A stretch of 64,000 nucleotides of DNA, taken from NCBI RefSeq assembly GCF_003334385.1, contig NZ_QOWN01000010.1; one strand, 5' to 3'. The translations under genes were made by a program, and so were the position numbers. This document shows, one piece after another, positions 1 through 64,000 of the stretch (position 1 is the first letter of the stretch; the number at the start of each line of letters is the position of its first letter). The DNA is from Escherichia coli (GTDB lineage: Bacteria > Pseudomonadota > Gammaproteobacteria > Enterobacterales > Enterobacteriaceae). A model generated the notes under the pieces. The model ran no database searches. It saw only the letters and a program-made list of their open reading frames with translations, and had not been told where the DNA came from.

Positions 1-424
1 TAATTAATGCCGCGCGCTGATATTCTGCCCCAGCACTCAGCAGTTGCAGCACCAGAAAATTACCGAAACGATCGATAGTAATACCCGGCAGGCCATCAGA
101 TTCTCCGGCGATTAAACGATAGCTGTCGAGGCCATCTTTTTGCGCCAGCCAGTCACGCCATTTTTGTGCTTGTTGCAAACGGCGGGAAAAAAAAGCAATG
201 TCGATAGACTCAGACGGGTCAAACGTCCAGACGCGCGCCCGGATTTGCGAAGCTGGCGAATAAGCGCCGCGTGCTAACCATTTTCCCTGATGATCAACAA
301 TATCGATGGTTTCACCGAGGCTGGCTTTACCTTCCATGCGGGCAACGGCCCCGGAAAAGACCCACGGATGGCGACGAAGTAATGATTTTTCGCGCCCTTT
401 GGCTAACACTAAACGTACACTCAT
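1..424 (-). CDS. rlmI: 23S rRNA m5C1962 methyltransferase RlmI, N-terminal part only (gene runs off the left edge)
   Basis: Minus-strand ATG at 424..422; translation begins [32 protein letters not shown]; no stop inside window; position upstream of acyP as in E. coli. Confidence 0.75.
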
Positions 425-518
425 AATTTACTTTTCTGTCGATGCAAAGAAATGGGCGTCATTGTCCGGAGTTTTCCATGGATTTGCAACGCGTCCATTA
501 AGGATAAGGAGAGCAGCA

Positions 519-797
519 ATGTCGAAAGTCTGCATAATTGCCTGGGTTTACGGGCGAGTTCAGGGCGTAGGATTTCGCTACACCACACAGTACGAAGCGA
601 AAAGACTGGGTTTAACCGGGTACGCCAAAAATCTTGACGATGGCAGCGTGGAAGTGGTTGCTTGCGGTGAAGAAGGGCAGGTGGAAAAATTAATGCAGTG
701 GTTAAAGAGTGGCGGCCCGCGTTCTGCGCGTGTAGAACGGGTGCTCAGCGAGCCGCATCATCCCTCGGGGGAATTAACCGATTTTCGTATCCGTTAA
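519..797 (+). CDS. yccX: acylphosphatase (92 aa)
   Basis: Internal Met of ORF 306..797; [21 protein letters not shown] acylphosphatase signature; RBS aggag upstream. Confidence 0.9.
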
Positions 798-1123
798 ATA
801 CATTTTACCGGTTTTGGCAGGCCAGCAATTTTGGTGGCTTGCTTAGCCGGACCTTTCGGAAACAGTCGGTATAAATAGCGGCTGTTACCTTTTTCTTCGC
901 CAAATTTATTCGCCATCGCTTTTACCAGCATACGAATCGCCGGAGAAGTATTGAATTCCAGATAGAAATCACGCACAAAACGCACCACTTCCCAGTGTTC
1001 CGGTGACAGCGAAATCCCTTCGTTCTCTGCAATCACCACAGCCAGCGGCTCACTCCACTGGCTGCTTTCTTTGAGATAGCCTTCGGTATCCGTTTCTATC
1101 TCTTTACCTTCGAAGATCAGCAT
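794..1123 (-). CDS. tusE: sulfurtransferase TusE (tRNA 2-thiouridine synthesis), 109 aa
   Basis: ORF 794..1180 minus; recognised TusE sequence from [17 protein letters not shown]; start chosen at Met20 of the ORF. Confidence 0.9.
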
Positions 1124-1213
1124 AATTATTACTACCTTAATCAGACTGGCGGCAGTGTAACAAAAAACAAAGCCCCGCATAAAGCGAGGCTATGAAAGTG
1201 TTAGCGGGTGAGA

Positions 1214-1873
1214 TTAATCGCGGCTAGCGAAGCCCAGAATGCTCAGCAGGCTGACGAAGATGTTGTACAGCGAAACATACAGGCTAACCGTGGCACGAAT
1301 ATAGTTCGTCTCACCGCCATGAATGATGTTGCTGGTTTCAAACAAGATAGCGCCAGAGGAGATCAGAATGAAGACCGCGCTGATCGCCAGATGCAGAGCA
1401 GGCAGCTGCAGGAAGATATTCGCAACCATACCAATCAGCACCACCACAATACCCGCCATCAGCATACCGCCGAGGAACGACATATCTTTGCGGGTGGTCA
1501 GCACATATGCAGAGCAGCAGAAGAACACTAACGCCGTTCCGCCCAGTGCCATAGCGATTACGTCACCCATTCCGGCAGACAGATAGGTGTTCAGAATAGG
1601 TCCGAGGATATAACCCAGAAAACCGGTAAAGGCGAATGCGGAGATAATCCCGGTCGGCTTATTCGCCGTTTTATAGGTCAGGAACATCAAACCATACATA
1701 CCCACCAGCGTCAGAATCAGACCCGGAGATGGCAGCATCAGCACCGTACTGGCAGTTGCGGTAATCGCCGAAAAGGCCAGCGTCAGGCTCAGCAGAAAAT
1801 AGGTATTACGCAGCACCTTATGGGTGCTAAGCAGTGATGTACGGTCATGTGAAGAACTAACAATACGATCCAT
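1214..1873 (-). CDS. yccA: inner-membrane protein YccA (BAX-inhibitor family, FtsH modulator), 219 aa
   Basis: ORF 1214..1873; seven hydrophobic segments; recognised sequence. Confidence 0.93.
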
Positions 1874-2041
1874 TGAGTCACTCTCTATGACAGATGTAAT
1901 TAATTAAGCAGCATAATGATAATGCGTAAGGGCACCCAGAAGTTTTACCCATCTTTACGCATTTGATCTGGAACAGGTTTAACAGCGGATTATCAGGTCA
2001 TTAAGCAAATATAACGCCCTGAGAATTTCGACAGGCAAAAG

Positions 2042-2069
2042 AAAAAGGGGTTAGCATTTAGCTAACCCC
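2042..2069 (-). terminator. rho-independent terminator downstream of tRNA-Ser
   Basis: GGGGTTAGC / GCTAACCCC 9-bp stem followed by T-run on minus strand. Confidence 0.7.
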
Positions 2070-2079
2070 TTATCTTATT

Positions 2080-2167
2080 TGGCGGAAGCGCAGAGATTCG
2101 AACTCTGGAACCCTTTCGGGTCGCCGGTTTTCAAGACCGGTGCCTTCAACCGCTCGGCCACACTTCC
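2080..2167 (-). tRNA. serT: tRNA-Ser, anticodon UGA
   Basis: Reverse complement reads GGAAGTGTGGCCGAGCGGTTGAAGGCACCGGTCTTGAAAACCGG...TTCGAATCTCTGCGCTTCCGCCA with long variable arm and CCA end. Confidence 0.93.
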
Positions 2168-2593
2168 AGAATGACGCGCACTATAAACATCCCGATGCGG
2201 CGTGTAAACCCCTAATTTGTTTGTTTGCCTGAAAAACAGCCAAAAGTGCATTGATAGCGTGAAATAACAGCAGATTGATCATTTCATCACCATGAATTCC
2301 TTCTCTTTTACTCGTTTAGCAACCGGCTAAACATCCCCACCGCCCGGCCAAAAGAAAAATAGGTCCATTTTTATCGCTAAAAGATAAATCCACACAGTTT
2401 GTATTGTTTTGTGCAAAAGTTTCACTACGCTTTATTAACAATACTTTCTGGCGACGTGCGCCAGTGCAGAAGGATGAGCTTTCGTTTTCAGCATCTCACG
2501 TGAAGCGATGGTTTGCCTTGCTACAGGGACGTCGCTTGCCGACCATAAGCGCCCGGTGTCCTGCCGGTGTCGCAAGGAGGAGAGACGTGCGAT

Positions 2594-3712
2594 ATGAATA
2601 ACGAGGAAACATTTTACCAGGCCATGCGGCGTCAGGGCGTTACCCGGCGCAGCTTTCTCAAATATTGTAGTCTGGCTGCCACGTCGCTGGGATTAGGCGC
2701 GGGAATGGCACCAAAGATTGCCTGGGCGCTGGAGAACAAACCGCGCATTCCGGTGGTATGGATCCACGGTCTGGAATGCACCTGCTGTACCGAATCTTTT
2801 ATCCGCTCCGCTCACCCACTGGCGAAGGACGTCATCCTTTCCCTGATTTCCCTCGATTACGACGATACTTTGATGGCTGCCGCCGGAACCCAGGCGGAAG
2901 AAGTCTTTGAAGACATCATCACGCAATACAATGGCAAATATATCCTCGCAGTAGAAGGTAATCCGCCGCTGGGCGAGCAGGGGATGTTCTGTATCAGCAG
3001 CGGTCGACCGTTTATTGAGAAACTCAAACGTGCCGCTGCCGGAGCCAGCGCGATTATCGCCTGGGGAACCTGCGCGTCCTGGGGCTGCGTGCAGGCCGCG
3101 CGACCCAATCCGACGCAGGCAACGCCTATCGACAAAGTCATCACCGACAAACCCATTATCAAAGTACCTGGCTGCCCGCCGATCCCGGATGTGATGAGCG
3201 CCATCATTACTTACATGGTGACCTTTGATCGCTTGCCAGATGTCGACAGAATGGGCCGTCCGCTGATGTTCTATGGTCAGCGAATCCACGATAAATGCTA
3301 TCGCCGCGCCCACTTCGACGCCGGAGAGTTCGTCCAGAGTTGGGATGATGACGCTGCCCGCAAAGGTTACTGCCTGTACAAAATGGGCTGCAAAGGGCCT
3401 ACCACCTATAACGCCTGTTCCTCCACACGCTGGAATGATGGCGTTTCTTTCCCAATCCAGTCTGGTCACGGCTGCCTGGGCTGTGCGGAAAATGGTTTCT
3501 GGGATCGCGGTTCGTTCTACAGCCGCGTGGTCGATATTCCGCAAATGGGTACTCATTCCACCGCCGATACCGTCGGTTTAACCGCGCTTGGCGTGGTGGC
3601 AGCGGCTGTTGGTGTGCACGCAGTCGCCAGCGCCGTTGACCAGCGCAGACGTCATAACCAGCAACCTACAGAAACCGAACATCAGCCAGGCAATGAGGAT
3701 AAACAGGCATGA
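2594..3712 (+). CDS. hyaA: hydrogenase-1 small subunit (NiFe), Tat signal peptide
   Basis: ORF 2567..3712; start at [23 protein letters not shown] (twin-arginine motif); Cys clusters for FeS. Confidence 0.95.
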
Positions 3713-5502
3713 GCACTCAGTACGAAACTCAGGGATACACCATCAATAATGCCGGACGCCGCCTGGTGGTCGACCCGATTACGCGCATCGAAGGCCACAT
3801 GCGCTGCGAAGTGAATATTAACGATCAGAATGTGATCACCAATGCCGTCTCCTGCGGCACCATGTTTCGCGGGCTGGAGATCATCCTACAAGGGCGCGAC
3901 CCGCGCGATGCGTGGGCGTTCGTTGAACGTATCTGCGGCGTCTGTACTGGCGTACACGCCCTGGCTTCGGTTTACGCCATCGAAGATGCTATCGGTATTA
4001 AAGTGCCGGACAACGCCAATATCATCCGCAACATTATGCTGGCAACGCTCTGGTGCCACGATCATCTGGTGCACTTCTATCAGCTTGCCGGGATGGACTG
4101 GATCGATGTGTTAGATGCGCTGAAAGCCGACCCGCGGAAAACCTCCGAACTGGCGCAAAGTCTCTCCTCTTGGCCGAAATCATCCCCTGGCTATTTCTTC
4201 GACGTACAAAACCGCCTGAAAAAATTTGTTGAAGGCGGGCAGTTGGGGATCTTCCGCAATGGCTACTGGGGGCACCCGCAGTACAAACTGCCGCCAGAAG
4301 CTAACCTGATGGGCTTTGCCCACTATCTCGAAGCTCTCGATTTCCAGCGTGAAATTGTCAAAATCCACGCGGTCTTTGGCGGTAAAAACCCGCATCCAAA
4401 CTGGATTGTCGGCGGGATGCCTTGCGCCATCAACATTGACGAAAGCGGCGCGGTCGGGGCAGTCAATATGGAACGCCTGAACCTGGTGCAGTCAATTATC
4501 ACCCGCACGGCGGACTTCATTAACAACGTGATGATCCCCGACGCCTTAGCCATCGGTCAGTTCAACAAACCGTGGAGCGAAATCGGCACTGGTCTTTCTG
4601 ATAAATGCGTTCTCAGCTACGGCGCATTCCCGGATATTGCCAACGACTTTGGCGAGAAAAGTCTGCTGATGCCTGGCGGCGCGGTGATTAACGGCGACTT
4701 CAACAATGTGCTGCCAGTGGATTTGGTTGATCCGCAGCAGGTGCAGGAGTTTGTCGACCACGCCTGGTATCGATATCCCAACGATCAGGTCGGGCGTCAT
4801 CCGTTCGATGGCATCACCGACCCGTGGTACAACCCCGGCGATGTCAAAGGCAGCGATACCAACATTCAGCAGCTGAATGAACAGGAACGCTACTCGTGGA
4901 TCAAAGCGCCACGCTGGCGCGGTAACGCGATGGAAGTGGGGCCGCTGGCGCGCACGTTAATCGCTTATCACAAAGGCGATGCTGCGACCGTTGAGTCGGT
5001 CGATCGCATGATGTCGGCGTTGAACCTGCCGCTTTCCGGTATCCAGTCAACGTTAGGCCGCATTTTGTGCCGCGCGCACGAAGCGCAGTGGGCCGCAGGT
5101 AAGTTGCAGTATTTCTTCGACAAGCTGATGACCAACCTGAAAAACGGCAATCTCGCCACTGCTTCCACGGAAAAATGGGAACCTGCAACCTGGCCGACAG
5201 AGTGCCGTGGTGTCGGTTTTACCGAAGCGCCGCGCGGGGCGTTAGGCCACTGGGCCGCCATTCGCGATGGCAAGATTGATCTCTACCAGTGCGTGGTGCC
5301 GACCACCTGGAACGCCAGCCCGCGCGATCCCAAAGGGCAGATTGGCGCTTATGAAGCGGCGCTGATGAACACCAAAATGGCGATCCCCGAGCAACCGCTG
5401 GAGATCCTGCGTACTCTGCACAGCTTTGACCCGTGCCTCGCCTGTTCAACACACGTGCTGGGCGACGACGGTAGCGAGCTGATCTCCGTGCAGGTGCGTT
5501 AA
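3709..5502 (+). CDS. hyaB: hydrogenase-1 large subunit (NiFe)
   Basis: 597 aa; N-terminal RIEGH..C..C and C-terminal DPCLACSTH Ni-binding motifs; ATGA overlap with hyaA. Confidence 0.96.
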
Positions 5503-5520
5503 CAGCGAAGGAGAATCATC

Positions 5521-6228
5521 ATGCAACAGAAAAGCGACAACGTTGTCAGCCACTATGTCTTTGAAGCGCCAGTGCGCATCTGGCACTGGTTGACGGTGTT
5601 ATGCATGGCGGTGTTGATGGTCACCGGATACTTTATCGGCAAGCCGCTACCTTCCGTCAGCGGCGAGGCGACGTATCTGTTCTATATGGGCTACATCAGG
5701 TTAATTCACTTCAGCGCCGGGATGGTTTTTACCGTGGTTTTGCTGATGCGGATCTACTGGGCTTTTGTTGGCAATCGATACTCCCGCGAGCTGTTTATCG
5801 TGCCGGTATGGCGTAAAAGCTGGTGGCAGGGCGTGTGGTATGAAATCCGCTGGTATCTGTTTCTGGCAAAACGTCCGAGTGCCGATATAGGCCATAATCC
5901 CATCGCCCAGGCGGCGATGTTCGGCTATTTCCTGATGTCGGTCTTTATGATCATCACTGGTTTTGCGCTGTACAGCGAACACAGCCAGTACGCTATTTTT
6001 GCGCCGTTCCGTTATGTGGTGGAATTTTTCTACTGGACGGGTGGCAACTCAATGGACATTCACAGCTGGCATCGGCTGGGGATGTGGCTGATTGGCGCGT
6101 TTGTGATCGGTCATGTCTACATGGCGCTGCGTGAAGACATCATGTCCGACGACACGGTGATCTCCACCATGGTCAACGGCTACCGTAGCCACAAATTTGG
6201 CAAAATAAGTAACAAGGAGCGTTCATGA
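5521..6228 (+). CDS. hyaC: hydrogenase-1 cytochrome b subunit
   Basis: 235 aa, four TM helices, recognised sequence. Confidence 0.94.
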
Positions 6229-6812
6229 GCGAGCAACGCGTGGTGGTCATGGGGCTGGGCAACCTGCTGTGGGCCGATGAAGGCTTCGGCGTGCGGGTGG
6301 CGGAACGGCTGTATGCCCATTACCACTGGCCCGAGTATGTGGAGATTGTCGATGGCGGTACTCAGGGACTGAACTTGCTGGGGTATGTCGAAAGCGCCAG
6401 CCATCTGTTGATTCTCGATGCCATTGACTACGGGCTGGAACCTGGAACGCTGCGAACCTATGCCGGAGAACGCATTCCGGCTTATCTCAGCGCGAAGAAA
6501 ATGAGCCTGCATCAGAACAGTTTCTCCGAAGTGTTGGCGCTGGCGGATATCCGCGGACATCTGCCAGCACATATTGCCCTCGTCGGTCTGCAACCCGCAA
6601 TGCTCGACGACTACGGCGGTAGCCTGAGCGAACTGGCACGGGAGCAACTGCCCGCTGCGGAACAGGCGGCGCTGGCGCAGCTTGCTGCGTGGGGAATTGT
6701 GCCGCAACCGGCTAATGAATCGCGCTGTCTCAATTATGACTGTCTGTCGATGGAAAATTACGAAGGCGTTCGCTTGCGCCAGTACCGGATGACACAGGAG
6801 GAGCAGGGATGA
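6225..6812 (+). CDS. hyaD: hydrogenase-1 maturation endopeptidase
   Basis: 195 aa, HyaD/HybD family; overlaps hyaC stop. Confidence 0.93.
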
Positions 6813-7207
6813 GCAACGACACGCCATTTGATGCGTTGTGGCAACGAATGCTGGCGCGCGGCTGGACGCCAGTCAGTGAATCCCGTCTTGACGACTGGCT
6901 TACGCAAGCGCCAGACGGCGTGGTGTTATTAAGCAGTGACCCGAAACGCACGCCAGAGGTCAGCGATAATCCGGTAATGATTGGCGAATTACTGCGCGAG
7001 TTTCCCGACTATACATGGCAGGTGGCGATTGCTGACCTTGAGCAGAGCGAAGCCATCGGCGATCGCTTTGGCGTCTTTCGCTTTCCTGCCACTTTAGTGT
7101 TTACCGGCGGAAACTATCGCGGCGTGCTGAATGGTATTCACCCGTGGGCGGAACTGATAAACCTGATGCGCGGGCTTGTCGAACCGCAGCAGGAGCGTGC
7201 CTCATGA
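6809..7207 (+). CDS. hyaE: hydrogenase-1 operon protein HyaE (Tat chaperone-like)
   Basis: 132 aa, recognised; ATGA coupling to hyaD. Confidence 0.92.
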
Positions 7208-8061
7208 GCGAAACTTTTTTCCATCTGCTGGGGCCAGGAACGCAACCGAACGATGACAGTTTCAGCATGAATCCACTGCCGATCACCTGTCAGGTGAATG
7301 ATGAACCGAGTATGGCGGCCCTGGAGCAATGTGCTCACAGCCCGCAGGTGATTGCGCTGTTAAACGAGTTACAACATCAACTAAGCGAACGCCAACCGCC
7401 GTTGGGCGAGGTGCTGGCAGTCGATCTGTTAAATCTCAACGCCGACGATCGTCACTTTATCAATACGCTTCTCGGGGAAGGGGAAGTGTCAGTGCGCATT
7501 CAGCAGGCTGACGACAGTGAAAGTGAAATACAGGAGGCGATCTTCTGCGGATTATGGCGGGTGCGCAGACGTCGCGGCGAAAAGTTGCTGGAGGACAAAC
7601 TGGAGGCTGGCTGCGCGCCGCTGGCGTTGTGGCAGGCGGCAACGCAAAATCTCTTGCCGACAGATTCGCTGTTACCGCCGCCCATTGATGGCCTGATGAA
7701 TGGCCTACCGTTGGCGCATGAGTTACTGGCACATGTACGTAACCCCGACGCGCAGCCGCACAGCATTAATCTGACGCAATTACCCATCAGCGAGGCTGAT
7801 CGGCTTTTTCTCTCACGTCTCTGTGGGCCGGGAAATATTCAGATTCGTACCATTGGCTATGGCGAGAGCTATATCAACGCCACGGGGTTACGCCATGTCT
7901 GGCATTTACGCTGTACGGACACCTTAAAAGGCCCGTTACTGGAAAGTTATGAAATCTGCCCAATACCGGAAGTGGTGCTGGCAGCGCCAGAAGATTTGGT
8001 CGACTCTGCGCAGCGGCTTAGCGAGGTATGTCAGTGGCTGGCGGAAGCTGCACCGACGTAA
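7204..8061 (+). CDS. hyaF: hydrogenase-1 operon protein HyaF
   Basis: ORF 7144..8061; start at [10 protein letters not shown] coupled to hyaE stop (285 aa). Confidence 0.9.
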
Positions 8062-8194
8062 AAAGACGGTAAGTATCGCTTTCAGTCTTATGAATATCGC
8101 AATCGGCGAATACCTCTGGTCGTAGAGTTTCAGGATAAAGAGGGAGATCTACCATTATCGGGTTATTTTTCTCTCTTCGCCTACAGGAGTGCGC

Positions 8195-9739
8195 ATGTGG
8201 GATGTCATTGATTTATCGCGCTGGCAGTTTGCTCTGACCGCGCTGTATCACTTTTTATTTGTACCCCTTACCCTGGGGCTGATTTTTTTGCTGGCTATTA
8301 TGGAAACCATTTACGTGGTCACCGGCAAAACAATCTACCGCGATATGACGCGCTTCTGGGGTAAGCTCTTCGGTATCAATTTTGCTCTTGGCGTGGCTAC
8401 CGGCCTGACCATGGAGTTTCAGTTTGGTACTAACTGGTCATTCTATTCCAACTATGTGGGCGATATTTTTGGCGCACCGCTGGCGATGGAAGCATTAATG
8501 GCCTTCTTCCTCGAATCCACCTTTGTCGGGCTGTTCTTCTTCGGCTGGCAACGGCTGAATAAATACCAGCACCTGCTGGTGACGTGGCTGGTGGCGTTCG
8601 GTTCAAATCTCTCTGCGTTGTGGATATTGAATGCCAACGGTTGGATGCAATACCCGACCGGTGCGCATTTTGATATCGACACCCTGCGTATGGAGATGAC
8701 CAGCTTCAGCGAGCTGGTCTTTAATCCGGTCAGCCAGGTGAAATTTGTGCACACCGTAATGGCGGGCTACGTGACCGGGGCCATGTTTATTATGGCGATC
8801 AGCGCCTGGTATTTACTGCGCGGACGGGAGCGCGATGTCGCATTACGCTCGTTTGCCATCGGTTCCGTCTTCGGTACTCTGGCGATTATCGGTACCCTGC
8901 AACTCGGAGACAGTTCTGCGTATGAAGTCGCGCAAGTACAACCGGTAAAACTGGCGGCGATGGAAGGGGAGTGGCAAACGGAACCTGCACCTGCACCGTT
9001 CCATGTGGTTGCCTGGCCGGAACAGGATCAAGAGCGTAACGCCTTTGCCCTCAAAATTCCCGCGCTGCTAGGGATCCTCGCCACTCACTCATTAGATAAA
9101 CCCGTGCCGGGTCTGAAGAATTTGATGGCTGAAACCTACCCACGCTTGCAACGCGGACGTATGGCCTGGCTGTTAATGCAGGAAATATCGCAAGGCAATC
9201 GTGAGCCGCATGTGTTGCAGGCATTCCGGGGACTGGAAGGTGACCTGGGCTACGGCATGTTGCTCTCCCGCTATGCGCCGGATATGAATCATGTCACAGC
9301 CGCACAGTACCAGGCGGCGATGCGTGGCGCGATACCTCAGGTTGCGCCGGTATTCTGGAGTTTCCGCATCATGGTGGGCTGTGGTTCCCTGCTGCTACTG
9401 GTGATGCTGATTGCGCTTGTCCAGACGCTGCGTGGCAAAATCGACCAGCATCGCTGGGTGCTGAAAATGGCGCTCTGGAGTTTGCCGTTGCCGTGGATTG
9501 CGATTGAAGCCGGGTGGTTTATGACCGAGTTTGGTCGTCAGCCGTGGGCGATACAGGACATCTTACCGACATACTCCGCGCACTCCGCTTTAACCACAGG
9601 ACAACTGGCTTTCTCACTGATCATGATCGTAGGGCTTTACACCCTGTTCTTAATCGCCGAAGTCTACCTGATGCAGAAATATGCCCGTCTGGGGCCGAGC
9701 GCGATGCAGAGTGAACAACCGACGCAGCAACAGGGGTAA
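8195..9739 (+). CDS. appC: cytochrome bd-II ubiquinol oxidase subunit I
   Basis: ORF 8189..9739; CydA-like sequence; start at [14 protein letters not shown]. Confidence 0.93.
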
Positions 9740-9750
9740 AGGAGAAAATC

Positions 9751-10887
9751 ATGTTTGATTATGAAACATTGCGCTTCATCTGGTGGCTGCTGATTGGCGT
9801 GATCCTGGTGGTCTTTATGATCTCCGACGGATTTGACATGGGGATCGGCTGTCTGCTGCCGCTGGTGGCGCGTAATGATGATGAACGCCGGATAGTGATA
9901 AACAGCGTTGGTGCACACTGGGAAGGCAACCAGGTCTGGTTGATCCTCGCTGGTGGGGCATTATTTGCCGCCTGGCCCAGAGTGTATGCAGCGGCGTTTT
10001 CCGGCTTTTATGTGGCGATGATCCTGGTGCTGTGCTCACTGTTCTTCCGCCCGCTGGCCTTTGATTATCGCGGAAAAATCGCCGATGCACGCTGGCGTAA
10101 AATGTGGGACGCCGGTCTGGTCATCGGCAGTCTGGTGCCGCCGGTAGTCTTCGGTATCGCCTTCGGCAACTTGTTGCTCGGCGTGCCGTTTGCCTTCACA
10201 CCGCAATTACGCGTGGAGTATCTCGGCAGCTTCTGGCAACTGCTGACGCCATTCCCTTTATTGTGCGGATTGCTCAGCCTTGGGATGGTGATTTTGCAAG
10301 GTGGCGTCTGGTTACAACTGAAAACTGTTGGTGTGATTCATCTGCGTTCACAGCTGGCGACCAAACGCGCTGCACTGTTGGTGATGCTGTGCTTTTTGCT
10401 GGCGGGTTACTGGCTGTGGGTCGGTATTGATGGCTTTGTACTGCTCGCCCAGGATGCTAACGGTCCTTCCAATCCGTTAATGAAACTGGTGGCAGTGCTA
10501 CCTGGTGCCTGGATGAATAATTTTGTCGAGTCGCCCGTTTTGTGGATCTTCCCGCTGCTGGGATTCTTCTGCCCATTGCTGACGGTGATGGCGATTTATC
10601 GTGGTCGCCCGGGTTGGGGATTTTTGATGGCATCATTGATGCAATTTGGCGTGATTTTCACGGCAGGCATCACGCTGTTCCCCTTTGTCATGCCGTCAAG
10701 CGTGAGTCCGATCTCCAGCCTGACGTTGTGGGACAGTACTTCCAGTCAGCTGACGCTGAGCATTATGTTGGTAATCGTGCTGATATTTTTGCCCATTGTG
10801 TTGCTCTACACTCTCTGGAGCTACTACAAAATGTGGGGGCGCATGACAACAGAAACTCTCCGCCGTAACGAAAACGAGTTGTACTAA
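9751..10887 (+). CDS. appB: cytochrome bd-II ubiquinol oxidase subunit II
   Basis: 378 aa, CydB-like polytopic membrane protein. Confidence 0.94.
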
Positions 10888-10899
10888 GGAGCAGAAACA

Positions 10900-10992
10900 A
10901 TGTGGTATTTACTTTGGTTCGTCGGCATTTTGTTGATGTGTTCGCTCTCCACCCTTGTGTTGGTATGGCTGGACCCGCGTCTGAAAAGTTAA
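10900..10992 (+). CDS. appX: small single-TM protein of cytochrome bd-II operon (30 aa)
   Basis: ATG 11 nt after appB stop with GGAG RBS; MWYLLWFVGILLMCSLSTLVLVWLDPRLKS; too short for the ORF track. Confidence 0.75.
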   Translation: MWYLLWFVGILLMCSLSTLVLVWLDPRLKS

Positions 10993-11071
10993 CGAACGTA
11001 GGCCTGATGCGGCGCATTAGCATCGCATCAGGCAATCAATAATGTCAGATATGAAAAGCGGAAACATATCG

Positions 11072-12370
11072 ATGAAAGCGATCTTAATCCCATTTTTATC
11101 TCTTCTGATTCCGTTAACCCCGCAATCTGCATTCGCTCAGAGTGAGCCGGAGCTGAAGCTGGAAAGTGTGGTGATTGTCAGTCGTCATGGTGTGCGTGCT
11201 CCAACCAAGGCCACGCAACTGATGCAGGATGTCACCCCAGACGCATGGCCAACCTGGCCGGTAAAACTGGGTTGGCTGACACCGCGCGGTGGTGAGCTAA
11301 TCGCCTATCTCGGACATTACCAACGCCAGCGTCTGGTAGCCGACGGATTGCTGGCGAAAAAGGGCTGCCCGCAGTCTGGTCAGGTCGCGATTATTGCTGA
11401 TGTCGACGAGCGTACCCGTAAAACAGGCGAAGCCTTCGCCGCCGGGCTGGCACCTGACTGTGCAATAACCGTACATACCCAGGCAGATACGTCCAGTCCC
11501 GATCCGTTATTTAATCCTCTAAAAACTGGCGTTTGCCAACTGGATAACGCGAACGTGACTGACGCGATCCTCAGCAGGGCAGGAGGGTCAATTGCTGACT
11601 TTACCGGGCATCGGCAAACGGCGTTTCGCGAACTGGAACGGGTGCTTAATTTTCCGCAATCAAACTTGTGCCTTAAACGTGAGAAACAGGACGAAAGCTG
11701 TTCATTAACGCAGGCATTACCATCGGAACTCAAGGTGAGCGCCGACAATGTCTCATTAACCGGTGCGGTAAGCCTCGCATCAATGCTGACGGAGATATTT
11801 CTCCTGCAACAAGCACAGGGAATGCCGGAGCCGGGGTGGGGAAGGATCACCGATTCACACCAGTGGAACACCTTGCTAAGTTTGCATAACGCGCAATTTT
11901 ATTTGCTACAACGCACGCCAGAGGTTGCCCGCAGCCGCGCCACCCCGTTATTAGATTTGATCAAGACAGCGTTGACGCCCCATCCACCGCAAAAACAGGC
12001 GTATGGTGTGACATTACCCACTTCAGTGCTGTTTATCGCCGGACACGATACTAATCTGGCAAATCTCGGCGGCGCACTGGAGCTCAACTGGACGCTTCCC
12101 GGTCAGCCGGATAACACGCCGCCAGGTGGTGAACTGGTGTTTGAACGCTGGCGTCGGCTAAGCGATAACAGCCAGTGGATTCAGGTTTCGCTGGTCTTCC
12201 AGACTTTACAGCAGATGCGTGATAAAACGCCGCTGTCATTAAATACGCCGCCCGGAGAGGTGAAACTGACCCTGGCAGGATGTGAAGAGCGAAATGCGCA
12301 GGGCATGTGTTCGTTGGCAGGTTTTACGCAAATCGTGAATGAAGCACGCATACCGGCGTGCAGTTTGTAA
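11072..12370 (+). CDS. appA: periplasmic phytase / pH 2.5 acid phosphatase (histidine acid phosphatase)
   Basis: ORF 11042..12370; start at MKAILIPFLSLL signal peptide; RHGVRAP active-site motif. Confidence 0.95.
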   Translation: MKAILIPFLSLLIPLTPQSAFAQSEPELKLESVVIVSRHGVRAPTKATQLMQDVTPDAWPTWPVKLGWLTPRGGELIAYLGHYQRQRLVADGLLAKKGCPQSGQVAIIADVDERTRKTGEAFAAGLAPDCAITVHTQADTSSPDPLFNPLKTGVCQLDNANVTDAILSRAGGSIADFTGHRQTAFRELERVLNFPQSNLCLKREKQDESCSLTQALPSELKVSADNVSLTGAVSLASMLTEIFLLQQAQGMPEPGWGRITDSHQWNTLLSLHNAQFYLLQRTPEVARSRATPLLDLIKTALTPHPPQKQAYGVTLPTSVLFIAGHDTNLANLGGALELNWTLPGQPDNTPPGGELVFERWRRLSDNSQWIQVSLVFQTLQQMRDKTPLSLNTPPGEVKLTLAGCEERNAQGMCSLAGFTQIVNEARIPACSL

Positions 12371-12380
12371 TGCATAAAAA

Positions 12381-12407
12381 AGAGCATTCAGTTACCTGAA
12401 TGCTCTG
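12381..12407 (-). terminator. hairpin between convergent appA and etk, T-run on minus strand
   Basis: AGAGCATTCAG / CTGAATGCTCT inverted repeat preceded by AAAAA on plus strand. Confidence 0.6.
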
Positions 12408-12437
12408 AGGCTGATGACAAACGAAGAACTGTCTAAT

Positions 12438-12476
12438 GCGTAGACCGGAAAAGGCGTTCACGCCGCATCCGGCCAC
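12438..12476. repeat. REP (repetitive extragenic palindromic) element
   Basis: GCGTAGACCGGAAAAGGCGTTCACGCCGCATCCGGCC matches the REP family recurring elsewhere in this window. Confidence 0.7.
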
Positions 12477-12484
12477 TTTCAGTT

Positions 12485-14665
12485 TTACTCTTTCTCGGAG
12501 TAACTATAACCGTAATAGTTATAGCCGTAACTGTAAGCGGTGCTGGCGCGTTTAATCACACCATTGAGGATAGCGCCTTTAATATTGACGCCTGCCTGTT
12601 CCAGACGCTGCATTGACAAACTCACCTCTTTGGCGGTGTTCAAGCCAAAACGCGCAACCAGCAGGCTGGTGCCAACAGAACGCCCCACGACCGCGGCATC
12701 ACTCACCGCCAGCATCGGCGGCGTATCGACAATCACCAGATCGTAATGGTCGTTCGCCCATTCCAGTAATTGACGCATCCGATCGCGCATCAGCAGTTCA
12801 GACGGGTTAGGTGGCACCTGACCGCGAGTAATCACATCAAAGCCTCCTTTGCCAAAATGCTGGATCACTTTGTTGAGCTCATCTTTACCTGCCAGATATT
12901 CCGACAAGCCATGTTCATTACTCACGGTAAACAGGTTATGCGAATAACCACGGCGTAAGTCGGCATCAATAAATAACACTTTTTGATCGGACTGGGCGAT
13001 CACCGCTGCCAGAGTTGAACTGACAAACGTTTTACCACTGTCTGGCGTCGCACCGGTGATCATTAGAATGTTATTCTCCGTCTCCATCATAGCGAAATGC
13101 AGACTGGTTCGTAGCGCACGTACGGCTTCCACAGCAGAATCCGCCGGGTTATCCACCGCCAGGAAGGGGATATTTTTAGTACGATGGCGCTGCTGATTAG
13201 AAAATAAATTTTTCTTACGCAGACGGGTGCGTTTATCCAGCCACTCGGACATTGGGATAGTGGCATAAACGCTGATGCCGTGCTCTTCCAGTTGTTCCGG
13301 GGCTTCTACACCACGACGCAACATCGCACGCGCCAGCACGGCACCCACAGAAATAAACAGGCCAAGAATAAAACCAAGCACCACGTTCAACGCTTTTTTC
13401 GGTTTCACTGGCTGCGGCTGAGTGACTGCCGGGTCGATAATCCGCACGTTACCAATGGCACTGGATTTCGAAATACTCAACTCCTGCTGGCGGTTAAGTA
13501 ATTGCAGATATACCGCACGGCCCGCTTCTACGTCACGACTTAAACGCAACACTTCCTGTTGGGTGGAAGGCATTGCCGATACCCGCTTATTCAGGCGTTT
13601 GCGTTCTTGCTCCAGCGTCTGGCGTTTTTCCAGCAGCGCACGATAAGTTGGGTGATCTTTCTTATACAGCTGGGAGATCTCTGCCTCGCGGAAGGTCAGC
13701 TCATTGAGTTGATTATCAACGTTCACAATCTGCTCAAGAACGGCTTTGGCTTCCAGGTTAAGGTCAACCGAATCGCGCTGCTGGCGATAAACGTTGAGTT
13801 TTTCTTCCGCTTGGTCCAGCTCGCTGCGCACTTCAGGTAACTGGCGCTGTAAGAATTCAAGGCTTTGTGAATCCTGCGCCGCCTGGCGAGCGATATTCTG
13901 TTGCAAATAGTTGTTAGCGATGCTGTTCAGAATACGAGTAATCAACTGGGGATCATCACCAGTCATGGTAAGTTCCAGCATCCCGCTTTCTTTACTGCGT
14001 TCGCTAACGGTAAAGGTTTCCTGCAATGCGTTAATCGCTTCCAGTTCGGTACGCTGGCTCAGGACAAACTGTGTTCCTGGTTTGGCCTTAATGTCCGCGA
14101 TAGTCAGCGCAACGCCATCTTTTTCCAGACGCTGGCCGACCATACCATTGACGGTGAACTCTTCACCTTCCAGTGTATAGTGGCCGTTTTCCCCAACCGT
14201 GAGTGTCAGTTGCTGATCCTGACCATTCAGTTGTGGAATATGCATCCAGCTGATCGCCAGCTCACCTGGTTTTTCTTTGGTTAATCTCGCCCAGCCGCGA
14301 CCCACAATCGGAAAATACTTCTGCTCAACTATGTCGCGCAGATTCAGTTCAGCAATGGTTTTACCGAGAATCATGCGCGATTGCAGCAGTTGGATCTCCG
14401 GTGCAGACTCGGGCGATGAGTTAGGGATCATATCGCTCAGGCCGCTGAGAATGGCGTTGCCCTGTTTTTGCTCAACCTGGACCAGAGTATCTGCCTGATA
14501 AATTGGTGTGCTTAACAGCGAGTAAGCGACAGCGATCAGCGTGAATAACGCGGTCACGCTGATAATAAACTTACGGTGATCCCATAACTCGCCGACCAGA
14601 CGAAGCAGATCGATCTCATTTTCCTGAGTGCTGCCTGGTGGCGTATTCATATTTTTAGTTGTCAT
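12485..14665 (-). CDS. etk: tyrosine autokinase Etk (Wzc paralogue, group-4 capsule)
   Basis: 726 aa; Walker A GATPDSGKT; C-terminal Tyr cluster YSYGYNYYGYSYSEKE. Confidence 0.95.
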   Translation of the reverse strand: MTTKNMNTPPGSTQENEIDLLRLVGELWDHRKFIISVTALFTLIAVAYSLLSTPIYQADTLVQVEQKQGNAILSGLSDMIPNSSPESAPEIQLLQSRMILGKTIAELNLRDIVEQKYFPIVGRGWARLTKEKPGELAISWMHIPQLNGQDQQLTLTVGENGHYTLEGEEFTVNGMVGQRLEKDGVALTIADIKAKPGTQFVLSQRTELEAINALQETFTVSERSKESGMLELTMTGDDPQLITRILNSIANNYLQQNIARQAAQDSQSLEFLQRQLPEVRSELDQAEEKLNVYRQQRDSVDLNLEAKAVLEQIVNVDNQLNELTFREAEISQLYKKDHPTYRALLEKRQTLEQERKRLNKRVSAMPSTQQEVLRLSRDVEAGRAVYLQLLNRQQELSISKSSAIGNVRIIDPAVTQPQPVKPKKALNVVLGFILGLFISVGAVLARAMLRRGVEAPEQLEEHGISVYATIPMSEWLDKRTRLRKKNLFSNQQRHRTKNIPFLAVDNPADSAVEAVRALRTSLHFAMMETENNILMITGATPDSGKTFVSSTLAAVIAQSDQKVLFIDADLRRGYSHNLFTVSNEHGLSEYLAGKDELNKVIQHFGKGGFDVITRGQVPPNPSELLMRDRMRQLLEWANDHYDLVIVDTPPMLAVSDAAVVGRSVGTSLLVARFGLNTAKEVSLSMQRLEQAGVNIKGAILNGVIKRASTAYSYGYNYYGYSYSEKE

Positions 14666-14684
14666 CGTATTTTATAAACTCAAA

Positions 14685-15131
14685 TTACCGGCTGAGGCGC
14701 TTCGCCCATTCCTGACTGGCGCGCTCCAACATACCGTAGACATGTTCAAATGCGTCCTGACTTTTACGATAGGGATCCGGGATCTCTTTCTGTTCCAGCC
14801 ATTGCCCAAACAGCATTGTCTTCCCGCGGACCTCGGGAGCAATTGCGGTAACCTGAGCAATATGTTCCGACTCCATTGCCAGAATCAGATCGTAATTTCG
14901 TGCCATCTCAGCAGTGAGCTTACGTCCGGCATGTCCTTCAAGAGATACGCCATGATTAGCGGCAACATCTGCCGCTGTCGCATCTGCAGGGTGTTTTACC
15001 AGACCATGAACACCTGCCGATTTGACTTTTACGCCCGGCAGACGTTTACGCAGCAAGCGCTCGCCAATGGGCGAACGGCAAATGTTGCCGGTACAAACCA
15101 CCAGGATTGAGTTAAATTTTAGTTGGGCCAT
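14685..15131 (-). CDS. etp: low-molecular-weight protein-tyrosine phosphatase Etp
   Basis: ORF 14685..15143; start at [21 protein letters not shown] (CX5R P-loop). Confidence 0.93.
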
Positions 15132-16258
15132 GTTTGAATCCACCGTGAAGTCTCTGTCAGGTCATGCACCCCGGAAATCGTCGGTACCAGCAGAGAAATC
15201 ACACGGTTCCAACGAGCCAGCGGCGCGGTAGTGACATAAACAATGTCGTAAGGTTCAAGCTGGAATTCCGTTCCGAGTATCATTGCCGATGCGTCCTTCG
15301 CATTCAGCTGATAAATATTGGCGATTTTGCCATTCTGCTTGTTTTGCGTTGCACGAATAACAAAAATCCCCGTCGCATCAGCGACATCCTGATTCATACC
15401 CTCAGCGTTACCCAGCGCTTCCGCCAGGGTCATACCGCTGCGGTCCATTTTCAGCGTGCTCTGTTTACCCACTTCACCCATCACGAAGACTTTCAGATCA
15501 TCGTTGCGCGGAATAAATAAAATATCGCCCGGGTGCAGCAGTTTGTTCTGGCGCAAGTCGCCACGCTGCATCAGCGCATAGAGGTTCACTTTGGTCTTTA
15601 CGCCATTCTGGGTGAGCACCACGTTGCGCCAGTCTGCATCTGCGGTCAGACCGCCCGCGGCGTTAATCGCATCCATGATGGTCAGAGGAATATTGGTAAT
15701 CGGCTGCTGACCCGATTTGCTGACTTCGCCGGTGACGTACGCTTTTTGCGATCGGAACGCCGCGACGCTGACATCGACTTGCGGGCTTTCAATGACTGAA
15801 TCGAGACGCGCTGTAATCTCGTTGCGTACCTGGGTAAGTGTTTTCCCGGCCACTTTCAGGCGACCAATATAGGGGTAGAAAATCGCACCATCGGCGTTAA
15901 CCCAGTTGCCGGTATCACTGGCGCTACGGTATTGCCCTGCGGGGGTGGTTAGTTCCGGGTGATCCCAGACCGTAACCATCAACACATCACCAATCCCGAT
16001 ACGATATTCATAGTTTGCGATTTGCTGCTCCAGCTCCGGGTTAGCCTGCGACATAATCGGTTTGGCGCGCAACTGATCAATCAATCCTGGCGTGACGGGA
16101 TAGATATTGACCATTTTGTCCAGGTCATACTGATTGTCAGGTAGTTCAATGACATCCTTGTTACTGGTCGATAAATTCTGACCAGGAACAAGGGTACATG
16201 CTGTCAAAGACAGAACAGCCAATGTCAGTACCGAAAACTTAAAAATGTTCTTTTTCAT
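15119..16258 (-). CDS. gfcE: outer-membrane polysaccharide export lipoprotein (Wza paralogue)
   Basis: ORF 15119..16279; start at [21 protein letters not shown] lipobox. Confidence 0.92.
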
Positions 16259-16303
16259 TGGTTTATATTTATCAGTCAATGTAATGTTATGAATTACGTC
16301 AGG

Positions 16304-18400
16304 TTATTGTCCAACCGGTACTTCTCGCTCTGCCGTCATTGGATAGAGCTGGTATTTGCGTGACAGCATTTGTCCACCATCACGCGTCAATGGTGTCCAC
16401 GAAACCACCGCGCGGTTGCGGTTAGGTCCAATGGTCATCAAGTCGAATGGAATCGAGATATAAAAACCTTTACTAAAGCCGCCTTCGCCGTAGTCATCTT
16501 TAGATACGTTACTGATTGCCGCCCATACCCCTACCGCCACGCCGCTGTCAAAGCGTTTGGCGACGTCGATCGTTGCGCCTTTATCTTTTGCCAGATATTG
16601 CCCAACGCTAAGTTTCATCAGTACGCCATTGAGCGTCGGCGGGTTCCAGTAAGCCGTCACGAAACCTGTTGGCGTGGAATAATCGGTGAAACGCATCATG
16701 TTGTCCCAGTCACGTTGCTTCACGTAGTTAACGTCCACACCCAGCGCCCAGCAGGCATCTAGCGGGCGATAAAGCAGCTCGGAACCGACACCGGCGTACA
16801 TCGTTTCCAGATAACCGCCATACACCTGGCCATAGAAACCATTGCCTAAGTCAGCAAAATAGTTCGCCTGCAAGTTGTTGAGATAAACGTCATTGCGAAC
16901 GTAGTCACGGATATGCGTGCGCACGCGGGGCAGGGTAGAGTCCGCGGGCAACAGCGAAGACTTAAACTTGTCGTAGTTGTTGTAAATATTGGTGAAAATA
17001 CCGCCATCAAGCAGCAGGTGGTCGGTAAACCAGTAGCGGGCACTGGACATCAGCCCCAGCTGGAACATATAGAAATCTTCCGGGCCGCCCAGCGACTGTG
17101 AAAGTGTTGGGTTGAAAGAGTAGCTAAAGCGATCTTCACGAATACGGTAGCCCCGACCAAAGGCAGAAAGATCTTCAGCTTCAACACGTTGTTGTTGCAG
17201 TGGCTCTGATTGACCAGGCGCTGTACCTGCCAGCTGTTTGCGCAGGCTGGCTACGTCGGTTTCGGTAGTCACCATCGCCATATGCTCGCGCTTTTGCGTC
17301 ACGCTAATCTTCTCAACGCCTTGCGGCAGGTTATTCACCAGAATCCGGTTGGCACGATCGACCGCTTCACGAGAGTCACGGTATTTGTATTGCTGACCAG
17401 ACATATACAGTGTCTTATCGCGTAGCTGAATTTCTGGCGCGTCAAAGCCCGCGTTATACTTCAGGGCGGTAAGTTGGTTTGCTACCGTGGTGTACTGCAA
17501 TCCTTCAGATTCAGGCGCAGGTTGATATGCCGGTTTTGGCGTATCGCGCAGGGCAGGGCGCAGATCGTTGAAATTGGTCCGTAACGTGAAGCCAAACATC
17601 AACGTGTTACCGCGTTCATAACTCAGGTTGAGATCTGCCCAGCTGGCTGCGCGATAAACTGCGCCGACGTTGAAATGGCTTGCCTGAGGCAGTTTGCCAG
17701 CGAAATCATTCTGGTAATTGTTTCCATCGTATTCGAGTTTCAGACGCAGGGGATTCCACGGCGTTTGATACTCAATGCCGCCAAAGATGGAAGCCGGGCC
17801 ACGAAAGATATCGCTAAAGCTGATATCGCCCGCATCGTGAGACTCTGCGCGATGACAATATTTATCGCTCACCCGGCAAAACGGGTTGGTAATATTGCCC
17901 GCATTACCGGCGTAGCCCCATGCCATCCCGAGGGTGAAATCAAATGGCCCCGCTTGCTTGCTGGCCACCAGATACTCACCGTCAAACAGACCCGTACCAG
18001 CAATATCACGTTTACCAAACGCCACTTGCGGTAGCCAGTAACCTTCTTCCCACAGGCGAAGTTTAAAATCGAATGATTTGTCTTTGTATGACTGATCGCC
18101 GCTGAAATCTTCCCACTGGCTATATTTGCGTGTGCGCACATCCGTATAACGAATGGTGCCTTCCAGCCATGGGAACAGCGCCACGGAGGTGGAGTAGAAC
18201 CGGTATTGATCGTTATCCCGGTAGTTGACGCTGAATTCACCTTCCGGTGCGATGCGCGCATTTGGCATCTGCAACAATCCTGTGCCGCCAAAGTCTGATT
18301 GCGACGAACCCAGCGGATCCGGGTAGGTTAATACTTCAGCATGACAGGCACTGGAGACGGCAATGGCCAGGCAGCTTAAAAGATAAGAATTCTTCTTCAT
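16304..18400 (-). CDS. gfcD: group-4 capsule outer-membrane beta-barrel protein GfcD (YjbH family)
   Basis: 698 aa with signal peptide, recognised sequence. Confidence 0.92.
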
Positions 18401-19146
18401 CAGTCAGGAACACGTTGCGTTAAAACAGACACAATCTGGTCATTTAAATCAGCATATTTTTCGGGCAGTACATGCGCAGAAAAGCCCAACCAAAGCTGGC
18501 TGCCAGGCGGTGGTTCCACATGTCTTTTATTCCACAGGGCAACAGGGGCGACGACAGTCTCACCCTCAGGCGTAATCACCATAACGTTATTCTTGTCCGC
18601 GCCTGCAAGGCGGGGGTGATCTTGCAGATAATCGGTAACGCTACGGCCTGCCTGCCAGGGCAATTGCCCGGCCCCAGAAACCGCACCCAGCAGAGTAATA
18701 GTCACCGGACGCTGTACGGTATAGAGCGTATAGTCCCCGACCAACGGGGGATTGCTGTTCTCATCCACTCGTACAAAATCAGGGTCCAGTTTGACCGGTA
18801 AGCGACCAGTGATATTGAGATTGAGTAACTGCTGGCGCACGGATTTAATCGTTGCCGCCACATCGTCGTCAGCTTCTGCTTCCCAGGAAGCAAGCTGTGC
18901 CATGACATGTTGGTAGTCTTTAAGCGCTTTAGCTTTCGCCGCAGAGTCGGTCAGCAAGGCACCAGGCCACCAGAGGCGATCGCGCAGTTGCGGTTGTGTC
19001 ACCAACTGGACAACATTTTCCACGGGGCCAACGGAAAGTGTCTGTTGTTCGCCAGGCAGATAAATAGTCACCGTTCCTTGCGCAAAGGCATGGGGTGTCA
19101 TTACGTAAAGTACGCTGGCAATGAAATACGACTGTAATTTATTCAT
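18400..19146 (-). CDS. gfcC: group-4 capsule periplasmic protein GfcC
   Basis: 248 aa with signal peptide; overlaps gfcD start. Confidence 0.92.
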
Positions 19147-19787
19147 GGTGCGGGTTTAAGAAACGTCATTTCTACGGGAATAACCCCTGCGCCTAACATT
19201 TGCCGACTTTGACGAACCTGGCCAGTAGCCGAATCGACCCAGAATGTGTTTTGCCACTGTTTTTCTGGCCGCGTGGAAGTCACCTCTTCCTGCCAGACAT
19301 TACACAGCACATTGCGACCCGCAATATTCAGCGTCTCTAATCCAGCAAAGGAAAAAGTAGAACTCAGGGTCGCAGAGCGAAAATGGTTGTCTTCACTCCA
19401 GAGAATATCGCGCGTCCAGCGGCTGCCATCTTTTATTGCCAGCGCGTTACGCAGAGGGTCCTGCCCGGAATTTGTCACTTCCAGCAGATTATTATTAAGT
19501 TTGACGGTTTTTAAAAGACGTCCATTGTGGGTAACCAGCATGGCGTTATCCTGGGATAACCATTTGCTTTGTTCTTGTTCTATATATCCCAGTACCACAA
19601 AGATTCGTTGCCCTTCATTAAGGCGTAAATACATAGTGGAATAAGGCAACGCCTGGATCTGCTGATCCGCTACGGTGATATCCTGATTATCGAAAAGGCT
19701 GGCGCGAAATGTATCGACCATACTTTGCTGGCTGTGCGTACATCCCGCAAGAAATAGTGCGAAAATCGATAAAATAAGAGGGCGCAC
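19143..19787 (-). CDS. gfcB: group-4 capsule lipoprotein GfcB (YjbF family)
   Basis: 214 aa; MRPLILSIFALFLAGC lipobox. Confidence 0.92.
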   Translation of the reverse strand: MRPLILSIFALFLAGCTHSQQSMVDTFRASLFDNQDITVADQQIQALPYSTMYLRLNEGQRIFVVLGYIEQEQSKWLSQDNAMLVTHNGRLLKTVKLNNNLLEVTNSGQDPLRNALAIKDGSRWTRDILWSEDNHFRSATLSSTFSFAGLETLNIAGRNVLCNVWQEEVTSTRPEKQWQNTFWVDSATGQVRQSRQMLGAGVIPVEMTFLKPAP

Positions 19788-19893
19788 CTTTAATCCTTGA
19801 AAGGTTAATTAAAAAAATGCAAATCTCTAAAGCCCGGTACGAATATCGCAACCGGGTATCATTTAACTTTAATTTCGACGCGTTAAAGCAGTA

Positions 19894-20199
19894 TTAGCGT
19901 GTAGTGGACGTGGTGGTTGAGGTGTTATGAGAACCGCCATCGCCACTGTCATTTGCTGCAACAACTGCCAACGTCGCCACACCAACAGCCGTTGCCACAC
20001 CGACAACTGTCGCCGTGCCGACAGCGCCAGCAGCCACGCCACCAGTGGTAGTAGCAGTCGTGGTTGCGCCGGTAGTGGTCGTTGTGGTGCCAGTAGTACC
20101 CGTCGTTGCCTCGGTCCCGTTTGTTGCTTCAGGGGCAGCAAACGCAGCTGGCGTCGTCAACATGAAGGCCATAAGGATTGCAGAAAGCTTGTGTTTCAT
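19894..20199 (-). CDS. gfcA: threonine-rich small secreted/membrane protein GfcA
   Basis: ORF 19894..20217; start at MKHKLSAILMAFMLTTPAAFA; long Thr/Gly/Ala/Val low-complexity tract. Confidence 0.85.
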   Translation of the reverse strand: MKHKLSAILMAFMLTTPAAFAAPEATNGTEATTGTTGTTTTTTGATTTATTTGGVAAGAVGTATVVGVATAVGVATLAVVAANDSGDGGSHNTSTTTSTTR

Positions 20200-20640
20200 A
20201 ACTTTTCCTTTATTCATCGCATGGACAATACGTACGCTTGAGATCAGGATTGTCTACTTTGAGTATAACATCCTTGTGAAATCTCCCTTTCCTCATACCG
20301 CTTGCACTATATACTGCGGGTAGGAAAGGCGCGCAGAGGGAAATATAAGATTGTTAACTATCCCCCTCTGGAAATACGACTTGTGAGCATAAGATAAATC
20401 TTAGCAAAATACAAATTAAAGATAAGGAAATTGTTACGAAAGCTATTAATTATTGTTGGTAATATAGTTTCAAGTGGTACTATAACTGGCTGTTAAATGG
20501 CATTTATAACTATTAGGTGCAGAGATATTCGCTTAAATGGATTAGTTTCTTTGTGGAAAAGTAACTGATGTTATAATGTATGATGTTGACTATTGCACTA
20601 TTCCAATAAAACCAGTCAGCTTTAAACAAGCAGCGTCATA

Positions 20641-20853
20641 TTAAGAGAGATAAACATTTGCCGCTGTTGGTCCTCGCAGGCCATTTACGCGGCAAAATTC
20701 CACACGTAATCCTGGTATAAGCACTTCTGCGTCGCGGGGAGTGAATGCGGAAATATGGACCTGAACTTCTTTACGACCGTCGGAGGGGATAATGAATCCT
20801 TTGCCGCTTTTGCGATCAAAGGTTTTGACAATTCCTGTCATTTTACGGGACAA
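20641..20853 (-). CDS. cspH: cold-shock-like protein CspH
   Basis: 70 aa cold-shock domain, [23 protein letters not shown]. Confidence 0.93.
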
Positions 20854-21138
20854 ACAAATTCCTTACTGAAAATACTGCGCTGCACTATACGGGGTTAATA
20901 AAATAAAGCCAGCGATATTTAAGACCGCCGGACGGCTAAAATAAAATTTGCTTAATCTCAATTATCATGCGTTAATAGCTGCGTCGGTTTGAAAGACAGA
21001 CAGCATACAAAGTAGTTTACTAAAGCAGTTCTCATTATCAGGCATTATCCCCTTCTTTTGAGTCTCTCTCCTGAACACTAAGTAGTTTCTGTATTAAAGC
21101 CCTGTTTGCCGAAAGGCCCAAAATGAAGGAAGTAAAAT

Positions 21139-21351
21139 ATGTCTAATAAAATGACTGGTTTAGTAAAATGGTTTAACGCAGATAAAGGTTTTGGCTTTAT
21201 CACTCCTGATGATGGCAGCAAAGACGTTTTCGTCCATTTCACCGCCATCCAGAGCAATGAATTCCGCACGCTGAACGAAAATCAGAAAGTTGAATTTTCT
21301 ATTGAGCAGGGGCAACGTGGCCCCGCGGCAGCGAACGTTGTTACGCTCTAA
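21139..21351 (+). CDS. cspG: cold-shock protein CspG
   Basis: 70 aa; [24 protein letters not shown]1 motif. Confidence 0.95.
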
Positions 21352-21361
21352 GGTTGCCATT

Positions 21362-21550
21362 ATTACTCAACATCTCCATTTCCGCTGTCCATGTTGTCAT
21401 GGTTCACAGTACCGCACATCGGCATTCGATGTGACGGAGCGAAACCCTTTGGGCGCTAAGTGTATTTTTTGTAAATCGACGATGATCACCTTTGATAACG
21501 TCGCGCTGCAAATACGCACTGACCATGCGCCGCTGGATTTCACAAAATAA
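21362..21550 (+). CDS. ymcF: small Cys-rich (CxCC...CxxC) zinc-ribbon-like protein; start codon uncertain, possibly non-ATG
   Basis: Conserved frame ..ITQHLHFRCPCCHGSQYRTSAFDVTERNPLGAKCIFCKST..; the only in-frame ATG lies inside cspG in another frame. Confidence 0.5.
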   Translation: MTQHLHFRCPCCHGSQYRTSAFDVTERNPLGAKCIFCKSTMITFDNVALQIRTDHAPLDFTK

Positions 21551-21755
21551 TATCAGGCTCCCTCGTGGAGCCTTTTTTATATCTGCCTTATTTTTCTTCA
21601 ACGCTGTATGTATAGTAAGCGATAACCTGTTGATTATTGAATCTTTCGGGGAGATGGCTTATAACATTTCTTACCTGACCAGGGTACCGGGAACCAACAC
21701 CTTACTGGCGTGTTGCTGTCTTTTAAGACCAGAAGAGGTTAACAGTGAATATTGA
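21525..21755 (+). CDS. ymcE: small membrane protein YmcE (76 aa)
   Basis: ORF 21492..21755; recognised from MRRWISQNNIRLPRGAFFISALFFF. Confidence 0.75.
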   Translation: MRRWISQNNIRLPRGAFFISALFFFNAVCIVSDNLLIIESFGEMAYNISYLTRVPGTNTLLACCCLLRPEEVNSEY

Positions 21756-21918
21756 AGAGTTAAAAAAACAAGCCGAAACGGAAATCGCCGACTTTATCGC
21801 GCAAAAAATCGCCGAGCTGAACAAGAATACAGGGAAAGAAGTCTCTGAAATTCGCTTCACCGCACGAGAAAAAATGACCGGGCTTGAAAGTTATGATGTC
21901 AAAATCAAAATAATGTGA
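21745..21918 (+). CDS. gnsA: GnsA (57 aa), GTG start
   Basis: GTG at 21745; translation MNIEELKKQAETEIADFIAQKIAELNK...KIKIM; too short for the ORF track. Confidence 0.8.
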   Translation: MNIEELKKQAETEIADFIAQKIAELNKNTGKEVSEIRFTAREKMTGLESYDVKIKIM

Positions 21919-21966
21919 TTTTGTGAACATCACCCCGTGCGAGGTGATGTTCCGCTTGTTGCTAAT

Positions 21967-23040
21967 TTAGTGACCAATCATTGGCGCTTGTGGAATTAAG
22001 CGTCGGTACAATTCCTCCGGCACCGGGCTTTGCCATACTCCCGCATACATTGCGTAACCAATCACCGCAAACATAATCCCCAGAACCAGTAGCGTCATTA
22101 ACCAGCCAGACAACGCAAAGGCTTTTTTATTTGCCGCAGGTTTTTGCAGTGAAAAGGTCAATGTTGAGGCTACCGGACATGACTCTACGCAAGTCATACA
22201 GCCGGTACATTCCACTGTTCGTACCTGAATTAATTTATCGACCGGGATCCGTGATGGGCAATTTTTTGCGCATTTGCCACAGTCGATACAACTTTCGGCA
22301 TTGCGACGAATCTTAAACGGCGACAATAGCGAAACCACGCCCATCAGCGCGCCATATGGGCAAAGATAACGACACCAGGCATGGCGAATAAACAGGCTGG
22401 CAATCAGCAAAACGGTCACGCTGATTAATGTCGCGGTCCCCATATGACGAAAGAAATCGAGCATTTTAACGTCCATCACCACGCTGTAGGGCGACAACAT
22501 AAAATAGTGAATCGCCTGAGCGGGCATCAATAACGCGATATAGATAAAAAAACTCAACAGCAAATACTTCACGCCGCGCAGAGGAATATCCAGCCAGCGG
22601 GGAAGGACACATTGCCGACCAAACAGTTTGTTACCGAGATCGCCGATTAATTCAGAAAGCGTACCAACCGGGCATAACCATGAGCAAAAGGCCTTTTTGA
22701 GTAATAGACTGATGACGATAAAAGCGACCAATAACAGCATCGCGGCGGCGTGGACGGACGGTAACTGACCTGTTACAAGGCTATATTTCAGATTCATCAG
22801 CCCGGCAATCGGTAGCCAGCCTTCGATACCTCCCGGTCTGGCGACAAATGTCGTGCTACTTGCCGTTTCGTAATAGCGCACCCAATACCAGAACGTGATG
22901 GCAATATAAATATTCATTGCCAACAGTAATAATTGCGTCGCTTTACGCCAGGTCGTGGCATTACGCCAGTCATTCCACGGTAATTTGCCGCCCGTCGTGC
23001 CTGGCCGCCGCTGCCAGCGGGTTCTTTTATTCTCTGCCAT
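21967..23040 (-). CDS. yccM: polytopic membrane 4Fe-4S ferredoxin-type protein YccM (NapH-like)
   Basis: 357 aa; two CxxCxxCxxxCP motifs (CIDCGKCAKNCP, CTGCMTCVESCP) plus TM helices. Confidence 0.9.
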   Translation of the reverse strand: MAENKRTRWQRRPGTTGGKLPWNDWRNATTWRKATQLLLLAMNIYIAITFWYWVRYYETASSTTFVARPGGIEGWLPIAGLMNLKYSLVTGQLPSVHAAAMLLLVAFIVISLLLKKAFCSWLCPVGTLSELIGDLGNKLFGRQCVLPRWLDIPLRGVKYLLLSFFIYIALLMPAQAIHYFMLSPYSVVMDVKMLDFFRHMGTATLISVTVLLIASLFIRHAWCRYLCPYGALMGVVSLLSPFKIRRNAESCIDCGKCAKNCPSRIPVDKLIQVRTVECTGCMTCVESCPVASTLTFSLQKPAANKKAFALSGWLMTLLVLGIMFAVIGYAMYAGVWQSPVPEELYRRLIPQAPMIGH

Positions 23041-23111
23041 GATTTTGCCAGTCCGTTAAGTTGTATACCAAATGCCACTATTCTAGTTGTTCTTAACTGG
23101 CTGATATTGAT

Positions 23112-48560: not shown

Positions 48561-48982
48561 GCCATTACTCCTGTTGTTCAGAAAGGTGCAACTTAACGTT
48601 ATCGTGAAATATCCATGATGTTGCAACTTTGTGCAACCATGTTAAATGTGACATGCGTAGCAAGCTTAAAAATGAATGAAATGTTAATAAAAGAAATCGA
48701 TATGACAGGGATTAAAAAAATAACTCAGACTTTTTCTCTGCGGCAGTTAACATTTTTGAAAGGTGCAACCGCAAAAAATGTGAGAGAGTGCAACCTGATG
48801 AAAAATAGTGTCGCTGAGCACTAAAATTTAATGTAAATGGTGTGTTAAATCGATTGTGAATAACCAGCGCTTCCGGCAGGATACGGTCGCCCTGGTAAAA
48901 CATAAACTCTGTTACCCCGTTCCGGTGGCAGATATAACGGCAAGTTTCGACATTGCCGATAATAATTTTTTGGAGACTTTAG
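48561..48982. promoter_or_regulatory. divergent put control region with multiple GTTGCA PutA operator motifs
   Basis: GTTGCA at 48620; TGCAAC at 48633, 48764 and 48789; AT-rich divergent promoters. Confidence 0.75.
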
Positions 48983-50491
<1,509 letters not shown>

Positions 50492-50790
50492 GGGACTTAG
50501 CCTGCGGCGGTTTTGTTTGGCTTCAGCAGCGGGTTGCGCTCCCTTAATGTGCCTCGCCATATAAATTGAATGGTGCAGGGAGCGCGCAGGGGGCGGCCAA
50601 TCGCCGCCGCCCCCTGCTGTCCCGGCCTTCGGGGAACGCTTCAGCGATTTTGACGCCACCAACACCCGAGCTGTTATTATGTTCCGGGCAAAAAGTTAGA
50701 TTTGATAATCGCGGATGGACGAAATTGCTTGATACACCCGCTTATCAGTTTTACATGGAAGCTCTGATGCATTGAGTCTGGACAGTTTTG

Positions 50791-50826
50791 TCGGCTGGAT
50801 ACGGCGTTTACGCGGCATCCGGCAAG
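50791..50826. repeat. REP element
   Basis: GTCGGCTGGATACGGCGTTTACGCGGCATCCGGCAAG. Confidence 0.65.
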
Positions 50827-50957
50827 AACACATGGTTCTTTGCAAACAATCCCATCTTTCTACCCTGGAATAATCGTTTATATCCCTTGGCATTACCTCT
50901 CTTTGTTTACATTCCAACATCATTTTATAAACATTCCGCTTGTGTTTTTCTTTGCCG

Positions 50958-50977
50958 TAATGATAATCGCTATCACT
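50958..50977 (+). promoter_or_regulatory. Fur box upstream of efeU
   Basis: TAATGATAATCGCTATCACT resembles Fur consensus GATAATGATAATCATTATC; about 60 bp upstream of efeU. Confidence 0.65.
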
Positions 50978-51033
50978 GCGATTTACTTTTCTTTGCATAG
51001 ATTGACTCAGAAAAACGTTTAAGGGTGGGTGGC

Positions 51034-51864
51034 ATGTTTGTTCCGTTTCTCATTATGTTGCGCGAAGGACTTGAAGCCGCGCTGATTGTCAGTTTGATTG
51101 CCAGCTATCTTAAGCGTACCCAGCGAGGCCGATGGATTGGTGTGATGTGGATTGGCGTGTTGCTTGCCGCTGCGTTGTGCCTGGGCTTGGGTATCTTCAT
51201 TAACGAAACCACCGGCGAATTTCCGCAAAAAGAACAGGAACTGTTTGAAGGTATCGTGGCGGTGATCGCCGTGGTGATCCTTACCTGGATGGTTTTCTGG
51301 ATGCGCAAAGTGTCGCGCAACGTCAAAGTGCAACTGGAACAGGCAGTCGATAGCGCATTGCAGCGTGGAAATCATCATGGCTGGGCGCTGGTGATGATGG
51401 TCTTTTTTGCCGTTGCAAGGGAAGGGCTGGAGTCGGTCTTTTTCCTGCTGGCGGCATTTCAACAAGATGTCGGGATCTGGCCGCCGCTGGGTGCAATGCT
51501 CGGTCTTGCTACTGCCGTGGTGCTAGGCTTCCTGCTCTACTGGGGCGGTATTCGCCTCAATCTTGGTGCATTTTTTAAATGGACCAGCCTGTTTATTCTC
51601 TTCGTCGCCGCAGGGCTGGCAGCTGGTGCCATTCGCGCATTTCATGAAGCCGGATTGTGGAACCACTTTCAGGAAATCGCCTTCGATATGAGTGCGGTGC
51701 TCTCAACTCACTCGCTGTTTGGCACGCTGATGGAAGGGATTTTTGGCTATCAGGAAGCGCCGAGCGTCAGCGAAGTCGCCGTCTGGTTTATTTATCTCAT
51801 CCCGGCGCTGGTGGCATTTGCTCTGCCACCACGCGCAGGGGCGACAGCGTCTCGCTCCGCGTAA
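51034..51864 (+). CDS. efeU: ferrous iron permease EfeU (Ftr1 family), intact frame
   Basis: ORF 51025..51864 uninterrupted; start at MFVPFLIMLREGLEAALIV; two REGLE motifs. Confidence 0.9.
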   Translation: MFVPFLIMLREGLEAALIVSLIASYLKRTQRGRWIGVMWIGVLLAAALCLGLGIFINETTGEFPQKEQELFEGIVAVIAVVILTWMVFWMRKVSRNVKVQLEQAVDSALQRGNHHGWALVMMVFFAVAREGLESVFFLLAAFQQDVGIWPPLGAMLGLATAVVLGFLLYWGGIRLNLGAFFKWTSLFILFVAAGLAAGAIRAFHEAGLWNHFQEIAFDMSAVLSTHSLFGTLMEGIFGYQEAPSVSEVAVWFIYLIPALVAFALPPRAGATASRSA

Positions 51865-51921
51865 CAAATACGACGCAAACTCTTGCTTAGTTACAACATA
51901 CTTTAAAGGGATAGTCTCGTC

Positions 51922-53049
51922 ATGACCATTAACTTCCGCCGTAACGCATTGCAGTTGAGCGTGGCTGCGCTGTTTTCTTCTGCTTTTATGGCTAACGCCG
52001 CTGATGTGCCGCAGGTCAAAGTGACCGTGACGGATAAGCAGTGCGAACCGATGACCATTACGGTTAACGCCGGGAAAACACAGTTCATTATTCAGAACCA
52101 CAGCCAGAAGGCGCTGGAGTGGGAGATCCTCAAAGGCGTGATGGTGGTGGAAGAGCGGGAAAATATCGCCCCTGGCTTTAGCCAGAAAATGACGGCGAAT
52201 TTACAGCCTGGCGAATACGATATGACCTGCGGTCTGCTGACTAACCCGAAAGGGAAGTTGATCGTCAAAGGTGAGGCAACGGCGGATGCGGCGCAAAGTG
52301 ATGCGCTGTTAAGTCTTGGTGGTGCAATTACTGCATATAAAGCGTATGTCATGGCGGAAACCACGCAGCTGGTGACCGACACCAAAGCCTTTACCGACGC
52401 GATTAAAGCAGGCGATATCGAAAAAGCGAAAGCACTGTATGCACCGACGCGCCAGCACTATGAGCGTATTGAACCGATTGCTGAACTGTTCTCCGATCTG
52501 GATGGCAGCATTGACGCCCGTGAAGATGATTACGAGCAAAAAGCCGCCGACCCAAAATTCACTGGTTTCCACCGTCTGGAAAAAGCATTGTTTGGCGACA
52601 ACACCACCAAAGGGATGGATCAGTACGCTGAGCAGCTTTATACCGATGTGGTCGATTTGCAAAAACGCATCAGTGAACTGGCTTTCCCACCTTCAAAAGT
52701 GGTCGGCGGCGCAGCCGGACTGATTGAGGAAGTGGCAGCCAGCAAAATTAGCGGTGAAGAAGATCGCTACAGCCACACCGATCTGTGGGATTTCCAGGCT
52801 AACGTTGAAGGCTCGCAGAAAATTGTCGATTTGCTGCGTCCACAACTGCAAAAAGCCAACCCGGAACTGCTGGCAAAAGTCGATGCCAACTTTAAAAAGG
52901 TCGATACCATTCTGGCGAAATACCGTACTAAAGACGGTTTTGAAACCTACGACAAATTGACCGATGCCGACCGGAATGCACTGAAAGGACCGATTACTGC
53001 GCTGGCGGAAGATCTGGCGCAACTTCGCGGTGTGCTGGGACTGGATTAA
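51922..53049 (+). CDS. efeO: periplasmic iron uptake protein EfeO
   Basis: 375 aa, signal peptide, recognised. Confidence 0.93.
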
Positions 53050-53054
53050 GCGTT

Positions 53055-54326
53055 ATGCAGTATAAAGATGAAAACGGCGTGAATGAACCGTCACGCCGAC
53101 GTTTACTGAAAGTGATAGGTGCACTGGCGCTGGCGGGAAGTTGTCCGGTCGCTCATGCACAAAAAACGCAAAGTGCGCCGGGTACGCTTTCACCGGATGC
53201 TCGCAATGAGAAACAGCCGTTTTATGGTGAGCATCAGGCAGGGATCCTGACGCCACAACAGGCCGCAATGATGCTGGTGGCGTTTGATGTGCTTGCCAGC
53301 GATAAAGCCGATCTTGAGCGGTTGTTTCGCTTGTTGACTCAGCGTTTTGCTTTTCTGACTCAGGGCGGAGCAGCACCAGAAACGCCAAATCCGCGCCTGC
53401 CACCACTCGATTCCGGCATTCTTGGCGGCTACATTGCGCCCGATAATCTCACCATCACGTTATCGGTGGGTCACTCATTGTTTGATGAGCGCTTTGGCCT
53501 TGCGCCACAGATGCCAAAAAAGCTGCAGAAGATGACGCGTTTCCCCAACGACTCGCTGGATGCGGCGTTATGTCATGGTGATGTGTTGCTACAGATTTGC
53601 GCCAACACCCAGGACACGGTTATCCATGCGCTGCGCGATATCATCAAACACACGCCGGATTTGCTCAGTGTGCGCTGGAAGCGGGAAGGGTTTATTTCCG
53701 ATCACGCGGCGCGTAGTAAAGGCAAAGAGACGCCGATTAATTTGCTGGGTTTCAAAGACGGCACTGCCAATCCCGATAGCCAGAATGATAAGTTGATGCA
53801 AAAAGTGGTGTGGGTAACGGCAGATCAGCAGGAGCCTGCGTGGACAATCGGTGGCAGCTATCAGGCAGTACGCTTGATTCAGTTTCGAGTGGAATTTTGG
53901 GACAGAACGCCGCTGAAAGAACAGCAGACGATTTTTGGCCGTGATAAGCAAACCGGTGCGCCGCTGGGAATGCAGCATGAGCATGATGTGCCTGATTACG
54001 CCAGCGACCCGGAAGGGAAGGTGATCGCGCTGGACAGCCATATCCGGCTGGCGAATCCCCGCACGGCGGAGAGTGAGTCCAGCCTGATGCTGCGTCGTGG
54101 CTACAGTTATTCACTGGGCGTCACCAACTCCGGGCAACTGGATATGGGGTTGCTGTTTGTCTGCTACCAACACGATCTGGAAAAAGGCTTCCTGACAGTA
54201 CAAAAAAGGCTCAATGGCGAAGCGCTGGAGGAATACGTTAAACCTATCGGCGGCGGTTATTTTTTTGCGCTGCCGGGGGTGAAGGACGCGAACGATTATT
54301 TCGGAAGCGCGTTATTGCGGGTTTAA
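53055..54326 (+). CDS. efeB: dye-decolorising (DyP-type) haem peroxidase EfeB, Tat-exported
   Basis: 423 aa; [16 protein letters not shown] twin-arginine signal. Confidence 0.94.
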
Positions 54327-54335
54327 TGTTTTTAG

Positions 54336-54470
54336 GCGGATAAGGCATTTGTGCGCAGATGCCTGATGCGACGCTTGCGCGTCTTATCATGCCTACAATC
54401 AGTGCGGGTTTGGTAGGCTGGATAAGGCGTTCACGCCGCATCCGGCGATCGTGCACTGATGCCTGATGCA
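54336..54470. repeat. BIME / REP cluster downstream of efeB
   Basis: Three alternating REP units (GGCGGATAAGGCATTTGTGCGCAGATGCCTGATGCGACGC..., GGCTGGATAAGGCGTTCACGCCGCATCCGGCG). Confidence 0.7.
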
Positions 54471-54503
54471 AATCCTGCTGAAAGCACACAGCTTTTTTCA
54501 TCA

Positions 54504-54521
54504 CTGTCATCACTCTGTCAT
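54504..54521 (+). promoter_or_regulatory. Pho box (PhoB binding site) upstream of phoH
   Basis: CTGTCAT-CACT-CTGTCAT direct repeat, 4-bp spacer. Confidence 0.75.
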
Positions 54522-54670
54522 CTTTCCAGTAGAAACTAATGTCACTGAAATGGTGTTTTATAGTTAAATATAAGTAAATATGTTGTTGCAATAAATGCGA
54601 GATCTGTTGTACTTATTAAGTAGCAGCGGAAGTTCCCGGCAGTGATAGTCAGTCACTATGGAGATCGCGG

Positions 54671-55735
54671 ATGGTAACGTCCTGTACTGGACATGTTTTA
54701 GATAATCAACGCGCCACCACTCGCGGAGTTTTCTCCTCCGGTAGTCATCTCGTCACTTTGCATTTTCAACCTCATCCTTTCTTTTCATGTGTTACCGACG
54801 CCGTAAACGGTGCGCGTAGCCGTTTTTCGGCATTTTATCCAAAAGCAAACTATGGCTTACAAGGAAGCCAACCCTCTGATGTTCGTGCGCATAATCGCGC
54901 TGCCAACGGCGCGTGTGATGAATACAAACAACTCAAGGTGCTCTCCATGGGAAGACAAAAAGCAGTGATCAAAGCTCGTCGCGAGGCAAAACGTGTGCTG
55001 AGACGGGATTCGCGCAGCCATAAGCAGCGTGAAGAAGAATCGGTCACCTCGCTTGTGCAGATGGGCGGCGTAGAAGCCATTGGTATGGCCCGCGACAGTC
55101 GCGATACTTCGCCCATCCTCGCGCGAAATGAAGCGCAATTGCACTATCTGAAGGCTATTGAGAGTAAGCAGCTGATATTCGCCACGGGCGAAGCCGGGTG
55201 CGGAAAAACCTGGATCAGCGCAGCAAAAGCGGCAGAGGCCCTGATACATAAGGATGTCGACAGGATTATCGTCACCCGTCCAGTTCTGCAAGCCGATGAA
55301 GATCTTGGCTTCTTACCTGGAGATATCGCAGAAAAGTTTGCTCCCTATTTTCGCCCGGTCTACGACGTGCTGGTCCGGCGCTTAGGGGCTTCCTTTATGC
55401 AGTACTGCCTGCGACCGGAAATAGGGAAGGTGGAAATTGCGCCGTTCGCCTATATGCGTGGACGTACCTTTGAAAATGCAGTCGTCATTCTTGACGAGGC
55501 GCAGAATGTGACTGCCGCGCAAATGAAAATGTTTTTAACCCGCCTCGGGGAGAACGTGACGGTTATCGTCAACGGTGATATCACGCAATGCGATTTGCCT
55601 CGCGGCGTGTGCTCCGGATTAAGTGACGCGCTGGAACGTTTCGAAGAAGATGAAATGGTTGGGATCGTCCGGTTCGGTAAAGAGGACTGCGTACGTTCGG
55701 CACTTTGCCAACGTACGCTGCATGCCTACAGTTAA
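54671..55735 (+). CDS. phoH: phosphate-starvation-inducible ATPase PhoH
   Basis: 354 aa; Walker A GEAGCGKTW. Confidence 0.93.
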   Translation: MVTSCTGHVLDNQRATTRGVFSSGSHLVTLHFQPHPFFSCVTDAVNGARSRFSAFYPKANYGLQGSQPSDVRAHNRAANGACDEYKQLKVLSMGRQKAVIKARREAKRVLRRDSRSHKQREEESVTSLVQMGGVEAIGMARDSRDTSPILARNEAQLHYLKAIESKQLIFATGEAGCGKTWISAAKAAEALIHKDVDRIIVTRPVLQADEDLGFLPGDIAEKFAPYFRPVYDVLVRRLGASFMQYCLRPEIGKVEIAPFAYMRGRTFENAVVILDEAQNVTAAQMKMFLTRLGENVTVIVNGDITQCDLPRGVCSGLSDALERFEEDEMVGIVRFGKEDCVRSALCQRTLHAYS

Positions 55736-55753
55736 GTGTGTTATCGGTGCAGA

Positions 55754-55778
55754 GCCCGGGCGAACCGGGCTTTGTTTT
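55754..55778 (+). terminator. rho-independent terminator of phoH
   Basis: GCCCGGGCGAACCGGGC hairpin followed by TTTGTTTT. Confidence 0.75.
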
Positions 55779-55784
55779 GGGTGT

Positions 55785-56198
55785 TTATGCCCGGACTAGC
55801 GCTTTTTCTGAAACAACCATTTTTATTTGCCCCTGGCTGGTGAAGTGTACGCTCATCCTGTGGCTTTTTTGTAGTTGCTGATAGAGCTCATCAGGTATTG
55901 CTAAGCTCTCTGCATATTCTTGCGGCGTATATTGGTAGGCTGCATGATGCTGCTGTTTTTGAAAACGCAGCTTATTGTACAGCGCCCAGACAATTAACAC
56001 GACGGCATTCGCCACTGCCAGCAAAAAATAGAACTGAAGTCGGCTTCTGGCCTCGCTTTGCCAGTAATAACCCGTCAGCAGATCCATGGCGAATAAGAAT
56101 ATGAACAACGCAAATAATGTCCACAAGATGGTTGTGGCAACATAATCAACCAGTAAACGTACTGGTGATTGTCGGATCGTAATAATTAAATTGTTCAT
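55785..56198 (-). CDS. pgaD: PGA biosynthesis protein PgaD
   Basis: 137 aa, two TM helices. Confidence 0.93.
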
Positions 56199-56199
56199 A

Positions 56200-57525
56200 T
56201 TAACCTCTCAGAATCCCGCGATCGGGACTTACCCAACGGGCGCGTTGCTTTTTAGGCATCAACATGACTCGTGTAAATGATACCAATGTCGTTGCCAGGC
56301 TCAGCATCCAGAAAATAACCGGGAACCAAATAATCCAGAAAAGCGATGAAGTCAGATTATGCTCATAGCGATTCTCGATCATCAGGCTGACAATAAATTG
56401 CAGTAAACATAACGTACACAATAATATTCCGGCAGTATGTGTCGCAGCGATATGTGTCAATTCAATATTTAACGGTACACCGGCAAGTTGGACTGCGTAA
56501 ATAATGAAACCGACCAGGCAGGTGAAGGCCCATATTGTCGTCAGGCAGTATTCAAAAAACAGCGGCCACATTCGAAAGTTTTCTTTGCGCCACAACCTTG
56601 TCATATTTTTGAGGAATACTTCTGCACCGCCCTGAGCCCAGCGCAGGCGCTGTTTCCACAGCCCTTTTAACGTTTCAGGCATTAATATCCAGCACAGTGC
56701 CCGTGGCTCGTAAAAAATCGTCCACTGATTCAACTGCAGCTTCCAGCTAATATCAATATCTTCGGTGATCATATCGTCACTCCAGTAACCCACTTCTGCC
56801 AGGGCGCTGCGACGAAATGCGGCAATAACACCGGAAACGGTAAATACGTTTCCATAGATACGCTGGGTTCGCTTGATCAAACCAATAATTGAGGAATACT
56901 CGCCAACCTGAATTTTACCCACCAGGGTAGAACGTGTTCGAATACGAGGATTACCGGTTACGGCACCCACACGCGGGTTGTACAACATCGGTTCCACAAT
57001 ATATGCCGCCGCATCGCGGTCTAATAACGCATCGCCATCAATGCACACCAGATATTCACTTTTCGCCGCGGCAGCTCCGGTTTTAAGCGCAATGGCTTTC
57101 CCCTGGTTTTGCGCCAGATGAATGACCCGCAAATGGGGAATTTGTGCAGCCATGCGATCCAGGATGGCACGGGTTTTATCTGTTGAACCGTCATTTACGG
57201 CAATAACTTCAATGTTCTCATAACGCTGTGCTAAAGCGGCGTGTATGGTTTCCTCAACGTTTTTCTCCTCATTAAAACAGGGAATGATAATGGAGATAGA
57301 CGGATTATCTTTCAACTGGGGAGCTGGTGCGTTTTCTCCCCACGGCCAGTGGCGTTCACGATAGACCCAGAAATAGACGCCGCCAACAATCCACATAATG
57401 GACATAAAAAACGGCCAGAAGAAAACGAACCTCATCATCAGTTCACCAGAGTGAAAGTACGCTACGCATAGGGGTATGCATAACACCAGACATAATATAA
57501 AAAACGATACGATGCGATTAATCAT
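56200..57525 (-). CDS. pgaC: poly-beta-1,6-N-acetylglucosamine synthase PgaC (GT2)
   Basis: 441 aa; QRLRWAQG (QxxRW) motif. Confidence 0.95.
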
Positions 57526-59536
57526 TTTTCGGATACCAGGCTGTTGAAAACTCAGGACGAATAAGGTCTATTTCAGGTTGGTTATGCAGAAAATTGTCGG
57601 GATAATAACCATAGTTTTTCACTCCATTCAGTTGTAATAGGCTCATCCAGTGAGCGAGTTGTTGCGAAGAAATAGCCTGATGCTGACCATTTTTCTGCCA
57701 GTTTTGTGCCTGTAATTCTAAAATAGATTTGTCTTTAGCCTGAGGGATGTTTTTAATTTGATTGGTCAATTGTATTAACCATTGGTCAGCCGATTTTTCT
57801 GCGACACCTTCCAGATAAGGCATAGCCATAATAGCGGTCCAGTCATAGCTTTTTAGGAAATCAGCATAATTCTGTGCAAACCAGGCTTCACTTTCAGGTT
57901 GTATTACCGGAAGTGCAAAAATATTTCGTGCAGTTTTAATATGTGGACCGCGAATGGCTTTTACGCGCGCACTAAGTTCTAAAGTGAAGTCAGTTAACGC
58001 ACGACTTTTAAAGCGGGCCCACTGTTTAAATTGCTCCGGGTTTTGTCGAATTTCGCTCAGACTCCCGCTAAAGCCTGCTTGCTGATAAGCCGTGATAGCC
58101 GGTGCACTGGCATCTTCATAATCTGAAAGCAAAGCATCATCGTGGAACAATATGCCATCAAAAGCAGCATGTCCGGCAAGATCTTCATATAACATGCCAA
58201 CTTGTGCTCTGACTCTGTCATCGAAAGGAGAGAGACGGTGATATTGTTCAGGATGAATTTGTGCTTTTTTCTCCCCTGTTGGTAAGTATTTTACTCGCGT
58301 TAATGTGGGATCTAAATCCCAGCTTAATACCGGCATCCACGCATAGATGTTTACACCTGAGCGGGTACGTAATTGCCAGGCAACCCGACTAAAAATATCT
58401 GCTTTCATTGGTAGCAAACGATTTGGAAACCAGACCTCTTTGACCAGCCCATCACCATCGGGATCAGCAAATGCCTGCAAATACACGGTTGATATTTGCA
58501 TATCTTTCACCCGCTGAATTAGCACATCAATATTGCGATCCATTTGCTGGAGGTTTTCGTCATAAACGTAATCAAGATCGATATGCATTATCCGTTGTGG
58601 TGATTTTTCCTGTACGGTAATAATTTGCTGGGCAAACTCTTTTAATGAGGGATTATTGGCGATTAATACCCGCGGAATGGAATCCAATTGCGACGCATTT
58701 GCCAAACCTGATTCAAGGGTGAAGAACATGTCATAACCGAGTTTTTTTAATTCCTCTATCGCTATGCCATTCGCTTCGCCATAAGGCCAAACAAAAACGT
58801 GTGGATTTACCTCAACCTTTGTACGCAGGTATTCCGTCATTTTTACAGCATCCAGACGAATTCTTTCCCGGTATTCTGCTGCGGTTTCATACCGTGCGTG
58901 GTCAGTAAAATATGCACGATTTACATATACAGGCAATAAGCTGCCGGTGGCATTAGCCTGAATACCGTAGTGAGAATTCCATGTATGAGAAGCGAGCTCA
59001 ACGAGCCGGGAACGCGCAACTTCTCGCACTTGTTGCCACGTGGCAAAATATTCTCGATCGACCAACTCATCGCCAAATTTTACTTGTTTATCCGCTGGCG
59101 TATCGACCCAACTGCCGACGGGGGCCCATACAGCAGGCCACTGGAAGGCCTGAAGAATTGGGAAGACGCGGGTATAAAAACTCTGGTAGCCGTCATCAAA
59201 AGTCAGCACTACAGCTTTTTCCGGTAGCGGTTTTCCTCCTCGATGTGCTTCACGAATTTGAGCAATACTGACCGGTTGATAACCGTTCTCGCGCAGCCAG
59301 GCAAATTGTTCACGCAGTGCTGATGTCCGCACTGACATAAAACGCTGGTCGGCAGCTTCGTCTTCAACGTTATGCCATGAAATCGCTACAAAACCATTAT
59401 GCGGCCACGGTTGCTCGGCGAGTAAAGATTCGCGATCCTGTGGCGGTATAAATGATGTTCTTGACTGGCTAATGCACGCGGTGAGCATAATTATACTCAC
59501 CAGCATCAGGAGATATTTATTTCCATTACGTAACAT
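57518..59536 (-). CDS. pgaB: PGA N-deacetylase lipoprotein PgaB
   Basis: 672 aa; lipobox LTAC; polysaccharide deacetylase domain. Confidence 0.95.
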
Positions 59537-59544
59537 ATTTATCC

Positions 59545-64000: not shown

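What the first reader, a model, noticed from the sequence alone, without database searches (positions are those of the whole stretch)
19894..20199. GfcA contains an extreme Thr/Gly/Ala/Val low-complexity tract
After a signal-like N-terminus the protein is dominated by runs such as TTGTTGTTTTTTGATTTATTTGG and VGTATVVGVATAVGVATLAVV. The repetitive DNA makes this tract prone to length variation, and the region throws up several spurious ORFs on both strands. It may be a mucin-like, possibly glycosylated, capsule-associated polypeptide.
Basis: seen in the sequence. Interest (0 to 1): 0.25.

Follow-up and report, generated by a model that had tools for sequence, protein, structure and literature searches.

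The report
Known Thr-rich capsule protein GfcA
This is the already described E. coli gene gfcA, a small exported threonine-rich protein needed for the group 4 (O-antigen) capsule; its odd composition is real, but its DNA is not repetitive and its length is almost the same in thousands of strains.

Summary
Window 19894-20199 (minus strand) is E. coli gfcA (ymcD), 101 aa, with 30% Thr and 71% Thr+Ala+Gly+Val. It is the lowest-complexity ORF in the window and the first gene of an intact gfcABCDE-etp-etk operon.

- **DNA repeats:** the longest exact direct repeat is 8 nt, no more than codon shuffling gives, and Thr uses all four codons.
- **Length across strains:** about 3,600 of 5,426 complete E. 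coli genomes carry gfcA. All 59 sampled full-length hits are exactly 306 nt. At most 1.5% can have a tract indel of 6 nt or more.
- **Variants found:** an 18-nt tandem duplication (four genomes) and a 15-nt microhomology deletion (two genomes), both in the N-terminal Thr tract. E. albertii is 21 nt shorter.
- **Selection:** two alleles differ by 12 synonymous and 3 non-synonymous codons.

GfcA is a divergent member of the YjbE family (PF11106). The family shares the signal peptide, a Gly/Ala/Val hydrophobic segment and a GDG-polyThr C-terminus. The long N-terminal Thr tract is an Escherichia-specific insertion.

The Thr richness and the idea of O-antigen modification are already published (Larson 2021). 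Glycosylation remains untested. Already known; low interest.

The parts
19894..20199 (-). gfcA (ymcD) coding sequence, 101 codons plus stop (stop at 19894-19896)
   Evidence: ORF list. It is 100% identical over 306 nt to RefSeq gfcA in more than 2500 genomes. Two alleles differ by 12 synonymous and 3 non-synonymous codons in this frame.
20206..20210 (-). Shine-Dalgarno AAGGA, 6 nt before the ATG at 20199. It favours the 101-aa start over the in-frame upstream ATG at 20217.
   Evidence: Read directly from the sequence. RefSeq annotates the 306-nt CDS.
20137..20199 (-). Predicted Sec signal peptide, aa 1-21 (MKHK / LSAILMAFMLTT / PAAFA, cleavage after AFA)
   Evidence: Sequence features. A-x-A followed by AP is conserved across YjbE-family members. 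AF2 predicts a helix at 3-14. The cleavage site is inferred, not tested.
20044..20136 (-). N-terminal low-complexity Thr/Gly/Ala tract, aa 22-52. Its Thr-rich core (aa 26-52) lies at 20044-20124.
   Evidence: 20-residue window entropy falls to 1.2 bits. AF2 pLDDT is 33-38 with no secondary structure. The tract is absent from other YjbE-family proteins. It is the only site of indels within E. coli and against E. albertii.
19954..20043 (-). Gly/Ala/Val/Thr hydrophobic segment, aa 53-82 (GGVAAGAVGTATVVGVATAVGVATLAVVAA)
   Evidence: Kyte-Doolittle 19-residue maximum is 2.16. The Hessa sum is +0.98 kcal/mol, which is borderline for membrane insertion. AF2 predicts a helix at 59-84 with pLDDT 50-60. 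No indels occur here in any allele.
19972..20025 (-). Degenerate 18-nt x3 direct repeat encoding the hexapeptides AVGTAT / VVGVAT / AVGVAT inside the hydrophobic segment
   Evidence: the repeat finder family D1, copies 83% and 72% identical to the reference. It contains the only 8-nt exact repeat of the CDS.
19897..19953 (-). C-terminal tail, aa 83-101 (NDSGDGGSHNTSTTTSTTR). This is the GfcA version of the family-wide GGGDGSNTGTTTTTTTSTTR motif.
   Evidence: Alignment A4 has invariant G and T columns here. hhalign against YjbE aligns this part.
19869..20141 (-). Spurious 90-aa ORF in another frame of the gfcA strand
   Evidence: ORF list. Frameshifted database 'proteins' P0008, P0019 and P0028 run into this frame.
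19927..20323 (+). Two spurious antisense ORFs (19927-20241, 104 aa; 20015-20323, 102 aa)
   Evidence: ORF list. The antisense frames of the CDS hold 1 and 2 stops only.
12485..19787 (-). Rest of the operon: gfcB 19143-19787, gfcC 18400-19146, gfcD 16304-18400, gfcE about 15119-16258, etp about 14685-15131, etk 12485-14665
   Evidence: ORF list. NCBIfam hits for gfcE, etp and etk. RefSeq annotation of identical loci. GfcB is 39% identical to YjbF.

Best explanation
The feature is the known E. coli gene gfcA (ymcD), the first gene of the group 4 capsule operon gfcABCDE-etp-etk. It encodes a 101-aa precursor with four parts: a Sec signal peptide (aa 1-21), a disordered Thr/Gly/Ala tract (aa 22-52), a 30-residue Gly/Ala/Val-rich hydrophobic segment (aa 53-82) and a short acidic-Gly/poly-Thr tail.

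Shown here. It is a divergent member of the YjbE family (PF11106). The low complexity lies at the protein level only, because synonymous codons are mixed and the DNA has no significant repeats. The reading frame is under purifying selection. The length is fixed at 306 nt in at least 98.5% of the roughly 3,600 complete E. coli genomes that carry it. The few indels all fall in the N-terminal Thr tract, which is an Escherichia-specific insertion. The hydrophobic segment and the GDG-polyThr tail are the conserved family core.

From the literature. The protein acts in trans and is required for the capsule.

Inferred. After export and signal-peptide cleavage, the 80-aa polypeptide serves as a non-enzymatic accessory subunit of the GfcA-B-C-D module. 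The hydrophobic segment holds it in a membrane or in the LolA-like GfcB. The Thr-rich stretches act as flexible, hydroxyl-rich, composition-constrained spacers facing the periplasm or the polysaccharide. It is not a phase-variable repeat locus.
For: Identity and context.
Composition statistics.
No DNA repeats beyond chance.
Length constancy: 59 of 59 hits are 306 nt; 45 of 45 best hits to a 94.8% allele are 306 nt; 3556 of 3604 genomes are at least 95% identical over the 111-nt tract.
Purifying selection, 12 synonymous against 3 non-synonymous codons.
Family link: P0033 sits at the gfcA position of a complete gfc-type operon and hits PF11106; hhalign of the GfcA group against YjbE gives probability 93%, E 3e-7; GfcB is 39% identical to YjbF; 7 of 9 aligned members hit PF11106; the conserved core and the lineage-specific tract are seen.
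Disorder plus one helix: AF2.
Function in trans: the EPEC gfcA deletion loses buoyancy and capsule and is complemented by pgfcA; gfcA was the most highly expressed of the surface-structure genes tested (PMC3853201).
GfcB has a LolA-like fold and GfcB, GfcC and GfcD interact (PMC8592465).
Against: GfcA itself has no Pfam or NCBIfam hit, so family membership rests on synteny, profile comparison and an intermediate sequence.

The membrane-anchor step is weak. The Hessa sum is about +1 kcal/mol. The residues after the segment are acidic (NDSGDG), which goes against the positive-inside rule. The E. coli paralog YjbE has no membrane-competent segment (+5.2). AF2 confidence is low (mean pLDDT 45.8).

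The location of the mature protein (inner membrane, periplasm, outer membrane or surface) has not been determined in any paper I could read. Rare slippage-type indels do exist.
Confidence: 0.6

Rival explanations
1. Mucin-like glycoprotein carrier. The Thr-rich stretches of exported GfcA are O-glycosylated, for example with O-antigen units. The glycopeptide is handed by GfcB/GfcC to the two-barrel outer-membrane protein GfcD and becomes the anchor or primer of the capsule. 2021.
For: The protein has an exported, disordered region with 30% Thr. The poly-Thr C-terminus is the most conserved element of the whole YjbE family, which suggests the Thr residues themselves matter. The gene always sits next to homologs of gfcB, gfcC and gfcD. 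The speculation is stated in PMC8592465. The anchor of the group 4 capsule is unknown.
Against: No glycosyltransferase or O-oligosaccharyltransferase lies in the operon; all seven genes are accounted for. No glycopeptide has been reported in the papers read. The N-terminal Thr tract is dispensable at family level, being absent from YjbE and P0033. The other published model for GfcD proposes a lipid-anchored polysaccharide as cargo, not a peptide.
Confidence: 0.15
2. Secreted self-assembling or membrane-active peptide. The Gly/Ala/Val segment acts as a glycine-zipper or amyloid-like element. It would oligomerise in or on the outer membrane after export through GfcD, or form pores. It would not act as a simple inner-membrane anchor.
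For: The segment is rich in small residues with a hexapeptide periodicity (AVGTAT/VVGVAT/AVGVAT). It is only marginally hydrophobic for Sec stop-transfer. Overexpressed YmcD lowered intracellular D-alanine in a transport screen, which fits membrane perturbation (PMC10299036).
Against: No Pfam glycine-zipper family matches, even at E up to 10. AF2 predicts a single helix, with low confidence. There is no solved homolog. The D-alanine effect was not statistically robust for YmcD and used a tagged overexpression clone.
Confidence: 0.1
3. Contingency (phase or length-variable) locus. Repetitive DNA in the tract slips often, giving strain-to-strain length variation or on/off switching of the capsule operon.
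For: Two slippage-type events were found in the tract. One is an exact 18-nt tandem duplication in four O169:H41-type genomes. The other is a 15-nt deletion between ACCAC microhomologies in two genomes and in the decaying P0002 contigs. E. albertii differs by 15+3+3 nt.
Against: There is no perfect repeat longer than 8 nt, which is not above the shuffled expectation. Thr codon usage is mixed: ACG 10, ACC 9, ACT 7, ACA 4. Of genomes carrying the gene, 98.5% or more share the same length. The variants found are in frame and lineage-restricted. Inactivation of the locus in nature occurs through IS1/IS5 insertion or whole-operon absence instead.
Confidence: 0.03
4. Cis-acting leader. The Thr-codon-rich ORF works like the thr-operon leader peptide, coupling translation speed to transcription of gfcBCDE-etp-etk, and the peptide itself is irrelevant.
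For: It is the first ORF of the operon, with runs of up to six consecutive Thr codons.
Against: No terminator or attenuator hairpin was found after gfcA and there is no Rfam element. The signal peptide, the hydrophobic segment and the C-terminal motif are conserved at the amino-acid level across genera. Substitutions are mostly synonymous. The deletion is complemented in trans from a plasmid.
Confidence: 0.02

Closest known systems
E. coli GfcA / YmcD (RefSeq WP_001295358.1, 'threonine-rich inner membrane protein GfcA')
   Same: The nucleotide sequence is identical over the whole CDS. It occupies the same position between cspH and gfcB and is 101 aa long.
   Different: Nothing differs; this is that gene. 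Unlike K-12, the window has no IS1 element 33 bp upstream of the start codon.
YjbE (PF11106, 'exopolysaccharide production protein YjbE'), first gene of the Rcs-regulated yjbEFGH operon
   Same: Both are small exported proteins with an A-x-A/AP signal-peptide end, a low-complexity Ala/Gly/Ser/Thr body, an AVGV...A hydrophobic stretch and a GDG-polyThr C-terminus. Both lie directly upstream of YjbF-, GfcC- and YjbH-family genes.
   Different: GfcA does not reach the Pfam HMM. It carries an extra N-terminal Thr tract of roughly 17-22 residues, a longer and more hydrophobic segment, and a degenerate tail (SHNTSTTTSTTR against SNTGTTTTTTTSTQ). It is linked to a Wza/Wzb/Wzc-type export set, which yjbEFGH lacks.
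Ser/Thr-rich O-glycosylated disordered regions of exported bacterial proteins (for example streptococcal membrane-associated proteins, PMC12041528)
   Same: It is an extracytoplasmic, disordered, hydroxy-amino-acid-rich stretch next to a membrane-interacting segment.
   Different: No cognate glycosyltransferase is known or encoded nearby, and no glycan has been shown. The resemblance is one of composition only (title and abstract seen; the paper was not read in full).
Simple-sequence contingency loci of pathogens
   Same: It is a low-complexity coding tract in a surface-structure operon, with occasional in-frame duplication or deletion.
   Different: It lacks perfect tandem DNA repeats and population-level length polymorphism.

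Membership tests
E. coli gfcA (ymcD) | Sequence identity to the annotated gene | tested here: met
   100% identity over 306 nt to gfcA in K-12 MG1655 and many other genomes. 2511 genomes are at least 99% identical.
E. coli gfcA (ymcD) | First gene of gfcABCDE-etp-etk, between cspH and appA | tested here: met
   ORFs and NCBIfam hits. Annotated identical loci.
E. coli gfcA (ymcD) | Required for group 4 capsule formation | not testable with these tools
   Known from the literature only. The EPEC gfcA deletion is unencapsulated and is complemented in trans (PMC3853201).
YjbE family (Pfam PF11106) | Match to the family HMM | tested here: not met
   GfcA gets no hit even at E up to 10. Seven of nine aligned relatives do hit, including P0033, which sits at the gfcA position of a gfc-type operon.
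YjbE family (Pfam PF11106) | Profile-level similarity to YjbE | tested here: met
   hhalign of the GfcA group against E. coli YjbE gives probability 93% and E 3e-7 over 73 columns. The sequences are low-complexity, so this result deserves caution.
YjbE family (Pfam PF11106) | Located directly upstream of YjbF-, GfcC/YjbG- and YjbH-family genes | tested here: met
YjbE family (Pfam PF11106) | Signal peptide, G/A/V segment and GDG-polyThr C-terminus | tested here: met
   Alignment A4. The GfcA tail is a degenerate version of the motif.
Contingency / simple-sequence-repeat locus | Perfect or near-perfect tandem DNA repeats | tested here: not met
   Best TRF array is 21 nt x2.3 at 74%. The longest exact repeat is 8 nt, equal to the codon-shuffle mode.
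Contingency / simple-sequence-repeat locus | Frequent length polymorphism among strains | tested here: not met
   Six variant genomes were found and the upper bound is 1.5%.
Mucin-like / O-glycosylated exported protein | Exported disordered Ser/Thr-rich region | tested here: met
   Export is inferred from the signal peptide.
Mucin-like / O-glycosylated exported protein | Cognate glycosyl- or oligosaccharyl-transferase encoded with it | tested here: not met
   The operon contains only gfcA-E, etp and etk. The neighbours are csp genes and appA. A transferase encoded elsewhere is not excluded.
Mucin-like / O-glycosylated exported protein | Glycan covalently attached | not testable with these tools
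   This needs mass spectrometry.
Single-pass inner-membrane protein (the RefSeq product name) | Hydrophobic segment competent for stop-transfer, with positive-inside flanks | tested here: inconclusive
   Kyte-Doolittle 2.16 predicts a membrane segment, but the Hessa sum is +0.98 kcal/mol. The C-terminal flank is acidic with a single terminal Arg. The AF2 helix at 59-84 has pLDDT 50-60.
Glycine-zipper membrane domains (for example PF13488, PF05433) | Match to a family HMM | tested here: not met
   No such hit at E up to 10.

The most novel reading that the evidence does not exclude
GfcA and YjbE peptides are the actual cargo of the GfcBCD/YjbFGH outer-membrane machines. In this reading the LolA-like GfcB carries the Gly/Ala/Val segment across the periplasm, and GfcD inserts or exports it through its lateral gate. 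The conserved poly-Thr C-terminus (and, in Escherichia GfcA, the extra N-terminal Thr tract) is the attachment or binding site that tethers O-antigen polysaccharide to the cell. That would make it a small proteinaceous capsule anchor, a bacterial 'proteoglycan core'.
Probability: 0.1. Interest if true: 0.6.

Novelty: already known. Interest (0 to 1): 0.1.

Why it matters
The gene, its 30% threonine content and the idea that it might be glycosylated and exported via GfcD are all in the literature, so the finding adds no new biology. This check does settle three smaller points.

- **Not a repeat locus:** the tract is not a hypermutable DNA repeat, and its length is conserved across thousands of genomes.
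- **Where change happens:** the rare indels, and the difference from E. albertii and from the YjbE family, all map to the N-terminal Thr tract. The hydrophobic segment and the GDG-polyThr tail are the conserved core.
- **Annotation hazard:** the stop-free alternative frames produce spurious ORFs and frameshift chimeras in public protein sets.

The molecular role of GfcA and YjbE remains an open, testable question in group 4 capsule assembly.

Tried and rejected
- **Pfam and NCBIfam scans of GfcA:** no hits.
- **phmmer against 1.84 billion representatives:** only 14 hits, almost all Escherichia fragments or frameshifted calls. Composition filtering probably hides relatives.
- **Word-indexed searches:** these returned mostly fragments, and the main 101-aa cluster is not in that collection under the exact sequence.
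- **PDB sequence search:** nothing relevant, best E 0.21 to a permease.
- **AF2 with a 5-sequence alignment:** mean pLDDT 45.8. I did not take this model to fold search, because a low-confidence model gives meaningless matches.
- **Promoter and terminator scan of 19600-20900:** nothing found, so no attenuator after gfcA.
- **Rfam:** only the cspA thermoregulator upstream.
- **24-nt length difference in strain TUM10008:** I suspected gfcA, but it lies in the cspH-gfcA spacer.
- **Variant P0002:** it looked like a natural tract variant. Its 3' end is replaced and gfcBCD are deleted, so it is a decaying pseudogene.
- **Peleg et al. 2005:** the paper could not be read because it is not held.
- **Not run:** I did not scan genome contigs or metagenome contigs for gfcB neighbours, as the cost was not justified for a known gene.

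Full report
**What is there.** The interval 19894-20199 is a minus-strand ORF of 101 codons. It translates to MKHKLSAILMAFMLTTPAAFAAPEATNGTEATTGTTGTTTTTTGATTTATTTGGVAAGAVGTATVVGVATAVGVATLAVVAANDSGDGGSHNTSTTTSTTR. Megablast against 5,426 complete E. coli genomes finds it at 100% identity under the RefSeq feature 'gfcA: threonine-rich inner membrane protein GfcA'. An AAGGA Shine-Dalgarno lies 6 nt before the ATG at 20199. This supports the 101-aa start over the in-frame ATG at 20217. Downstream on the same strand lie gfcB, gfcC, gfcD, gfcE, etp and etk. The window therefore carries an intact group 4 capsule operon. It lacks the IS1 element that sits 33 bp upstream of gfcA in K-12.

**Is the composition more than chance?** Yes. 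Thr is 30 of 101 residues. Thr, Ala, Gly and Val together are 72 of 101, and 81% of the predicted mature part. Against the long ORFs of the same window, the binomial probabilities are 5e-15 for Thr and 2e-18 for the four residues together. The ORF has the lowest entropy and twice the Thr fraction of any of the 106 six-frame ORFs of 80 aa or more. They follow from the near absence of stop codons in the other frames. Public protein sets contain frameshifted GfcA chimeras that run into these frames (P0008, P0014, P0019, P0028).

**Is the DNA repetitive?** No.
- TRF reports only a 21-nt x2.3 array at 74% match.
- The repeat finder reports an 18-nt x3 unit at 72-83% identity. It encodes AVGTAT/VVGVAT/AVGVAT in the hydrophobic segment.
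- The longest exact direct repeat in the CDS is 8 nt. That is the mode of 300 codon-order shuffles, and 130 of the 300 shuffles give 9 nt or more.
- Thr uses ACG 10, ACC 9, ACT 7 and ACA 4.

**Does the length vary among strains?** Hardly.
- **Carriage:** 3,608 of 5,426 genomes carry gfcA. The rest, such as Nissle 1917 and ATCC 11775, lack the whole operon, and cspH abuts appA.
- **Sampled lengths:** all 59 full-length hits, sampled evenly down to 94.8% identity, span exactly 306 nt. All 45 best hits to that divergent allele do too.
- **Tract-only query:** with the 111-nt tract as query, 3,556 of 3,604 genomes are at least 95% identical, which excludes any indel of 6 nt or more. At most 53 genomes (1.5%) could differ.
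- **Variants found with the shorter E. albertii allele as bait:** an exact 18-nt tandem duplication (TACTACTGGCACCACAAC, 107 aa) occurs in four O169:H41-type genomes. A 15-nt deletion between two ACCAC microhomologies (96 aa) occurs in two genomes.
- **IS1 insertions:** two further length differences are IS1 insertions into the last codons.
- **E. albertii:** it lacks 15+3 nt in the tract and 3 nt in the tail.

All indels lie in the Thr-rich parts. The signal peptide and the hydrophobic segment have none. The window allele and the 94.8% allele differ at 12 synonymous and 3 non-synonymous codons, as expected for a translated gene under purifying selection.

**Family.** GfcA has no Pfam or NCBIfam hit, and phmmer against 1.84 billion representatives finds almost only Escherichia sequences.
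- One hit, P0033 (86 aa), sits at the gfcA position of a complete gfcABCDE-etp-etk-type operon in another enterobacterium. It matches PF11106 (YjbE).
- A profile of the GfcA group aligns to E. coli YjbE with hhalign probability 93% and E 3e-7.
- GfcB is 39% identical to YjbF.
- Seven of nine aligned relatives match PF11106. The two Escherichia GfcA alleles do not.

The alignment shows what is shared. The shared parts are the signal peptide ending A-x-A/AP, a Gly/Ala/Val-rich segment, and the C-terminus GGGDGSNTGTTTTTTTSTTR. The gfcABCD/yjbEFGH relationship itself is already stated in the literature.

**How it probably works.** Papers show that an EPEC gfcA deletion loses buoyancy and capsule and is complemented from a plasmid. 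They also show that gfcA is the most highly expressed of the surface-structure genes tested (PMC3853201). GfcB has a LolA-like fold, and GfcB, GfcC and GfcD interact at the outer membrane (PMC8592465).

From the sequence I infer a Sec signal peptide cleaved after AFA, giving an 80-aa product. AF2 gives a low-confidence model (pLDDT 45.8) with helices only at 3-14 and 59-84 and no structure in the Thr tracts.

The hydrophobic segment passes Kyte-Doolittle (2.16). It is borderline on the Hessa scale (+0.98 kcal/mol) and is followed by acidic residues. The paralog YjbE has no membrane-competent segment (+5.2). The RefSeq label 'inner membrane protein' is therefore plausible but unproven.

My best reading is a non-enzymatic, exported accessory polypeptide of the GfcABCD module. 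Its hydrophobic segment would be held in a membrane or by GfcB, and its Thr stretches would be flexible, composition-constrained regions.

The glycosylated, GfcD-exported carrier model is not excluded. However, no transferase is encoded in the locus and no glycopeptide has been reported. A cis-acting Thr-leader model is rejected by the trans complementation, by amino-acid-level conservation, and by the absence of an attenuator. A contingency-locus model is rejected by the repeat and length data.

**Comparison with what is known, and verdict.** The gene, its Thr content (30%) and the speculation that it is modified by O-antigen and exported through GfcD are published. A later paper still calls GfcA 'entirely uncharacterized'. 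Nothing here departs from the known gene. The finding is a correct reading of a known oddity, with an over-interpretation of DNA repetitiveness. Novelty: already known. Interest: about 0.1.

The only forward-looking point is that the conserved poly-Thr C-terminus and the hydrophobic segment, rather than the conspicuous N-terminal tract, are the parts to target when testing whether GfcA/YjbE peptides are cargo or anchors of the GfcBCD/YjbFGH machines.

Noticed in passing
window ~20232 (33 bp upstream of the gfcA ATG); loci L001, L014, L015, L016: The gfcA neighbourhood is a recurrent IS target. K-12-type strains have IS1 33 bp upstream of the start. Two strains have IS1 inserted in the last codons of gfcA (C-terminus TTR changed to T(T)VMTPTY). 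Two have IS5 upstream, one of which removed all but the last 38 nt of gfcA. The window itself has none of these insertions.
   Followed up: partly
window ~20640 (break point) to the end of etk at 12485; locus L013: About a third of complete E. coli genomes (for example Nissle 1917 and the type strain ATCC 11775) lack the entire gfcABCDE-etp-etk operon. In them cspH directly abuts appA, and the annotated CDSs overlap by about 13 nt.
   Followed up: partly
window 20983-21405 (+): There is a strong Rfam match to the cspA thermoregulator (RF01766, 159 bits, E 5e-43). It is presumably the cspG leader and coding region, upstream of the gfc operon.
   Followed up: no
window 19972-20025 (-): The hydrophobic segment of GfcA is built from three degenerate hexapeptide units (AVGTAT / VVGVAT / AVGVAT), encoded by an 18-nt x3 repeat at 72-83% identity. 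No allele examined shows a copy-number change here.
   Followed up: partly
L003 9910-10011 and L004 5285-5386: In the gfc-type operon that carries P0033, a 33-codon ORF is called between the gfcD and gfcE homologs. The window has only 24 nt between gfcD and the longest gfcE ORF, so it has no counterpart.
   Followed up: no
proteins P0008, P0014, P0019, P0028, P0030: Metagenome and draft-genome protein sets hold many GfcA 'variants' that are frameshift chimeras. They switch into the stop-free alternative frame (…QRLLVWRRWQLLQQMTVAMAVLITPQPPRPLHANTALTRRN). This is an annotation hazard of the tract.
   Followed up: partly
literature: PMC10299036: Overexpressed YmcD (GfcA) was one of five clones selected in a D-alanine export screen and lowered intracellular D-alanine. 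This may reflect membrane perturbation by the Gly/Ala/Val segment rather than transport.
   Followed up: no
L007 (strain TUM10008), cspH-gfcA spacer: A 24-nt deletion relative to the window lies in the non-coding spacer upstream of gfcA, not in the gene. Its effect on the operon promoter is unknown.
   Followed up: partly

What the first reader, a model, noticed from the sequence alone, without database searches (positions are those of the whole stretch)
20200..20640. No IS1 between gfcA and cspH: the gfc capsule operon promoter region appears uninterrupted
From memory, K-12 MG1655 carries an IS1 copy between gfcA and cspH that silences the group-4 capsule operon. Here the spacer is only about 440 bp of AT-rich DNA with no transposase ORF or IS1 ends, and gfcABCDE-etp-etk are all intact. 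The operon may therefore be expressible in this strain.
Basis: partly seen in the sequence, partly recalled or inferred. Interest (0 to 1): 0.35.

Follow-up and report, generated by a model that had tools for sequence, protein, structure and literature searches.

The report
Uninterrupted gfc capsule-operon promoter spacer
This E. coli, a very close relative of lab strain K-12, has the normal unbroken DNA between cspH and the group 4 capsule operon where K-12 carries an IS1 insertion; this is the usual state of the species and is already documented, so the finding is correct but ordinary.

Summary
Window 20200-20640 is a 441-bp, 35% GC spacer between gfcA (19894-20199, -) and cspH (20641-20853, -). 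It holds no IS1 sequence.

The window is collinear with MG1655 1,029,546-1,094,321. It differs by 14 substitutions, one 1-bp indel, and the absence of the 768-bp IS1D. MG1655 has IS1D 33 bp upstream of the gfcA ATG, flanked by a duplicated GACAATACG. The window has one copy of that 9-mer, at 20224-20232, so this is a clean empty site.

All seven Gfc/Etp/Etk proteins are identical to MG1655's and 96-100% identical to those of EPEC E2348/69.

The uninterrupted state is the norm. Of 5,426 complete E. coli genomes, 3,195 are intact at this site. 416 carry the K-12 junction, and nearly all of those sampled are K-12 lab derivatives. The literature already states that IS1 sits in this promoter in K-12 but not in pathogenic strains.

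"Expressible" is plausible but cannot be shown from sequence. EHEC has an unbroken spacer yet 30-fold less gfcA mRNA than EPEC, and the capsule also needs an O-antigen cluster that lies outside the window.

One side observation: every broken spacer I examined in non-K-12 isolates carries an IS element (seven isolates, at least six positions, IS1 or IS5 family).

The parts
20200..20640 (-). cspH-gfcA intergenic spacer, 441 bp, 35% GC. It is the uninterrupted regulatory and leader region of the gfc (group 4 capsule) operon.
   Evidence: It equals the MG1655 spacer minus IS1D and one target copy, with 1 SNP.
20224..20232 (.). Empty IS1D target site: a single copy of GACAATACG, which is duplicated on either side of IS1D in K-12.
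   Evidence: the alignment blocks overlap by exactly these 9 bp; the duplication is read directly in L002. (same site occupied in BM28 and ETEC1730).
19894..20199 (-). gfcA (ymcD), 101 aa, threonine-rich inner membrane protein; first gene of the operon.
   Evidence: identical to MG1655 GfcA.
12485..19787 (-). The other six operon genes, all intact: gfcB 19143-19787, gfcC 18400-19146, gfcD 16304-18400, gfcE 15119-16258, etp 14685-15131, etk 12485-14665.
   Evidence: No internal stops; proteins identical to MG1655; 96-100% identical residues to EPEC E2348/69.
20641..20853 (-). cspH, the upstream neighbour, in the same orientation as gfcA.
20262..20270 (-). Candidate extended -10 element TGTTATACT. 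It opens a block that is nearly invariant as far as the gfcA ATG. Prediction only.
   Evidence: best extended -10 in the spacer. (identical in all E. coli alleles examined, in E. albertii and in Escherichia sp. MOD1-EC7003).
20386..20414 (-). Alternative candidate sigma-70 promoter TTGTAT-17-TATGCT. Prediction only.
   Evidence: top-scoring -35/-10 pair. (conserved; TATCCT in E. albertii). (its -10 is removed by the 23-bp deletion, window 20379-20401, in BL21(DE3)).
20335..20369 (-). Conserved inverted repeat or hairpin, CAGAGGGGGAUA...UAUUUCCCUCUG, inside the structured gfcA-proximal half of the spacer.
   Evidence: 191 nt folds at -57.4 kcal/mol, z = -4.3, 0 of 200 shuffles as stable. (stem kept in 7 of 7 sequences, loop variable in E. 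albertii; only one compensatory pair in the whole fold).

Best explanation
Window 20200-20640 is the ordinary, ancestral, uninterrupted cspH-gfcA intergenic region of a phylogroup-A E. coli that is very closely related to K-12 but is not K-12. It carries the native promoter and 5' leader of the seven-gene group 4 (O-antigen) capsule export operon gfcABCDE-etp-etk.

In the K-12 lineage a 768-bp IS1 (IS1D) transposed into GACAATACG (window 20224-20232), 33 bp upstream of the gfcA ATG. That position is downstream of both candidate promoters, so the insertion uncouples the operon from its promoter. In this strain that event has not happened, so transcription starting in the spacer can run into gfcA and onward.

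Shown here:
- The empty site and the target duplication in K-12.
- Intact genes.
- Identity of the spacer architecture with that of capsule-producing EPEC.
- The empty site being the majority state in the species.

Inferred:
- Where the promoter lies.
- That the operon is actually transcribed in this strain.
- That a capsule forms. This also needs a Wzy-dependent O-antigen cluster and permissive regulation.
For: Alignment with MG1655:
- 64 kb are collinear with MG1655 at 99.97-99.99% identity. The only structural difference near gfc is IS1D plus one 9-bp target copy.
- MG1655 annotates IS1D between b0987 and b0989.

Genes and spacer:
- All seven proteins are identical to K-12's and 96-100% identical to EPEC E2348/69's.
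- The spacer aligns end to end with EPEC and O157:H7. The ~100 bp next to gfcA are almost invariant, and remain so in E. albertii and Escherichia sp. MOD1-EC7003.

Population, of 5,426 complete genomes:
- 3,195 of the 3,615 genomes that have the site are intact there.
- 416 carry the K-12 junction. At a stricter threshold 388 do, and a spread sample of 60 is almost entirely K-12 lab derivatives.

Literature:
- IS1 lies in the ymc/gfc promoter of K-12 but not of pathogenic strains (PMC2516531; PMC12428005).
- The whole spacer was used as 'gfcA and its promoter' in EPEC (PMC3853201).
- The proximal 294 bp were used as the operon's 'own promoter' in S. sonnei (PMC4368438).
Against: - No transcription start site for gfcA could be found in the literature held, and the generic promoter scan found no strong sigma-70 site on the gfc strand. 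My own scoring gives only weak candidates.
- Expression differs 30-fold between EPEC and EHEC although both have unbroken spacers (PMC3853201), so absence of IS1 does not predict expression.
- K-12 still expresses etk under some conditions (PMC2516531), and an RpoD-binding site facing gfcA was reported at the gfcA/insA4 junction (PMC3946193). IS1 may therefore not be a complete block.
- The O-antigen cluster and the regulators lie outside the window.
Confidence: 0.9

Rival explanations
1. The spacer is intact but the operon is nevertheless silent or phenotypically irrelevant in this strain, through repression of the AT-rich promoter region, strain-specific regulation, or lack of a functional O-antigen. 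On this reading the absence of IS1 makes no practical difference.
For: EHEC, with an unbroken spacer, has about 30-fold less gfcA mRNA than EPEC and showed no visible capsule in the conditions tested (PMC3853201). The spacer core is 29% GC, which from general knowledge is typical of H-NS-silenced DNA. The O-antigen genes cannot be seen in the window.
Against: S. sonnei matches the window at the published primer sites and makes a G4C; the operon cloned with a fragment starting at the position equivalent to window 20493 restored the capsule in a deletion mutant (PMC4368438). All structural genes are intact.
Confidence: 0.3
2. The window comes from a K-12 derivative from which IS1D was removed, either by precise excision or by engineering as in IS-free reduced-genome strains, rather than from a lineage that never had it.
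For: The site is a perfectly clean empty site with a single target copy, and the flanks are 99.98% identical to MG1655.
Against: There are 14 substitutions in 64 kb relative to MG1655, far more than separate K-12 derivatives from one another. efeU is intact, whereas K-12 has a frameshift. The IS3D junction is still present at 63924-64000, so this is not an IS-cleaned strain. About 3,195 other genomes have the same empty site.
Confidence: 0.02
3. IS1D in K-12 is not a silencer at all: an outward-reading promoter in the IS1 left end drives the operon. On this reading the window's empty site would mean different regulation, not more expression.
For: Genomic SELEX found an RpoD holoenzyme site between gfcA and insA4, with a predicted promoter TGGAGA-18-TACACT directed at gfcA (PMC3946193). 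TACACT lies within the reverse complement of the IS1 left end (read from the IS1D sequence printed). etk-dependent phenotypes exist in K-12, and the authors speculate about a positive effect of IS1 (PMC2516531).
Against: The same paper reports that the ymc operon is thought not to be expressed in K-12 grown in LB, only in pathogenic strains. IS1 insertions are generally strongly polar (established knowledge). No direct measurement was found.
Confidence: 0.1

Closest known systems
E. coli K-12 MG1655 gfc locus (b0981-b0987) with IS1D (insA4/insB4) between gfcA and cspH
   Same: Same gene order appA-etk-etp-gfcEDCBA-cspH-cspG, identical proteins, and 99.98% identical DNA over 64 kb.
   Different: The window lacks the 768-bp IS1D and the second copy of GACAATACG. 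It has G instead of T at 20595. Elsewhere in the window efeU is intact.
Group 4 capsule (gfc/g4c) operon of EPEC O127:H6 E2348/69 and of Shigella sonnei, in which capsule production has been shown experimentally
   Same: Same seven genes. The same uninterrupted 441-bp spacer architecture in EPEC. An almost invariant gfcA-proximal ~100 bp. The published promoter-containing fragments map onto the spacer.
   Different: The cspH-proximal half of the spacer diverges between alleles, down to about 90-93% identity. Expression and capsule formation in the window's strain are untested, and its O-antigen is unknown.
IS insertions in AT-rich regulatory regions of E. coli operons (bgl, flhDC), cited from general knowledge; PMC2516531 makes the bgl comparison for this locus
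   Same: The same kind of target, AT-rich intergenic regulatory DNA, and the same elements (IS1, IS5 family) recur in this spacer in other isolates.
   Different: In bgl and flhDC the insertions activate the operon. Here the K-12 insertion lies between the candidate promoters and the gene and is regarded as inactivating. The effect of the more distal insertions is unknown. The window itself has no insertion.

Membership tests
Group 4 capsule (gfc/g4c) export operon of E. coli/Shigella | Seven co-oriented genes gfcA-gfcB-gfcC-gfcD-gfcE-etp-etk, all with open reading frames | tested here: met
   101, 214, 248, 698, 379, 148 and 726 aa, no internal stops, identical to MG1655, and 96-100% identical to EPEC.
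Group 4 capsule (gfc/g4c) export operon of E. coli/Shigella | Chromosomal position between appA and cspH | tested here: met
   collinear with MG1655 appA-etk...gfcA-cspH-cspG.
Group 4 capsule (gfc/g4c) export operon of E. coli/Shigella | Uninterrupted upstream region equivalent to the fragments cloned as the operon's own promoter | tested here: met
   Primer gfcA5 maps to 20640 and primer COMPLcps.3'.R maps to 20493-20472.
Group 4 capsule (gfc/g4c) export operon of E. coli/Shigella | Transcription of the operon and formation of an O-antigen capsule; this needs a Wzy-dependent O-antigen cluster | not testable with these tools
   The rfb/O-antigen region lies outside the 64-kb window, and no expression data exist for this strain.
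IS1 insertion at the gfc promoter (K-12 state) | 768-bp IS1 with terminal inverted repeats and insA/insB | tested here: not met
   no IS1 ends and no IS1 similarity anywhere in the window.
IS1 insertion at the gfc promoter (K-12 state) | 9-bp target duplication GACAATACG | tested here: not met
   a single copy at 20224-20232.
E. coli K-12 lineage | K-12-specific lesions inside this window: gfc::IS1D and the efeU frameshift | tested here: not met
   both are absent, and there are 14 substitutions in 64 kb. The IS3D junction, however, is shared.

The most novel reading that the evidence does not exclude
The cspH-gfcA spacer may be a recurrent natural target of IS insertion that works as a heritable switch for the O-antigen capsule. 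K-12's IS1D would then be one instance of a general phenomenon rather than a lab-strain oddity.

What I saw:
- In the eight interrupted genomes I examined, insertions map to at least six positions: IS1 variants at 20224-20232, 20327/8-20336, 20393-20401 and 20486-20494, ISKpn26 at about 20400, and an IS1-bounded deletion of 19914-20397.
- The IS1 variants range from 90.9% to 100% identity to IS1D, which argues for independent events.
- 215 of 3,718 genomes have the distal spacer broken.

Insertions downstream of the promoter would switch the capsule off. Distal ones in the 29% GC core might instead relieve silencing, as IS insertions do at bgl and flhDC.
Probability: 0.3. Interest if true: 0.4.

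Novelty: already known. Interest (0 to 1): 0.1.

Why it matters
For this window it matters little. It shows that the strain keeps the wild-type arrangement of the group 4 capsule operon, which K-12 lost, so K-12-based expectations of a 'cryptic' gfc/etk locus should not be carried over to it.

Together with the intact efeU, it marks the strain as a natural near-relative of K-12 that has the ancestral state at two K-12 lesions. Such a strain could serve as an isogenic-like background for measuring what IS1D actually does to gfc and etk expression, a question the literature leaves open (PMC2516531).

Tried and rejected
1. A 28-codon upstream ORF (20296-20210, - strand, MRKGRFHKDVILKVDNPDLKRTYCPCDE) ends 10 nt before the gfcA ATG and is cut by IS1D in K-12. 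Within E. coli its two variable sites are synonymous. In Escherichia sp. MOD1-EC7003, however, the ATG is lost and an in-frame TGA appears. I rejected it as a conserved coding ORF. The conservation here is at the nucleotide level.

2. Sequestration of the gfcA Shine-Dalgarno and AUG by the 5' end of a 190-nt leader appeared in one fold. The pairing partner changes with the chosen 5' and 3' boundaries, so I make no claim.

3. Covariation support for the leader fold is too thin: 1 compensatory pair out of 60, because the sequences are nearly invariant.

4. The generic promoter scan found no site on the gfc strand. My own position-weight scoring gave only weak candidates.

5. The primary papers, Peleg et al. 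2005 (PMC1196049) and Shifrin et al. 2008 (PMC2447026), are not held. The IS1 statement is therefore cited from papers that report it. No paper held gives a gfcA transcription start site, and none links the gfc operon to H-NS.

6. The source strain could not be identified. No complete RefSeq E. coli genome is identical over 25 kb. The best, SCU-104, scores 46,139 bits, which I estimate is about 5 mismatches short of a perfect match.

7. Rfam finds nothing in the spacer. The only hit is the cspA thermoregulator upstream of cspG.

8. The genome-contig scan for the gfcA N-terminus returned only two other Escherichia species, which limits phylogenetic footprinting.

Full report
**What is at the coordinates.** The gfcA start codon ends at 20199 and the cspH stop begins at 20641, both on the - strand. 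Its GC content is 35.1% against 51.0% for the window, with a 29% GC core at 20380-20600. No ORF in it resembles a transposase; the ORFs of 50 aa or more that touch it are gfcA and two antisense frames over gfcA. The IS1 terminal 23-mer has no match in the window at up to three mismatches. A word-size-7 blastn of the whole of IS1D against the 64 kb gives only chance matches of 28 bp or less.

**Comparison with K-12.** The RefSeq record of MG1655 annotates IS1D (insA4/insB4) at 1049778-1050545, between gfcA (b0987) and cspH (b0989). The window aligns with MG1655 1,029,546-1,094,321 in two blocks that overlap by exactly 9 bp, at window 20224-20232. In MG1655 the 9-mer GACAATACG occurs on both sides of IS1D. 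In the window it occurs once. This is the signature of a site that IS1 has never entered, or has left precisely. IS1D lies 33 bp upstream of the gfcA ATG. Apart from IS1D, the spacer differs from MG1655 at one base (20595, G versus T), and the whole 64 kb differs by 14 substitutions and one 1-bp indel.

**The operon.** With the MG1655 gene boundaries, etk, etp, gfcE, gfcD, gfcC, gfcB and gfcA are all open, of canonical length, and identical in protein sequence to MG1655. They share 96-100% of residues with the proteins of EPEC E2348/69, the strain in which the capsule function was defined.

**Is the empty site unusual?** It is not. The counts below are out of 5,426 complete E. coli genomes.

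| State | Genomes |
|---|---|
| Spacer sequence present | 3,718 |
| K-12 target region present | 3,615 |
| Target region uninterrupted | 3,195 |
| Exact gfcA\|IS1 junction of K-12 | 416 |
| Same junction at a stricter threshold | 388 |
| gfc operon absent, with appA abutting cspH | about 1,700 |

A spread sample of 60 junction carriers is almost entirely K-12 laboratory derivatives, with a few apparently natural isolates such as ETEC1703, ABW_A19 and PJ-T13. ETEC1730 also has IS1 at this site.

The literature already records the difference. [quoted passage not shown] The finding is therefore true, but it describes the wild-type state and is already known.

**What strain is this?** It is not K-12. 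It has 14 substitutions in 64 kb. Its efeU is intact, at 276 codons (51034-51864), where K-12 has a frameshift that stops at codon 36. Yet its last 77 bases are the start of IS3 at the same junction as MG1655's IS3D. The best matches over 25 kb are phylogroup-A strains such as SCU-104, E. coli C, ETEC H10407, WG5 and NCTC86, and none is identical. It is a natural near-relative of K-12 that keeps the ancestral state at two K-12 lesions. An IS-cleaned K-12 derivative is excluded.

**How the region probably works.** Two published fragments bracket the promoter:
- The EPEC 'gfcA and its promoter' fragment was amplified with a primer that starts at the position equivalent to window 20640, so it spans the whole spacer (PMC3853201).
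- The S. sonnei operon 'with its own promoter' was amplified with a primer equivalent to 20493-20472, and it restored the capsule in a deletion mutant (PMC4368438).

Alignment of the window with EPEC, O157:H7, BL21 and two divergent E. coli alleles gives further clues, as does alignment with E. albertii and Escherichia sp. MOD1-EC7003. The cspH-proximal half is variable. Two blocks are strongly conserved:
- 20414-20335 holds a candidate TTGTAT-17-TATGCT promoter and a conserved hairpin at 20369-20335.
- The last ~75 bp before the ATG open with an extended -10-like TGTTATACT (20270-20262) and are almost invariant even in E. albertii.

Both promoter candidates are weak by consensus scoring, and I found no mapped start site. 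Either candidate lies upstream of the K-12 insertion point, so IS1D separates the gene from whichever one is used. That step is inference.

The 191 nt next to gfcA fold much more stably than shuffled controls: -57.4 kcal/mol, z = -4.3, 0 of 200 shuffles as stable. The fold is kept in seven Escherichia sequences. There is almost no covariation, and the predicted pairing of the ribosome-binding site depends on the chosen boundaries. A structured leader is therefore only a possibility.

**Limits on 'expressible'.**
- EHEC O157:H7 has an unbroken spacer but about 30-fold less gfcA mRNA than EPEC, and showed no visible capsule in N-minimal medium (PMC3853201).
- K-12 does show etk-dependent phenotypes despite IS1 (PMC2516531).
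- Genomic SELEX reported an RpoD site facing gfcA at the gfcA/insA4 junction (PMC3946193).
- The capsule polymer is O-antigen, and its genes are outside the window.

Absence of IS1 removes one known obstacle but predicts neither transcription level nor capsule.

**Side observation.** Eight interrupted genomes were mapped onto window coordinates.

| Strain | Element | Identity to IS1D | Position in window | Orientation |
|---|---|---|---|---|
| K-12 BM28 | IS1D | 100% | 20224-20232 | + |
| ETEC1730 | IS1 | 99.5% | 20224-20232 | + |
| G5 | IS1A-like | 98.6% | 20328-20336 | + |
| PSJ-36 | divergent IS1 | 94.5% | 20327-20336 | + |
| E272 | IS1F-like | 90.9% | 20393-20401 | + |
| SCPM-O-B-9504 | ISKpn26 (IS5 family), plus IS1 truncating gfcB | not applicable | about 20400-20404 | not determined |
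| PK8217 | IS1A | 99.2% | 20486-20494 | - |
| 98223 | IS1A bounding a deletion | 98.8% | 19914-20397 deleted | + |

In all, 215 of 3,718 genomes have the distal spacer non-contiguous. Every interrupted spacer I looked at contains an IS element. Whether this reflects IS1's known taste for AT-rich DNA or selection on capsule expression cannot be decided here.

**Verdict.** The feature is the normal, already documented state of the locus. Interest is low.

Noticed in passing
window 20200-20640, mapped from loci L001 and L005-L011: The cspH-gfcA spacer is hit repeatedly by IS elements in other E. coli genomes. IS1 variants sit at 20224-20232, 20327/8-20336, 20393-20401 and 20486-20494. ISKpn26 sits at about 20400. 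An IS1-bounded deletion removes 19914-20397. In 215 of 3,718 genomes the distal spacer is non-contiguous. Five of the six simple IS1 insertions have the same orientation.
   Followed up: partly
window 51034-51864 (+): efeU is an intact 276-codon ORF. Relative to MG1655 there is an extra G at 51140, so the frameshift that makes efeU a pseudogene in K-12 is absent. The EfeUOB iron transporter may therefore be functional in this strain.
   Followed up: partly
window 63924-64000: The last 77 bases are the start of an IS3 element at exactly the junction of MG1655's IS3D, next to dgcT/ymdE. The strain shares this IS insertion with K-12 although it lacks IS1D.
   Followed up: partly
window 20190-20380 (- strand): The gfcA-proximal half of the spacer folds unusually stably as RNA (-57.4 kcal/mol, z = -4.3). 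It contains a conserved hairpin at 20335-20369 and is nearly invariant across Escherichia species, more so than the 3' end of cspH. It may be a structured leader or a set of regulator-binding palindromes. There is no covariation to prove it.
   Followed up: partly
window 20210-20296 (- strand): A 28-codon upstream ORF ends 10 nt before the gfcA ATG and is interrupted by IS1D in K-12. It is not conserved as a reading frame in Escherichia sp. MOD1-EC7003, where the ATG is lost and an in-frame stop appears, so it is probably not coding.
   Followed up: yes
L015 (BL21(DE3)) versus window 20379-20401: B strains carry a 23-bp deletion in the spacer. It removes the TATGCT -10 of one candidate gfc promoter. 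Their spacer allele is about 94% identical to the window's.
   Followed up: no
window 20640/20641; one search hits H21-H29: About 1,700 of 5,426 complete E. coli genomes lack the whole gfc operon and spacer. In them appA directly abuts cspH, and the breakpoint falls at the cspH stop codon.
   Followed up: no
one search hits H111 and H112 (E. coli B strains C3029 and C2566): Two commercial 'B' expression strains carry the exact K-12 gfcA|IS1D junction, whereas BL21(DE3) has the B-type spacer. This suggests K-12 DNA was introduced into this region during strain construction, possibly with a nearby marker such as sulA11. That last point is from memory.
   Followed up: no
window 20983-21405 (+): There is an Rfam cspA thermoregulator match (159 bits, E = 4e-43) covering the 5' UTR and start of cspG, as expected for a cold-shock gene.
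   Followed up: no
window 27755: This base is A where MG1655 has G, 7 nt upstream of the torC start codon. It changes CAGGGG to CAGGAG, a better Shine-Dalgarno match in this strain.
   Followed up: no

Follow-up and report, generated by a model that had tools for sequence, protein, structure and literature searches.

The ymcF gene and its surroundings

The window, by which we mean the whole 64,000-nucleotide stretch of Escherichia coli DNA analysed here, carries a small cysteine-rich reading frame directly 3' of the cold shock gene cspG (Table 1). The frame is free of stops up to the TAA at 21548-21550 and encodes ITQHLHFRCPCCHGSQYRTSAFDVTERNPLGAKCIFCKST..., with both cysteine pairs that had been pointed out in the initial annotation. 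Its first codon begins, as also described there, at the 11th base after the cspG stop, which leaves a gap of 10 nt. The frame is not a new element but a known annotated gene. RefSeq/PGAP lists it as ymcF (b4723), encoding a 62-residue "cold shock small protein YmcF" (WP_071524879.1) with the translation ITQHLHFRCPCCHGSQYRTSAFDVTERNPLGAKCIFCKSTMITFDNVALQIRTDHAPLDFTK followed by a stop. In the MG1655 reference (NC_000913.3) b4723 lies at 1051684..1051872 and has the same start as in the window. Over positions 21100-21800 the identity with many RefSeq E. coli chromosomes is 100%; their ymcF CDS falls on the coordinates given in Table 1, and the region was matched in 5,417 of the 5,426 complete E. 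coli genomes. YmcF matches the Pfam family PF23641 (YmcF-like) over model positions 1-62 of 62 (hmmscan E 1.8e-49). A search of NCBIfam with YmcF gave sub-threshold matches only, and a search of PHROGs gave no match.

The initial annotation had placed the only in-frame ATG of this frame at 21290, inside cspG. The bases there read TTG, and the ORF listing prints an M at this position as TTG counts as a start. The only in-frame ATG is that of Met41, which is internal and lies 3' of both cysteine pairs, so that it is unusable as a start for the conserved protein. This misread detail leaves the conclusion about the start unaffected. Within cspG the frame contains in-frame TTG or GTG codons at 21290, 21302, 21317 and 21338, and in E. 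coli it is open across the last 25 cspG codons. A Shine-Dalgarno sequence, TAAGG or TGAGG, overlaps the csp stop codon in every junction that we examined.

The Rfam match to the cspA-type thermoregulator extends 54 nt beyond the cspG stop. The terminator-like hairpin with its T run begins shortly after the ymcF stop, and a hairpin with a T run is found at the same site, with different sequence, in Salmonella, Kosakonia, Citrobacter, Klebsiella, the Qin prophage and phage mEp460. In Salmonella, the Rfam sRNA STnc220 (RF02077; locus L004, 1347-1425; 105.8 bits) matches the last 43 nt of ymcF and the terminator, while the E. coli counterpart (window 21508-21588) scores 34 bits only. This "sRNA" has the appearance of a 3'-terminal piece of the csp-ymcF mRNA. 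Since it covers the end of ymcF together with the terminator, the transcript seems to stop there. In published RNA-seq tables ymcF varies jointly with cspG and ymcE (PMC10920338, PMC11728337, PMC13058169). Together with the thermoregulator leader on its transcription unit, this co-variation is an indirect indication that ymcF may be induced by cold, as its name suggests. The pair of cspG and ymcF is best read as a bicistronic cold-shock mRNA that is closed by the terminator.

The terminator after ymcF falls within the annotated ymcE CDS, which overlaps ymcF by 26 nt. Expression of ymcE would need readthrough of the terminator or a promoter of its own. The 21-residue ynfR ORF of Qin likewise spans the terminator 3' of ynfQ.

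Table 1. Features in and around ymcF, in positions of the window
Feature	Position	Strand	Evidence
cspA-type thermoregulator (cspG 5' leader and coding region)	20983..21405	+	Rfam RF01766, 159.3 bits against a gathering threshold of 78, E 3.4e-43
cspG, cold shock protein, 70 aa, TAA at 21349-21351	21139..21351	+	ORF list; RefSeq on identical DNA
TTG, first in-frame TTG/GTG after the upstream stop, inside cspG	21290..21292	+	Sequence; not conserved as a start
Shine-Dalgarno-like TAAGG overlapping the cspG stop, 8 nt before ATT	21349..21353	+	Sequence; csp-adjacent orthologs, ynfQ, mEp460
ymcF CDS	21362..21550	+	RefSeq annotation; Pfam PF23641; dN/dS 0.05-0.1
ATT start codon of ymcF	21362..21364	+	RefSeq CDS coordinates; aligned-codon survey
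First Cys knuckle C9-P10-C11-C12, then H13-G14	21386..21397	+	Alignment A1, 30 sequences
Second Cys knuckle C34-I35-F36-C37	21461..21472	+	Alignment A1, 30 sequences
Only in-frame ATG (Met41)	21482..21484	+	Sequence; M41 invariant in alignment A1
Terminator-like hairpin AGGCTCC-CTCGT-GGAGCCT and T run, 4 nt past the ymcF stop	21555..21579	+	
Neighbours: cspH (-), cspG 21139..21351, ymcE 21525..21755, gnsA 21745..21918, yccM (-)	20.6-23 kb		Sequence; ORF list

Conservation of YmcF and its relatives in phages

A protein search returned 137 homologous proteins, and PF23641 was present in 120 of 120 among the matches listed. The listed homologs come mostly from Escherichia, Salmonella, Citrobacter, Klebsiella, Raoultella, Enterobacter, Kosakonia, Leclercia, Kluyvera and other Enterobacteriaceae, a family in which the core HFRCPCCHGSQYR...GAKCIFCK is nearly invariant. 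In alignment A1 (30 sequences) the residues H6, F7, R8, C9, P10, C12, G14, Q16, R18, S20, D23, P29, G31, A32, K33, I35, F36, C37, K38 and M41 are invariant, and C11, H13 and C34 nearly so (C34 in at least 90%). The initial annotation had proposed to check the conservation of the frame and of candidate near-cognate starts across Enterobacteriaceae, and the check bore it out, with C9, C12 and C37 invariant and ATT or ATC conserved beside csp.

Variation in ymcF is concentrated at third codon positions, with summed entropies of 18.4, 11.5 and 54.4 for the three codon positions over 88 distinct core sequences. Measured against the ymcF of the window, dN/dS comes to 0.096 in E. albertii, 0.073 in Salmonella, 0.053 in Klebsiella and 0.059 in Enterobacter; the pairs furthest apart show saturation of synonymous sites. 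All 89 loci compared keep an intact frame, as do phages. The low dN/dS, the third-position variation and the near-invariant core show YmcF to be a protein under strong purifying selection.

A paralog, ynfQ (b4724), is found in the K-12 prophage Qin. It encodes 62 residues, starts with ATT 10 nt after cspI, and has TGAGG over the cspI stop. YnfQ thus resembles YmcF in the HFRCPCCHGSQYR...GAKCIFCK core, in the csp-adjacent layout and in the ATT start, but it belongs to a cryptic prophage rather than to the chromosomal cspH-cspG locus and has a different C-terminal tail. Directly 3' of the ynfQ stop there is a terminator, followed by ynfR, ynfN and gnsB, an arrangement that parallels ymcE and gnsA after ymcF. 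The gene has been catalogued as uncharacterized (PMC11551758), and our literature search on ymcF and ynfQ found mentions in gene lists only and no functional or start-site study. The name ynfQ has been used for two different genes. The "ynfQ" in Table 1 of VanOrsdel 2018 (37 aa, 1632890-1633003) is ynfT (b4748) in the current RefSeq and not the YmcF paralog, and the tagging data reported there under "ynfQ" are therefore inapplicable to b4724. In our extract of the MG1655 Qin locus (L013) the two names, ynfT and ynfQ, correspond to 2891-3004 and 8257-8445, respectively.

Phage mEp460 carries, 3' of its lysis genes, a block composed of csp, a ymcF-like ORF, a 76-residue ORF and gnsB, with the csp-adjacent layout of ynfQ, and this block is present in a Citrobacter prophage as well. 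The csp-ymcF pair is a mobile module, which is also found in the late region of lambdoid phages. The version in Morganella phage IME1369_01 has 44 residues and begins with an ATG 9 nt past the csp stop. The annotation of several phage records lacks the ymcF-like ORF (mEp460, L094 2501-2689; IME1369_01, L095 1501-1635; hits H13-H15 and H17), presumably as gene callers reject ATT.

The first codon of ymcF and the csp gene upstream

We compared 89 loci, with ortholog DNA taken from 9 assemblies and 80 species genomes, and aligned the first codon by its distance to the FRCPCC motif. Loci L017 and L031 had no match to the codon-alignment motif and were left unscored. In the 43 loci that have the end of a csp gene 9-10 nt upstream, the aligned first codon is ATT in 40 cases and ATC in 3. 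ATG is seen in none of them; the loci with a strictly intact adjacent csp have 37 ATT and 3 ATC, and those whose csp was scored as partial have 3 ATT. Of these 43 loci, 15 lack any ATG, GTG or TTG in the open frame from the preceding in-frame stop to the conserved motif. The suggestion of a non-canonical start near 21362 thus held up, both in the annotated ATT at that position and across all of the csp-adjacent loci. The neighbouring ATT at 21359, the preceding codon, is GTT in other Escherichia and hence not conserved. In the Kosakonia group (L038, L042, L055, L058, L063, L066, L068) the gap is 9 nt and the csp TAA lies in the ymcF frame, followed by three non-start codons and then ATT.

When no intact csp adjoins ymcF, the aligned codon itself is ATG in 35 loci, and in six further ones an ATG lies within 1-6 codons of it. 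The genes of the 35 loci possess their own, stronger Shine-Dalgarno sequences (CAGGAG, AGGAG, AGAGG or AAGGAG). There are exceptions. Three Pseudescherichia-like loci (L057, L084, L090) retain ATT with an AAGGA Shine-Dalgarno and no csp upstream, and in the Morganella phage a csp gene with TAAGG is followed, 9 nt on, by an ATG. The start in the three Pseudescherichia-like loci, near 1501, reads ATT ATT, and C11 is replaced by H in L084 and by R in L090.

In a neighbour-joining ordering the ATG/no-csp state is found in about 5-7 separate groups, and the split between ATT and ATG follows clades. The association therefore rests on some 5-7 events and not on 89 independent loci. In Klebsiella oxytoca and Raoultella, a decayed csp remnant is located directly upstream of an ATG-start ymcF, which means that ATT was converted to ATG on the spot. 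Pieces resembling the cspG leader were found with blastn about 150-300 nt upstream of stand-alone ymcF. The comparison of these loci suggests that they arose through loss of the csp coding region. An Rfam scan upstream of the stand-alone genes detected no cspA-type element. Short stretches like the cspG promoter and leader (window 20928-21035) occur at L057 1239-1257, L087 1183-1253, L046 1201-1265 and L008 1052-1075. In Citrobacter sedlakii (L023, 1297-1689) the csp stop was lost by deletion, giving a frame of 130 codons that is continuous with ymcF. The RNA-binding motifs of this csp are mutated (VKEFN, VFVPSS) and its ymcF begins with ATG.

The real genes infC and pcnB of E. coli begin at a conserved AUU (or AUC) codon; AUU is weak, and IF3 discriminates against it. 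Judging from the aligned loci ymcF shares this pattern, with ATT or ATC kept at the start and, in 15 of the 43 csp-adjacent loci, no canonical codon that could serve instead. We have little doubt that ymcF is a real gene with an ATT start. For infC, autoregulation by IF3 is experimentally established, whereas ymcF is known here from sequence comparison. The position of the codon also differs, as the AUU of ymcF, unlike those of infC and pcnB, lies 10 nt past the stop of another gene and is replaced by ATG when that gene is lost. The link of the ATT start to an adjacent csp gene, for which we found no earlier description as far as we could search, is suggestive and is possibly the new point of this comparative analysis.

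Our main reading, to which we give a probability of about 0.85, is that ymcF, a known and conserved gene, is the second cistron of the cold-inducible cspG mRNA and starts at AUU. Its output would most likely be low and coupled to the termination of CspG. The weak AUU would be used by ribosomes that have just finished CspG, or by 30S subunits which the Shine-Dalgarno over the stop has drawn in, and this would hold YmcF at a low, constant ratio to the abundant CspG. Initiation at AUU has been put at about 1-2% of that at AUG (bioRxiv 10.1101/063800), and AUU mRNAs are especially poor competitors at low temperature (PMC5499595). With so weak a codon placed at the termination site of a heavily translated csp message, a small, csp-proportional amount of YmcF would be expected. 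The output might also respond to IF3, as at infC, since this factor discriminates against AUU. Once the upstream csp is lost from a lineage, ATT would usually give way to ATG and a stronger Shine-Dalgarno would be gained.

Termination-reinitiation couples second cistrons in many bacterial operons and in the lysis genes of RNA phages. The anatomy of such pairs is also that of cspG and ymcF, with stop and restart about 10 nt apart (10 nt, and 9 in the Kosakonia group), a Shine-Dalgarno in the end of the upstream gene and a weak start. Coupling of ymcF translation to cspG would fit this anatomy of a stop-overlapping Shine-Dalgarno, a fixed gap of 9-10 nt and a weak start. One difference is that folding of the cspG-ymcF junction revealed no significant structure that masks the start (z -1.36), so that any coupling would act through reinitiation or the local supply of ribosomes and not through unmasking. 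We lean slightly towards a role of the ATT codon in coupling or throttling. Coupling is not needed at all loci, as the Pseudescherichia-like ones keep ATT with no csp upstream. The further step, that AUU is a selected part of the csp-ymcF design which ties YmcF synthesis to ribosomes leaving csp and to the level of IF3, and so fixes a low YmcF to Csp ratio during cold shock or late phage expression, is a tentative one that we would put at a little under even odds. If AUU were selected in this way, loss of csp would force conversion of the codon to AUG.

An alternative is that ymcF is translated independently of cspG. TAAGG could recruit free 30S subunits and AUU could act as a low-efficiency, IF3-sensitive start as in infC, with no termination-reinitiation involved. 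The 8-nt spacing of the Shine-Dalgarno suits such de novo initiation, the Pseudescherichia-like loci keep ATT and AAGGA without a csp gene upstream, and the AUU starts of infC and pcnB function alone in E. coli. But an irrelevant neighbour would hardly account for the consistent ATT or ATC beside csp when almost all stand-alone loci have ATG, and AUU mRNAs are weak in the cold (PMC5499595), exactly when cspG mRNA is made. We therefore consider independent translation rather unlikely. There is much less to be said for a true start at one of the in-frame TTG or GTG codons inside cspG (21338, 21317, 21302 or 21290), which would add 8-24 residues to the protein. Such codons are present in the window, many relatives likewise have a TTG 8 codons upstream, and some database entries are versions of 70-72 residues. 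However, the repeated TTG follows from the conserved N-V-V codons of csp, no Shine-Dalgarno precedes 21338, and the extension is not conserved as protein. Moreover, the 15 csp-adjacent loci that lack a canonical start have in-frame stops just 4-10 codons upstream. An upstream start is thus very improbable.

The open ymcF frame over the end of cspG in E. coli might also permit a CspG-YmcF fusion by frameshifting or stop readthrough, and in Kosakonia both genes share one frame that a single TAA interrupts, while in Citrobacter sedlakii the csp ORF continues in frame into ymcF. The frame relation varies by lineage, however, with the gap being 9 or 10 nt, and many loci leave only a few csp codons for a shift before an in-frame stop is reached. 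The C. sedlakii case, with its mutated RNA-binding motifs and a ymcF that has its own ATG, looks like decay, and stand-alone ymcF genes are common. We see hardly any chance that a fusion is the product. The same low standing applies to the idea that the frame is untranslated in E. coli, either as a relic without ATG or as a side effect of conservation in an RNA, for instance a 3' UTR or sRNA. A canonical start is indeed absent, in Salmonella an Rfam sRNA family overlaps the 3' end, and no direct evidence for the YmcF protein or for AUU initiation was found in the literature searched. Against this, the ATT-start group taken alone (E. albertii, Salmonella) gives a dN/dS of 0.07-0.1, the 40-residue core shows almost no variation although synonymous sites are saturated, and the frame is intact in 89 of 89 loci and in phages.

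As ymcF is already part of the reference annotation, our analysis adds no new element. It does provide an independent check that a reading of sequence alone can recover a real gene without a canonical start codon, and the same ORF standing unannotated in several phage records shows why genes with non-canonical starts get missed. The association of ATT with a neighbouring csp gene offers a testable hypothesis for the retention of such a start. If AUU is indeed selected in the coupled csp-ymcF arrangement, a conserved mobile family would join the very short list of AUU-start genes in E. coli, infC and pcnB. YmcF and YnfQ are functionally uncharacterized members of the cold-shock regulon.

Predicted fold and role of YmcF

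The two CxxC knuckles of YmcF are 21 residues apart. The AF2 model has a core of moderate confidence, with a pLDDT of about 80-86 for residues 11-40 (mean 66 for the model), and places short strands beside each knuckle. Two CxxC knuckles near predicted beta strands are a feature shared with zinc-ribbon and rubredoxin-like proteins, and YnfQ has been modelled as rubredoxin-like with a metal site in a 2026 review (PMC13348028). YmcF differs from these proteins in the additional conserved residues H6, C11 and H13, which form part of a CPCCHGSQY motif. Of the zinc-ribbon-like label given in the initial annotation, the two CxxC-type pairs stand and make it plausible, but fold and sequence searches did not confirm it. 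A profile search of the PDB gave only non-significant, motif-level matches, to UvrA and Rieske proteins, and neither by fold nor by sequence did YmcF significantly match a solved structure. On the model and the conserved cysteines, YmcF probably folds as a metal-binding ribbon of the zinc-ribbon or rubredoxin-like type, with C9, C12, C34 and C37 as predicted ligands. Its function is the least certain step of our account. YmcF is probably an accessory factor of the csp module, and a predicted RNA- or ribosome-associated role is a speculative suggestion that we regard as doubtful.

Some similarities to other small cysteine-rich proteins were seen on the way. The segment R8-Y17 (window 21383-21409), RCPCCHGSQY, resembles box II of Rieske proteins (KCPCHGSQY in cytochrome b6f). 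The likeness of the YmcF CPCCHGSQY to the Rieske CPCHGSQY is below threshold, and YmcF has no equivalent of box I. The NCBIfam family NF047912 (ECs_2282 family putative zinc-binding protein) reached 17.4 bits against a cut-off of 37 and was set aside. YnfU was considered as a relative of YmcF and rejected, as BLASTP shows no similarity between the two. YnfU, a small cysteine-rich putative zinc-binding protein of the PF23499 type, itself recurs by csp genes (L075 836-1006 on the minus strand, L011 904-1071 and L013 10806-10976).

What the first reader, a model, noticed from the sequence alone, without database searches (positions are those of the whole stretch)
21967..23040. Membrane polyferredoxin YccM immediately upstream of the tor regulatory genes
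YccM has two CxxCxxCxxxCP 4Fe-4S motifs embedded in a polytopic membrane protein, resembling NapH/MauN-type redox proteins. It lies next to torS but has no assigned partner and could be an orphan electron-transfer component.
Basis: partly seen in the sequence, partly recalled or inferred. Interest (0 to 1): 0.25.

Follow-up and report, generated by a model that had tools for sequence, protein, structure and literature searches.

The report
Known YccM membrane iron-sulfur protein
This is the already annotated E. coli gene yccM, a NapH-like membrane iron-sulfur protein of unknown function; it sits next to torS only in Escherichia, while its conserved NsrR operator and its neighbours in other phyla tie it to nitric-oxide and nitrite stress rather than TMAO respiration.

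Summary
Window 21967..23040 (minus strand) encodes the 357-aa protein YccM. It has two CxxCxxCxxxCP motifs, two CxxxCP (Fer4_5) motifs and five predicted membrane helices. The gene is present in 5417 of 5426 complete E. coli genomes.

YccM is a NapH-superfamily paralogue (26% identity to E. coli NapH), but it scores below every curated cut-off for NapH, NosR and CcoG. It also carries an extra fifth helix and a conserved periplasmic tail. Charge distribution puts the Fe-S clusters in the cytoplasm.

The tor link is not supported:
- yccM lies downstream of torS, not upstream.
- There are no TorR boxes near it.
- tor genes flank it only in Escherichia (2 of 15 Enterobacterales loci).

The best NsrR-matrix hit in the whole 64-kb window lies 17 nt upstream of yccM. 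Published ChIP data show NsrR binding there. The operator is the top hit of the locus in 14 of 16 enterobacterial sequences.

Elsewhere, homologues sit in Rrf2-yccM-nrfH-nrfA operons (Ignavibacteria). In Acidobacteria they lie beside Crp/Fnr, RIC/YtfE, qNOR and hemerythrin genes.

Best reading: a nitrosative-stress electron-transfer module with an unidentified partner. The gene is already known, and interest is modest.

The parts
21967..23040 (-). yccM coding sequence (357 aa plus stop), a membrane polyferredoxin
   Evidence: ORF list and translation; RefSeq annotation in E. coli genomes; Pfam Fer4_5 x2 plus dicluster domain
22669..22686 (-). First CxxxCP motif (aa 119-124, CSWLCP), directly after TM2 on the cytoplasmic side
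   Evidence: Regex on the translation; C119, C123 and G126 invariant and P124 conserved in at least 90% of 65 homologues at 28% mean column identity; Fer4_5 E 2e-14
22357..22374 (-). Second CxxxCP motif (aa 223-228, CRYLCP), directly after TM4 on the cytoplasmic side
   Evidence: C223, R224, C227 and P228 invariant; Fer4_5 E 2e-9
22255..22290 (-). First ferredoxin motif CxxCxxCxxxCP (aa 251-262)
   Evidence: all four Cys invariant; Fer4_21/Fer4_10
22174..22209 (-). Second ferredoxin motif CxxCxxCxxxCP (aa 278-289)
   Evidence: C278, C281 and C284 invariant, C288 conserved in at least 90%
22792..22839 (-). Highly conserved first periplasmic loop/helix (aa 68-83, RPGGIEGWLPIAGLMN)
   Evidence: 12 of 16 residues invariant among 30 close homologues; R68, P69, L76 and P77 conserved across 65 diverse homologues; lies between TM1 and TM2 on the low-K+R side
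21970..22116 (-). YccM-specific C-terminal extension: fifth transmembrane helix (aa 309-333) and periplasmic tail (W336 ... GH357). E. coli NapH has no counterpart
   Evidence: Hydropathy; AlphaFold helices 312-333 and 342-354; W336 and H357 invariant in A1; the NapH alignment stops at YccM residue 297 (hhalign) and NapH ends at aa 287
23058..23080 (-). NsrR operator (11-1-11 inverted repeat, TAGTGGCATTTGGTATACAACTT), ending 17 nt before the yccM start codon
   Evidence: Top-scoring 23-mer in the whole window with a matrix built from 14 other published NsrR sites: 16.05 bits against 10.8 for the next best. The same site, with one base different, is listed as an NsrR ChIP-seq target in CFT073 and as a K-12 ChIP-chip target (PMC5320621). 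Conserved upstream of orthologues
23041..23111 (-). 71-nt torS-yccM intergenic region holding the operator. No terminator-like hairpin
   Evidence: Sequence; consensus scan finds no terminator or canonical sigma-70 match here; RNA fold z-score 0.20

Best explanation
yccM encodes a stand-alone member of the NapH/NosR/CcoG membrane-polyferredoxin superfamily. It has five transmembrane helices with the N-terminus inside and the C-terminus outside. Two CxxxCP motifs and a 2x[4Fe-4S] ferredoxin domain sit on the cytoplasmic face, and a conserved loop and tail sit on the periplasmic face.

It is not part of the Tor system. Its promoter region holds an operator for the NO-sensing repressor NsrR, so it belongs to the nitrosative-stress response.

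Inferred mechanism: like NapH, it exchanges electrons with the quinone pool. It passes them through its cytoplasmic clusters to a separately encoded acceptor that deals with NO or nitrite damage. The leading candidate is a di-iron repair protein of the RIC/YtfE or hemerythrin type, or an NO-detoxifying enzyme.

Shown: the anatomy, the family relationship, the operator and its conservation, and the gene contexts. Inferred: the direction of electron flow, quinol as donor, and the identity of the acceptor.
For: Anatomy:
- Motifs and five hydrophobic segments. K+R counts are 9, 5 and 13 in the proposed cytoplasmic segments and 3, 1 and 2 in the proposed periplasmic ones.
- AlphaFold model with pLDDT 94.2 and pTM 0.90, showing the same helices.

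Family:
- NapH E 1e-26, NapH/MauN 1e-24, NosR C-terminal half 3.5e-21.
- 26% identity to E. coli NapH; hhalign probability 99.5%.

Regulation:
- NsrR ChIP-seq peak and predicted site at yccM in CFT073, and K-12 ChIP-chip (PMC5320621).
- A matrix built without the yccM site ranks this site first in the 64-kb window.
- It also ranks a site in the 250 nt upstream of the orthologue first in the ~17-kb locus in Citrobacter (7 loci), Providencia (2), Pragia, Budvicia, Pectobacterium zantedeschiae, E. albertii and a second E. coli. It ranks second in L006 and in P. betavasculorum.
- The site sequence and its distance from the start (15-173 nt) differ between genera.

Context in other phyla:
- Ignavibacteria: 6 of 6 loci have yccM-nrfH on one strand, and nrfA follows in all six (in L084 only as a fragment cut by the contig end). 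NrfH scores 169 (cut-off 134) and NrfA 645 (cut-off 595). An Rrf2-family regulator lies 14-54 nt upstream in 4 of 6.
- A Bryobacterales locus has nrfH-nrfA-crp-yccM.
- Acidobacteria, of 56 loci: Crp/Fnr regulator in 22 (often adjacent), RIC/YtfE in 16 (TIGR03652, 249 against cut-off 205), quinol NO reductase in 8 (Pfam NorB_cytochrome_c plus COX1), hemerythrin in 6.
- HAO-like multihaem genes lie within about 500 nt in the Chlorobiota and Bacteroidetes loci.

Phenotype: the delta-yccM mutant is hypersensitive to blue light, paraquat, H2O2, Cu/H2O2 and 0.5 mM nitroprusside (31% growth defect) (PMC11673782). It is also heat-sensitive, and this is complemented by a plasmid copy (PMC5828445).
Against: - No source I could read shows that yccM transcription changes with NO or in an nsrR mutant. 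PMC5320621 itself notes that some NsrR-bound sites exert little or no regulation.
- No promoter was mapped. The consensus scan finds no canonical sigma-70 site and no terminator after torS, so read-through from torS is possible.
- In Enterobacterales yccM has no N-oxide gene beside it.
- Only 20 of 56 acidobacterial loci have such a gene within about 5-8 kb, and those loci are phylogenetically related.
- The nitroprusside phenotype is unspecific: 36 of the 64 mutants tested were sensitive.
- Quinol oxidation, cluster number and potentials, and any protein partner are untested.
Confidence: 0.55

Rival explanations
1. YccM is a NosR/NapH-style membrane helper for a periplasmic N-oxide reductase such as cytochrome c nitrite reductase Nrf. 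It would feed or maintain the periplasmic enzyme through its conserved periplasmic loop and tail, rather than serve a cytoplasmic acceptor.
For: - yccM-nrfH-nrfA operons in 6 of 6 Ignavibacteria loci and one Bryobacterales locus.
- Periplasm-facing residues are strongly conserved: R68, P69, L76, P77, D190, W336 and terminal H357.
- From established knowledge, NapH works with periplasmic NapG and NosR supports periplasmic NosZ.
- nrfA is also an NsrR target in E. coli (PMC5320621).
Against: - All cofactor-binding cysteines are on the predicted cytoplasmic side.
- YccM has no periplasmic cofactor domain, unlike NosR with its FMN domain.
- In Enterobacterales yccM is not linked to nrf.
- In Acidobacteria the linked genes are mostly cytoplasmic or membrane NO-defence genes (RIC, hemerythrin, qNOR).
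- NrfH is itself the quinol dehydrogenase of NrfA.
Confidence: 0.15
2. YccM is a CcoG-type cupric reductase. It would reduce cytoplasmic Cu(II) to Cu(I) with its two [4Fe-4S] clusters for hand-over to CopZ/CopA-type exporters.
For: - A review names YccM as a CcoG homologue lacking the C-terminal Ig-like domain (PMC7558416).
- The architecture matches: a fifth helix follows the ferredoxin domain.
- The delta-yccM mutant shows a 97% growth defect in CuCl2 plus H2O2 (PMC11673782).
Against: - Similarity to the CcoG model is weak: 33.9 bits against a cut-off of 316.7, much weaker than to NapH or NosR.
- No FixG_C/Ig-like domain.
- None of the recurrent neighbour families annotated across 84 loci is a copper gene.
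- The conserved regulator is NsrR, not a copper sensor.
- The Cu/H2O2 condition was designed as a hydroxyl-radical stress, and other mutants in the panel (for example atpA and ubiC) were equally sensitive.
Confidence: 0.12
3. YccM is an orphan electron-transfer component of the TMAO (Tor) respiratory system, co-expressed with torS. This is the reading suggested by the first reader.
For: - yccM is adjacent to torS and on the same strand, with a 71-nt gap.
- No terminator is detectable between them.
Against: - The linkage exists only in Escherichia: 2 of 15 Enterobacterales loci and none elsewhere.
- In Citrobacter amalonaticus cbpA/cbpM-like genes (DnaJ and MerR_2 Pfam hits) lie about 4 kb upstream of yccM, and no tor genes are present in the locus.
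- TorR boxes occur only at 27651-27713.
- From established knowledge, TorC carries electrons from menaquinol to TorA, so no component is missing.
Confidence: 0.03
4. YccM is the membrane Fe-S component of the Tus sulfur-relay system for tRNA 2-thiolation, as classified in the thermotolerance screen.
For: [quoted passage not shown]
Against: - The paper gives no experiment linking YccM to thiolation.
- No family model, domain or gene neighbour found here relates to sulfur transfer.
- The label looks like a database pathway assignment. My inference: tusE is yccK, a neighbouring gene name.
Confidence: 0.02

Closest known systems
NapH (quinol dehydrogenase ferredoxin subunit of periplasmic nitrate reductase; NF007013 / TIGR02163)
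   Same: Shared core: four transmembrane helices, two CxxxCP motifs after TM2 and TM4, and a C-terminal 2x[4Fe-4S] ferredoxin domain. YccM is 26% identical to E. coli NapH over YccM 32-288, E 2e-17, hhalign 99.5%. NapH is the best-scoring NCBIfam model.
   Different: - Scores 93.5 and 87.4 bits, far below the cut-offs of 234 and 213.
- Not in a nap operon and has no NapG partner. E. coli keeps a separate napH.
- YccM adds a fifth helix and a conserved periplasmic tail.
- YccM has its own strongly conserved RPGGIEGWLPIAGLMN loop.
- Regulated through an NsrR operator.
CcoG / FixG / RdxA (cupric reductase for cbb3 oxidase assembly; TIGR02745)
   Same: Same superfamily. Same order of elements, including a transmembrane helix after the ferredoxin domain. 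Cytoplasm-facing clusters (PMC7558416).
   Different: - Only 33.9 bits against a cut-off of 316.7.
- Lacks the periplasmic Ig-like domain.
- No ccoNOQP/ccoHIS context. E. coli has no cbb3 oxidase (PMC7558416).
- No copper genes among the recurrent neighbours.
NosR / NirI (membrane Fe-S flavoprotein required for N2O or nitrite reductase function; NF046105)
   Same: The C-terminal half of NosR aligns with YccM 101-284 (E 3.5e-21). Both are associated with N-oxide metabolism.
   Different: 75 bits against a cut-off of 1000. YccM lacks the whole N-terminal periplasmic FMN-binding half. No nos or nir genes are adjacent.
NsrR regulon of Enterobacterales (hmp, ytfE, hcp-hcr, ygbA, yeaR-yoaG, nrfA ...)
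   Same: In-vivo NsrR binding at the yccM promoter (PMC5320621). An 11-1-11 operator overlaps the region just upstream of the start codon and is conserved in orthologues.
   Different: NO- or NsrR-dependent expression of yccM, and a role in NO tolerance, are not shown in anything I could read. It is the only membrane polyferredoxin in that list.

Membership tests
Fer4_5-type membrane polyferredoxin superfamily (NapH/MauN/NosR/NirI/CcoG) | Two Fer4_5 modules (TM helix followed by CxxxCP) plus a 2x[4Fe-4S] dicluster domain | tested here: met
   Pfam Fer4_5 at 97-142 (2e-14) and 201-246 (2e-9); Fer4_21/Fer4_10 at 243-293; motifs invariant in 65 homologues
NapH (NF007013 equivalog; TIGR02163 NapH/MauN subfamily) | Score at or above the curated cut-off of the family model | tested here: not met
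   93.5 bits against 234; 87.4 bits against 213.05
NapH (NF007013 equivalog; TIGR02163 NapH/MauN subfamily) | Encoded in a nap (or mau) operon next to napG | tested here: not met
   Neighbours are gnsA and torS. The genuine napFDAGHBC cluster is elsewhere in E. coli
NapH (NF007013 equivalog; TIGR02163 NapH/MauN subfamily) | Four-helix protein that ends after the ferredoxin domain | tested here: not met
   YccM has a fifth helix at 309-333 and a tail to 357. E. coli NapH is 287 aa, and the alignment ends at YccM residue 297 in the profile comparison (288 in BLASTP)
CcoG/FixG/RdxA (TIGR02745) | Score at or above the curated cut-off | tested here: not met
   33.9 bits against 316.7
CcoG/FixG/RdxA (TIGR02745) | C-terminal periplasmic Ig-like (FixG_C) domain after the fifth helix | tested here: not met
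   No such Pfam hit. Only 24 residues follow TM5. PMC7558416 states the same
CcoG/FixG/RdxA (TIGR02745) | Cu(II) reductase activity | not testable with these tools
   Needs biochemistry
NosR/NirI (NF046105) | Full-length match including the N-terminal periplasmic FMN-binding domain | tested here: not met
   75.2 bits against 1000. Only profile positions 481-661 of 680 are matched
NsrR regulon | NsrR bound at the promoter in vivo | not testable with these tools
   Reported by ChIP-seq in CFT073 and ChIP-chip in K-12 (PMC5320621). Taken from the paper, not tested here
NsrR regulon | 11-1-11 NsrR operator in the promoter region, above background | tested here: met
   16.05 bits at 23058-23080, the best of 63,978 positions in the window, with 10.8 the next best. 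The matrix excluded the yccM site
NsrR regulon | Operator conserved upstream of orthologues | tested here: met
   Rank 1 in the sequence searched for 14 of 16 enterobacterial sequences (this window plus 15 loci) and rank 2 in the other two, at scores of 9-23 bits
NsrR regulon | Expression derepressed by NO or in an nsrR mutant | not tested
   No expression data found in the main text or the held supplement of PMC5320621
Tor (TMAO respiration) system | TorR boxes (CTGTTCATAT repeats) in the promoter | tested here: not met
   Exact boxes only at 27651-27713. None within 4.5 kb of yccM
Tor (TMAO respiration) system | Conserved linkage with tor genes across genomes | tested here: not met
   TorS/TorT lie within 8 kb only in E. 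albertii and E. coli. They are absent in 13 other Enterobacterales loci and in all 69 loci of other phyla

The most novel reading that the evidence does not exclude
The YccM subfamily (NapH core plus a fifth helix and periplasmic tail) is the missing membrane-bound reductase of the nitrosative-stress repair system. It would draw electrons from the quinol pool and re-reduce di-iron repair proteins of the RIC/YtfE or hemerythrin type, or nitrosylated Fe-S targets directly. This would explain why it travels with RIC, hemerythrin, qNOR and nrfHA genes, and with Rrf2, NsrR or Crp/Fnr regulators, in at least three phyla.
Probability: 0.17. Interest if true: 0.55.

Novelty: already known. Interest (0 to 1): 0.28.

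Why it matters
YccM is one of the conserved E. coli 'y-genes' with a clear redox anatomy and no function. The result removes a tempting but false lead, the tor neighbourhood. It replaces that lead with a testable one. A conserved NsrR operator, together with repeated linkage to nitrite reductase, RIC/YtfE, NO reductase and hemerythrin genes in distant phyla, points to NO and nitrite stress.

If the link is confirmed, it would give a physiological electron route for Fe-S repair or NO detoxification. It would also define a third functional branch of the NapH/CcoG superfamily. No experimental structure of the membrane module of this superfamily was found in the PDB searches made here.

Tried and rejected
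- A search for the idealised NsrR palindrome with up to 3 mismatches found nothing. The site is degenerate, so a matrix from published sites was needed.
- The simple promoter/terminator scan gave no sigma-70 match upstream of yccM and no terminator after torS. The fold of the intergenic RNA is no better than shuffles. The transcription unit therefore remains unresolved.
- The first AlphaFold run, with 30 close homologues, was poor (pLDDT 66.6, ferredoxin domain below 50). It was discarded in favour of the 65-sequence alignment.
- Foldseek against AFDB50 returned only unnamed '4Fe-4S binding protein / YccM' entries.
- A YecH/DUF2492 gene as partner was rejected as general. It lies upstream only in two betaproteobacterial MAG species.
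- Three look-ups of more distant representatives gave contigs too short, or contexts uninformative.
- The 452-aa acidobacterial neighbour that I suspected to be NnrS has no Pfam or NCBIfam match.
- The supplement of PMC5320621 held no yccM expression values.
- The primary CcoG paper (PMC6800367) is not held.
- The 'sulfur relay' label of PMC5828445 was considered and rejected for lack of any supporting evidence.
Full report
**1. What is there**

Window 21967..23040 (minus strand) is an ATG-started ORF of 357 codons. It also carries two CxxxCP motifs: CSWLCP at 119-124 and CRYLCP at 223-228.

Pfam assigns two Fer4_5 modules (E 2e-14 and 2e-9) and one 2x[4Fe-4S] dicluster domain at 243-293. The 1.7 kb around the gene is 95-100% identical to the annotated yccM-torS region in 5417 of 5426 complete E. 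coli genomes. RefSeq calls the product '4Fe-4S binding protein'.

One correction is needed. torS (23112..25856) is on the same minus strand, and its stop codon is 71 nt before the yccM start. yccM is therefore downstream of torS in the direction of transcription.

**2. Anatomy and topology**

Hydropathy gives five membrane segments: 36-54, 96-114, 159-177, 200-218 and 309-327. Lys+Arg counts are:
- 9 in the N-terminus, 5 in the TM2-TM3 loop and 13 in the TM4-TM5 segment that holds the ferredoxin domain;
- 3, 1 and 2 in the alternate loops and the C-terminal tail.

By the positive-inside rule the N-terminus, both CxxxCP motifs and both [4Fe-4S] motifs face the cytoplasm, and the C-terminus is periplasmic.

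An AlphaFold model built on 65 diverse homologues is confident (pLDDT 94.2, pTM 0.90) and shows the same helices, plus short periplasmic helices at 72-90 and 342-354. Across those homologues (28% mean column identity) the invariant residues are 11 of the 12 motif cysteines plus P77, G126, R224, P228 and G230; the twelfth, C288, is conserved in at least 90%. C144 is not among the conserved positions. R68, P69, L76, D190 and W336, all on the periplasmic side, are conserved in at least 90%. Both faces of the protein are thus under selection.

**3. Family**

The best curated models, all below their cut-offs, are:

| Model | Bits | Cut-off |
|---|---|---|
| NapH | 93.5 | 234 |
| NapH/MauN | 87.4 | 213 |
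| NosR (C-terminal half only) | 75 | 1000 |
| CcoG | 33.9 | 317 |

Against E. coli's own NapH, YccM is 26% identical over residues 32-288 (E 2e-17), and the profile comparison gives 99.5% probability. NapH ends after the ferredoxin domain, whereas YccM continues with TM5 and a conserved tail.

YccM is therefore a distinct branch of the NapH/NosR/CcoG superfamily, not a member of any named family. In domain order it resembles CcoG without the Ig-like domain, as a review already noted (PMC7558416). The branch is large and widespread. There are 325 representatives at 50% clustering with E below 1e-30. Matches occur in Enterobacterales, Betaproteobacteria, Acidobacteria, Ignavibacteria, Zixibacteria, Bacteroidetes and Firmicutes, and none has a characterised function.

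**4. The tor neighbourhood is accidental**

- TorR boxes (CTGTTCATAT) occur as three exact copies only at 27651-27713, between torR and torC.
- Among 15 Enterobacterales loci with up to 8 kb of flank, TorS and TorT are found beside yccM only in E. albertii and E. coli.
- Citrobacter (7 loci), Providencia (2), Pectobacterium (2), Pragia, Budvicia and one further locus (L006, an unidentified metagenome contig that I grouped with the Enterobacterales) have unrelated and mutually different neighbours, and yccM stands alone.
- In Citrobacter amalonaticus, genes with the DnaJ and MerR_2 Pfam hits expected of cbpA/cbpM lie about 4 kb upstream of yccM. In E. coli these genes lie beyond torCAD. There are no tor genes in that locus.

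**5. What is conserved instead**

Published ChIP-seq in CFT073, and ChIP-chip in K-12 as cited there, place the NO-sensing repressor NsrR at the yccM promoter. The predicted site is TAGTGGCATTTGGTATGCAACTT (PMC5320621). The window has the same site with one base changed, at 23058-23080, ending 17 nt before the ATG.

I built a symmetrised matrix from 14 other NsrR sites listed in that paper, leaving yccM out.
- The yccM site is the best of all 63,978 positions in the window: 16.05 bits, with 10.8 the next best.
- The same matrix was scanned over each ~17-kb orthologue locus. It puts its top hit in the 250 nt upstream of yccM in Citrobacter amalonaticus, six other Citrobacter, two Providencia (22.65 bits each), Pragia (19.3), Budvicia (21.2), Pectobacterium zantedeschiae, E. 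albertii and a second E. coli.
- The hit is second-best in L006 and in P. betavasculorum.
- The expected chance of a top hit landing in a given 280-nt stretch of 17 kb is under 2% per locus.
- Site sequences and distances to the start (15-173 nt) differ between genera, so the operator is being maintained rather than merely inherited.

**6. Gene context outside Enterobacterales**

I clustered naive ORFs from 84 loci by all-against-all BLASTP and named the recurrent neighbour families with NCBIfam and Pfam.

- Ignavibacteria (6 of 6 loci): the YccM homologue is followed on the same strand by nrfH (169 bits, cut-off 134) and nrfA (645 bits, cut-off 595). In L084 nrfA is seen only as a fragment cut by the contig end. 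In 4 of 6 it is preceded at 14-54 nt by an Rrf2-family regulator with a Cx6Cx5C motif. NsrR is itself an Rrf2 protein.
- One Bryobacterales contig has nrfH-nrfA-crp-yccM.
- Acidobacteria (56 loci, many on short contigs):
  - 22 have a Crp/Fnr regulator, often directly adjacent.
  - 16 have the di-iron Fe-S repair protein RIC/YtfE (TIGR03652, 249 bits, cut-off 205).
  - 8 have a quinol-dependent NO reductase (Pfam NorB_cytochrome_c plus COX1).
  - 6 have a hemerythrin-domain protein.
  - 12 have an unnamed 452-aa membrane protein.
- HAO-like multihaem cytochromes lie within about 500 nt in the Chlorobiota and Bacteroidetes loci.
- None of the recurrent neighbour families that I annotated is a copper gene.

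Three different regulator types (NsrR, another Rrf2, Crp/Fnr) and four kinds of N-oxide enzyme or repair gene therefore converge on this family in different lineages.

**7. Phenotypes in the literature**

The Keio delta-yccM strain fails to grow at the critical high temperature and is complemented by a plasmid copy (PMC5828445). It is hypersensitive to 415-nm light. It shows growth defects of 80% with paraquat, 63% with H2O2, 97% with CuCl2/H2O2 and 31% with 0.5 mM nitroprusside (PMC11673782). These results fit a redox-stress role but are not specific, since 36 of the 64 mutants tested were nitroprusside-sensitive.

The 'sulfur relay' label in the first paper has no experimental or sequence support that I could find.

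**8. Mechanism**

Shown:
- a five-helix NapH-type core with cytoplasmic clusters;
- an NsrR operator at the start of the gene, conserved across Enterobacterales;
- recurrent linkage to NO and nitrite genes in other phyla.

Inferred from what is established for NapH (quinol oxidation) and CcoG (cluster-mediated reduction of a cytoplasmic substrate): when NO inactivates NsrR, YccM is made and links the quinone pool to a cytoplasmic acceptor involved in NO damage control. The RIC/YtfE or hemerythrin-type di-iron proteins are the best candidates by co-localisation and co-regulation.

Confidence in the NO-stress link is about 0.55. Confidence in the specific acceptor is below 0.2.

Rivals are a NosR-like helper role for periplasmic Nrf-type reductases (0.15), a CcoG-like cupric reductase (0.12), a Tor component (0.03) and sulfur relay (0.02).

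**9. Caveats**

- I found no data showing that yccM mRNA responds to NO or NsrR, and the ChIP authors warn that some bound sites are silent.
- No promoter was mapped, and no terminator separates torS from yccM.
- The acidobacterial loci are related to each other, and only about a third carry an N-oxide gene within reach.
- More distant family members sampled gave no informative context.

**10. Verdict**

The feature is real and correctly described, but it is an already annotated, already partly studied gene. The suggested tor connection is not supported. What this analysis adds is comparative evidence that the family belongs with nitrosative and nitrite stress, which makes an orphan gene testable. 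Novelty is 'already known' and interest is 0.28.

Noticed in passing
window 20218-20640 (gfcA-cspH intergenic); L001:17812-18509: The window lacks the IS1D copy that the K-12-derived strain ER1709 carries between gfcA and cspH. The gap is 423 nt here against 1219 nt there, so the window is not from a K-12 lineage with that insertion.
   Followed up: partly
hit H1 (NZ_CP136018.1, strain GDSC2239PM), region matching window 21700-23400: An IS5 transposase splits yccM into two annotated pieces, a natural knock-out. The protein database also holds large clusters of truncated YccM (266-269 aa, one with 524 members). The gene is therefore dispensable in some strains, or often fragmented in assemblies.
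   Followed up: no
window 21967-23040, plus strand (antisense to yccM): A 2026 paper (PMC13170351) reports a TadA-dependent A-to-I RNA editing event in an antisense transcript named 'yccM-as'. I did not locate the site.
   Followed up: no
L035:12456-13814 (+) and homologues in 11-12 acidobacterial loci: A conserved 452-aa polytopic membrane protein sits in the same NO-defence islands as the YccM homologue, RIC and qNOR. It has no Pfam and no NCBIfam match, so it is a possible unnamed NO-related family.
   Followed up: partly
L008:7581-7832, L010:7627-7875 (also L021, L020): A YecH-family metal-binding protein gene (DUF2492, TIGR03853, 108 bits against cut-off 66) lies about 130-170 nt upstream of the YccM homologue on the same strand. 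This occurs in two betaproteobacterial MAG species, between parB and the atp operon, and is not seen elsewhere.
   Followed up: yes
L029, L030, L048, L051, L062, L070, L075: In one acidobacterial subgroup the YccM homologue has a second type of Crp/Fnr regulator divergently upstream (57-119 nt in five of the seven loci, about 2.4 kb in L051) and a convergent cysE-cysK pair immediately downstream. This may link to cysteine supply, but it is unexplained.
   Followed up: partly
window 27651-27713: Three exact CTGTTCATAT TorR boxes lie in the torR-torC intergenic region, as expected for the torCAD promoter. They served as a positive control for the box search.
   Followed up: yes
window 20406-20494: The second- and third-best NsrR-matrix hits in the window (10.8 and 10.3 bits) fall in the AT-rich gfcA-cspH intergenic region. 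This is probably a compositional effect.
   Followed up: no

What the first reader, a model, noticed from the sequence alone, without database searches (positions are those of the whole stretch)
50587..50616. GC-rich palindrome in the putP-efeU spacer that is not REP-like
CAGGGGGCGGC-CAATC-GCCGCCGCCCCCTG forms a long G/C stem about 95 bp downstream of putP. It does not resemble the REP consensus seen elsewhere in the window and is not followed by a T-run on the putP strand. It could be a stability or insulator hairpin, a protein binding site or an unannotated structured RNA element; the overlapping 69-codon ORF (50566..50775) looks spurious.
Basis: seen in the sequence. Interest (0 to 1): 0.3.

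Follow-up and report, generated by a model that had tools for sequence, protein, structure and literature searches.

The report
Hairpin of the known TRIP1b repeat
The GC-rich palindrome is real, but it is the central hairpin of TRIP1b, a known, internally deleted copy of the E. coli TRIP1/RRS repeat family, whose full-length copies trigger single-strand gaps when the chromosome is replicated.

Summary
The palindrome is confirmed. It is a perfect 12-bp G/C stem with an 8-nt loop at 50586..50617, unique in the window, and neither REP-like nor a terminator.

It is not an orphan. It lies inside TRIP1b (window 50533..50678), described by Rudd in 1999 and by Li et al. in 2024. TRIP1b is 146 bp long, starts 41 bp after the putP stop, ends 355 bp before efeU, and lacks about 125 bp internally.

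The full-length paralogs TRIP1a (aqpZ-lysO) and TRIP1c (dusC-yohP) are the "replication risk sequences" (RRS), which cause post-replication gaps.

My additions:
- The hairpin is one conserved helix of a roughly 270-nt fold found across Enterobacteriaceae. In 134 copies, 10 of its 12 pairs show compensatory changes.
- Wobble pairs favour the G-rich strand, which is the window minus strand.
- The window copy equals a full-length allele at the same locus minus a clean 126-bp deletion.
- That deletion removes the first G-run of the published G4 motif.
- The copy's G strand sits on the leading-strand template.

TRIP1b is therefore most likely an inactive relic. Side leads: the full-length fold resembles Rfam's TwoAYGGAY motif below threshold, and both kinds of element form head-to-head dimers.

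Verdict: already known, low to moderate interest.

The parts
50533..50678 (-). TRIP1b, the internally deleted TRIP1/RRS-family repeat. The G-rich (folding) strand is the window minus strand.
   Evidence: The boundaries match Li et al. 2024: 41 bp after the putP stop, 355 bp before efeU, 146 bp long. I derived the same boundaries independently by comparing paralogs.
50586..50617 (.). P2 hairpin, the finding itself: 12-bp perfect G/C stem (50586..50597 with 50606..50617) and loop CAATCGCC.
   Evidence: Folds. In 134 family copies the homologous helix has 10 of 12 pairs with changes on both sides and 95.8% of cells paired.
50536..50585 (.). P1 stem-loop: GCGCTCCCT (50536..50544) pairs with AGGGAGCGC (50577..50585) around a 32-nt A/T-rich loop. 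It abuts P2 directly.
   Evidence: Fold. The dusC-yohP copy has the compensatory form GCGCTCCTT/AAGGAGCGC. In the family, 5 of 7 pairs change on both sides and 98.7% of cells are paired.
50615..50617 (.). Junction of the 126-bp internal deletion (position ambiguous by 1-2 nt).
   Evidence: The window matches the full-length putP-efeU allele L003 at 209 of 209 aligned bases, apart from one clean gap.
50618..50678 (-). Orphan remnant of domain II. On the G strand it holds the 5' half of the long closing stem (GGTGGCGTCAAAATCGCTG...), whose partner was deleted.
   Evidence: Alignment to the full-length copies. In full-length elements this segment pairs with CGGCGATTTTGTTCGCC.

Best explanation
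The palindrome is helix P2 of TRIP1b (window 50533..50678), the third, internally deleted copy of the enterobacterial TRIP1 repeat.

Full-length TRIP1 elements are about 265-275 bp. On their G-rich strand they fold into a conserved multi-helix structure: a large branched domain II, then hairpin P2, then stem-loop P1. In E. coli K-12, TRIP1a and TRIP1c carry the G strand on the lagging-strand template. There they act as replication risk sequences: the unwound strand folds at exactly this P2 region, which the authors call the G4 site. Lagging-strand synthesis is blocked and a RecA/SSB-coated gap is left behind.

The window copy keeps only P2, P1 and an orphan half-stem. A 126-bp deletion removed domain II and the first G-run of the published G4 motif. 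Its G strand lies on the leading-strand template.

Shown: the identity, the anatomy, the conservation of the helix, the deletion and the orientation.

Inferred: TRIP1b is a decaying relic with little or no RRS activity. Its hairpins can still extrude in single-stranded DNA or form in read-through putP RNA, but have no dedicated function.
For: - Identity: the position and size equal the published TRIP1b.
- Paralogs were found independently at dusC-yohP, alx-sstT and lysO.
- A covariance model of the P2+P1 module scores the window minus strand at 79.2 bits (E 2e-18) and the plus strand at only 10 bits.
- Helix P2 is kept by covariation: 10 of 12 pairs change on both sides and 95.8% of cells are paired. 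Slid controls give 36-50%. The covariation score for the whole P2+P1 structure is 0.509 against 0.168 in shuffles, with 0 of 500 shuffles reaching it.
- In the full element, 33 of 51 predicted pairs are compensated.
- Folding strand: G-T wobbles outnumber A-C 85 to 12 on the G strand.
- Deletion: the window is 209/209 identical to the long allele L003 apart from a 126-bp gap.
- The exact G4 motif is absent from the window but present in TRIP1a, TRIP1c and TRIP1d.
- Orientation: the motif is on the + strand at 0.911 Mb and on the - strand at 2.223 Mb in a K-12 derivative. TRIP1b's G strand is on the - strand at 1.077 Mb. The window's + strand has a GC skew of +0.016.
- Family function. Only two prominent RecA/SSB peaks are reported genome-wide, at lysO and dusC.
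- Decay at this locus: one allele has lost 11 nt of P1 (L004), and many lineages lack the element altogether.
Against: - Inactivity is inferred, not measured. I saw no ssGap-seq signal for the putP locus itself.
- The 2026 preprint reports that the complementary (C) strand of a full-length RRS on the lagging-strand template still blocks about 66% of encounters in vitro. TRIP1b has that orientation.
- G-runs that could form a two-tetrad G4 remain (GGGACAGCAGGGGGCGGCGG).
- TRIP1b is at least 99% identical in more than 2300 genomes. Recent common ancestry explains this but does not prove neutrality.
- The covariance-model alignment is fitted to the structure, and the seed contained L003, which is identical to the window in this part.
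Confidence: 0.8

Rival explanations
1. TRIP1b keeps weak RRS-like activity. With its C-rich strand on the lagging-strand template, the adjacent P1 and P2 hairpins fold when unwound and occasionally stall lagging-strand synthesis, leaving gaps.
For: - P1+P2 fold stably as DNA on the + strand (-36.6 kcal/mol for 146 nt, z -3.4; P2 alone -16.9 kcal/mol).
- The RRS-C strand blocks Pol II in vitro.
- RRS-C blocks about 66% of replisome encounters in the single-molecule assay.
Against: - Inverted full-length RRS gave no ssDNA gaps in vivo.
- Only two prominent peaks were reported genome-wide.
- TRIP1b lacks half of the structure.
Confidence: 0.12
2. The hairpin acts at the RNA level. Either it is a 3'-end stabiliser or pause/insulator hairpin of putP read-through transcripts (C strand), or it is part of an independently transcribed G-strand non-coding RNA.
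For: - The RNA hairpin is very stable (-28.9 and -30.2 kcal/mol).
- The family shows RNA-like covariation with G-U wobbles on one strand.
- Li et al. propose non-coding RNAs.
- Domain II of full-length copies resembles the TwoAYGGAY RNA motif.
Against: - No promoter-like or terminator-like site was found.
- A terminator-like hairpin plus U-run already overlaps the putP stop, upstream of TRIP1b.
- The orientation of TRIP1 copies relative to flanking genes is inconsistent: read-through gives the C strand at a and b, and the G strand at c and d.
- G-T wobbles are also tolerated in folded DNA.
- TRIP1b has lost domain II.
Confidence: 0.07
3. It is a chance palindrome, or a REP/BIME variant, with no relation to other loci.
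For: None beyond G/C richness.
Against: - 0 of 100 shuffles reproduce it.
- Paralogs carry compensatory changes.
- There is no REP-model hit at this site.
Confidence: 0.01

Closest known systems
TRIP1 repeats (Rudd 1999; Li et al. 2024, PMC10888264), specifically TRIP1b
   Same: Same locus, same boundaries (41 bp after putP, 355 bp before efeU/ycdN), same 146-bp length and the same internal deletion of about 125 bp. It is this element.
   Different: Nothing differs for the window copy. I add three things: an undeleted allele exists at the same locus (L003); the helices are supported by covariation across genera; and the folding strand is the G strand.
RRS, replication risk sequences (Pham et al. 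2023 PMC10287960; 2024 PMC11194060; Kusi-Appauh et al. 2026 preprint PMC13308219)
   Same: Same sequence family. RRS-lysO is TRIP1a and RRS-dusC is TRIP1c. The finding's hairpin is homologous to the segment where polymerases stall (the 'G4 site').
   Different: - The window copy lacks 126 bp.
- It lacks the exact motif GGGGGTGCAGGGGGCGGCGG.
- Its G strand is on the leading-strand template.
- It lies about 0.5 Mb from the RRS midpoint (taken as dif) rather than 0.65 Mb.
- It is not one of the two reported RecA/SSB peaks.
TwoAYGGAY RNA motif (Rfam RF01731; Weinberg et al. 2010)
   Same: - Domain II of full-length TRIP1 has a long closing stem enclosing two adjacent hairpins with CAUGGAUG and ACAKGGAYG loops.
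- It scores 26.6-30.2 bits on the G strand.
- My TRIP1 domain-II model hits genuine TwoAYGGAY copies at the right place and strand.
- Both kinds of element form head-to-head (-,+) dimers.
   Different: - The scores are below Rfam's gathering score of 43.
- The one TwoAYGGAY element I folded with its 3' flank (L191) shows no P2/P1 module after it.
- The window copy has lost domain II entirely, so the resemblance does not concern the palindrome itself.
REP/BIME elements
   Same: G/C-rich extragenic palindromes in intergenic spacers. One lies in the same spacer, at 50793..50829.
   Different: Different consensus, much shorter stem, hundreds of copies. No REP-model match at 50586..50617.
Intrinsic (Rho-independent) terminator
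   Same: G/C-rich stem-loop downstream of a gene.
   Different: No U-run on either strand, and the hairpin sits 95 nt past the stop codon. Strains without TRIP1b have a canonical terminator right after putP instead (L009).

Membership tests
TRIP1b (TRIP1 repeat family) | [quoted passage not shown] | tested here: met
   The putP stop ends at 50491 and the efeU ATG is at 51034. The paralog-defined boundaries 50533..50678 give exactly 41, 146 and 355.
TRIP1b (TRIP1 repeat family) | Sequence homology to TRIP1a/c with an internal deletion of about 125 bp. | tested here: met
   Alignment to K-12 TRIP1a, TRIP1c and the long putP allele shows one 126-bp gap. The covariance model of the P2+P1 module scores 79.2 bits.
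RRS (functional replication risk sequence) | Complete 222-bp GC-rich repeat. | tested here: not met
   Only 146 bp remain; domain II is deleted.
RRS (functional replication risk sequence) | G4-forming motif GGGGGTGCAGGGGGCGGCGG. | tested here: not met
   The motif is absent from the window and present in TRIP1a, TRIP1c and TRIP1d. The authors also found no third genomic site.
RRS (functional replication risk sequence) | G strand on the lagging-strand template. | tested here: not met
   The G strand is on the minus strand at 1.077 Mb, in the right replichore. The window + strand has a GC skew of +0.016. The replichore assignment rests on K-12 synteny.
RRS (functional replication risk sequence) | Triggers RecA/SSB-bound post-replication gaps. 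| not testable with these tools
   The literature reports only two prominent peaks, at lysO and dusC. I did not inspect data for the putP locus.
TwoAYGGAY (Rfam RF01731) | Score at or above Rfam's gathering threshold of 43 bits. | tested here: not met
   Full-length TRIP1 copies score 26.6-30.2 bits, and none passed in the gathering scan. The window copy gives no hit.
TwoAYGGAY (Rfam RF01731) | Two adjacent hairpins with AYGGAY terminal loops inside a long closing stem. | tested here: not met
   Present in full-length family members but deleted from the window copy.
REP/BIME | Match to the REP consensus or model. | tested here: not met
   The REP-like (naRNA4) hit is at 50793..50829 only.
Intrinsic terminator | G/C stem-loop followed by a U/T run. 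| tested here: not met
   The scan reports no terminator-like site at the hairpin, and the sequence shows no T-run on either strand.

The most novel reading that the evidence does not exclude
TRIP1/RRS elements are not defined by a G-quadruplex. They are defined by a strand-specific multi-helix fold of the G strand that evolution has maintained.

- The helix at the published 'G4 site' (the finding's hairpin, P2) is kept by compensatory changes in 134 copies.
- The exact G4 motif occurs in only 20 of 110 copies.
- This fold is a relative of the TwoAYGGAY motif of gut Clostridia. Like that motif, it occurs as head-to-head dimers.

If so, RRS activity depends on the hairpin or whole fold, or on an RNA. 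TwoAYGGAY 'RNAs' might then be DNA-level programmed gap triggers, or RRS might be non-coding RNA genes.
Probability: 0.3. Interest if true: 0.65.

Novelty: already known. Interest (0 to 1): 0.3.

Why it matters
For the window, the result turns an unexplained palindrome into an annotated feature. It is TRIP1b, a truncated member of the family that includes the two E. coli replication risk sequences. RefSeq annotation shows nothing there.

For the family, three by-products could sharpen the RRS model:
- Covariation supports the P2 hairpin and the whole G-strand fold.
- The exact G4 motif is rare outside Escherichia-type copies.
- The family resembles TwoAYGGAY and shares its dimer arrangement.

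Together these could help decide whether a hairpin or fold, rather than a G4, is the block to the polymerase. They also suggest that similar elements exist well beyond enterobacteria.

Tried and rejected
- **Rfam on the spacer and on full-length copies.** No family reached its gathering score. Only sub-threshold TwoAYGGAY hits and spurious miRNA hits appeared.
- **Promoter and terminator scan.** Nothing at the hairpin.
- **Phage collection.** No match. 'Plasmid' hits were mostly mislabelled chromosomes.
- **Orientation versus replication across the family, using flanking GC skew.** 39 positive against 44 negative, so no bias. The proxy is noisy, and many loci are dimers.
- **Counting long versus short putP alleles with a junction-spanning BLAST query.** Not discriminating, because paralogs align across it. 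A rough estimate comes only from the spread rows: about 5 of 30 rows are long and about 14 of 30 are short.
- **Looking for a target-site duplication at the empty alx-sstT site.** K-12 carries a different, Box C-like segment there, so there is no clean empty site.
- **Mobile-element (MITE) reading.** No terminal inverted repeats within a single unit and no duplication were seen, so I did not pursue it further.
- **Protein-coding reading of ORF 50566..50775 and of the minus-strand ORF 50471..50665.** Rejected: neither is annotated, and both straddle the repeat boundaries.

Full report
**Observation**

One extra G-C pair makes it a perfect 12-bp stem (50586..50597 with 50606..50617) and an 8-nt loop.
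- It is unique in the 64-kb window even with three mismatches allowed, and no shuffle reproduces it.
- The hairpin alone is worth about -29 to -30 kcal/mol as RNA and -17 kcal/mol as DNA on either strand, with z near -5 to -6.
- It begins 95-96 nt after the putP stop codon, has no T-run on either strand and is not flagged as a terminator.
- Rfam places the REP of this spacer at 50793..50829, not here.
- RefSeq annotates no gene between putP and efeU in a genome with an identical spacer.

**What it is**

A BLAST of the spacer against 5,426 complete E. coli genomes showed that part of it recurs elsewhere in each genome, with a median of three places.
- The second place is the dusC-yohP spacer. 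There the stem reads cagggggAggA...TccTccccctg, which is two double compensatory changes. An upstream stem, GCGCTCCCT/AGGGAGCGC, becomes GCGCTCCTT/AAGGAGCGC.
- Further copies lie at alx-sstT and next to lysO.
- Literature search then identified the family as the TRIP1 repeats of Rudd (1999), re-surveyed by Li et al. (2024).
- These numbers fit window 50533..50678 exactly.
- The two full-length K-12 copies, TRIP1a (aqpZ-lysO) and TRIP1c (dusC), are the 222-bp replication risk sequences (RRS) of Pham, Cox, Goodman and colleagues.

**Anatomy**

The window copy is identical (209/209 aligned bases) to a full-length allele at the same putP-efeU locus (strain 2014C-3011, L003), except for one clean 126-bp gap just after the hairpin. 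On the G-rich strand (window minus strand) a full element reads 5' to 3':
- a large branched domain II closed by GGCGUCAAAAUCGCC/GGCGAUUUUGUUCGCC;
- the P2 hairpin, which is the finding;
- the P1 stem-loop.

The deletion removed most of domain II. It left P2, P1 and an orphan half of the closing stem (50618..50678).

**Family and conservation**

A pattern scan of one genome per species found the element in Citrobacter, Enterobacter, Klebsiella, Silvania, Pseudescherichia, Atlantibacter and other Enterobacteriaceae. One Klebsiella chromosome has 13 places.
- In 54 diverse copies, RNAalifold predicts 51 pairs, of which 33 have compensatory double changes.
- A covariance model of the P2+P1 module (R1) found 134 copies in the loci held.
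- On that alignment, P2 has 10 of 12 pairs with changes on both sides and 95.8% of cells paired.
- Slid controls reach only 36-50%.
- No shuffle reaches the observed covariation score, 0.509 against 0.168.
- Caveats: the alignment is fitted to the model, and the seed included L003, which equals the window in this part.
- Stems differ greatly in sequence. Examples are TGTAAAGGGCG/CGCCCTTTACA, GCCAGGGTGG/CCACCCTGGC and CAAAAGGAGG/CCTCCTTTTG. A hairpin of at least 10 bp is present in 94 of 110 copies.
- The exact RRS G4 motif is present in only 20 of 110 copies, and a three-tetrad G4 pattern in 2-3.
- G-T wobbles outnumber A-C 85 to 12 on the G strand (the same trend appears). The G strand is therefore the one that folds, whether as RNA or as single-stranded DNA.

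**How it most likely works**

For full-length RRS the experiments are published.
- The G strand on the lagging-strand template blocks Pol I, II and IV at this very segment.
- It produces RecA/SSB-coated gaps of up to 2 kb.
- Deleting both elements perturbs genome topology.
- I confirmed the stated orientation in a K-12 derivative: the motif is on the + strand at 0.911 Mb and on the - strand at 2.223 Mb.

TRIP1b differs on each defining point.
- It is truncated.
- The first G5 run of the motif lies in the deleted part.
- Its G strand is on the leading-strand template.
- It lies about 0.5 Mb from the midpoint between the two RRS, not 0.65 Mb.
- Only two prominent RecA/SSB peaks are reported.
- The locus also looks unstable. 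Another allele has lost 11 nt of P1. B2-type strains lack the element and carry a normal putP terminator. O157:H7 has an island plus a diverged remnant.

I therefore read the hairpin as a surviving helix of an inactivated RRS-family element. Identification confidence is about 0.97. The 'relic' inference is about 0.6-0.7.

Residual weak gap triggering by the C strand, or an incidental effect on putP read-through RNA, cannot be excluded. A terminator-like hairpin with a U-run already overlaps the putP stop upstream of TRIP1b.

**Comparison with known families, and leads**
- Rfam's TwoAYGGAY model matches domain II of full-length copies on the G strand at 26.6-30.2 bits. This is below the gathering score of 43, with E about 0.01-0.05 in single-locus searches. 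None pass the curated threshold.
- Many non-E. coli copies have two CAUGGAUG loops.
- I retrieved genuine TwoAYGGAY elements from metagenomes, scoring 87-143 bits.
- My own domain-II model (R2) hit three of them at the Rfam coordinates and on the Rfam strand, at 16-20 bits with E 0.003-0.02.
- Both kinds of element occur as head-to-head dimers: 33 '-,+' pairs and no '+,-' pair among 98 enterobacterial loci, and 16 '-,+' against 0 '+,-' among TwoAYGGAY loci.
- Dimer arms are only about 67% identical but keep every helix through compensatory changes.
- This resemblance concerns domain II, which the window copy has lost. The one TwoAYGGAY element I folded with its 3' flank showed no P2/P1 module.

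**Verdict**

The element is already described (TRIP1b), so the finding itself is not novel. The interpretation as a possible structured element is right in spirit but missed the repeat family and its replication-related role. Interest is low to moderate. The family-level by-products may deserve separate follow-up: covariation of the 'G4 site' hairpin, the strand asymmetry, the TwoAYGGAY resemblance, the dimers and the undeleted allele.

Noticed in passing
window 50793..50829: A REP element (28-bit partial match to Rfam naRNA4/REP325) sits in the same putP-efeU spacer, 115 nt downstream of TRIP1b.
   Followed up: partly
window 50465..50518: A hairpin, CCGCCG...CCUGCGGCGG followed by UUUUGUUU, overlaps the putP stop codon. 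It is a possible intrinsic terminator upstream of TRIP1b. Its energy (-21.6 kcal/mol) is not better than shuffles (z -0.24), and the scan missed it because of the long loop.
   Followed up: partly
L003 1513..1784 (strain 2014C-3011) and L004 (strain YZLc1-3), putP-efeU spacer: Full-length, undeleted TRIP1 alleles exist at the TRIP1b locus. L003 equals the window except for the 126 bp. L004 has lost 11 nt of P1. By the spread rows, about one sixth of complete E. coli genomes may carry a long allele. The text I read from Li et al. does not mention one.
   Followed up: partly
L009 780..1003 and L008 781..900 (putP-efeU spacer in other lineages): The spacer is highly polymorphic. One lineage has no TRIP1b and a canonical putP terminator (gcagagggcaatcagtgattgccctctgc followed by a T-run). 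O157:H7 has an A/T-rich insertion and only a diverged remnant of the TRIP1 end.
   Followed up: partly
33 loci, e.g. L012 1422..2045, L057 12563..13304, L023 571..1180: In Citrobacter, Enterobacter, Silvania, Pseudescherichia and others, the elements occur as head-to-head inverted dimers. The order is always '-,+', with the G-strand 5' ends facing an A/T-rich centre (33 pairs against 0 of the opposite order). The arms are about 67% identical with compensatory changes. Each DNA strand of a dimer therefore carries one G-type arm.
   Followed up: partly
metagenome loci L121..L236, e.g. L181 976..1467, L140 215..706: Genuine TwoAYGGAY elements (87-143 bits) also form '-,+' head-to-head dimers: 16 pairs against 0 by a loose regex, and 4 of 20 loci by Rfam. 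I found no mention of this arrangement in the papers I read.
   Followed up: partly
L024, L068, L074, L083 (alignment A1 columns 179..255): Some copies carry a nested insertion of about 80 nt in domain II. It contains a further hairpin with a CAGGGAUGGGG-type loop, which looks like another module of the same kind.
   Followed up: no
L007 1500..1676 and 1946..2971: In strain MSB1_8B the lysO-side TRIP1a copy is cut off inside domain II (after ...gaggtaacgt). An IS110-family transposase gene lies about 270 bp further on.
   Followed up: no
L120 6076..6473 versus L005 1450..1800: K-12 has no TRIP1d between alx and sstT. It carries a Box C-like repeat (ggagagggttagggtgagggg...ccctcaccccgaccctctccc) at the same position, so this is a segment replacement rather than a clean insertion.
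   Followed up: partly
about 90 nt upstream of the G-strand 5' stem in many non-E. coli copies (e.g. L083, L033, L057): There is additional conserved sequence outside the published TRIP1 limits: a variable hairpin with a GCRAUGRA loop, an A/T-rich stretch with -10-like hexamers, and an ACAGCGA block. Some copies are preceded by a terminator-like hairpin plus T-run. This could be a promoter or a further structural module.
   Followed up: partly
window 51034..51864: efeU is intact here (276 codons), whereas K-12 genomes with an identical spacer carry the frameshifted pseudogene. The window is therefore not from K-12 itself.
   Followed up: yes

What the first reader, a model, noticed from the sequence alone, without database searches (positions are those of the whole stretch)
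51034..51864. efeU is an intact open frame, so the EfeUOB ferrous-iron system is potentially functional
The ORF 51025..51864 runs uninterrupted for 276 to 279 codons with both REGLE iron-permease motifs, followed by intact efeO and efeB. In K-12 efeU is a frameshifted pseudogene as far as I recall, so this window derives from a strain with a functional operon or a repaired allele.
Basis: partly seen in the sequence, partly recalled or inferred. Interest (0 to 1): 0.35.

Follow-up and report, generated by a model that had tools for sequence, protein, structure and literature searches.

The report
Intact efeU in K-12-like E. coli
This E. coli window carries the normal, unbroken iron-permease gene efeU, which laboratory K-12 has lost through a one-base deletion; that is the usual state for the species and is already well documented.

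Summary
Window 51034..51864 (+) is an uninterrupted 831-nt, 276-codon efeU, or 279 codons from the GTG at 51025. REGLE motifs sit at residues 10-14 and 129-133, and intact efeO (51922..53049) and efeB (53055..54326) follow.

The window is collinear with MG1655 1029546..1094321. Across the 1,426 nt around efeU the only difference is one extra G (GG at window 51139-51140; K-12 has a single G). Without it, K-12 reads RWIV-TGA and stops after 36 residues.

The window is not K-12 and not a repaired K-12. It lacks IS1D, has 14 SNPs (at least 8 private), and its nearest relatives are natural K-12-like isolates with the same intact allele.

The K-12 allele is exact in 368 of 5,418 complete E. coli genomes, and 62 of the 63 carriers I saw listed look like laboratory strains. 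The window's allele is exact in 3,588.

The window's EfeU is 100% identical to O157:H7 EfeU, the background in which EfeUOB was shown to function. It passes the NCBIfam EfeU equivalog cut-off. EfeO, EfeB and the upstream region, including a Fur-box-like site, are identical to K-12.

This is an ordinary, ancestral, presumably functional EfeUOB operon. It is already known and of low interest.

The parts
50956..50974 (+). Fur-box-like site (CGTAATGATAATCGCTATC), 60-78 nt upstream of the efeU ATG
   Evidence: It matches 15 of 19 positions of the Fur consensus GATAATGATAATCATTATC and is the only site in the 64-kb window at 15/19 or better on either strand. It is identical in MG1655. Fur binding was not tested here.
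51025..51033 (+). Alternative upstream GTG start (gives 279 aa) and the Shine-Dalgarno-like AAGGGTGGG stretch
   Evidence: The ORF list uses GTG 51025. RefSeq homologues start at the ATG equivalent to 51034.
51034..51864 (+). efeU: intact 276-aa Ftr1-type inner-membrane iron permease
   Evidence: 831 nt with no internal stop. NCBIfam EfeU equivalog 331 bits against cut-off 255. Pfam FTR1 2e-89 over residues 1-275. 100% aa identity to O157:H7 EfeU WP_000497942.1.
51061..51075 (+). First REGLE (RExxE) motif, aa 10-14
   Evidence: CGC GAA GGA CTT GAA read directly from the sequence; motif position.
51139..51140 (+). GG dinucleotide. K-12 has a single G here, and that one-base deletion is the K-12 frameshift (codon 36).
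   Evidence: It is the only non-identical column in 1,426 aligned nt against MG1655. K-12 frame 0 reads ...RGRWIV*.
51418..51432 (+). Second REGLE (RExxE) motif, aa 129-133
   Evidence: AGG GAA GGG CTG GAG read directly from the sequence; motif position.
51922..53049 (+). efeO: periplasmic iron-uptake protein, 375 aa
   Evidence: NCBIfam EfeO equivalog 479.5 bits against cut-off 270, and PRK10378 772 bits. Nucleotide-identical to MG1655 efeO.
53055..54326 (+). efeB: Tat-exported DyP-type haem peroxidase/deferrochelatase, 423 aa
   Evidence: TIGR01412 617.7 bits against cut-off 428. The N-terminus reads [17 protein letters not shown], a twin-arginine motif. Nucleotide-identical to MG1655 efeB.

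Best explanation
Window 51034..54326 is the ordinary, ancestral efeUOB operon of an E. coli strain that is very closely related to K-12 but is not K-12. EfeU is an Ftr1p-like inner-membrane permease whose two REGLE motifs are thought to ligate iron in the translocation path. EfeO is a periplasmic protein and EfeB is a Tat-exported DyP haem peroxidase. By the published model, periplasmic Fe2+ is captured and oxidised by EfeO/EfeB and handed to EfeU for import. The operon is reported to be Fur-repressed, acid-induced and CpxAR-controlled. K-12 lost this system through deletion of one G in codon 36 of efeU. The window keeps that G, so all three genes are intact. Shown here: the intact frames, the motifs, family membership, identity to an allele from a background where the system works, and the ancestral status of the allele. 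Inferred: that the system is expressed and transports iron in this strain.
For: The frame is open at 831 nt and 276 aa with REGLE at aa 10 and 129. A single extra G is the only difference from MG1655 in 1,426 nt spanning the promoter, efeU and the efeO start. The K-12 allele terminates after 36 aa, and K-12 efeU is annotated as a pseudogene. EfeU, EfeO and EfeB all exceed NCBIfam equivalog cut-offs, and Pfam FTR1 matches full length. EfeU is 100% identical to O157:H7 EfeU. EfeUOB is reported functional in O157:H7 and cryptic in K-12 because of the efeU frameshift (Cao et al. 2007 and Grosse et al. 2006, as cited in PMC7549933, PMC2808357, PMC4361602 and PMC4746246). The window's allele is exact in 3,588 genomes and the K-12 allele in 368 of 5,418. 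Of the 63 distinct K-12-allele carriers listed, 62 are K-12 laboratory strains or appear to be derivatives of them. The window lacks IS1D and has 14 SNPs against MG1655. The nearest natural isolates, FDN-9 and CFSAN051542, carry the identical intact EfeU protein. A Fur-box-like site lies upstream.
Against: No experiment was done, so expression and transport in this strain are inferred. EfeO differs from the O157:H7 protein at 1 aa and EfeB at 5 aa, so the exact three-protein combination tested in O157:H7 is not the one here. The consensus sigma-70 scan found no promoter-like site between 50450 and 54700, so the promoter was not located by these tools. No solved structure of an EfeU relative exists to check the motif geometry.
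Confidence: 0.93

Rival explanations
1. The window comes from a K-12 laboratory derivative in which the efeU frameshift was repaired, either by spontaneous +1 reversion or by deliberate engineering.
For: The 8 kb around efeU is 99.975% identical to MG1655. efeO, efeB, putP and the promoter region are identical to K-12. The window shares the IS3 insertion next to dgcT with K-12. The literature describes restoring the function in K-12 with an in-frame operon (PMC7549933).
Against: The window lacks IS1D, with a clean empty site. It has 14 SNPs in 64 kb. At four of these (20595, 27525, 33976, 34738) the window shares its base with natural isolates and K-12 is the odd one out. The IS3 junction and the intact efeU also occur together in natural isolates from cheese, chicken and frog. 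A repaired K-12 would match K-12 at all of these sites.
Confidence: 0.03
2. The gene is intact but the system is inactive or silent in this strain, for example through loss of expression or a defect elsewhere such as Tat export or haem supply.
For: Function was not measured. No sigma-70 consensus promoter was detected upstream. A published efeOB deletion in an ExPEC strain had no virulence phenotype (PMC7549933), so the system can be dispensable.
Against: The 542-nt upstream region is identical to K-12. All three proteins are full length and above equivalog cut-offs. EfeU is identical to the O157:H7 protein.
Confidence: 0.04

Closest known systems
EfeUOB (YcdNOB) of E. coli O157:H7 (Cao et al. 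2007, Mol Microbiol 65:857, as cited in PMC7549933 and PMC4746246)
   Same: Same efeU-efeO-efeB gene order. EfeU is 276/276 aa identical, EfeO 374/375 and EfeB 418/423, compared with O157:H7 strain PV15-279.
   Different: efeU differs at 5 synonymous nucleotides. EfeO differs at 1 aa and EfeB at 5 aa. In that O157:H7 strain the putP-efeU spacer holds an extra 1,344-nt hypothetical ORF that is absent here.
efeU pseudogene of E. coli K-12 MG1655 (b4490, formerly ycdN / b1016+b1017)
   Same: Every nucleotide from the end of putP to the start of efeO is identical except one. efeO and efeB are identical.
   Different: K-12 lacks one G of the GG at window 51139-51140, which gives a TGA stop after 36 residues. 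The window has the G and an open frame.
EfeU of E. coli Nissle 1917 (Grosse et al. 2006, Mol Microbiol 62:120, as cited in PMC2808357 and PMC7549933) and yeast Ftr1p
   Same: Ftr1-type permease with two RExxE motifs. An ST73-like UPEC genome (clone D i14), used here as a proxy for the Nissle lineage from my own knowledge of E. coli sequence types, has EfeU 273/276 identical to the window's.
   Different: The differences from the proxy are M8I, A263V and A276M. The Nissle genome itself was not retrieved. Yeast Ftr1p works with the multicopper oxidase Fet3p rather than with EfeO/EfeB (established knowledge, not tested here).

Membership tests
EfeU / Ftr1 iron permease family | Full-length match to the curated family models above their cut-offs | tested here: met
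   NCBIfam NF041756 EfeU equivalog 331.2 bits (cut-off 255) and TIGR00145 351.7 bits (cut-off 303.8). Pfam FTR1 PF03239 2e-89 over residues 1-275 of 276.
EfeU / Ftr1 iron permease family | Two RExxE (REGLE) motifs | tested here: met
   REGLE at aa 10-14 and aa 129-133; nt 51061-51075 and 51418-51432.
EfeU / Ftr1 iron permease family | Seven transmembrane helices | tested here: inconclusive
   A crude Kyte-Doolittle scan (19-aa window, threshold 1.6) gives six clear hydrophobic segments: about 1-24, 32-60, 68-94, 146-173, 177-204 and 242-266. The segment carrying the second REGLE (about 117-140) falls below the threshold. No dedicated topology predictor or solved relative was available.
EfeU / Ftr1 iron permease family | Fe2+ uptake activity | not testable with these tools
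   Inferred only from 100% aa identity to O157:H7 EfeU and from the literature on that system.
EfeUOB tripartite operon | efeU followed by intact efeO and efeB on the same strand | tested here: met
   efeO 51922..53049 and efeB 53055..54326 are open and above NCBIfam equivalog cut-offs (479.5 against 270; 617.7 against 428). The gaps between genes are 57 nt and 5 nt.
EfeUOB tripartite operon | EfeB carries a twin-arginine (Tat) signal and a DyP peroxidase domain | tested here: met
   The N-terminus reads ...[17 protein letters not shown].... TIGR01412 'tat_substr_1' and TIGR01413 DyP match.
EfeUOB tripartite operon | Fur- and pH/CpxAR-dependent regulation | tested here: inconclusive
   A Fur-box-like site with 15 of 19 matches lies at 50956-50974, the only such site in the window. 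The upstream region is identical to K-12. No CpxR site search or binding test was done.
K-12 efeU pseudogene allele | Single-G deletion in codon 36 giving a premature TGA | tested here: not met
   The window has GG where MG1655 has G, and the frame stays open.
E. coli K-12 lineage (strain identity) | IS1D between gfcA and cspH, plus sequence identity to MG1655 | tested here: not met
   IS1D is absent, with an empty site at window 20224-20232. There are 14 SNPs over 64 kb.

The most novel reading that the evidence does not exclude
The source strain is a natural, very close relative of K-12 (about 2 SNPs per 10 kb, and the same IS3 insertion at dgcT) that keeps pre-K-12 ancestral states at loci K-12 has lost: an intact efeU and no IS1 upstream of gfcA. 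Together with FDN-9, which has IS1D and IS3 but an intact efeU, it suggests an order for K-12's local decay: IS3 first, IS1D next, the efeU frameshift last. The frameshift allele also occurs in at least one food isolate (TUM12357). That hints it may predate laboratory domestication.
Probability: 0.6. Interest if true: 0.15.

Novelty: already known. Interest (0 to 1): 0.07.

Why it matters
It matters little beyond correct annotation. The window should be annotated with a functional efeU CDS rather than the K-12 pseudogene, and metabolic or iron-uptake models of this strain should include a third ferrous-iron route alongside Feo and MntH/ZupT. It also reminds us that K-12 is the exception at this locus. 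The K-12 frameshift allele is exact in about 7% of complete genomes, and nearly all the carriers I saw listed look like laboratory strains.

Tried and rejected
1. The repaired-K-12 hypothesis is rejected, because IS1D is missing and 14 SNPs separate the window from MG1655. At four of them (20595, 27525, 33976, 34738) the window agrees with natural isolates and K-12 is the odd one out.
2. I looked for the exact source genome among 5,426 complete RefSeq E. coli genomes using two 25-kb queries. None scored as high as a perfect match should (my estimate, about 46,168 bits; best observed 46,139 to 46,175, the higher values being joined multi-piece matches). The source strain remains unidentified.
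3. The sigma-70 consensus scan of 50450-54700 found no promoter-like site, against 3.3 expected by chance. That is uninformative. The 12 terminator-like hits lie inside coding sequence and were not pursued.
4. A sequence search of the PDB with EfeU found no solved relative.
5. The primary paper, Cao et al. 2007 (PMID 17627767), is not held in the library, so its claims are cited second-hand through four open-access papers.
6. The Pfam MFS_1 hit on EfeU (4e-6) was dismissed as a transmembrane-composition artefact beneath the full-length FTR1 match.
7. An Rfam scan of the whole window found nothing in the efeUOB region.

Full report
**Observation**

The ORF listing shows one open frame at 51025..51864 on the + strand, 279 aa from a GTG. 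The ATG at 51034 gives 831 nt and 276 aa. RefSeq uses that start and length for efeU in homologous genomes.

REGLE occurs twice, at aa 10-14 (nt 51061-51075) and aa 129-133 (nt 51418-51432). efeO (51922..53049, 375 aa) and efeB (53055..54326, 423 aa) follow on the same strand, after gaps of 57 and 5 nt, and both are open.

**What it is**

- EfeU matches the NCBIfam EfeU equivalog at 331 bits (cut-off 255) and TIGR00145 at 352 bits (cut-off 304).
- EfeO matches its equivalog at 479.5 bits (cut-off 270).
- EfeB matches TIGR01412 at 618 bits (cut-off 428).
- Pfam FTR1 covers residues 1-275 of EfeU at 2e-89.
- EfeB begins with a twin-arginine signal, SRRRLLK.
- No relative of EfeU has a solved structure detectable by sequence.

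**Comparison with K-12**

MG1655 annotates efeU (b4490) as an 830-nt pseudogene. I aligned window 50500-51925 with the MG1655 counterpart. That gives 1,426 columns, and 1,425 of them are identical. The only difference is a G present in the window and absent in K-12, within GGATTGGTGTG against GGATT-GTGTG. This is the GG at window 51139-51140, CDS nt 106-107, codon 36.

Translating the K-12 sequence gives ...RGRWIV followed by TGA, a 36-residue product. The rest of the protein continues in the +2 frame. efeO, efeB and putP are nucleotide-identical to MG1655.

**Which strain**

The whole window is collinear with MG1655 1029546..1094321, with three kinds of difference:

- **SNPs.** There are 14 SNPs.
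- **The efeU G.** The window carries the extra G described above.
- **IS1D.** The 768-nt IS1D and its 9-bp target duplication are absent, leaving a clean empty site at window 20224-20232 upstream of gfcA.

The last 77 nt of the window are the end of an IS3 at exactly the K-12 IS3D site.

Two 25-kb queries against 5,426 complete E. coli genomes found no record that scored as high as a perfect match should. The best single-piece matches to 39001-64000 are natural isolates: CFSAN051542 from cheese, FDN-24 and FDN-9 from chicken, and ES5 from a frog. K-12 strains score just below them.

CFSAN051542 has the IS3, no IS1D, and intact efeU. FDN-9 has the IS3, IS1D, and intact efeU. In both, EfeU is WP_000497942.1, the same protein as in O157:H7.

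Ten of the 14 SNP sites could be scored in FDN-9 and eight of those also in CFSAN051542; one further site could be scored in CFSAN051542 only. At four sites (20595, 27525, 33976, 34738) the window agrees with the relative(s) scored and K-12 is the odd one out. At eight sites the window base is private.

The window therefore comes from an independent lineage very close to K-12, not from a repaired K-12.

**Population view**

An 81-nt probe with the window's allele is exact in 3,588 of 5,418 genomes that have the locus. The 80-nt K-12 probe is exact in 368. The remaining genomes carry SNPs in the probe region, and their frame was not checked individually.

together listed 63 distinct carriers of the K-12 allele. 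Sixty-two are MG1655, C600, DH5alpha, DH1, J53, NCM3722 and other strains that are, or appear to be, laboratory K-12 derivatives. The exception is TUM12357, a 5.03-Mb isolate from imported chicken meat, whose efeU RefSeq flags as 'frameshifted'.

Copies 100% identical to window 50900-51950 are annotated 'iron uptake transporter permease EfeU' in at least 40 genomes, including E. coli C and ETEC H10407.

**Comparison with experimentally studied alleles**

Against O157:H7 strain PV15-279:

- EfeU is 276/276 aa identical (5 synonymous nucleotide differences).
- EfeO is 374/375 identical (E237D).
- EfeB is 418/423 identical.

Against an ST73-like UPEC genome (clone D i14), used as a proxy for the Nissle lineage, EfeU is 273/276 identical.

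Open-access papers state the following. The MG1655 system is non-functional because of a frameshift in efeU. An in-frame operon restores growth under iron restriction. EfeUOB is functional in non-K-12 strains. These statements cite Grosse et al. 2006 and Cao et al. 2007 (PMC2808357, PMC7549933, PMC4361602, PMC4746246). The primary Cao paper is not held in the library.

**Mechanism**

This part is inferred from established knowledge of the family. EfeU is an Ftr1p-type permease whose RExxE motifs line the iron path. EfeO (periplasmic) and EfeB (a Tat-exported DyP haem peroxidase) capture and oxidise periplasmic Fe2+ and pass iron to EfeU. Expression is reported to be Fur-repressed and acid-induced under CpxAR control.

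In the window, a Fur-box-like sequence (CGTAATGATAATCGCTATC, 15 of 19 matches) lies at 50956-50974. It is the only site that good in 64 kb, and the whole upstream spacer is identical to K-12. The simple sigma-70 scan found no consensus promoter, so the promoter position is not established here.

**Verdict**

The repaired-allele alternative is rejected. This is the normal ancestral state of a well-characterised operon; K-12 is the known exception. Novelty is 'already known' and interest is low.

Noticed in passing
window 20224-20232: The IS1D that K-12 carries between gfcA and cspH is absent, leaving a clean empty site (GACAATACG occurs once). From my own knowledge, that IS1 is held to silence the gfc (group 4 capsule) operon in K-12, so the gfc promoter region may be intact in this strain.
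   Followed up: partly
window 63924-64000: The window ends 77 nt into an IS3 copy at exactly the K-12 IS3D site next to dgcT. The same junction occurs in the natural isolates FDN-9 and CFSAN051542, so this insertion is older than K-12.
   Followed up: partly
L006 (FDN-9, NZ_CP158140.1) 12137-12967 and 43793-44490: The chicken isolate FDN-9 has IS1D at gfcA and the IS3 at dgcT but an intact efeU. This suggests the efeU frameshift is the youngest of the three K-12 lesions in this region.
   Followed up: partly
L007 (TUM12357, NZ_CP134370.1) 2935-3764: A 5.03-Mb isolate from Brazilian chicken meat carries the exact K-12 frameshift allele, annotated 'frameshifted'. The lesion may exist outside laboratory stocks, or this strain may have acquired K-12-like DNA.
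   Followed up: no
window 17648, 24038, 27755, 34486, 39589, 42134, 54582, 56176: Eight SNPs are private to the window: the K-12 base is also found in FDN-9 and/or CFSAN051542, whichever could be scored at that site. Six of the eight are G:C to A:T transitions. They include torS A607T, yccE A258V and pgaD T8I.
   Followed up: partly
window 27755: A private G-to-A change 7 nt upstream of the torC ATG turns CAGGGGTT into CAGGAGTT, which is closer to the Shine-Dalgarno consensus.
   Followed up: no
window 54582: A private A-to-G change in the efeB-phoH intergenic region. K-12, FDN-9, CFSAN051542 and O157:H7 all have A.
   Followed up: no
window 50492-51033; L004 1411-2754; L005 3716-3934: The putP-efeU spacer varies between lineages. 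It is 542 nt here and in K-12, and 219 nt in the UPEC genome clone D i14. In O157:H7 PV15-279 it holds an extra 1,344-nt hypothetical ORF on the opposite strand.
   Followed up: no
window 55537-55730 (-), 20983-21405 (+), 32088-32166 (-), 38053-38095 (-), 2083-2167 (-): Rfam gathering-level hits are Ysr251 antisense to the 3' part of phoH, a cspA-type thermoregulator leader upstream of cspG, naRNA4, ES036, and tRNA-Ser (serT). The SNP at 2168 lies immediately 5' of the tRNA.
   Followed up: no
summary (E. coli genomes): Seven matches to the efeU region lie on records labelled as plasmids, and 8 of 5,426 genomes have no match at all. Neither group was examined.
   Followed up: no
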